DNA of 64,000 nucleotides, taken from NCBI RefSeq assembly GCF_009914755.1, contig NC_060931.1, one strand, 5' to 3'. A program made the position numbers and the translations under genes. Below, piece by piece: positions 1-64,000 of the stretch (the first letter of the stretch is position 1; each line of letters opens with the position of its first letter). Source of the stretch: the human T2T-CHM13v2.0 reference genome, Homo sapiens. Under the pieces are notes generated by a model. The model was given only the letters and a program-made list of their open reading frames with translations. It was not told where the DNA came from and searched no databases.

Positions 1-557
1 GTCAATGATGGGATGCATGTATGACAGCAGTCCCATAAGATTATAATGGAGCTGAAAAATTTCTATTGTCTAGTGACATCATAGCCATTGTAATATCATA
101 GCACAAGTACTTAATTTTTAAATAAATTTAGTGTAACCTAAGTGTACACTGTTTATAGTGTAGTACTCTATCTGTAGTTGTGTACAGTAATATCCTAGGC
201 CTTCACATTCACTCAACACTCACTCACTGACTCATTCAGAGCAACTTCTAGTCCTCCATTGATAAGTGCCCTATATAGGTGTGCCAATTTTAATTTTTTT
301 ACCATATTTTTACTGTACATTTTCTATGTTTAAATATATACTTATCATTGTGCTACAATTACCTACAATATTTAGTACAGTAACATGCTGTACAGGCCTG
401 TAGTCTAGGAGTAATAGGCTATACCATACAACCCAAGTGTGTACTGGATTATACCATCTAGGTTTGTGTAGCACTCTATGATGTTCACACAATGACAAAA
501 ATCACCTAATGACACACTTCTCAAAAGGTATCCCCATCATTAAGCAATGCGTGACTG
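1..557 (+). mobile_element. Tigger3/MER7-like Tc1-mariner DNA transposon remnant
   Basis: Ends in TIR-like TTAAGCAATGCGTGACTG followed by TA; internal sequence resembles the recalled Tigger3 family. Confidence 0.65.
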
Positions 558-631
558 TAATTGAAACTGAGTCAGAAAAAAAAAAGAAAAGAGAGAGAGA
601 GAGAAATCCAGGATTATGAAACAGAAAGAAA

Positions 632-1365
<734 letters not shown>

Positions 1366-1489
1366 TCTCTCAAAGAATTTGTAACCATATTGACCATTTT
1401 TGGTTTGGGTTAAACAGAAATAATAATAAATTCATTTTTTTTAAAAAAATGAATGAAAAGAAAAAAAGAGTTTGTAACCAAAGGCCAGC

Positions 1490-3263
<1,774 letters not shown>

Positions 3264-3478
3264 CTAATAAGTATATGGGTAAAGCCATTAACTTTATAAA
3301 ACAGTATCATGATGAAAACGTGGGGGTAGAACAATAAGATGGAACAAAAACACTAGATAATAATAACACTCTAACACCAGAGAGAGTAATCAAGAGTTAG
3401 TGTTCTAAATTTCAATTATTCTTCAAGAAGAAAGTATAAATATTAATTTACTTTAGGCCTTATTAATAAATGTACACA

Positions 3479-3602
3479 TTAAAAATATTTGAGTAACCAG
3501 TAAAATAGTAGAAATAGAATGGTTATCTTCTACAACATGTTAAAAATATTTAAGAGTAACCAGTAAAATCATAGAAATAGAATGTATATCATCTAAAACA
3601 TG
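3479..3602. repeat. About 62-bp tandem duplication, 2 copies
   Basis: TTAAAAATATTT..GAGTAACCAGTAAAAT...AGAAATAGAATG...AACATG begins at 3479 and again at 3540. Confidence 0.85.
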
Positions 3603-4304
3603 AAAGTAGAAAAAAGGGGGTAGATTTAAATACTCAATAAATAGTACACTACTTGGTAATGGGTGCGCTAAAATCTGACTTCACCACTATACCATTCATC
3701 AATGTAACCAAAAACCACATCTATCCCAGAAGCTATTGAAATTACTTTAAACGTTTTTATTTTTTAAAAATTCAATAAAGTCAGGAAAGGGGAAAAATAA
3801 AACATATAAAAAGATAATAAATAATAAATAAAAAGATAATAAATAGTATAAAATGAAATTAGAAAAATGAACCCAAGTATATCAATAATCATAATAAATT
3901 TAACAAAATGTATTGGTTAGAAGACAAAAATTTTTTATTCCTAAAAATGCTTTTTGCTTTAATGTTTTTCCCCCAATATTAATGTAGCTATCTATTTTCT
4001 TTTCTTAGTTTTATTTTTAATTGACAAATAATAATTAAAATGCATTTATGGTTAAAATGTGATGTTTTGATTTATGTTTATAATGTGGAATGATTAAATC
4101 AGGTTAATAATTAAGAAATCACCACCTCACATAATTAACATTTTTGTGTGTGAAGAAAACATTTAAAATCTACACTTTCAGGCACGGAAAGACAAATTCT
4201 CCATGATTTCACTTCTATGTGAAATTTTAAAATGTTGGACTTACGGAAGTAACGAGTAAAATGATGGTTATCAGCCTTCCTTTCATTTGTGTTCATTTTG
4301 TTTT

Positions 4305-4711
4305 TGAAAGATTCTCCCCAACGCCCGAAAGCTTGAAGGAATGAGTAACTCCTCTCTTCTCAGGCCCAGTCCCAAGGCACAAGGCCACTTGTACCAGCAG
4401 CGTGAGTCAGCAAGATAGCAGAAGCAGGAAGAGAGCCGGCCAGAAGACACCTACCCTGGCCGGAAGACACGTACCCCTGAAGATCGAGAAACAGGCCATC
4501 TGGGTACCACATAGCAGTTACATCAGACTGGGACAATTCCTGTTTACGGAAGACTATAAAACCCTGCCCCCTACTCATTTGGTGCTGACGCCATTTTAGG
4601 CCTTAGCCTGCCTGCACCCAGGCGCTCATTAAAACAGCAGGTTGCTCCACACTGCCTCGTGTTGTCTGTTGGCACACTCTCAAGAGTTTGAACGGATACA
4701 AGAATCTTTCA
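4305..4711 (+). promoter_or_regulatory. 5' LTR (MER48-like), putative NFE4 promoter
   Basis: Direct repeat of 9417-9823. TATAAAA at 4555-4561, ATTAAA at 4628-4633, AP-1/NF-E2 site at 4402-4412, GATA site at 4413-4418. Family name is from recall. Confidence 0.88.
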
Positions 4712-4866
4712 TCTGGTGCCGAAACCCGGGAGGGGCTCCGGTCTTCGTCCCCCGTGGACCTACCCCTCCGCCCCAGAAAGCAGGACACAGCAGCCGGACA
4801 AAGGAAGCTCCTCAGCCTCCAGTTGCTTCTCTGTGCATGCACATCAGTCACTGATCTCACCTACTG
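4652..4866 (+). CDS. NFE4: NFE4 coding exon 1 (CUG start)
   Basis: CTG at 4652 (A at -3) opens (M)PRVVCWHTLKSLNGYKNLSSGAETREGLRSSSPVDLPLRPRKQDTAAGQRKLLSLQLLLCACTSVTDLTY(W), ending at donor TG|GTAAGT. Matches the recalled NF-E4 N-terminus; residue 43 is Lys (4778-4780). Confidence 0.85.
4714..4731 (+). other. Primer binding site complementary to the tRNA-Phe 3' end
   Basis: TGGTGCCGAAACCCGGGA, 2 nt after the LTR end, is the reverse complement of tRNA-Phe ...TCCCGGGTTTCGGCACCA. Confidence 0.92.
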
Positions 4867-5133
4867 GTAAGTTTCCCGGGAGCCCGGTTAACAAGGAAAA
4901 ATCCATACAGCCTCTCTTGGTTTCTCCAGTCTGAAAATCCAACATTGGTCCAAGAAGGCTCCGACGTGTGCCAGGTACTTGCTGATCATCTGGTCTTAGG
5001 GGGACGCCTCTAAGCCATTTGATCCCGTTCCGGGAACGAAAAAGGCAGCGGTGACGATCGCTCCTTTCATCGTCTCCCTCCACCATCCAGGATGGTCTCC
5101 TTTTTCCCTGTTTTCCCGAGCCTACCCTCAGTT

Positions 5134-7252
<2,119 letters not shown>

Positions 7253-8136
7253 TAGTGCCTTGGAACAGACACCCCAGCAACTACCATCGCTTCATCTGAG
7301 CCAAGGGTAACCCTGATGGTGGCAGGTAGGCCAGTATGTTTTTAAAATTAATACCAGGGCAACCTATTCTGCTTTCCCTAATTTTTCAGGACCCACCCAG
7401 TCCTCCCAAGTCTCTATTGTGGAAATTGATGAACAAGCCTCCAAACCCTGAGCCCCCCGCTCCACTTTTCTGCTCCCTGCACACCTTTTCCTTCACTCAC
7501 TCTTTCTTAGTCCTGCCCTCATGCCCAACTCCGCTCCAAGGCATCCTTTCAAAACTCCACACTGCTCTCCACTTCCACGTTCCCCATAATACCCAACGCA
7601 TCAACCCAAACCCCTCTGGGGCTTCTTTCTTCTACTCCAACCTCCCACCTTAAAACATGCAACCTTTCCTTATCCCCCATCTGTAGTTAGCCCCCCTGTT
7701 TGGGGTAATTCCACACCCTCAGTCGCAAAACACCACACTCCCGTCCGTCCACATTACCCTTAAAGAGCCCACCCAGTTCCTATCACAGAAGCAGTATCCC
7801 ATCCCCCAAGCAGCTCTCACAGGCCTAACGCCTATCATTTCTCACCTCCTCGCCAGTCACCTACTCCGCCCAACATACTCCCCTTTTAACACACCAATTC
7901 TACCTGTTAAAAAACCAGATGGAACTTATCGCTTAGTCCAGGACCTCAGGCTTATTAACCAAGCTGTACTCCCAGTATGTCCAGTAGCTCCTAACCCATA
8001 TACTTTACTTTCTGCAGTTCCCTCCAATACCACCCATTTTTCTGTTCTAGACCTAAAGGATGCTTTTTTCACAATTCCATTACACCCTGATTCCCAAAAC
8101 CTCTTTGCCTTTACATGGGAAAACCCCAACACCCAC
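7253..8136 (+). pseudogene. ERV protease and N-terminal reverse transcriptase remnant
   Basis: Degenerate protease site (INTRATYS). RT motifs PFNTPILPVKKPDGTYRLVQDLRLIN and VLDLKDAFFTIPLHPDSQNLFAFTW. Truncated before LPQG/YXDD. Confidence 0.9.
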
Positions 8137-8745
8137 GGAGTCCCTGTGTATGATCACTTAAACAGAGAAAAACGATCCTTAAAGGTAGGAGGAAGCCAAA
8201 GACGGCAAGAGGACGAGTGGCCCCTGCAATGGATCATCGAATATTATGGTCCTGCCACTTGGGCGGAGGATGGTTCATGGGGTTATCGCACTCCCATATA
8301 TATGCTAAATAGAATAATTAAGGCTACAGGCTGTTCTAGAGATAATCACTAACCAAACCGCCTCCGTCCTGGAAATGCTCGCACAACGACAAAAACAAAT
8401 GTGCGTGGCAATTTATCAAAACAGGCTAGCACTAGACTACTTATTAGCAGAAGAGGGTGGAGTCTGTGGTAACTTTAATGTCTCCAATTGTTGTCTTAAC
8501 ATAGACAATAATGGAAAAGCAGTTCTAGAAATCGCTTCAAACATCAGAAAAGTAGCCCATGTACCAGTCCAAACCTGGAAAGGATGGGACCTGGCAAACC
8601 TTCTAGGAGGATGTTTCTCTAATTTAGAAGGATTTAAAATGCTGATAAGGACAGTAATCTTCATCATTGGGCTCCTCCTTTTTCTCCCGTGTTATCCCAC
8701 TGATAATAAAAGCCATTAAAACTCTTGTTGAAGCTACAGTTAACT
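8137..8745 (+). pseudogene. ERV env remnant (SU end plus TM)
   Basis: Furin-like [30 protein letters not shown], immunosuppressive domain [18 protein letters not shown] and CX6CC ([10 protein letters not shown] region). Frameshifted near 8322. Confidence 0.9.
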
Positions 8746-9214
8746 ATGTTTATTGTGGCACTATTCACAATAGCAAAGACTTGGAACCAACCCAAATGTC
8801 CAACAATGATAGACTGGATTAAGAAAATGTGGCACATATGCACCATGGAATACTATGCAGCCATAAAAAATGATGAGTTCATGTCCTTTGTAGGGACATG
8901 GATGAAGCTGGAAACCATCATTCTCAGCAAACTATCGCAAGGACAAAAACCAAACACTGCATATTCTCACTCATAGGTGGGAATTGAACAATGAGAACAC
9001 ATGGACACAGGAAGGGGAACATCACACACCGGGGCCTGTTGTGGGGTGGGGGGAGAGGGGATGGATAGCATTAGGAGATATACCTAATGTTAAATGACGA
9101 ATTAATGGGTGCGGCACACCAACATGGCACATGTGGCACATGTATACATATGTAACTAACCTGCACGTTGTGCACATGTACCCTAAAACTTAAAGTATAA
9201 TAATAAAAGAAAAA
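8746..9214 (+). mobile_element. 5'-truncated L1PA 3' end inserted in ERV env
   Basis: L1 ORF2 C-terminus (MFIVALFTIAKTWNQPKCP), G-rich 3' UTR, A tail. Imperfect 16-bp TSD at 8730-8745 and 9215-9230. Confidence 0.92.
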
Positions 9215-9416
9215 GAAACTACAATTAACTGCCAGACAATCCAGACAATGCTCCTGCTACAATGACAAGATGGATACTAACCTGTCTCTCAAGAATACCA
9301 AAAAAATTAAGGTTTTCTTTTTCCAAGGTGCCCACGCCACCCCCTATGTCATGCCTAAAGTAGTTATTGAGAAAGTCACCCTTTTTCCCTTTTTTCTATA
9401 ACCAAATAGAAAGGAA

Positions 9417-9823
9417 TGAAGGATTCTCCCCAGGGCCTGAAAGCTTGAAGGAATGAATAACTCCTCCCTTCTCAGGCCCAGTCCCAAGGCGCAAGGCCAC
9501 TTGTGCCAGCAGTGTGAGTCAGCAAGATAGCAGAAGCAGGAAGAGAGCCGGCCAGAAGACACCTACTCTGACTGGGAGACACGTACCCCTGAAGATTGAG
9601 AAAGAGGCCATCCAGATACCACATAGCAGTTACATCAGACTGGGACATTTCCTGTTTACAGGAGACTATAAAACCCCTGCCCCCTACTCATTTGGTGCTG
9701 ACGCCATTTTAGGCCTCAGCCTGCCTGCACCCAGGTACTCATTAAAACAGCGTGTTGCTCCACACTGCCTCGTGTTGTCTGTTGGCACACTCTCGGGGTT
9801 TGAACTGATACAAGAATCCTTCA
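9417..9823 (+). mobile_element. 3' LTR
   Basis: About 92% identical to the 5' LTR by manual count; followed by TSD GTTTT. Confidence 0.92.
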
Positions 9824-10839
9824 GTTTTGTATTGTATTTTAGTTGGATTTTTAAAGTTTATCTCACAAAGAGGGTGACTACATAATAATTAAAGGTAGCA
9901 ATTCACTAGAGATTATAGCAATCCTAACTATGCAAGCATCTAATAACAAAGCCACAAAGTGACAAGGAGAATCTGACAAATCCACAATCATAATGAAAGA
10001 TAATATCAAAACGATCTCAATACTTGATAGATCAATGCAAGGAAATAAGTCTTCGATTTCTCAGTGCTCCTGTAAAAAGCACTAGCCTCCAGAGGCATGG
10101 AAATCTACATGATATAAAGATAGGTAATTTTACCCTTCACTTACTTTACAAACATTTTACTTTCCACCTACTATTGAAATTAGATCTGTAGTTATTCGTA
10201 GACAAATAGTTATTTGTCTGACAAACAGTTAATTGCTCTGATCCAAAAGAATAATAAAACTTCTCTTACCTCCCCAAGAAAGTCAAATGGTCACAGCCTG
10301 GATTAGTCAAGATTCCAAGGTGTCAGGAAGATCCCTAATTTACATTTCAAGAAGAAATGGGTCCCAGGACCTTGGAGACATGTCTAGGTCATAAAAGCTG
10401 GAGATGCTAGGGCTTACCTGGCCCTTGGAGAGATGCATTCTAAGAAGTCTTGCCTCTCTCTTTTACTTATAAATACCTTTGTGATTTTATTAGATCCACC
10501 CAGATAATCCAGGATAATCTCCCCATTTCAAAATTCTTGATTTAATCAAATCTGAGAAGACTCTTTTGTCACGTAAGGTAACATACTCACAGGTTCTGAG
10601 GACTGGGATATGGACATCTTTGTAGGGGGTGGGGTAATGTTCTACCTACCATACTATATGAGGGAATAATAAACACTAAATTTAAGACAGCAAATACCTC
10701 TGAGGGAGAAAAGAGAATGCAGTCATGGAGGCTTTAATTGTATGTTATGTTTTATTTCTTAAACTGGGTGGTGAGTGTACAGTTGCTCATTAAATTTCTT
10801 TGCATGCCTGAAATATTTTATTGAATAATCTCACTTTTT

Positions 10840-12055
10840 AATAAAAATACTTAGGAATAAATTTAACTAATTTAACTAAAAAGGTGAAAGACTAGCATAC
10901 TGAAAATTACAAAACATTGCTGTAAAAAAATGTAAAAAGGCCTAAACAAATGGAAAGACATCCCATGTTCATGGATTGGAAGACATAACAATGATAACAG
11001 AAATTGAATCAGAATTTAAAATCTGCCTCTGAATAAACACCAAACAAACATGGGCCAAGAGTTTTATAAGACCATTCTATCAAATATCCAAAGAACAGAC
11101 CCTACAAACAATAAAAATACTAAGATGTCAATACTATCTAAAGTGATCTATAGATTCAATGTAATCCCTATAAAAATTTCAAAGGCTTTTTTTGCAAAAA
11201 TGAAAAATCTGACCCTCAAATTTGCAGTAAGTGCAAGGAGTCACAAGTAGCCAAAACAATTTTGAAAAAGAACAAAGTTGGAGGACTCACATTTCCTGAT
11301 TTGAAAACTTACTACAAAGATATAGTAATCAAAATATCAAGGTACAGGATAGACATATAGACCAATGGAATAGAGCTGAGAGACCAGAAATAAATCCATA
11401 CATCATGGCCAAGTGATTTTCAACAAGTGTGGCAAAACATTCAATGGGGGGAAAAAAGTCTTTTAAATAAATGGGACTGGGACAACTGGGTATCCAAATG
11501 TAAAAGAATGAGTTTGGACCCTCTACCTTACACCATATAGCAAAATGAAGTCAAAATGAGATAAATGACCTAAATATAAGAGCTAAAACCAGCCGGGTGC
11601 GGTGGCTTACGCCTGTAATCCCAGCACTTTGCGAGGCTGAGGCAGGCGAATCACGAGGTCAGGAGATTGAGACCATCTTGGCTAACATGGTGAAACCCCA
11701 GGTCTACTAAAAATACAAAGAATTAGCCGGGTGTGGTGGTGGGCACCTGCAGTCCCAGCTACTCAGGAGGCTGAGTCAGGAGAATGGTGTGAACCTGGGA
11801 GCCAGAGCTTGCAGTGAGCTGAGATCGTGCCACTGCACTCCAGCCTGGGCGACAGAGCGAGACTCCATCTCAAAAAAAAAAAGAGCTAAAACCATAAACT
11901 CTTATCAAAAAAATAGGGATAAATAAATCTTCATGACCCTGCGTTTAACAAAGAATATGACACCAAAAGCATGAGAAACAAAGGAAAAAATAAATAAGAG
12001 TTCATCAAAATGAAAACCTTTTGTGTGTCAAAGAACATGATAAAGAAAGTAAAGA
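10840..12055 (+). mobile_element. Old L1M ORF2 3' fragment with an AluY at 11592-11882
   Basis: ORF2-like [19 protein letters not shown]; Alu TSD AAGAGCTAAAACCA. Confidence 0.85.
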
Positions 12056-12632
12056 CTTCACTTTTTGCCTGTATGTACTGGGAGGGCAAGAAAAATGCCA
12101 GCAATTAAATGAGTTGTTGAAATGGCCAACAAGCCTTGGAAAGGTATTATGTTGGATCAGGTGGCCTGAAAGCTGTACTTGTAGTTTTGTACCTACTGTA
12201 CTTGTAGGATATTTTTGAAGACAGAGGAACTATTGTAATTAGTCCTATGTTCAGAGAGGTAAAAGCAACTAGAAAAGAAAAGTGGCAGCACAGAAAAGTA
12301 GTAGAAATATAGAATCAATTTTCTGAGCATACAGAGAAAGAACAAATGACTTGTTTAAAAGGGTCCATTTTAATGTTCTTCCTTTTTATACTGGTAAATA
12401 CTTTCTAGTCCAAGAAATCTGGCTCCGAATTTCCTAAAATTTTTACTTATTTGATCTATTCCCCTGTATGTACCCATCTCCCATTGCCTGCACACCTTTC
12501 CTGTGCAAATGCCCCCCCTTACCCACCTCTTTTTCTGACATTCCACACAGGCCAGTCTCTCATCCCACAGACTTGTTCTCAAAGAAGACATACTTTCTCT
12601 AGAAGATAGTATCCTAAAGAGCATTCTCCTAT

Positions 12633-12989
12633 TGTCTTAGTCCATTTGAGCTGCTAAAACTGAGTACTATAGACTGAGTAACTTATAAACAAGAGGATTT
12701 TATTTCTCACAGTGCTAGTGGCTGGAGGCCTAAGATAAAGTCTCCAGCAGATTCAGTGTCTGGTGAGAGCCCACTTCCTGGTTTATACACAGTCATTTCA
12801 CTGTGTCCACACATGGCAGTAGGACCAAGGAGAATCTGGGATCCCTTTTATAAGGGCACTAATCCCATTCATGAGGGCTTTGCCCTCATGGCTTAATCAT
12901 TTCCAAAGACGTCACCTGCAAATACCATCATATTGGGGATTAGGTTCAACGTCTGAGTTTTGCGGGACATAAACATTCAGTCTATAGCA
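12633..12989 (-). mobile_element. MaLR solo LTR (MLT1/MST type)
   Basis: TGTCTTAGTCC...ATTCAGTCTATAGCA termini; near-TSD CCTAT/ACTAT. Confidence 0.75.
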
Positions 12990-13749
12990 ACTATGTTTCC
13001 CAAATTCCATTAAAAGCCAAAATATTATTTTGACTATACAGGTCCAAATGGGTCTGTAATCCCAGCACTCTGTGAGGCTGAGGGGGGCAGATCACGAGGT
13101 CAATGCTGGGTTACAGCCCAGCATTCAAACACTGGATCCCGGGCACATATAGATACACTCTTCTTTTTCCTCCACTGTGGAGTAGCAGTCCCACTTCTCC
13201 TTGATAGTTAGGGTCAATTACTCCACCCAACACAGTAATTCCCTTCTTCGCTTGTTGATTCAGGGGCATGAGGAGTTCATAGTGGTTGGGTGGCAGTCTT
13301 AACTTTTAGTTCGATAGAACTATCACTGTGCGTCCTGGTGTAAACATTCCTCCTTTTTGAACCAAAACCTCTAGGTTAGCAGCATAAGCTTATGGAAACA
13401 GAAAGCAAAATTTTTGCTAGTAGGTTACTAGGGGTAATAGTGAGTGTGCCACTCCCATTTCCAACCCTTGATTCCTGGACCCAAGAATCTTGACTATGGA
13501 AGGAAGAGTATCATATATTGGACTGTGATTCAGAGTATATACAGATTCCTAGAGAACTTTGCCCCAGCCTTGCAAGGTACTCTCCCATCGTTGGCACTGG
13601 AATTGAGTCTTCCAAAGGCCACTTCACCATTCTGTCAAACCAGCTACTTCAGAGTAGTGGTAAAAACTACAGTGTAACTGTGTTCACTGTAAAAACCAGT
13701 GAATTCCAGGAGCATGGACCCATTGAGGCATTTCTTTTGCTGTGAAGTT

Positions 13750-13951
13750 TTATAAATGGAAGTTCCTCTGCACAAGCTCTCTTGCCTGCCACCATGTAAG
13801 ATGTCCCTTTGCTATTCTTTCATTTGCAACCATGATTGTGAGGCCTCCCCAGCCATGTGTAACTGTGAGTCCATTAAACTTCTTTCCTTTATAAATTACC
13901 CACCCAGTCTTGGGTATGTCTTTATTAGCAGCATGAGAACAGACTAATACA
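13750..13951 (+). mobile_element. THE1 LTR, 3' half only
   Basis: Typical THE1 text CATGATTGTGAGGCCTCCCCAGCCATGTG...GAGAACAGACTAATACA. Confidence 0.85.
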
Positions 13952-14530
13952 AGCTTTAGAGCCCTTTCTAACTCCTTGTGCCAAAATATAAATGCAGAAT
14001 CTCTATTTAGAGAACTCATGTGAATAAACTCAGCGTCTTCCAACTTTATCTTCTTTCTACCATTATCCCATACCCTCATTATCCATTTCCACATATTTTT
14101 CAGATTTCAGTCTGTATAAGTTAGAAAACTCAAGTAGTTTTTTTTGGAGTGTAGTGCACTTTCTCATGGGTCACATTTTGTCCCACACCTTCAAAGGCCT
14201 GCTGGGACTTGAGTCTAATTATGAGACTAGAAGCAAAGAGGGGTGGTAGGGGTGAGTTCTAAGAAAAATCAATATTGTCTTGCTTGGCAACTGCCTCAGT
14301 GGAGGCCATTACAATTTCCTCATGCAGTGTAGCATTAACCACCTTCTGAGGTGGAGAAGCCACTAGCACTGGGAGTGCGGAGGCCACTTCCACTAGCAGT
14401 AGGATTGCCTCTTCCACTAGCAAAGAAGACTCACCAGAAGTTAGAGGCTCAATGTCCTCAGTTTCATCAAGGTCTTCCCACAAGTCCCCATTCCAACTTA
14501 TAGAAACCCATTCTGGTTTTCTTTTTTCCC

Positions 14531-14831
14531 TTTTTTTTTTTTTTTTTTTTGAGTGGGGTCTCGTTCTGTCACCCAGGCTGGAGTGCAGTGGTGTGATATC
14601 AGCTCACAGAAAACCCCACTTCCCAGGTTCAAGCAATTCTCTTGCCTCAGCCTCTGGAGTAGCTGGTTTTATAAGTGCCTACCACAATGCCCAGTTAATT
14701 TTTGTATTTTTAGTAGAGACGGGGTTTCACCATGTCGGCCGGGGCTGGTCTTAAACTCCTGACCTCAAGTGATCTGCCTGCTTTGGCCTCCCAAAGTGCT
14801 AGGATTACAGGCATGAGCCACCGCACCCAGC
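14531..14831 (-). mobile_element. AluS in the ERV-L remnant
   Basis: Antisense Alu; AGAAACCCATTCT repeated on both flanks. Confidence 0.9.
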
Positions 14832-15403
14832 AAGAAACCCATTCTTTCCCAGTCAACGCCTTCACTTTAACAGAGTATAAAAGTGGGTCACAGGATGAGA
14901 TAAGATAACTGTAAAACTGGGTCACAGGATGAGATTCTGCATTTGATTTTCAGGAATCTCAGCCCTGTGGCTAAAGGAGATAAGACTCTCCCTCAGGGCA
15001 CATGTGGAAGCTTTCAGTCATTTATGCAGTACTTGAGCTGGAAATTTGAATTCCTGAGCTCCTTCTTTTCTTTCAATACTTTGTTCGTGACATTAGGAGC
15101 AACAAGCCAACCTAATTATATTCATGTGATTTCCAGAAATGTTTGAGAGTATCATATGCACAATGATCAGCTCCTTGCTTCTTATAAGTGGTTGATTGGG
15201 AACATCCAATGGAGATATTTGGCATATCTCTATTGCCAGATAACACCGTGAAACATCAGTGCTCTTTTTAGCACTGAAAAAAGAGTCATTTGCATCTTTA
15301 AATCTGATCACATTAAAAAGCCAATTCTAGGAACCTAAAAACCAATTCTAAAAACTCATCCTTAAAATTCTGTTCCTATAGAACCACCCTTGGTACCAAA
15401 ATC

Positions 15404-15680
15404 TGTATTAGTCTGGGTTCTCCAGAGAAAAAGAACCAAGAAGATATATATAACTATCTACCTATCTATTTATCTACCTATCTATCCATCCATCCATCCA
15501 TTAGATATATATTGAGAGAGAAAGATAATTACTTAAAGGAATTGGCTTATGCAATAATGAAGGCCAAGAAGTCCAAGACCTTCTGTTGGCAAACTGGAGA
15601 CCCCAGAGAGCTGGTGGTATAGTTCCAGTACAAATCTGAGTCCAAAGGCAAGAGAAGATTGATGTCCCAGATCAAAGGCA
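15404..15680 (-). mobile_element. MLT2 LTR fragment containing a (TATC/CATC)n microsatellite
   Basis: TGTATTAGTCTGGGTTCTCCAGAGA terminus adjacent to the ERV-L internal part. Confidence 0.8.
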
Positions 15681-15937
15681 GTTCATTCATTCTTGGGGCT
15701 TATATGACGTTTTATTTATTATAACTACTTAATTGATATTTTTTTAATGCCGTACTTTCAATAAGAAGGGAAAGAAGATAACAATTGTATGGAGATAGAA
15801 AGGAGATTTATATTTGTTGTGCACTTCTGTGTGCTAGGAATTTTATTTTAATTATTAGAAGAACCCTGCTATGTGCCAATTATTATCTTAAAGATGCGGG
15901 AATCTAACTGCATACCATTTTCTAGTTCTATCTGGGT

Positions 15938-16127
15938 TAGGGTTGCTGCCTTAAATAAAGGATGCCCAATTAAATTTGTATTTCTGATAAAGAACAAATA
16001 AATTTTTTGTATTATTATATGCCACATATTGCACAGGACATACTTACACCAAAAAATAACAACTTTATCTTAAATTCAAATTTAACTGGGCATCCTTTAT
16101 TTTTATTTGCTAGTTCTGGCAACCCTA
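15938..16127. mobile_element. MER53-like palindromic MITE
   Basis: TIRs TAGGGTTGC...GCAACCCTA; internal inverted arms GGATGCCCAATTAAATTTG / CAAATTTAACTGGGCATCC. Confidence 0.8.
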
Positions 16128-17890
16128 CCCTTGATTGGGGTCCTGCATTGCTTGTGCTGGTCTCTCTCTCCTTTATCCCTGCAGACAGACCTTCATTCCT
16201 GACACCTGATCACCCAGTCTCTGATCACCTGCCTGTCACTAAGATCACCATGTGTTGATGGCTTCATACCCACACCACTGTGTTGTACCTATCTGCAGGA
16301 TTCCCACCAGTTTAGAATTCTTTCATGCTCACCACCTGGCCAGCATGCATCTGGTGGAACCCCTGGACTACAGTCAAATTCTCTGTAGACCATGTCCTAG
16401 CACATCCAGCTATGTGACAGTCTGCACTTCACACTATCCAGAACCCACACCACCCTGGTGGCTATGCTCCTGAGTGAGCTTCCAACCAGCAAACAAACCA
16501 TTCCACATTCCACACAATATAAGATATTGTGGGAAGGTACAAACTGTGGATAGATAACTAACCAACAACCCACAGAGGCATGTTACAACTCAGGGGCAGC
16601 AGGAAGATCCCCAGAAAGGGGGAGTAGATGGGATTTGTGTTCAATACTTTTTTTCTACATAGATAAGGCTATATTCATGTTTATGAAATCAGTGAATTCC
16701 ATAGAGCTGGAAGACATAGCTGACTCACTGAATATTGGAATCAGAACCAAAATCAACAAGATGAAATTGAACAGGAATAACAGAAACTGTTATGCTAAGG
16801 TTGAGATTAGCAGTGACATAAGGCAGAACATCCAGTCAGCAGTTCACATAAAGACCTCAGAGTTTTGGTTCAACACAAGCTCAAGGATGGGCATTATCAT
16901 GTAATGGGGGAAAAACAACATTTAGATTCAAACAAACCCAATCTCAAATGCTAATTTCACCACTACATTGCTATGACCCAAGTCTTTGTCTCATAAAATG
17001 GGCATACTCACTCATAAAATGGGTGAGTATGAACAAGATAACACATGTTGAGCATGTGTGAACAGTGCCTAGAATGCATGGGAGATACTCAGTAATCCAC
17101 ACCCCACATCCCTGGAACCTGGCACGATGCCCCCCCCCCCATCAATACATTTAGTAGGAGACATCATAGCACTTTCCAAATAATCTATTGAAACATTCAT
17201 TTTTGCCTGTCCTCTTTATTTAGGATGCCAGAAGAAATGGGAAGACATTAAGGTTTATGTGCTAATATTTGAGTCCTTTCATGGCATTTACATGGCAGAG
17301 CCAAAAGCAGAAGTTGACAACCATCAGAAGCCAAACCAGCCCCACAAAATACCTAGCCTTCAAGAGAGAAATTGGACCAATCTATGAAAAATGTTGCTGG
17401 TGTGTGGGGATGGGGAGGTTGGAAAGTTGCTGAGACTTCGGGAAGGAATGGAGGCTCATGACAGATATTTGTGCCACATTCCCATGTAGACCTTCCTAAA
17501 ATGTGGCAGGCCCTCTAATGGGCACCATCAGAAAGCCATGGCAACTGACGATCAAAAGATCTGCCTTGAGGCCATGGTCCCTGTGCCCAAGCTGGGCTCA
17601 GAAATCATGGAGTCTCCCGCCTTCAAGGGACTGTGTCGATTTAGGCAGTGAGCACAGCCACAGCCGCCCGTGTGGATGTGGACTGAAGTCCAGTTCTCTT
17701 CATGGGTGCTTGGCTGTGAGACACCTCTAAGACTCTTGCACAACCAAGCAGCAGGGGAAGAAGGATATTAGAATTGAATGTGATGATTGAGATTTAATTT
17801 ACTGGTTAAATGGGTGGGGACATGCAGCAGATGGGCCGATTGTAAAGGAATAAATATAACATTTATTTTCATCCAAGTACTAGGGAGTAT

Positions 17891-18029
17891 TTTTTTTGTA
17901 TGCTTTGTCAGAGATCAGTTGGTTGTAACTATTTAGCTTCATTTCTGTTTATCACACCATAATTCACAATTGCAAAGATATGGACCAAACTAAGTGCCCA
18001 TCAATTAATGAGTAGATAAAGAAAATGTG

Positions 18030-18068
<39 letters not shown>

Positions 18069-18440
18069 TACATACACACACCATAGAATACTAAGCCATA
18101 AAAAAAAAATGTATTTTGCAGCAATTTGGATGGAACTGGAGGCCATTATTCTAAGTGAAATAACTCAGGAAGGGAAAACCAAATACTGTATGTTCTCACT
18201 TGTAAGTGGGAGCTAAGCTATGGGTATTCAAAGGTATACAGAGTGGTATAATAGACACTGGAGACTCTGAAAGGGAGAGGGCGAGAGAGGAGTGAGGAAT
18301 AAAAAAATAGTATACTATGTACACTATTCAGGTGACAGGTACCCTAAAATTTCAGATTTCACCAGTATATAATTCATCCATATAACCAGAAACCACTTGT
18401 ACACCTAAAGTTATTGAAATTTAAAAATTGTAAATAAAAA
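17891..18440 (+). mobile_element. Short L1PB-like 3' end with an inverted 5' segment and (CA)n at 18032-18080
   Basis: L1 3' UTR motifs from about 17950; 17891-17947 is antisense ORF2-like; TAGGGAGTAT flanks both sides. Confidence 0.75.
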
Positions 18441-21400
18441 TCCCACATATATTAGGGAGTATAATTCACACTCTCTGTGAAGTAAAAAGGGCTTATACAG
18501 TAGGCCAAACTCAACCCTACCACTGTGATTTAACCTAATTCCCCAAGCATCATTTATTTCATTTGCAAAACAGAAAAAAAAAACATACCTCACAAAGATA
18601 TGGGGAGGATTACATGAGATAACTAATAGCAAAAATCCAAGCACAGTTCTTAGGGTAGTGTGGATGCATTTTATACGAATTTGAATTTGGTGGATTTAAA
18701 ATAGTGAAATAAAAACATAAGCCTCACTATATGGCAAAACTTGAAATAATGTGAAATCCCACTTTATATTTATTCCTAAATGAAAACGCATCTTGAGTGG
18801 GTATCATACACTAATCACTAATGGGACGTGGAGAATTTTTTTTAAAAGGAGAAGTCCAGGATGATTCCCACAATTCTAATTTGGATGACAAGTGATGACA
18901 CCATTTACCAAGAAAGCCCAGGAATACAGAGGGGTGGGGAGTAGTCCCATAAGAGAGGTGGGGAAGTAACGGCTTCAAGCTGAACATGCTAGGGGGTAGA
19001 TGCTATGAAATATTCCAGTGGAGTTACCCAGCAGGCATTGTTAAATGACCTGGGTCTTACAAGAGAGTGATGGCTGGAGATACACAGATTTGGCAATCGT
19101 GAGTAAACAGCATATAACTATAACCTAAAGCATGTATTTGAAATCACCCAGGGAGTGAAGATGGAATGAGAAGAACAGAGAAACAATGACAGAGTCCTTA
19201 CAAACACCATGATACAAGAAGGCAATGGGGATATGTTATCCTAAAGGAATCCTAAAAGAAGTGATCAAAAAGGTGAACAGAAAACCAAGTGGGAGTACTG
19301 TCACTGAGGATGAGTTTCCAGAGAGAATTAATGCTGAAGAAGCTATTGCAGGTCAGTGGTCAGTCTAGCTAGCACTGCTTCAATGAAGGGTAAAGATATG
19401 CTCAGGAATGTCCACTTTAAGGGGCGGGGATGATACTTGCACTGGATGCTGCACTAATCAGATAACACTTGGAATATTTTTTTCCACCTCCAGACACTGC
19501 TGAGTATGAAGAACTAATTGGAGAAGGAAGCCGTTGTATAGCAGATGCAGAGCAGCAGCAAAAATGGTAATGAAAATAGAAGATAAATTAGAAAATTTGG
19601 AAAAACCCAAACAGATCAGCCATATTGAAGGGAAAAAGAAAAACAAAACAAAGTGGGAGGGCAGAAATGTAGAACGGTATACACTCTTTTAACCCCAAGG
19701 ATGAATGTAGCCAAGAACACAGTGGGGACTTAGGAGTCTCAGCACAGAGCATTCTCTACTCCCTACTGCTCAGGCAAAGAACTCCTTCATCATGCAGAAC
19801 CAAAACTGGTGTAGAGTCTTAAATGACCTGGGTATCTCTACGCAGAAGAAAGCGCTTTCCATGTAAAAGGATTAACTTGAACCTGGGTGCTCAAGGGACA
19901 CCCTAGGCTGCTTATCCCACTGATTCTGATCTGACTGTGTTAAGTAATAAATCATGTGGTTACATATTCACATTATCTTGTGTAGTTTTCTCTCACATTG
20001 CTACTTAAAGAGAAACCCCAGACACAATAATGAGGGAGCTCAGTATAAGGGTATGAAGAGATCCAGGCAAGCTATAACCTGGAGAGCTCCTTGCCCTTCA
20101 GAAGGTGAGACCACTCAGAATGAGGGAGAAAACGTGGCCCAGCCCACTTTATGAGGAAGCTACAAACAGAATTCTTAGAAGACAGCAGCCAAGGGAGTAG
20201 CAGGGATGGGGACAGGGAGGGCTGAGACTAGAAACTCACAGAGGAACAAACAATTGAGTAAACTGGAAACAAGTAACCACAAAAGCACTAGAAAATAAAA
20301 TGAAAGCTTTGCATGAATAATTGACAAATTTGATCTTCCTTGTGAATGCAGAAGAAGGAACTAGAAACAAAAGATAATGAGGCCGCTTTCTCTGCTTTGA
20401 TCTGAAGGACAACTTTCTAATTATCTGATCTTTCCCAAGACAGAACAGAATGCATCGCAAAGTCAACAGACTCTCCAGCACAGAAAGTACTAGACCAAAT
20501 GCTGGATAAACATTACTGCTAATGGAGACGTTTCATTGCCTTGGCCTCACATCTCTATCTAGAAACACTTTAGAAACACTCTGGGCCTCTCTCTCTCTAC
20601 CCCTCATATCTTCCCAGGAGAAGAGGAGGAGTGTTTGGGAGAAAGAACTAGGCTTGCAATTCAGCTCCTGCTCCACCCTGCCTTGACCTGAATGCAAGAT
20701 GCATGCATCCTGGTCTGCTCTCAGCAGCATAGGGAGGCCTGCAGTTGTTCAGCTGTGCAGTGACCGAGGGGCGAGTCTATCTGATTCAGGGATGAAAGAA
20801 TGAAGTAGTATCCTTTGTCAGTGATCTTAAGTCATAGTCTCCTATCAGCTGTATCAGATAATATGTCCACTTCCATCTCTCTATTTCTCAATTGGTTCCA
20901 AACTCAGATACGGAAGAGGGTGCCCTCTAAAACCTCAAGAACATCTGTGAGGAATATTTTCCTGTAAAAGAGGTTGGATCACATAACTCTAAAATTGCTG
21001 TATATGTAGAATTCAGTGACTCTTACTTTTCAGATACTTCTAGGACCTTCTAACTTAATGTCTCATTGACATTTCAAATTCACTGAATCCAAAATTAAGT
21101 TTCTCTTTCCCCAAAACCAGTTGACTCTCCCGACATTACTGCACATCATAAGTAGCACTGGCTTCACATTCATCAAGATTTAAAAGGTTAAAGTTTCCAA
21201 ATAATAGGTAAATTGGAAATGTCCTTATCATGATTCCAAAGCAATGCCGACACCAGAGAGTGGTGGGTGAAAGCCTAGCTGTGACTGCCATGACCTAGTA
21301 AGAATGTAGGGCAAAGAGAGAGAGCCAAAGCCAACATCTGGAGGTACAGTCAGACCAGAGCCAACATCTGGGTGTGAGGAGAGAGCAAGAAACCTATCCT

Positions 21401-21479
21401 GAGGATAGAGAAATAATTCCCAGAGAAAAGAAACAGGAAATGTCATGCCACAGAAGCCCAGAATCAAGTGCTACTGAAA

Positions 21480-22700
21480 AAGCAAGACAAGAAGGGATCA
21501 TAGGCAATCAGATTTGATGATTAAGAAATTCCTGGGACCTTGATGAGACCAAGTTTGTAATAGTGGAGCTGAAAAGAAAACATCATTTTTCATTCGATCA
21601 TTCAACCAATATTTATTGGGCATCTACAGATTGTGAATTCAAAGCAGGTAAGACACTGTCCCTGTCCTCAAGGCACATATAGTCCAAGAAGAAAACACAA
21701 AATAGGCCATTATAAGAGAGTAAAAAGTATCTCAAGAGGGACTCTGGGAACAGAGAGGAAGGGTAACTAACCAAGACTGAGAGAGAGGACAGAGGATCAA
21801 AGGTAGCCTTTCTGGAAGAGATGACATCTGAGCTGAGCCTAAGCAGGACTGAGTAGGGCAAGGAAGAAGAGGAGAGAGCCTACAAAGAGAGCACGTGATG
21901 GGTGAAGGCATATGGCCAGAGAGGGTGCCTTGAACTTGGGTAACATGGAGTAACTCCACATGGCTACAGCCAAGGGCTCGTCTGGAGCAATGATGGAGAA
22001 TGCAGCTGAGAGGTAGTGGCGGCTAGAACTGGAAATCCTCATGCAGCATGTTAAAGCCAACAGAGTTCAGGAGAGATTTTAACCAGGAAGTGACATGAAT
22101 AAATGTGATCTGAGAAAGACAACTCTGGTGGACAAATGAAAAATAAGTCAGGTGGTCAAAGTCAACAGTCAAGAGTAGATGCCAGAAGACAAATTCAGTA
22201 GCTTTGAATTTGATAGTAATGTCACTAATAGACAATGAGTGCCAGAGAGAATGGAGAGAAGAAAGAAAGTGAAATTACATGCTAAAAAGAAAAAAATATG
22301 CAGTAGGGGGTAAAAGAGAGAAGTCAAAGATATTTCCAAATTCTGGCCAAGTCAGCTGAGTAGATGATAGTGCCATTCATTGAGAAACAGGATACAAGAG
22401 ACAGGGTTGGACAGGATATGGGGGAAAAGGAAGGTTGGAGGAAGAAAATGATGAGTTCTGTTTTGGTAATGATGAATTGGCTTGTGCCTTTGGAACACCC
22501 AGGTAGAGACTGTTTAAAGCAGTTTTTGAGTGTCACAGTGGGCAGGTGGGAGGTAGTGTCAAGAAGTCTGCCAACACATAACAGGAGAAAAATAGAATAC
22601 TTAGCAGCATTGAGAAATGATTTATAGGAAAGGAGTGAGTCAAACACATTTTTAGACATGAAGGAATAAATCAATAGAAAGAAAGAAATTTAAGATCATA
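21480..22700. mobile_element. L2 remnant
   Basis: CATTC..CATTCAACCAATATTTATTG L2 3'-end motif at about 21590-21620, followed by degenerate L2 text; boundaries approximate. Confidence 0.65.
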
Positions 22701-23720
22701 GGACCAGGGAAGGCATGGGAAAGAGCAAGTTGGCAGTTCTCTCCTGTTTAATGTTACCTTGTAGTGCAATAAAAGGAGGGCTGTCTTTGGAACATAAAAC
22801 ACGGACTCTTGAGTTAATTGATAAATTGCTTCAATGCAAATCACAAGCCACCTGAAACAGATGGTAAACTGCTAAAATAAATTAGGTTCCACCAACCATT
22901 CCAATGGAACATTGTATGGTATGGAAAGAAAAATACTTAACAAGACAGGAAGCATGAGTCAGGAATAAGTGGTGCGCAGTGTGAGTCATGCCTGTAAGAT
23001 CAATAAAGAAGCTGGCTCTGCTCCTGACTGCATTACTTCTGAGCCTCCTACCCCTCCAGTCACCCAGTCTCAATGCTGCCCTATCACCCTCCTCACTCAT
23101 TCTTTCACTCCAGATACTATGGGTCCCAGAATTCTGTTAATGCTTTGGTTCTCACATGGGTCCTTTTTTTTAATTTCCCACTGATACTATCCTAATGCTC
23201 TTAGAGAAATCTGTCTACCTCCAGACTTCATCCAACCCCCTTGACCCACCCAAGGCAGGGGGAGGGTGAGGGAAGAACAGTGAAGGGAGAAAAAGAACAG
23301 CTTTATAAGTCTGCCATCATGTTACTGGCTTGCAGTGGTCCCTCACTGCCTACTGGTTAAAACCCATCTCCTAAGTGGATACTCAAGGCCTCAACAACGC
23401 AGACCCAACCCACCTTTCCAAACACATCTTGTTACTGTCAACTTAAATTCTCTATCATCTCCTTTTTACAAATGAGACAATTTAGAAACAGAAACATTAA
23501 GCAGCATGCCCAGCCACAGCTGTCACACAGCTAGTGACAGAAGCGGCCACCCAGACTCCAGGGCACATTCTCCCCATTTCCATGTGGCTGCCTCTTACTG
23601 GGGTATAGTTTTTTGTCTTTCATATGCTAGATCATTTTGCAAGGGTGGTCCTGCTAAAATTAATAGAACTGCTTCTGCAATTTAAAAGTCATGAAAACTT
23701 TAGATCAAAATCACTTGTAA

Positions 23721-24025
<305 letters not shown>

Positions 24026-25637
24026 TGTAAACACTTTAACAGAGACAGCGATTAAGACTAAAGTGATGAAAGTGAGGTCTATGGGTAGAGCAATGTTCCA
24101 CCAAAAATCAACTGTTCCCAAAGTGACTTCTAGATGTTTTGTTTCATTTGCTTTTTCACCCACACCACAACTTGAGCCAATATCCACATACTTCCTTGAT
24201 AGAGCAATGTGGTTGTGGAACCTTTCCTTATCTGAAGTTCACACAGTACACAGCTATGAAACCTGGAACCACTGTCTGCATTGGTGAAATGAGGTCAGAC
24301 TGACCCCTGAGGTTATCAAAACATAGATCTGAAAAGTCACTGGGAATATTCTTTTGTTTTACAAGTAATTCTAAGTAATTTAATCAAACAGGCCTGAACC
24401 ATCTGGCTCTTTTACAACATGGTACTAGTTTTAATAGCTATCCATGTTTCTTTTCTTCCCCAAGTGAGAAAATGAGTCATCAACACAGTAAAATCTGAAG
24501 GTGATTTTATAACCGTTTGCAAGTCCACATGACATATATCTTTTACAAACAAGAAGTCATAGTTGTTTAAAATGAAGACAACCCTAAAGCAACACTTACA
24601 TTATTAAACTAATCAAGTAATTTTACATTTTAAGAAACTGCATTACTTAACTATTTTAGAGTTTCCAAATTCATCAGCATAAGGCTTTTCTCTGTGTTGC
24701 TTGCCAAACTACACAGAAGGAAAAAAAAAAACCAAACTTGTATTTTCACGGAAAACAGTCTTTGCCAACCCTCCCACTAGCTCTAAGTTTGGCCAACAGT
24801 TTGACTGATAGTGTATGAGCCCTACCATCTGCTAACTAAGCAGCATTTCCTAACGGGTAAATGATACTAAGAAAAATGGTTGCAAAACAGAACCTGACTT
24901 GTTTTCATGAGTTGATGTAACTGAACCTAAAATGCAAGACTACAGTTTGTTATGTGTATTCTAAGAAAGTTCAAATTGTATCCCAATCCAAATTGCTGGT
25001 TTCAATTATTCCTTCAAAACATTAAACAGCCTGTATATAAAAAACCTCAATTTATTTAAAAAACTAACACTTCTAACCATTTTAAATAAGGTTCAGACCA
25101 AATTCACATCACATTTTTGTTTTCACACCTTTCCTTCTCAAGTCCCTGAGTTAGTGAACCAGATTAAATGCCATTTAAAAAGTATGATTTAAAAAATTAA
25201 CTTTGCAAATCTATTATACATTAATAAGCATAACAAACCCAACCATTCAAGATATTAGTCTTAGAATAATTAACTTATATGTTTATATGCTATTATATAA
25301 ATCTACTCTTATTACTTGTGCATTTTTAATGAACATTCTGCACATTATTTGGGGAAATTTTGAGGATATCTATAAAAATAATACTGGCTTTTTTTTCTGT
25401 CATATCAAGATTTAGTAACTTTAAAAAAGTTACCCTTGTTTTTTTAAGGACAGGACAACTAAACAGATGTATAATATTCTTAATTATTGCTTTTTGTCTC
25501 ATGAAATATTAATATATATTCTATTTCTTTAGAATTCTCCAAGAGGAAAAAAAAAAGATATAGAGGCTATAAGCTTAGCCAAGGACACAGAAAAACCAGG
25601 TCCTGCCCTCAGTTTTGTAGTTGTCTGACTTTGGGGA

Positions 25638-26117
25638 TGTGAAAAAAGTTATCTGAAAAGGAATTTCGAGAAGAGAGACTTTATTCCAGTGAACAGTTTC
25701 CAAACGGGGAAGACAAACCCTTCAGTGGAAACAAAAGATACATTAAAGAAAAAAGGAGGGTTTCGCTTTTATAGTTAAAATTCCCACCCAGCTTTCCACT
25801 CAGGTCCTCTTATGCAAATACAGAATTCAAACTGGCTTAGTTCTGATTGGTTGACACTTGCAGAGTTCTGATTGGTCAATGCTGCTGGCTTCTGATTGGT
25901 CAGTGCAGGCTACACTCTATTGGTTGGTTCAGGCCACGTGGACAGAAACTGTTAGCTATGACAACCCCAAAGTTAAGCAGATGTGTAGGTTTTCTGGGAA
26001 CTCAGAGTATGTGTGTGAGCTCTAGTCAGCAAATGGCCACCTGACTCTATTTTAAATTTCAGCCCAGTTAGGTACTCAAAACTCATCTTGAGAGATTGGC
26101 TCTTTCAGATTCGCACA
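25638..26117 (-). mobile_element. ERV1-type solo LTR with multiple CCAAT boxes
   Basis: TG...CA ends. On the minus strand the order is CCAAT x4, octamer, TATAAAA, AATAAA. Family not assigned; no clear TSD. Confidence 0.6.
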
Positions 26118-26318
26118 TAAAATTTCTCAGATCCACAGCTGTCCCTCTTGTAAAAGGTAAAAGCTTAGCACAAACATCTCTAAGCTGTCTTCTAGCTTGA
26201 TCATGCTATGGTTTGAGCACTCTGGTAGACTTTATAAATCTGGGCCCCAAAGGGCTCTACTTTATTTCCCATGAGCATGGGGGAAGCTGGGGTGAGAGAA
26301 GGCATTAAAAGCATAGTC

Positions 26319-26953
<635 letters not shown>

Positions 26954-28409
26954 TCATAAACCATAACACCATACAGAAAGTAATCTTTAAAATGCAAAAA
27001 CTGGCAATGATTTCTACTGTCCTGAGCAACATTCCCCAATTATTCTACACATTTCCCATATTCTGAAATGGTTTTCCCAAAGTGAACCTAAAACTTAGAT
27101 TATTCCAAACTCTTTGCTATTAGTTTAGGGTTTGGTGGGAAAATGGGGGTGAGGTAGTTTTAAAGATCAAAGGCCAAGAGGGCTGAAATTGCTCAAGGTC
27201 ATATTGCTAGTAAACAGTTGAGACTGGATTTAAACCCAGTTCTCCCTGAGTCCTGAGCCTGGACTTTTAATCAATATATTGTCAAACTAAAAGATTGCTG
27301 TTGAGAAAATATGTAAGTTCATAGTTTGTCATAATGGTTGCTGTTTCCATATACAAGCTTTTCTAGGCCCTGGATCCCATTATGAAATGATTTGCTAGAC
27401 TGTGGGTGCTGTGGTTCTTCAGTAGTTGGCTTTTTTGTTCTCTGAATTGTTCACCACAGGGGTCTGGGATAGGAAAGAGCATTAGACCAGAGTTCATTTG
27501 CAGCACTGATATAATGACTTATTAAACACTTGCTTACTTCTTATCTGCTGTGATTGTTCCTTTGTTGTTGTTTTGCCTTTTTACTGCAACCTAAACAACA
27601 TCTTTTCTGGCAAGGAAAAATGCCCTTTTAGATACTGATGACTGGTAGTTCAAATCCACATTCAGTGAGACAGACTATACTGATTAACTCACTCAAACTC
27701 CACCCAAAGTCCTCTCCTCCCCAGCAGTTTAACAAGGCCTTGTGACAAAGTTCTAACCTAAAACACATCAATGAAATTCCTGACTGTGGGAATTTGGGGA
27801 AACTTTGGATTTCCTCATAAACAAATCAACAAACATCTTGCCTTTACCACTGTGCTTTTTCCCCTCTCTGGCCTGGTAAAAGAACATGAGGCTGGAGGTG
27901 GAGTAGACATATTGCAATCATAAGACAAGCAAGAAGATCCTAAGGACTGTGGACTAACAAGATAGAAAGACTTCATTTTTATTGGTATTGTGGATGACTG
28001 GCCTTGGACTGCTTTTCTCTGCACATTGTGTAATGTGAAACAAATAGCCCTTATTTCTTTAAGTCTTACCATTGGTTATATTTTATTATATTGATAGTTG
28101 AAGACAGTGCTCACTGATATATTTGAGAATTACTAGACCGAGAGATCCATAAAAAGAAAGATGATGTGTTCATAAAAAACGTGAAGCCTTAAGATTTTCC
28201 AAAACCTTATCCCTTTATTCTTCTGTTCCAACCAGCACTAGAATATTTTTATAGTTATTGAAAGCTTGCCATTTATGTCTATTCATCAATAACTGCTTAG
28301 AGATTTTACTTTCAGACACAAAATGAATGACCGCGGAAAACATTCATGCTTTTATTATAGATCTGCACCATCTTTCTTAACATTGGATTAGAACACCATG
28401 AAGTAATTT

Positions 28410-36035
<7,626 letters not shown>

Positions 36036-36580
36036 CAACTAACTTGTTAATTTCTTAAATCTTATGATATATTCACTTACTTGATAAATATTTTACATAT
36101 GCCTGTAAATCAAGGAACATAGTCCTAGACCTCCAGGTATGACTCAGTATAGGTCAACAACTGAGTACCTTGGTTAAGAGGCAACAAAAATTATATTGAC
36201 AAATAATCTTGTATTTAAAGTTAATTATACAGCTTTCTGTCAACTACACTTCATTTACTCAGAACTGATATTAATAATGGCCCAAAAGTAGATAATATCA
36301 CTACCTATGGCAGAAATTAAATAAAAGCATCTGATGTAAATACTGCACATTATATAGGCAAAATTTCTTGAGAACAGAAAAGGAAGCAAAAGTAGGTACA
36401 GAGGAAGGTACATTTGAAAAGAGGGTAGGGACATCAGAAAAACAGGATTGAGGAAGGAGGTAAGAAAGAAGGCTGAAGGAGTTCCTACCTGATGGCATAT
36501 ATTTTCTCAGTGAACAAGGACGGAAAGTAAAGGCAAAGAGCAGTGAAGAGGAGGATTTAGCATGATGAAAATTAAAGAGT

Positions 36581-36957
36581 TGTTTTAGTCTGCTTAGGCT
36601 GCCATAAAAAAAAAATACCATAGACTGGATTGCTTAAGCAACAGAAACATATCTCACAGTTCTGGAAGCTATGAAGTCCAAAATAAAGAAACTGGTCAAT
36701 TCCTTTCTTGCTGTGGGCCCTCTTCCTGATTTGCAGAAAGCCACCTTCTCATTGCATCCTCATATGGCAGAGAGAGAGCTCTGGTGTTTCTTTCTCTTCT
36801 TAAAAGGGCGCCAGTTCTACTGGATTAGAGCCTCACCCTTTTGACCTCATTTAATTTTTCATCAACTCTCCACAGGCCCTATCTTCAAATATAGTACATT
36901 GAGGACCAGGGATTCAACATGTGAATTTTGAGGGGACACAACATTCAGTTCAGAATA
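36581..36957 (-). mobile_element. MLT1-type solo LTR
   Basis: MaLR termini; TSD AGAGT at 36576-36580 and 36958-36962. Confidence 0.8.
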
Positions 36958-37049
36958 AGAGTTTAGACAGACTCTGTAAGAAACTGAAAAAAAAAGAAGA
37001 GACCCATAGAAGGACAGTCAGAAACTATTATGGCTAAAGTTGGCTACCA

Positions 37050-38830
37050 TGCAAGTTCAGAAAACTATAAACAGTCACCCACAAGGTAACTGGTACCAGG
37101 CTATCCTTCCCAATATAAAATATTAAAAATGGAAAAAATATATGAAACAACTGCTTTCAGATGTGGATAACAAGGCAGCACAGTATTGTGATCTCCAAAA
37201 GAAGGGAAAAAAATGACACAAGATCTATGATAGCCCAGGTTTACTACTTGGGGGCGTATATTAGCTACTTATGATAGAAGCGGTGCCAGATAGTCTCACT
37301 AAGCCAAGAAGACAGATCTTGGAGTTCAAGTTTGTTGAGGCTGCTGGAATTTTAGGGCAGAAAAGTGGGAGCTACACAGAATAAGAGCTTGAGAAATACA
37401 CATATGGATCTTCTTGAGTCTTTGACCGTATTCTAAGCTGTGTATGCACAGAGTGAGACACCATGAAGCTGAACAAAAAATATCTACCAGGGACAAAACA
37501 TATACCAGGGACCTGTAAGCTGAGTCACTAGTACAGTTCATACAGGATTGAGAAATTTATAAGTTAAAACAAACCAAAATGGAGACGTGTCATTGAATAC
37601 TTGGGGCATTCAATAAAGACCCAGAAATGTCACATGATAGAAACAGAGATAAACTAACCTTAGTGTGAAAGTTACTCTAGATTTTCCCTTAAAATGCTTA
37701 AATATAAATGGAAAAGATTAAACTTATCTTCAAGTAAATTAATTGACTACCAGAACAAAATTCAACTCTCTTCAAAGAAAGACAACATTTAGACACTCAA
37801 CAATATAACCTATAAGATTATCCAACATATAATAAAAAATTACTAGATTTGTAAAGAAGCAGGAAAACGTGACAAATAACTAAGAGAGAAACCAAAAATA
37901 GAAACACACAGAGAAATTGCAAGGATAACAGAACTAGTAAACAGATTCTTTAAAATAGCTATTATAAAAATGTTCAAGGATACAAAGAAAAAAATGAACT
38001 TAAAAGAAGGGAAGTGGGATTTTAAAAATGAACCAAAGGAAACTTCTAGAGATCAATACAATATCTGTAATTTAAAAGTTCACTGGAAGAGCCTAATAGC
38101 AAATCAGACACTTGCATTTAAAAAATTACTAAACTTGAAGAAATAGCAATAACCACTATTCAAAATGAAGCACAGAAAGAAAAACAAGGCTAAGAGAAAA
38201 TGAACAGAAACTCAATGACCTATGGGACAATATTAAGTTATCTAAGTTATATAATATTTGTATAACTGGAGTCCCAAAAAGAGGAAGGAGACAGAAAAAT
38301 AGCTGAGGAAATAATGGCTGAAAACTTTCTAAATTTGCTAAAAATATAAACCCACAGATCCAAGAAGCTCAATGAACTCCAAATAGGACAAGCATAAAGA
38401 AAATCACATAAAGGCACATCATAATCAAACTGCTGAAAAGTCAATGATAAAGAGAGAAATCTTAAAAGCAAGAAGAAAAAAAGACACACTACTTACAAAA
38501 GCAGAAAAAAAAAATTTAGCCCCTAACTGATTTAAAGCAATGCTAGCCAGAGGATGATGGAATTATATGTTAAAATAGAGTGAATAAACTTAAAAAAACC
38601 TGTCAGCCTAGAATTCTATAACTACAGGCAAAATGCTTTTTCGGAAAAATAAAACTGAGAAAACTTAGCACTAACAGACTTGTGCTTCAAGAAATGTTAA
38701 AGGGGGTTCTTTATGTTGAAGAAAAATAGCTCCAGATGAAAACTCAGATCTAAAGAAAAAGAGCACAAAAAATGAACAATTTGTGGAGAAATATAAAACA
38801 AGTTTTTCTGGGGTTTTAATTTCTTTAAAA
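37050..38830 (+). mobile_element. Old L1M 5' UTR/ORF1 remnant
   Basis: ORF1-like text (GAAATAATGGCTGAAAACTTTCTAAATTTG...ATCCAAGAAGCTCAA); boundaries approximate. Confidence 0.7.
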
Positions 38831-39683
38831 AATAATTGAACCCCTTCCGTTACCCTTTTCCTTTCTCCTTCCCATAGAGTTCACATTCTACAGTCATTAG
38901 ATTGGGCCAAGCAGAGTAGACATCCATGCCAGATGAAGGGTATGGGAGGAGCTGAAGTGGCCCAGGGCAGGTATATCAGAACAAGTGTGGAAAGGATATC
39001 CAATCAGTGGGCCATCCTGGCACAGGGTTTCGAGCTCAAGAAGGGTGAGGAGAGTGTCTCCCACGAGGAATGGCCCAGAGTGAAATATCAGAGCCCAAGT
39101 GGGAAAAGGAAGGCAATGAGGAGGCATGGCTTATTGTAGGGTATTGGAGCCCAAGGCTGGTGATAGATGGAGCCCAAGAAGAAGTCAACTGCCCAAATCC
39201 AAGTCCTGTACCACTGAGATGATGCCATGAGACCACGTCTATGGTCTTTCTAACAAAAACGCCTAACATTAGTCTACTCATGCAGATATTATACATAAAA
39301 CAAGCCCAAATTGAGAGACATTCTACAATAAAACATCCCTAATCTTTATGTCAAGGTTATGAAAATTAAAGAAAGATTGAGGAACTATTCCAAACTGGAG
39401 GAGGCCAAGGAGACACGACAACCAATTGCAACATATGAACTGGACAGGGTCCTTTTGCTAGAACATTTTGGGACAACTGAAGACACCTGAATTGGGAGGA
39501 TTTTGATGATCAACTGTAAAAGCATGCCCTGTTTATAGGAAATACATCAATAATATTCATGGCATCATGCTGGCAACTTACTCTCAAATTATTCAGGAAA
39601 AAATATTCTTTGTACTGTGTTTGCAACTTTCCTATAAGTTTGAGATTGCTAAAAATGAAAAATGTATGCTGGATAAAATATAA

Positions 39684-40011
<328 letters not shown>

Positions 40012-40854
40012 TAAATTATATTGTCGTTTATAAATCTATAAAAGCAAAATAAATGACAATAATAGCACAATACACAGGAGGGAGAAAATAAAAGCATACT
40101 CTTGTTAGGTCCTTTAATGTAAAGTGGCATAACATTATTTGAAGACAGTCCATGGTATTTAAAATGCATATTTTAAATCCTAGAGCAGTCACTGATAAAC
40201 AAAGGAACATTAGCAGTCAAAGGCATAGGAGTTCACAGGAAAAAAAAAGATAGCTGCATGAGTGTAGGAAGGAGTGTGATATGGCTTAGAAAAATAACTA
40301 AGAATGACATATTAATATGACATTTAAAAAGACAAATAGGTGAGGGGCCAAGATGGCGAATTAGAAGCAGCTCATGTGCGCCACTCTCACCGAGAGAAAA
40401 CAAAAGGGCTAGTGAACACTGACCCTGCAGGCCAACCATCTGAGAAACCACATTCAATCCATCAAGGCAGCAGGGGAACACAGATTGCAGAGAGGAATGA
40501 AGCTGGGGACCAGCCTGTCTGGGCTCAGCATGGAGCCAGGGGAACCACTACATGAGAAAGGGGGAGTGGGTGAGAGCCCCCAGGGGGATTCACACTGTTC
40601 ACAAGGACTTGTGCAAGACTGGGAATGGGAGAATCCCCCTGGTTTCCCCCAACACCCTGCTATCACACTTTAGACTGAGGCAGAAAGCCAGTCAGACATT
40701 TTTGAGGGGCAACTCCTGAGTGCAAGGGGACCTCTACAAGGCTTGGGCCCTGGAGCAGACCAGCACCAGCACTATAGCCCCAGTAGAGGCTGCAGTAGCA
40801 GTATCTGGAAGCAGTAAAATTGTTCCACCCCTCCTTGCTGGACAGGGCTAGGCA

Positions 40855-41680
40855 CCAGTTTCCAGCCCAGCAGTCCTGCTTCAGCCCTTAATGAGCCAGC
40901 CAGCCAGCCACTCAACCCAACTCTGCCACTTGCAGCCCGGTGGGCAACACTTGCTAGAGCTTGCAACCCAGTGGTCCCACTTTTGTGTGAACTCAGCTGG
41001 GGAGTGCAGTCTCCTACTGTCCTAGGAAACACCTGGACAGTAGACACCTGCCCCCACCACTGGTAGCCAGGCTGGCAATACCTGCTAGAGCTTGCAGCCC
41101 AGCAGCCCCACTTCTGTGTGAACTGAGCCAGAAGGCATAGCTTCCTGTTGGCCCAGGAAACACCTGGATGGCAGGCAGAGCCCATGACCCCGCCCACCCC
41201 ACTACTGGTAACCGGGTGCCAGAGCTTCTAGCCCAGTGGCCCTGCTTCTGTATGAACTCGAATGGAGGGCATAGCTTCCTGTTGTCCCGGGAAATACCTG
41301 GATGGCAGAGTGTGCAACCCCACCCACCCCCGCCACTGGTAAACAGGCAGACAATGCCTGCTAGAGCTTTCAGCCCAGTGTTCCCACTCCTATGTGAACT
41401 TAGCTAGAGGGCAGAGCTTCCTGTTGTCCCAGGAAATACCCAGATGGCAGGGTGAGCGTCCCCAGCCACCACCACCACCAGCAGACAGGTAAGCCATGCC
41501 TGCTACAGCCTACAGACCAGCAGTCCTACTTCTGCTTGAATCTGCTGAGAAGTGCAGACTCCTATTGCCCTGGAAACACCTGGATGGCAGGGTGGGCAAC
41601 TCCACCCACCCTTGCCTCTCATAGCCAGATGGGCCACACCCACTAGAGCTTCCAACCCAGCAGTACCACTTCTGCCTGAA
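40855..41680. repeat. About 135-141-bp tandem repeat array (about 6 units) in the L1 5' UTR
   Basis: CTAGAGCTT..AGCCCAG...GTGAACT...GGAAA(C/T)ACCTGGATGGCAG recurs at about 40954, 41085, 41220, 41361, 41502 and 41643. Confidence 0.85.
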
Positions 41681-42481
41681 TTCTACCTCAGTCTATAGTG
41701 CAGTAGGGGGGTTTAGGGGGAAGCCAAGGTGATTCTGCCATTCCCAGTTTTGCATAGGTCCCTGTGGAGAGTATGAATCCCCCTGGGGGCACCCACCCAC
41801 TCACTCTTTCCCATGTTCCAGTGGTTCTCCTGGCTCCATGCTGAGCCCAGACAGGCTGGTCCCCAGCTTCATTCCTCTCTACAATCTGTGTTCCCCAGCA
41901 ATCTCATGTTTTCCCAGGAAGCACACAGACAGAAGATTAGGGCTGACCTGGCAAGGATATGGCTTATATGCCAACTGCAGCCCCTGCCTGATTCAGCCCT
42001 GTGCAACCGAACACCCAACAAAAGAAACATGGGCATGGAGAGAGTAATCGGAGGTGGGAGGTCCTCCAAGATTCAGGAGTGGATTAGAATCAAGGCCAGT
42101 CGACAGACCACCTTATTCTATAATCAAACCCCAAGGGCATCAAAGAAGAAAAAAGCAAAAAAAAAATCCATCCAAAGGACAGCAGTTTCAAAGATTCAAG
42201 AGACATCGGCCCACACAAATGAGAAAGAACCAGTGCAAGAACTCTGGCAATTCAAAAAGCCAGAGTGTCTTCTTACCTCCAAACAATTGCCCTAGTTCCC
42301 TAGCAATGATTCTTAACCAGGCTGAAATGGATGAGATGTCAGATGTAGAATAAAGAATAAGGATAGGAATGAAGATCATCAATATACCGGAGATAGTTAA
42401 AACCCAATCCAAGAAATCTAAGGAGTACAATAAAACAATACTGGAGGTGGTAGACCAAATGGCCATTATAAGAAAGAAACA

Positions 42482-42873
<392 letters not shown>

Positions 42874-43221
42874 TCAGTGGTTGAAAACTGGCTCTCCTAA
42901 ATAATTCAGTCAGACGAAAATAAAGAAAAAAACAATAAAGGAGAATGAACAAAACCTCCAAGAAATATGGGATTATGTAAACAGACCAAATCTATGACTC
43001 ACTGGCGTCCTTGAAAGAGAAAAGAGAGGGAGAGAAACCAAGGACCTTGGAAAACATATTTCAGGATATCGTCCATGAAAATTTCCCCAATCTTGCAGAG
43101 AGGACAACATTCAAATTCAGGAAATGCAGAGAACTCCTGAAAAATGCTACAAAAGAAGGCCATCCCAAGACACATAATCATCAGATTCTCCAAGGTCAAA
43201 ATGAAAGAAAAAAGGCAGCTA

Positions 43222-43521
43222 GGGCCGGGCGCAGTGGCTCACGCCTGTAATCCCAGCACTTTGGGAGGCTGAGGCTGGTGGATCACCTGAGGTCAGGAGT
43301 TCGAGACTAGCCTGACCAACATGGAGAAACCCCGTCACTACTAAAAATACAAAATTAGCCGGGCGTGGTGGCACATGCTTGTAATCCCACCTACTCAGGA
43401 GGCTAAGGCAGGAGAATCGCTTGAACCCAGGAGGCGGAGATTGCAGTGAGCCGAGATTGTGCCATTGCACTCCAGCCTGGGTGACAGAGTGAAACTCCAA
43501 CTCAAAAAAAAAAAAAAAAAA
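43222..43521 (+). mobile_element. AluSp-like
   Basis: CTGACCAACATGGAGAAAC diagnostic; CAGCTAG on both flanks. Confidence 0.88.
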
Positions 43522-45770
43522 GGACAGCTAGAAAGAAAGGGCAGGTCATCTGCTAAGAGAACCCCATCAGGCTAACAGCAGACCTGTCGGCAGAAACCCT
43601 ACAAGCCAGAAGAGATTGGGGGAGCCTATATTCAGCATTCTTAAAAAACATAATTTTCAACCAAGAACTTCATATGCAGCCAAGTTGTTTCCTAAACAAC
43701 GGAGAAATAAAATACTTTTCAGACAAGCAAATGCTAAGGGAATTTCTTACCAACAGACATGCCTTACAAGAGGTCCTGAAGAAAGCACTGAATATGGAAA
43801 GGAAAGACCATTACCAGCCACTATAAAAAAACACTAAGTACATAGACAAGTGATACTCTAAAGCAGCCACACAAACAAGTCTGCATAACAACCAGCTAAC
43901 AACATGATGACGGGATCAAATCCACATGTATCGATACTAATCTTGAATGTAAATGGGCTAAATGCCCCCATTTAAAAGGCACAGAGTGGAAAGCAAAACC
44001 CAATGGTATACTGTCTTAAAGAGACCCATCTCACATGCACTGGCACCTCTAGGCTTAAAGTAAAGGGATGGAGAAAAATTTACCAAGCAAAAAGAAAACA
44101 TAAAAAGGCAGGGGCTGCTATTCTAATTCCATACAAAACAGACTTCAAACCAACAAAGATCAAGAAAAGATAAAGAAGGGCATTAAATAATGGTAAAGGA
44201 CTCAATTCAACAAGAAGACCTATCTATCATAAATATCTATGCGCTCAACCCAGATTCATAAAGTCAGTTCCTAGGGACCTACAAAGAGACTTAGATAACT
44301 ACACAATAATAGTGGGAGCCTTGAATACCCCCACTGACACTATTGAACAGATCATCGAGGCAGAAAACTAACGCAAGTATTCAGGACCTGAACTCAATGC
44401 TTGACCAAATATACCTAATATAAATCTACAGAACTTTCCATCTGAAAACAACAGAACATACATTCTTCACATCTGCACATGGCCCACACTCTAAAATCAA
44501 CCACACATATTGGACATAAAACAATTCTCAGCAAACTCCCAAAAACCAAAATCATACCAACCAAGCTCACAGACAATGCAATAAATATAGAAATTAATGC
44601 TAAGAATATCAATCAAAAGCATACAATTACATGGAAATTAAACAACCTGCTCCTAAATGACTTCTGGATAAATAATGAAATTAAGGCAGAAATCAAGAAA
44701 TTCTTTTAAACTAATGAGAAAAAAGATACAAGATATCAGAATTTCTGGGACACGGCCAAAGCACTGTTAAGAGGGAAGTTTATAGCACTAAACACCCACA
44801 TCAAAAAGTTAGAAAGATCTCAGATTAACAACCTAATATCACAACTAGAGGAATTAGAGAAACAAGAACAAACCAACCCCAAGACTAGCAGAAGACAAAA
44901 AATAACAAAAGTCAGAGACGAACTAAAGGAAATTAAGAGGCAAAAAAAAACCATACAAAAATCAATAAATCCAGGAGCTTTTTCTTTGAAAGAAGTAATA
45001 ATACAAGGTAGACTGGTAGATAAACTAATTTTAAAAAACAGAGAAGATCCAAATAAACACAATCAGAAATGGCAAAGGGTGTATTACCACTGACCCCCCA
45101 GAAATACAAAAAACCCTCAGAGATTATTATGAACACTTCTATACACACAAGTTAGAAAACCTAAAAGAAATGGATAAATTCCTGGAAACATACAACCTCC
45201 AAAGATTGAACGAGGAAGAGATTAAATCCCTGTACAGACTAATATTGAGTTCCAAAATCAAATGAATAAGTCATGACAGTAAGATTATAAAAAGGCCAGG
45301 CATAGTGGCCTTTCTATACCAGAAAAATACAAAAATTAGCCAGGCATAGTGGCACATGCCTGTAGTTCCAGCTACTTGGAGGCTGAGGTGGGAGGATTGC
45401 TTGAGTCTGGGAGGTTGAGGCTGCAGTGAGCCATGATCACACTACTGCACTCCAGCCTGGGTGACAGAGCAAGACCCTGTCTCAAACAAAAAAATCAAAT
45501 CAGTAATAAAAGCCTACCAAACAGAAAAAGCCCATGACCAGATGGATTCACAGCTGAATTCTATCAGATGTATAATGAAGAGCTGGTACCATTCTCACTG
45601 AAATTATTCTAAAAAATTGAGGAGGAGGAATGCCTCCCTAACTCATTCTATGAGGCCAACATTATCCTGATACCAAAACCTGGCAGAGATACAACAGAAA
45701 AAGAAAACTTCAGGCCAATATCCTTGATGAATATGGATGCAAAAATCCTCAAGAAAATACTAGCAAACTG

Positions 45771-46074
45771 GGCCGGGCGCGGTGGCTCACGCCTGTACTC
45801 CCAGCACTTTGGGAGGCCGAGGCGGGTGGATCATGAGGTCAGGAGATCGAGACCATCCTGGCTAACACAGTGAAACCCCGTCTCTACTAAAAATACAAAA
45901 AATTAGCCGGGCAAGGTAGCGGGCGCCTGTAGTCCCAGCTACTTGGGAGGCTGAGGCAGGAGAATGGCATGAACCCCGGGGGGCGGAGCCTGCAGTGAGC
46001 CGAGATCACGCCACTGCACTCCAGCCTGGGCGACAGGGAGACTCCGTCTCAAAAAAAAAAAAAAAAAAAAAAAA
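45771..46074 (+). mobile_element. Young AluY (Ye5-like) with a perfect 20-bp TSD
   Basis: GAACCCCGGGGGGCGGAGCCTGCAG variant; TSD AAGAAAATACTAGCAAACTG at 45751-45770 and 46075-46094. Confidence 0.9.
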
Positions 46075-47449
46075 AAGAAAATACTAGCAAACTGAATCCA
46101 GCAGCACATCAAAAAGCTTTTCCACCATGGTCAAGTAGGCTTCCTCCCTAAGATGCAAGGTTGGTTCAACACATGCAAATCAATAAATGTGATACACCAC
46201 AAAAACAGAACTAAAAACAACCACACAATCATCTCAATAGATGCAGAAAAGGCTTTCAATAAAATTCAACATCTCTTCATGTTAAAAACCCTCAAGAAAC
46301 TAGGCACTGAAGGAACATACCTCAAATAATAAGAGCCATTTATGAAAAACCCACAGCCAACATCCTACTGAATGGGCAAAAGCTGAAGGCATTCCCCTTG
46401 AAAACCAGAACAAGACAAGGATGCCCTCTCTCATCACTCCTATTCAACACAGTACTGAAAGTCCTAGCAAGAGAAATCAGGCAATAGAAAGAAATAAAAG
46501 ATGCTCAAAGGAAGAGAGAAAGTCAAACTCCCTGTTTGCAGACAATATGATTCTATACCTAGAAAACCCCACAGTCTCTGCCCAAAAGTTCTTTGATCTG
46601 ACAAACAACTTCAACAAAGTTTCAGGATACAAAATCACTGTACTAGCTGTGCACAGTGGCTCATGGCGGTAATCCCAGCACTTTGGGAGGCTGAGGCAGG
46701 TAGATCACTTGAGACCAGGAGTTTGGACCAGCCTGGCCAATATAGCTAAACCCTGTCTCTACTAAAAATACAAAAACTAGCTGGGTTTGGTGGCCCATGC
46801 CTGTAATTCCAGTTATTTGGGTGGTTGAGGCATGAGAATTGCTTGAACCCGGGAAGCAGAGGTTGCAGTAAGTCCAAGTCACACCACTGCACTCCAGCCT
46901 GGGTAACAGAGTGAGACTCTCATCTCAAAAAAAAAAAAAAAAAAGCAATGTACAAAAATCAGTAGTATTCCTATACACCAACAACATACACACTGTGAGC
47001 CAAATTAAGAATTCAATTTCATTCACAATAGCCACAAAAAAGAATAAAATAAACAGGAATACAGCTCTAACCAGCTATAACCAAGGAGGTGAAAGACCTC
47101 TACAACAAGATTTACAAAACACTGCAAGAAAGAAAACAGAGATGACACAAACAAATGGATAAACAATCCATGCTCATGGATAGGAAGAATCAATATTGTT
47201 AAAATGGCCATACTGCCCAAAGCAATTTACAGATTCAATGCTATTCTTATCAAACTACCAATGACATTTTTCACAGAATTAGAAAAAAACTATTTTAAAA
47301 TTCATATGGAACCACAAAAGGGTCCAAATAGCCAAGGTAATCCTAAGTGAAAAGAACAATGCTGGAGACATCACATTACCCAACTTCAAACTACACTATA
47401 AGGCTATGGTAACCAAAACAACATGGTTCCGTTACAAAAACAGAAATGT

Positions 47450-53618
<6,169 letters not shown>

Positions 53619-54125
53619 CCAGAAATATAGACTAATGGAACAGAATAAAGAGCCCAGAAATAATGCCACACATCTACACAATCAAGAAAAACAAGCAACA
53701 GGGAAAGAACTCTTCATTCAATAAATGATACTGGGATAACTGGCTAGCCACACGCGGAATATTGAAACTGGACCACTTCCTTACACCATATACAAAAATC
53801 AACTCAATATAGATGCAAGACTTAAATGTAAAACTTAAAACTATAACAACCCTGGAAGATAACCTAGGAAATACCATTCTGGGCATAGAACTTGGCAAAA
53901 ATTTCATTATGAAGATGCCAAAAGCAATTGCAACAAAAACAAAAATTAACAAATGGGGCCTAATTAAACAAAAGAACTTCTAGCAGCAAAAGAAACTATC
54001 AACAGAATAAACAGACAACCTATAGAATGGTATAAAACATTTGTGAACTATACATCCAACAGAAGTCTAATATCCACAATCTATAAGGATCTTAAACAAA
54101 TTTACAAGAAAAAAACACCACCATT

Positions 54126-54592
<467 letters not shown>

Positions 54593-55246
54593 TCAGAAAA
54601 TAACAGATACTGGCAAGGTTACAGAGAAAAGGAAATGCTTACACACTGCTGGTGGGAATGTAAATTAGCTCAGCCATTGTGGAAAGCAGTTTGGCCATTT
54701 CTCAAAGAACATAAAACAGAATTGCCATTCAACCCAACAATCCCATTATTGGGTATATGCCCAAAGGAATATAAATCATTCTACCATAAAGACACATGCA
54801 TGCATATGCACATCACAGCACTATTCACAATAGCAAAGATATGAAATCAACCTAAATGCCCATCAACAGTAGACTGGATTTTTTAAAATGTGGTATATAT
54901 ATACATTGAAATACTATGCAGCCATAAAAAAGAATGAGATCATGTCCTTTGCAGCAACATGGACGGAGTTGGAGACCATTATCCTAGGCAAACTAACACA
55001 GAGACAGAAAACCAAATACTACACATTCTCACTTACAAGTGGAAGCTAAACTTCTGAGTACATATGGACACAAAGAAAGGAAGAACAGACACCAGGATCT
55101 ACTTGAGGGTGGAGGTGGGAGGATGGTGAGGATTGGAGAAGTATCTATTGAATGCTAGGCTTATAACCTGGGTGACAAAATATACACCAAATTCCTATGA
55201 CACGCAATTTACCTACATATAACAAACCTTCACATGTACTCCCTCA

Positions 55247-55666
<420 letters not shown>

Positions 55667-55887
55667 TTCTGTCACCAGAAGACTCCACAAGCAAAACTGA
55701 AAGCAAACATCAAGTGTGGGGGAAAAAAATCTCCAAATATATTCCAAAGGGCTAATATTGCCAATATAAAGAGCTACTACAAACCAGTAAGAAAATTATA
55801 GGAATTACAATGTAAAAACAGACAAGATAGGAGCAGGTAATTTGTAAAGGAAGAAATAATGGGCAAAAATATCCTTATTCTAACTGA

Positions 55888-56161
<274 letters not shown>

Positions 56162-56176
56162 TGAATTCATACAAAC

Positions 56177-56344
56177 CTGTAATATTGCTCTTTCAGGTAA
56201 CAGTGAAATGTCACATTTTAGAGTCTCATCTACAAGAAAGACTTCAGAAGAACTTCGTTCAGGAAAATTGGATTCTTCTGCAGCAGCTCTTTTGAGTATT
56301 AACCTATTTTTCCATTTTTTCAATTGAAGTTCATGTTTTAATAT
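56177..56344 (-). CDS. FBXL13: FBXL13 coding exon, 168 nt, ending in the start of the F-box
   Basis: ttttcattgcag|ATA TTA AAA...TTA CAG|gtttgt encodes ILKHELQLKKWKNRLILKRAAAEESNFPERSSSEVFLVDETLKCDISLLPERAILQ. ISLLPERAILQ is the F-box start motif. Phase 0/0. Confidence 0.93.
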
Positions 56345-57247
56345 CTGCAATGAAAATAATTTTAAAATTCCATGGAATTGCTGTAACGGTCAAGAGAGAT
56401 GACAGACACAAAGCACAGTGCTTGACACAAGAATAGGACCAATTAAACATTATTTATGATCGTCATCATTACTACATAAACTATAATTTTTCATAAGCAT
56501 GTTTAATGTTCTCTAAACCACCGAAGTATTACAGATCATTTCCATTAGTTGTCATAAAACACTGGCACAGGCAGCCATCTTGAAACGCTGATCTAGTCTC
56601 CTCTTTCACAGATGAGGAAGTGAGGACCACAAAGTCAAGGCTCTGGCAATGATAAAACTGGTAATTGGTGCATGGAGTGAAGGTGATTAACATACAGATA
56701 ACAAAAAAGGGAAGTCAGTAGTAATGCATTTGGGAAATTGCCAAATTTATTGTCACAGGAAGTCCCCATTTTAACTTTTGATACACTTCTGAAAACTGTG
56801 TAATAAATAAAGGTAGTATTTCAGTCATAAACATATACACAATATTGGCATAATATATATTGATGTAATATATATATGTGTATGTGTGTATGTATGTATG
56901 TATGTGTCTGTGTATATACACACACATATTAGAGCCTGAGGCAGAACACATGTGGAGCGCTTGACACACAGGTGTTCCCTGCCTCTGCTCCCAGCATACA
57001 CTTGCCATCCTCACTCCATTTAAGTGAATGTAGAATGATTGTTAGGTCAATAAATCATATATCTAGAAAAAAAGTTCTCTAAACACACAATTAACTATAT
57101 AATATATATAATATACATATATCTTGATGATATTATAGTACATATAGCATAAATTATATATATTAATATATATCAACCACTGTGTGCAAAACATTACGCT
57201 CAGCATATGGACAATACTAAGAGAACAATACTGCCTGCTCTCAGGGA

Positions 57248-57439
<192 letters not shown>

Positions 57440-58125
57440 TAGCTGAAGGGGGTGTATAAGGGGGGACTGGTCATGTACAGTTACCTATTTCACTATTAGA
57501 CAATCAGTGATCAGGCATAGAGGGCAGTTATCAAAACACTAGCTTAACATACAGACTGGTGGAAAGCAGTGAATGAGCAGACTAACATAGTATTAGGTAC
57601 CCAAAGTAGAGCTGTTTCACTGGTAACATTGAAAAGGTAGTTTGCAAAAGGCAAAGCCTAGAGGACAGCCTGCAAGACCACCAGCTCAAAACCTATAGAT
57701 TATAAACTTCTAGAGAGCATCTCAAGTAATCTCTGAGATGCTTAAAGCTCAGCACAGGCTCTAGCATTGTTTTAGGCATATGTAAGTAATAAATCTCCTC
57801 ATACTCTTTTGCTGCGTGTGTGCTATTGTCAGTCTCAACATCTGAACCAAATTTAGGTGAGTAGAGGCATTGATCCATGGGGCAACCACAAAAGAAGGGG
57901 ATTTAACTTCACCCCACATTCTCTTTCCTATCTACCCTTACTTTATATTTCAAAGAATATTAATAAAATATCTCCTACTAAATAATGTAACTACAGAAAA
58001 AAAAATCCAGCATGTTTCTACATCTGATCATAGTGTTACTTTGAGCATACTAAACCAATATTAAGTAATGATATACTAATAGCTGAAGTAAATTTTAAAT
58101 TATTAAGTTAAAGAACAAGAATCCC

Positions 58126-58444
<319 letters not shown>

Positions 58445-58562
58445 TCAAAAGTAGATAATATTCAGGATTTTAGTATTTTCCACACACGGCATTACTATTT
58501 GAGGCAACATGAATATAACTGAAACATTCGGATTCTTAAAAAATTGTTTCAATATACAATAC

Positions 58563-58672
58563 CAGCTCATCTTCTTTCTTTTTACTCTTATGTCTTGCTG
58601 TATTCCGCCATTTTGTTAGGATAATGGTTAGCTTGTGACAATAGATGATCTGTTGTATCCGCAATAGCATAT
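58563..58672 (-). CDS. FBXL13: FBXL13 coding exon, 110 nt
   Basis: tccttcag|AT ATG CTA TTG CGG...GAT GAG CTG|gtattg encodes (N)MLLRIQQIIYCHKLTIILTKWRNTARHKSKKKEDEL. It joins in frame to both neighbouring exons. Missed by the ORF track. Confidence 0.92.
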
Positions 58673-59713
58673 CTGAAGGAAATTTACTAGATTACTGTAT
58701 ATATTAATAGTTATAGCTGTTTCCAAAAAACACAAAGTGATTTAATAGTCTATCATGTTTATGAGACAATGTCGCATCTGATCGTTTTTGTTTGGTCTTA
58801 TTTACACTTGAAATTAATTACTTTTGATAGCATTAGTACTCTCGAGACTTTACGAACTGGGAAACATCACCTTTGCCCTTAGAAATTAAGATGTAAAACT
58901 GCAATAGAAATGTCAAGACATGTATCATTTCCTTTTTTTAAACAAGGTTGTTCTTTGTAAAACCAGAACTTCTAAACTTTTTCATAAGAAATACAGTCAT
59001 AAGGTAGCATTTAGATCCAATGCCTTTGAATTTAATTTTATGTCCTGTGATTAACCAGTTCCTAACCCTTCGTTACACTAATGTTAAAATTTTCGGAGGG
59101 TCCACTCTAACTGAGGTACCAACCAAAGCCAGCCAAAAAGAAATGATTCTCTGGTTTGCAACAGTCATAAACAAGTTGTTATCAGGAGAGTTGCAAAAAA
59201 ATCTAACTGGAAGACAAGAGCTCTTGGAGGTTATACTGAGTGAGCATGGATCACATGAATGTACCTCCCACCCACTCAGTATAACCCCCAAGGTCTTAAG
59301 AGAAGATAATTTTTATTTTTTAGTTTCGTCATATATACATTAAATATAATCTTTGTAAAAAGCATAAACCTCTTTACAAAAATAGTCAATTTTGGTACCT
59401 GTCCATACTATTTGGAACCCATCCAGCTCTCTATTATGTAGAAAAGCTCATAGTAGATTCTATTTATATTCATGTATACATACACACAAATGCACACAAG
59501 ATTTGATTTTAAATGTTTTCTATTAAAATAAAATCCTTTGAGACAAATCTCCTTAAGTATTTTTAAATTAGCAGCTCTACCTTCATTTCATGACAATTGT
59601 CTAGACATAAAAATGATAGGTTCTCTAAGTACCCAAAGTATGCTTAACTGTTAGTTTTTTTATTATTTCAATAAATGGATACAAAAAGTAATTGCTACTA
59701 TGTAAGAATTTAC

Positions 59714-59862
59714 TTTTAAGTTTTTCTTTCTGGTCTTCCATATAAGAGTGCCAGTGATGAAATACAGATTTTTGAAGTCTGAAATTGTAGCATGTCACTG
59801 CTCTGTTCATTTTTTCAGCCAGGACGACATTTTCATTTGTACGAGCTATGTCTCTCCAAGTG
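59714..59862 (-). CDS. FBXL13: FBXL13 coding exon (N-terminal region), 149 nt
   Basis: Minus strand reads ...ctgcag|C ACT TGG AGA...CTT AAA A|gtaaat. It encodes (C)TWRDIARTNENVVLAEKMNRAVTCYNFRLQKSVFHHWHSYMEDQKEKLK, matching recalled FBXL13, and its phase fits the next exon. Confidence 0.92.
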
Positions 59863-62800
59863 CTGCAGGCAGAAGACATTTTTTAAAAAATAATATTTTG
59901 ATATTAGGGCAATATATCATTAAATAAATTAAGGAGAACAAAGAATGATATCTCCTTTATGACCTCAAAAACCACAGCATAGAAAGAAACTTCTACAACT
60001 TGGGTATGACCTGAAGAATTCCTAAGAGTTATAGAGAAAAATGGAGATTATATGAGTCATATTTCTTTTTAGATAAAATAAAGAAATCATGGGATAAAAT
60101 CATGTTGTCATAATTCCAATTTACCAAAAGAACCACCTAATGATGTCTTTTTTTAAAAGGAATCTAAATTCCACAACATATTTGGCTCCAAGGGTTTCAG
60201 ATAAGTGGACTGTGAAACTAACTATATTTTAATTTTAAAGTTTTATTTTTTAAGAAAAGATAATTATACCTTAAAGAAGTAAAATACATATTTTAACTAA
60301 GTAAAAGCTGATTAAATATAAAAGAAATATATAATACAAAATGGTAGAAACATGATTAAACAGATAAAATCAGCACAACTGGCCAAAAGTGAATTTTTCT
60401 TTGCACGGAGAATATCAAGAATAAAAACTCAAAGAGGAAGAAATTGTAAAAATCACATTCTTACCAAAAATGAGTCTTTACTAAATGTCCAGTATAAAAG
60501 CTACAGGCTTTTATCATCAATTCCGGAGTCATCTAAAGTAAATAAATAATTGAAATAACAAATATTAGAAATAAATGGAATGCACAGACTACCTCTGCAA
60601 GATACTCAAGAAAAAGAGAGCAATGGATGCCAAGAGGGAAGGGAATTGGGCAGTTGGAGACAGGAATGGGCTGAAAGAACTATATACTATTTATGTTTTG
60701 GAATTTTGTGTATGTCTGTAAGCTATTTTTTTAAGTTAAAATAACAGCTTAATATATTTTCCCATTATATCTCACTTAGTTTGAAGAGTTAAGCATCATG
60801 GCATTGTTATGATAAGCTATATTTATAATAGTATAGAATTGCAGTTCTGCTGTTCACTATTAAAACAGAATGATTTTCTGAATCATTCTGAATCAAACAG
60901 AATGATTTTTTCAAGGATATAAACTGAGATTCTCTTTTCAACATAGAGGAATTCCTCATTTACCAAGCAGGAATAGGAAAACCACATAAATGAAAAGTCT
61001 AAACTGTGGAATATGCTTAAAGAGATGCAAATTTATCACTTACAACTATTCACAATAACATGTGGCAACAGCTAACTGAAATCATCTATACCTTCTGTGC
61101 ATTCTTTAATAAGTAAAGATATTATTATATTAACATAAGTATTATATGCACATGGCTACTGTTAAGTGTTAATGGTGTTTTCCTCTTATTTTGTTGCCCC
61201 TTTGCTTACTATATAGATATACAAACATATGGTCACATCTATTTGGTGTATAGGTAAGTTTGGTTCAAATCTATACCAACAGCCAGGAATTCTGAATTCT
61301 ACTTTTCTAAGGCAAATGTTTTCTCCTTTGCACATTGCTGTAAATACTTTGTTAAATTAACAGATATGGCATACACATGTTCATCATAGATTTATTTTAG
61401 GCATACAAGAAAGGCCCATAGGACCCCCGACATGTGAAAATCCTCACTTTTGATGGAGATTAAATGCAAATTATGCCTACAGTGAGGGACAACATAAACG
61501 ATTCAAGTCATTCTTCACTAAATTCAGATTTTTATAGAAGAAAGGAATCCAGATGAGTAAAGGAGTATTGAGGATATTACAGCAGGCAGAATAAAAACCA
61601 AGAAGGGGATGAGGTGGCAAAGGCAGACAAATTTCACTAACATTACAATTTTTCAGTACTGTTGTAGGTCCCTAAATTTCATGAGCTTGATTCTTTTTAG
61701 ATGATATTACCTGAAAAGTCCTAAATAAATAACTACAGTAAATGATATGTCATAAAAATATGAGTATATTATATGACCAAATGAATGTAGTTCAAAACAT
61801 TATAGTAATAATGATTTTGAAAAGAATTATTAAAATTCAGCAAATACCATTTGAACTCAAGTTTTCTTTTCTGATGATCAACTCTTTAAAACAGCATAAA
61901 AGCATTTTCTATTCTATTATTGAAAGAAGTAATTTAAATCCTCATTAATTCATGATTTATAATACACCAGAATTTTTGTTGTTCTAATATTCATTTTTTA
62001 AGAGTTTCTCTTCATAAATTTTTATTTTAACTTTACATTTATTGTTCTCCCAGTTTGCAAGGGAGGGAGGGAGCGAGGGAGCGAGGGAGGGGAAAGGAAG
62101 GAAAGAGAGAAAGAAACAAACTCACAATTTTTCATTATTATTATTATTGGTATATATTCTTTTCTTCACAGGGAAAAGCAAGTTTAAGAGAGCATCTCCA
62201 AGGGACTAATATGCAAGAGGACTCCAGCCCAGTAATGCCCCATTCCCCACTTAGGGGTGGGCATGTGTTGACTTCACTGCAGCTCCAAGGAATCTCTGGC
62301 CAATCCAATCACTGGGCACATGTCTGGACCACTTAGTCACATGGCTTCACTTCCTCCATTTATGTTTCCACCATCCACACTCCAGCCAATGGCTTCCCAC
62401 CCTTCACAGTCGCTGCATATTGTTTAACTGCTTCTGACTGAAAAATATTCTTCCTCTCACCTTTTAATTCCAGCTGGCAGTGTTTTGCACAGAGTAGGAG
62501 CTCAACAAATATATATGTATTGATCCATCAACAGAATTAGAAAACTGCTTAAATGCAAGCCAATTCTCCACCATCTGACTACCACAAATGGAGGGCAAAG
62601 GATTCTGGTAACAACTTTGTGGGCAAGTCAGTGGATAAACAGCAAGTTAGTGCTGGCTACAGATGGCCTCAGAGTACCCTCACATAACACTCACACCACT
62701 AGTGCTGCTATCCCCAGACACCCGTAGTTACAAACAAAGTGAGGGAGGAATGGACAGTGCATCACAATACGATTTCTAAGAGTCCAGGTACACTGAAAGG

Positions 62801-63859
62801 TTAATTTCTAGTCTGGAAATAAAAGAAAAAATTCTACCATAAGAGATGATTTTTAAAGTTAAAGAGTGGGAATGTGTAAATAAATAATGAATTCGTTGCG
62901 AAAGATTTTTCATAGTATTAAGTTAGGGTTTAACACTACTTTTTTAGGCCAGTGGCCTACAAGAAGCCAGTTGGAATCAACTGCAAAACTTGTAAACTAC
63001 CCAGGCTCACTTCCCAAGATTCCTTAGCCCTCCACTCTTACCCTCTCTAGGAATTACTGCTGTGATTAGTCACTATTATGACTGAGAGTATGTCTTATTC
63101 CTCATGTACACTGGGGACAGAAGAATGTTAAGTCCCAAATTTTAAGCTGAGTTCCAGCAGCATACAATAGCACACACACTAGTTTCAAGGAAACATGTTT
63201 TTATAGATTAGGAGAGAAAAAGAAGTGAAATATAAAACTGATTTCTTTTTGAAAAGATATTATATGTAGCATGATTACAACCCAGTCCTAAAAAAATAGC
63301 TTATAAAAAAATTTCATTCCTCTGCCAGGGTTGGAGGAAAATAAGATTTAAAATTTCAAACTTACAGAGAAATAAAATAAACACCTAATACCCACAATCC
63401 ATGTTTAACATTGTCAACATTCTGCCATACTTGCTTTTTCTATTTTAAAGTATATAAATTAAGACATCATGACATTTCATCCCCCAAATCTCATAACATC
63501 CATCTCTTAAAAAATGAGTACCTTTTCTTTGCAACCACAATTCCATTATCCTGCCTTAGACACTTAATAGTAATTGCTTAATATCATTGTACCCATGCCA
63601 TAGCCAACTCTCTGGAATTGGCCTCCAAATGTCTTACACGGTTTGTTCAAACTAGAATCCAGACAAGGACCATATATTTGCATTGCAAACTCAGTTGATG
63701 CGAGGATTTCAATAGCTACAGAAAAAAAGTTTTAGTTTTTCCTTCTCCTTTTCTATATTTTCAACATTTAATGAGTATGAGGTGTGGAGGTGGGATAACA
63801 TTGGCCTAAATCTAATGGATTCTGTTACCTGGGCCTGTCTAATATTACATTCTAAAAGT

Positions 63860-64000
63860 CAGCCAGGCATGGTGGCTCACACTTGCAATCCCAAAACGTT
63901 GGATGGCTGAGGTGGGAGGATCCCTCGAGCTCACGACTTAAAGAGTAGCCTCGGCAACATAGTGAGACCTTGTCTCTGCTAAAAATAAAAAATTAGCGGG
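63860..64000 (+). mobile_element. AluJ left arm, cut by the window end
   Basis: Diverged Alu motifs. Confidence 0.85.

What the first reader, a model, noticed from the sequence alone, without database searches (positions are those of the whole stretch)
4678..4700. The sister LTR acts as an ancestral control and exposes candidate ORF-enabling mutations
Seen: the 3' LTR carries the same CTG CCT CGT...CTC (from 9765) but continues GGG GTT TGA, stopping at 9801-9803 after 12 codons. The 5' LTR has one extra base (CTCAAGAGTTTG vs CTCGGGGTTTG). It also has AAC GGA where the 3' LTR sequence would read AAC TGA in the NFE4 frame. Established: LTRs are identical at integration. Inference: a post-insertion indel, and possibly a substitution, opened the frame. 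Polarity is unresolved; the 3' TGA could be CpG decay of an ancestral CGA.
Basis: partly seen in the sequence, partly recalled or inferred. Interest (0 to 1): 0.7.

Follow-up and report, generated by a model that had tools for sequence, protein, structure and literature searches.

The report
Frameshift insertion behind NFE4's start
One extra base, found only in the left-hand repeat of an old retrovirus remnant, puts the annotated start codon of the human NFE4 reading frame in register with viral leader sequence that was already free of stop codons, so the frame was re-joined rather than opened.

Summary
The two LTRs (4305-4711, 9417-9823) belong to one provirus: they share a GTTTT target duplication and are sister branches in a tree. 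Both carry CTG. The 3' copy stops after 12 codons. The 5' copy has one extra base.

Polarity of the indel is now resolved. All 35 paralogous LTRs that cover the site, plus the sister LTR, have the short form. The extra base is therefore an insertion in the 5' LTR. A chimpanzee NFE4 protein has the same N-terminus, so the insertion predates the human-chimp split.

"Opened the frame" overstates it. The leader frame is already stop-free in paralogs and carries its own CTG/TTG. The insertion only joins the annotated CTG to it.

The G/T site (4694/9806) stays unresolved. Paralogs mostly have C, a sense codon.

A second single-base indel that the sister LTR cannot show lies in exon 6986-7325. There NFE4 leaves the gag frame for an alternative frame that is open in 21 of 29 paralogs.

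The 179-codon ORF is U5, primer-binding site, leader and out-of-frame gag. The changes look like ordinary decay. Whether the ORF codes for a protein was not tested here.

The parts
4300..4304 (+). Target-site duplication GTTTT, left copy
   Evidence: Read. The same five bases lie at 9824-9828.
4305..4711 (+). 5' LTR (TG...CA), 407 bases. TATA-like TATAAAA at 4555-4561 and poly(A) signal ATTAAA at 4628-4633. The R/U5 border is near 4649-4651.
   Evidence: ATTAAAAC is kept in 24 of 27 paralogs. Two paralogous copies (L021, L080) end in an A-run straight after TGCTCCA, which marks the poly(A) site.
4630..4632 (+). TAA inside the poly(A) signal. It is the upstream limit of the leader frame in the insertion-less state.
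   Evidence: frame 2 of the 3' LTR reads TH*NSVLLHTASCCLLAHSRGLN*; a stop-to-stop frame starts at 4633.
4652..4654 (+). CTG, the annotated non-AUG start of the 179-codon ORF, with A at -3 and C at +4.
   Evidence: Counting from this CTG makes residue 43 a lysine (AAG 4778-4780). This matches the Lys43 named in a review passage (PMC12535125). Paralogs at this codon: CCG 12, CTG 7, CCA 5, other 3, of 27.
4666..4671 (+). CTG TTG, in frame with the leader frame in insertion-less copies and out of frame in today's 5' LTR.
   Evidence: 3' LTR frame 2...CCLLAHS...; L010 and L017, frame 2.
4679..4690 (+). Block CTCAAGAGTTTG with the extra base. The alignment places it at 4682, but which A of the AA pair was added cannot be told. 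There is also a G-to-A change at 4685 derived on the 5' LTR, and an A/G site at 4683 that varies in the family.
   Evidence: all 27 paralogs have an 11-base block; 8 more paralogs are also short; site 4682, 0 paralogs like the 5' LTR and 27 like the 3'; site 4685, 1 against 26; site 4683, 11 against 15.
4689..4691 (+). TGA that ends the CTG frame in the 3' LTR (9801-9803). In the 5' LTR the insertion puts it out of frame.
   Evidence: TTTGA occurs in 7 of 27 paralogs, TTCGA in 7 and TTCAA in 7. Both NFE4 LTRs have TTTGA.
4694..4696 (+). GGA codon. The 3' LTR has TGA at 9806-9808.
   Evidence: The first base in paralogs is C in 26, G in 4, T in 4 and A in 1, of 35.
4714..4731 (+). Primer-binding site for tRNA-Phe, translated as ORF residues 21-27 (SGAETRE).
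   Evidence: Bases 4717-4731 occur 18 times in the own genome. In 9 of the 15 loci scanned, the match sits at the 3' end of a tRNA-Phe(GAA) gene on the opposite strand.
4732..4866 (+). Retroviral leader up to the splice donor CTACTG|GTAAGT. A TAA at 4868-4870 closes the frame if the RNA is not spliced.
   Evidence: The donor is kept in 5 of 7 leader-bearing paralogs.
6986..7325 (+). Alternative NFE4 exon inside the gag nucleocapsid / start of protease region. With exon 4525-4866 it gives the 179-codon ORF. Internal ATG at 7071-7073 (residue 101) and TAA at 7308-7310.
   Evidence: 179 codons; residue 101 is M. The acceptor AG is present in 24 of 29 paralogs and the donor GT in 25 of 29.
6997..6999 (+). 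Second frame-changing indel. There is one base fewer in the C run (GGCC against GGCCC), so reading leaves the gag frame for the alternative frame.
   Evidence: Acceptor-to-zinc-knuckle distance is 72 bases here. It is 73 in 23 of 29 paralogs, 72 in 4 (only L055 in the same column), 74 in 1 and 69 in 1.
5880..7310 (+). Stop-to-stop frame of 476 codons. It is the gag frame (PPPY motif, capsid) running through the 6998 deletion into the NFE4 alternative frame.
   Evidence: Pfam Gag_p30 matches residues 148-347, E 2.7e-25.
9417..9823 (+). 3' LTR, the insertion-less sister. CTG at 9765-9767, TGA at 9801-9803 and T at 9806. It holds NFE4 exon 9476-9615 of NR_166511.1.
9824..9828 (+). Target-site duplication GTTTT, right copy
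   Evidence: Read.

Best explanation
NFE4's annotated 179-codon frame lies wholly inside one degraded gamma-like endogenous retrovirus primed by tRNA-Phe. After integration, and before the human-chimpanzee split, the 5' LTR gained one base in U5 (placed at 4682). Without that base, the CTG at 4652 reads 12 codons and hits TGA, as the 3' LTR still does. With it, the CTG frame passes that TGA and joins the frame that runs through the rest of U5, the primer-binding site and the leader to the splice donor. That downstream frame was not created by the insertion. It is stop-free in most related proviruses and holds its own CTG and TTG.

A second single-base indel, a loss near 6998 in the alternative exon, then moves reading from the gag nucleocapsid frame into an alternative frame. 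That frame is also open across the family and holds the internal ATG.

The ORF is therefore three pre-existing open stretches stitched together by two accidental frameshifts. Its start codon (CTG, where the family mostly has CCG) looks like CpG decay.

Shown: the polarity of the insertion, the frame arithmetic and the family-wide openness. Inferred: that both indels are neutral decay and that the ORF was defined by them after the fact. Not shown: that ribosomes start at this CTG. That rests on papers I could not read.
For: Insertion polarity:
- 38 paralogous LTR matches were scored, out of 179 first-look candidates. 35 of them cover the site and all 35 have the short form (27). The 3 that are cut off before the site (L021, L080, L087) were dropped.
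- The distance from the start codon to the LTR end is 59 bases in 25 of 27 paralogs and in the 3' LTR. It is 60 in the 5' LTR.

One provirus:
- The flanks share a target-site duplication.
- The two LTRs are sisters at 99/98 support.

Age:
- K2P distance between the LTRs is 0.079.
- The chimpanzee protein P0001 has identical residues 1-44 and differs at 3 of 179 positions.

The leader frame was already open:
- The 3' LTR frame 2 is open from the poly(A)-signal TAA to the TGA made by T9806.
- Among the 7 leader-bearing paralogs, L010 and L017 are open from U5 to the donor TAA. L012, L026, L022 and L030 are open over the parts that their own indels leave in register. L016 has 2 stops.

Second indel and alternative frame: (23 of 29 paralogs have 73 bases; the alternative frame is open in 21 of 29; the ATG is present in 24 of 29).

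Decay looks even on both LTRs: 15 changes derived on the 5' LTR, 14 on the 3' LTR and 3 unclear.

Independent frame joins occur in paralogs: L012 has its own extra T at the LTR/primer-site joint.
Against: - No orthologous DNA from other primates could be reached. The branch on which the insertion arose is therefore bounded only by the integration and by one chimpanzee protein.
- The source labels that chimpanzee protein 'LOW QUALITY PROTEIN ... partial', so its coding sequence may have been adjusted by the annotators.
- Only 38 of 179 LTR candidates were scored.
- Neutrality is inferred, not tested. Three amino-acid differences from chimpanzee say little without the DNA.
- A body of published experimental work treats NF-E4 as a functional protein (passages seen). 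If that holds, the insertion may have mattered.
- The CTG at 4652 has a better -3 base (A) than the CTG at 4666 (T). The insertion could therefore have raised translation rather than being indifferent to it.
Confidence: 0.8

Rival explanations
1. The 5' LTR state is ancestral and the 3' LTR lost a base. The frame was then open in the infecting virus and is shared by paralogs.
For: None found. Both LTRs share CTG and TTTGA, which shows only that these two features predate the split or arose twice.
Against: 35 of 35 informative paralogs have the short form. This rival needs a gain on the stem, then an exact loss in the 3' LTR, plus reversal of the neighbouring G-to-A change at 4685 (1 against 26 paralogs).
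Confidence: 0.02
2. A substitution was also needed. The provirus carried T at the 4694 site (TGA in the leader frame) when it integrated, and the 5' LTR later changed T to G.
For: From the family's usual C, three histories each need two changes. One is C-to-T on the shared stem followed by T-to-G on the 5' LTR. The stem (0.049) is about as long as each tip (0.051 and 0.053). T occurs independently in 4 of 35 paralogs, so CpG decay to T is frequent at this site.
Against: C-to-G on the 5' LTR together with CpG C-to-T on the 3' LTR is equally short and never makes a stop on the 5' side. G occurs in 4 of 35 paralogs (L003, L009, L012, L019). Paralogs offer no means of choosing between these histories.
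Confidence: 0.3
3. The insertion was adaptive. It created a better-initiated p22 NF-E4 protein that was kept by selection as a primate-specific partner of CP2 at the gamma-globin promoter.
For: Published work treats NF-E4 as an activator of gamma-globin and describes Lys43 acetylation (passages in PMC12535125; PMC5709098; PMC3468502). The full 179-codon frame is intact in chimpanzee. CTG 4652 has A at -3. The LTR age of 18-40 million years (using recalled rates) overlaps the period in which anthropoid gamma-globin became fetal; that timing is recalled, not tested.
Against: RefSeq now lists NFE4 as a lncRNA, and its selected transcript gives only 89 codons from this CTG (hub table). Every piece of the ORF is open in many unselected paralogs. 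Derived changes are balanced between the LTRs. Three of 179 residues differ from chimpanzee, which is in the range that I estimate (not computed in any call) for unconstrained sequence. The ORF lies in frames the virus did not use and has no Pfam domain of its own. The only Pfam match on the long frame is Gag_p30, upstream of the exon.
Confidence: 0.15

Closest known systems
Glyco-Gag of murine leukaemia virus and other gammaretroviruses (CUG-initiated reading of the leader). Recalled, not tested against a sequence.
   Same: A CUG codon upstream of gag in a gammaretrovirus-like leader starts a reading frame that runs through sequence usually called untranslated.
   Different: Glyco-Gag is in frame with gag and continues into it. 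Here the leader frame ends at a TAA overlapping the splice donor (4868-4870) in NFE4 and in the leader-bearing paralogs that keep the donor. It reaches coding sequence only by splicing, and it is in register with the CTG only because of a host-era insertion.
Np9 of HERV-K(HML-2) type 1 proviruses (recalled)
   Same: A deletion in an endogenous retrovirus changes splice and frame use, so that a small new protein is read from viral sequence in a frame the virus did not use.
   Different: Np9 arises from a 292-base deletion shared by a whole provirus subtype. The NFE4 frame depends on two single-base indels at one locus.
Domesticated retroviral genes such as the syncytins (recalled)
   Same: A host gene made from a provirus and driven by its LTR.
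   Different: Syncytins keep the viral reading frame and fold. NFE4 uses U5, the primer-binding site, the leader and an out-of-frame stretch of gag.
De novo ORF birth from non-coding or transposon-derived transcripts through enabling indels (general class, recalled)
   Same: A lineage-restricted ORF in previously non-coding or alternative-frame sequence, with a non-canonical start and identifiable frame-setting mutations whose polarity can be inferred from relatives.
   Different: Here paired LTRs and dozens of paralogs serve as built-in outgroups. They show that most of the 'openness' was inherited from the repeat family rather than newly gained.

Membership tests
Single integrated provirus with paired LTRs | Two direct LTRs bounded by TG...CA and flanked by a short target-site duplication | tested here: met
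   LTRs at 4305-4711 and 9417-9823 share 376 of 408 identical columns. GTTTT lies at 4300-4304 and 9824-9828.
Single integrated provirus with paired LTRs | The two LTRs are each other's closest relatives among family copies | tested here: met
   Sister pair with 99/98 support among 29 LTR copies.
Gamma-like (class I) endogenous retrovirus primed by tRNA-Phe | A primer-binding site complementary to the 3' end of tRNA-Phe just after the 5' LTR | tested here: met
   Bases 4717-4731 match the 3' end of tRNA-Phe(GAA) genes in 9 of 15 own-genome loci scanned.
Gamma-like (class I) endogenous retrovirus primed by tRNA-Phe | Gammaretrovirus-type gag, pol and env remnants between the LTRs | tested here: met
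   Gag_p30 E 2.7e-25 and RVT_1 E 4.4e-09 pass their cut-offs. TLV_coat scores 20.3 bits, below its cut-off of 22.5.
Gamma-like (class I) endogenous retrovirus primed by tRNA-Phe | A named Dfam/Repbase family (LTR and internal consensus) | not testable with these tools
   No repeat library is on hand. The family name is left open.
Glyco-Gag-type leader ORF | An upstream CUG in frame with gag, with no stop before the gag AUG | tested here: not met
   The frame ends at TAA 4868-4870. The MGNS... gag start at 5134 lies in another frame, since 5134 minus 4652 is 482, not a multiple of 3.
De novo / overprinted protein-coding gene | The ORF lies in sequence that was non-coding or read in another frame in the ancestor | tested here: met
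   U5, primer-binding site and leader give residues 1-72. The exon 2 frame differs from the gag zinc-knuckle frame.
De novo / overprinted protein-coding gene | Frame-setting mutations are derived in the lineage | tested here: met
   The +1 in U5 is absent from 35 of 35 paralogs. The -1 in exon 2 is absent from 23 of 29 paralogs and in the same column in only 1. The G at 4694 is unresolved.
De novo / overprinted protein-coding gene | Evidence of translation from the annotated start | not testable with these tools
   The primary paper (PMC86334) is not held. The CUG start is recalled. The only support seen is the Lys43 numbering in a review passage.
De novo / overprinted protein-coding gene | Purifying selection on the ORF | tested here: inconclusive
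   3 of 179 residues differ from the chimpanzee protein. No orthologous DNA is available, so no dN/dS could be computed.

The most novel reading that the evidence does not exclude
NF-E4 p22 is a true de novo catarrhine (perhaps hominoid) protein. It was assembled from a retrovirus's U5, primer-binding site, leader and an out-of-frame stretch of gag by two single-base frameshifts and a CpG-decay start codon, and it was then kept because it helped make gamma-globin a fetal gene. The paired LTRs and the paralogs would then give an unusually complete, mutation-by-mutation record of the birth of a transcription cofactor.
Probability: 0.12. Interest if true: 0.8.

Novelty: new member of a known kind. 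Interest (0 to 1): 0.45.

Why it matters
NF-E4 is cited as an activator of fetal globin, yet RefSeq now calls the gene non-coding. The whole ORF turns out to be viral untranslated and out-of-frame sequence. It is stitched by two lineage-specific frameshifts, and every piece is open in many unselected copies elsewhere in the genome. This gives a concrete basis for re-examining whether p22 is made, and from which start.

It also shows the limits of the 'sister LTR as ancestral control' idea. The sister LTR finds the U5 insertion. It cannot polarise that insertion without paralogs, and it cannot see changes in the internal part of the provirus.

I found no paper in the held library that links the NFE4 ORF to a retrovirus. 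Subscription journals and genome-browser repeat tracks were not searchable.

Tried and rejected
- Literature on the CUG start and on any retroviral origin. Nine searches were run. I read passages in 10.1101/433029, PMC12535125, PMC12452803, PMC5709098, PMC9103317, PMC13279136 and PMC3468502. None discusses the origin of the ORF. The bioRxiv/Frontiers paper deals only with an LTR101_Mam element in a 3' UTR of another NFE4 transcript. One search returned only unrelated papers.
- The cloning paper PMC86334 is not held.
- Orthologues. One protein search with the exon 1 peptide, restricted to longer proteins, gave 6 hits among 163 candidates. One is the chimpanzee orthologue. The other five (chimpanzee, macaque and siamang 'NF-E4-like', plus two unnamed) are 67-81% identical. 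They carry paralog-type residues, so I took them to be read from other proviruses and did not use them for dating. No primate DNA collection is available, so the indel could not be mapped on the primate tree.
- Glyco-Gag-like ancestral leader gene: rejected, because the frame stops at the splice donor.
- L003 as a special close outgroup for site 4694: rejected, because the tree is star-like outside the NFE4 pair.
- Selection on the alternative frame in the family. I considered this because only 2 of 29 copies have substitution-made stops in it. I did not pursue it, because the frame is rich in codons that are not one step from a stop.

Full report
**The observation.**
- Both LTRs carry CTG, at 4652-4654 and at 9765-9767.
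- The 3' copy reads 12 codons and then TGA at 9801-9803.
- The 5' block CTCAAGAGTTTG (4679-4690) is one base longer than CTCGGGGTTTG.
- GGA at 4694-4696 stands opposite TGA at 9806-9808.
- A BLAST of the two stretches sets the LTRs at 4305-4711 and 9417-9823, with 376 of 408 identical columns and 2 gaps.

**The premise that these are the two LTRs of one integration.**
- GTTTT flanks the element on both sides, at 4300-4304 and 9824-9828.
- The 5' LTR is followed after two bases by an 18-base primer-binding site (4714-4731). Its 15 bases 4717-4731 occur 18 times in the window's own genome. In 9 of the 15 loci I scanned, they sit at the 3' end of a tRNA-Phe(GAA) gene on the other strand.
- Between the LTRs, Pfam finds Gag_p30 (E 2.7e-25), part of a reverse transcriptase (E 4.4e-09) and a sub-threshold TLV_coat match (20.3 bits against a cut-off of 22.5).
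- In a maximum-likelihood tree of 29 LTR copies the two NFE4 LTRs are sisters (99/98). Their tips are nearly equal (0.053 and 0.051) on a stem of 0.049, and the rest of the tree is star-like.
- The K2P distance between the LTRs is 0.079, from 25 transitions and 5 transversions in 406 sites. With recalled rates of 1.0 to 2.2e-9 per site per year, this gives roughly 18 to 40 million years.

**Polarity of the indel.** No repeat library or primate genome is available, so I used paralogs from the same genome as outgroups.
- A search with the 5' LTR scored 40 matches out of 179 first-look candidates. Two are the NFE4 LTRs themselves.
- Of the 38 paralogs, three stop before the site and were dropped (L021, L080, L087). 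L021 and L080 end in an A-run directly after TGCTCCA, which marks the poly(A) site and puts the R/U5 border at about 4649-4651.
- All 35 remaining copies have the short form: 27, and 8.
- From the start-codon column to the LTR end there are 59 bases in 25 of 27 paralogs and in the 3' LTR. There are 60 in the 5' LTR.
- The extra base is therefore an insertion on the 5' LTR branch.
- Next to the insertion, A4685 is also derived on the 5' LTR (1 paralog like the 5' LTR, 26 like the 3'). A4683 is a site where the family is split 11 to 15, being the CA form of a CpG.
- Which of the two A's was added cannot be told.

**Timing.** A protein search with the exon 1 peptide returned 6 hits among 163 candidates.
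- One hit is a 179-residue chimpanzee protein that its source calls 'LOW QUALITY PROTEIN: NFE4 isoform 2, partial'.
- It is identical to the window's ORF over residues 1-44 and differs at 3 of 179 positions: D45A, N114S and R151Q.
- Identical residues across both indel sites are hard to obtain unless chimpanzee DNA carries both indels. I therefore place both before the human-chimpanzee split, with the caveat that the source's label means the model may have been adjusted.
- The other five hits are 67-81% identical and carry paralog-type residues. I treated them as products of other proviruses.
- Nothing older than chimpanzee could be examined.

**What the insertion does.**
- In the 3' LTR the CTG frame is closed by TGA. 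However, the frame that NFE4 uses downstream of the indel reads TH*NSVLLHTASCCLLAHSRGLN*. It is open from the TAA inside the poly(A) signal (equivalent to 4630-4632) up to the TGA made by T9806, and it contains CTG TTG (equivalent to 4666-4671).
- Seven paralogs among L003-L030 carry the primer-binding site and leader. In L010 and L017 the NFE4-like peptide is open from U5 to the TAA that overlaps the splice donor. In L012, L026, L022 and L030 it is open over the parts that their own indels leave in register. L016 has two stops.
- L012 even joins the CCG frame to the leader frame through its own extra T at the LTR/primer-site joint.
- The leader frame is thus a stop-free stretch common to the family, and a second frame of this GC-rich leader is open as well. 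The insertion re-registers one particular CTG with it and carries that frame past the TGA at 4689-4691.
- The CTG at 4652 has A at -3. The CTG at 4666 has T at -3. The insertion may therefore have improved initiation, but it was not needed for an open frame with a near-cognate start.

**The start codon and the by-passed stop are themselves decay products.**
- At the start codon, paralogs read CCG in 12, CTG in 7, CCA in 5 and other triplets in 3, of 27.
- At the TTTGA that supplies the 3' LTR's stop, they read TTTGA in 7, TTCGA in 7, TTCAA in 7 and other in 6.
- Both NFE4 LTRs share CTG and TTTGA. Either these were on the stem or they arose twice at CpG sites.

**The substitution.** At 4694 the 35 paralogs carry C in 26, G in 4, T in 4 and A in 1. 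From the family's C, three histories each need two changes:
- C-to-G on the 5' LTR and CpG C-to-T on the 3' LTR.
- C-to-T on the stem, then T-to-G on the 5' LTR. This is a true stop-removing change.
- C-to-G on the stem, then G-to-T on the 3' LTR.

The stem and the tips are of similar length, so paralogs cannot decide between these histories. I give the stop-removing history about 0.3.

**A second frame-setting indel.**
- The transcript that RefSeq selects (with exon 2 at 9476-9615, inside the 3' LTR) gives only 89 codons from CTG 4652.
- The 179-codon ORF comes from exon 4525-4866 joined to the alternative exon 6986-7325.
- That numbering agrees with the Lys43 named in a review passage. Residue 43 is AAG at 4778-4780.
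- Exon 6986-7325 lies in the gag nucleocapsid / start of protease region. The zinc-knuckle motif CFKCGNEGHW is read in another frame than NFE4's.
- A search with this exon scored 41 matches, and I examined 29 paralogs (L032-L060).
- From the acceptor to the zinc knuckle there are 73 bases in 23 of 29 paralogs. With 73 bases a spliced reading would continue in the gag frame to gag's own stop.
- NFE4 has 72 bases, one C fewer in the run at 6997-6999. Four paralogs also have 72 (only L055 in the same column), one has 74 and one has 69.
- After that point NFE4 reads an alternative frame for 103 codons, to TAA at 7308-7310.
- This alternative frame is open to the same stop region in 21 of 29 paralogs, and the internal ATG (7071-7073, residue 101) is present in 24 of 29.
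- The acceptor AG is kept in 24 of 29 paralogs and the donor GT in 25 of 29.
- Here too the raw material was open across the family, and a single-base change chose the frame.

**Reading of the whole.** The ORF consists of:
- 10 codons of the CTG frame in U5;
- about 61 codons of the leader frame, including the primer-binding site as residues 21-27;
- four codons shared with gag;
- 103 codons of an alternative frame.

Derived changes are balanced between the LTRs: 15 on the 5' LTR, 14 on the 3' LTR and 3 unclear. Both single-base indels between the LTRs fall on the 5' LTR. The other is one C fewer in the run after the TATA-like motif, placed by the alignment at 4561.

I read the insertion as ordinary decay that happens to define the annotated start. 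Whether p22 is really made from that CTG, and whether it was ever selected, could not be tested here. The primary papers are not held, and the CUG start is recalled. Papers that use NF-E4 antibodies and treat it as an activator were seen only as passages.

**Literature.** No paper in the held library connects the NFE4 ORF with a retrovirus. Subscription journals and repeat annotation tracks were out of reach. It may well be visible to anyone who opens a genome browser.

Noticed in passing
window 9615-9617: The donor of NFE4 exon 9476-9615 reads CCAG|AT in this assembly, not GT. At the matching LTR site (4504) the 5' LTR and 26 of 27 paralogs have G. This may be a human variant that removes the donor of the RefSeq-selected transcript, or a mapped exon end without a real splice site.
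   Followed up: partly
window 5880-7310 (+): A 476-codon stop-to-stop frame. The gag frame (PPPY motif; Gag_p30 at residues 148-347) stays open for about 370 codons in a provirus whose LTRs are 8% apart, then runs through the single-base deletion into the NFE4 frame. There is no ATG near its start.
   Followed up: partly
window about 5206-5505: An Alu-like insert interrupts gag shortly after its MGNS... start at 5134. It is flanked by a near-identical repeat of about 15 bases, AAAACCTG(T/C)AAACCT. No repeat library was available to name it.
   Followed up: no
L021 (C23:130175155-130175498) and L080 (C23:121441194-121441539): Two copies consist of U3 and R ending in an A-run exactly at the LTR's poly(A) site. 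They look like retro-copied polyadenylated transcripts of this family rather than integrated LTRs. A third copy, L087, also ends near that point but was not inspected.
   Followed up: partly
L032-L060, region matching window 7071-7310: A 79-codon ATG-started frame like the short NF-E4 form (MKATGP...SQG) lies out of frame inside gag/protease of other copies of this retrovirus family. The frame is open in 21 of 29 and the ATG is present in 24 of 29; I did not count how many have both. Antibodies or peptides assigned to NFE4 might not be locus-specific.
   Followed up: partly
window 4245-4416 (-): According to the hub's table, alternative FBXL13 exons on the minus strand (4245-4331, 4245-4416) overlap U3 of the 5' LTR (from 4305). 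The LTR therefore also supplies antisense exon sequence to the host gene.
   Followed up: no
window 4778-4780: Lys43, the acetylation site named in a review passage, is AAG here and in paralog L010. The other 6 leader-bearing paralogs read GAG or GAA at that codon, so the residue appears to be a lineage-specific substitution.
   Followed up: partly
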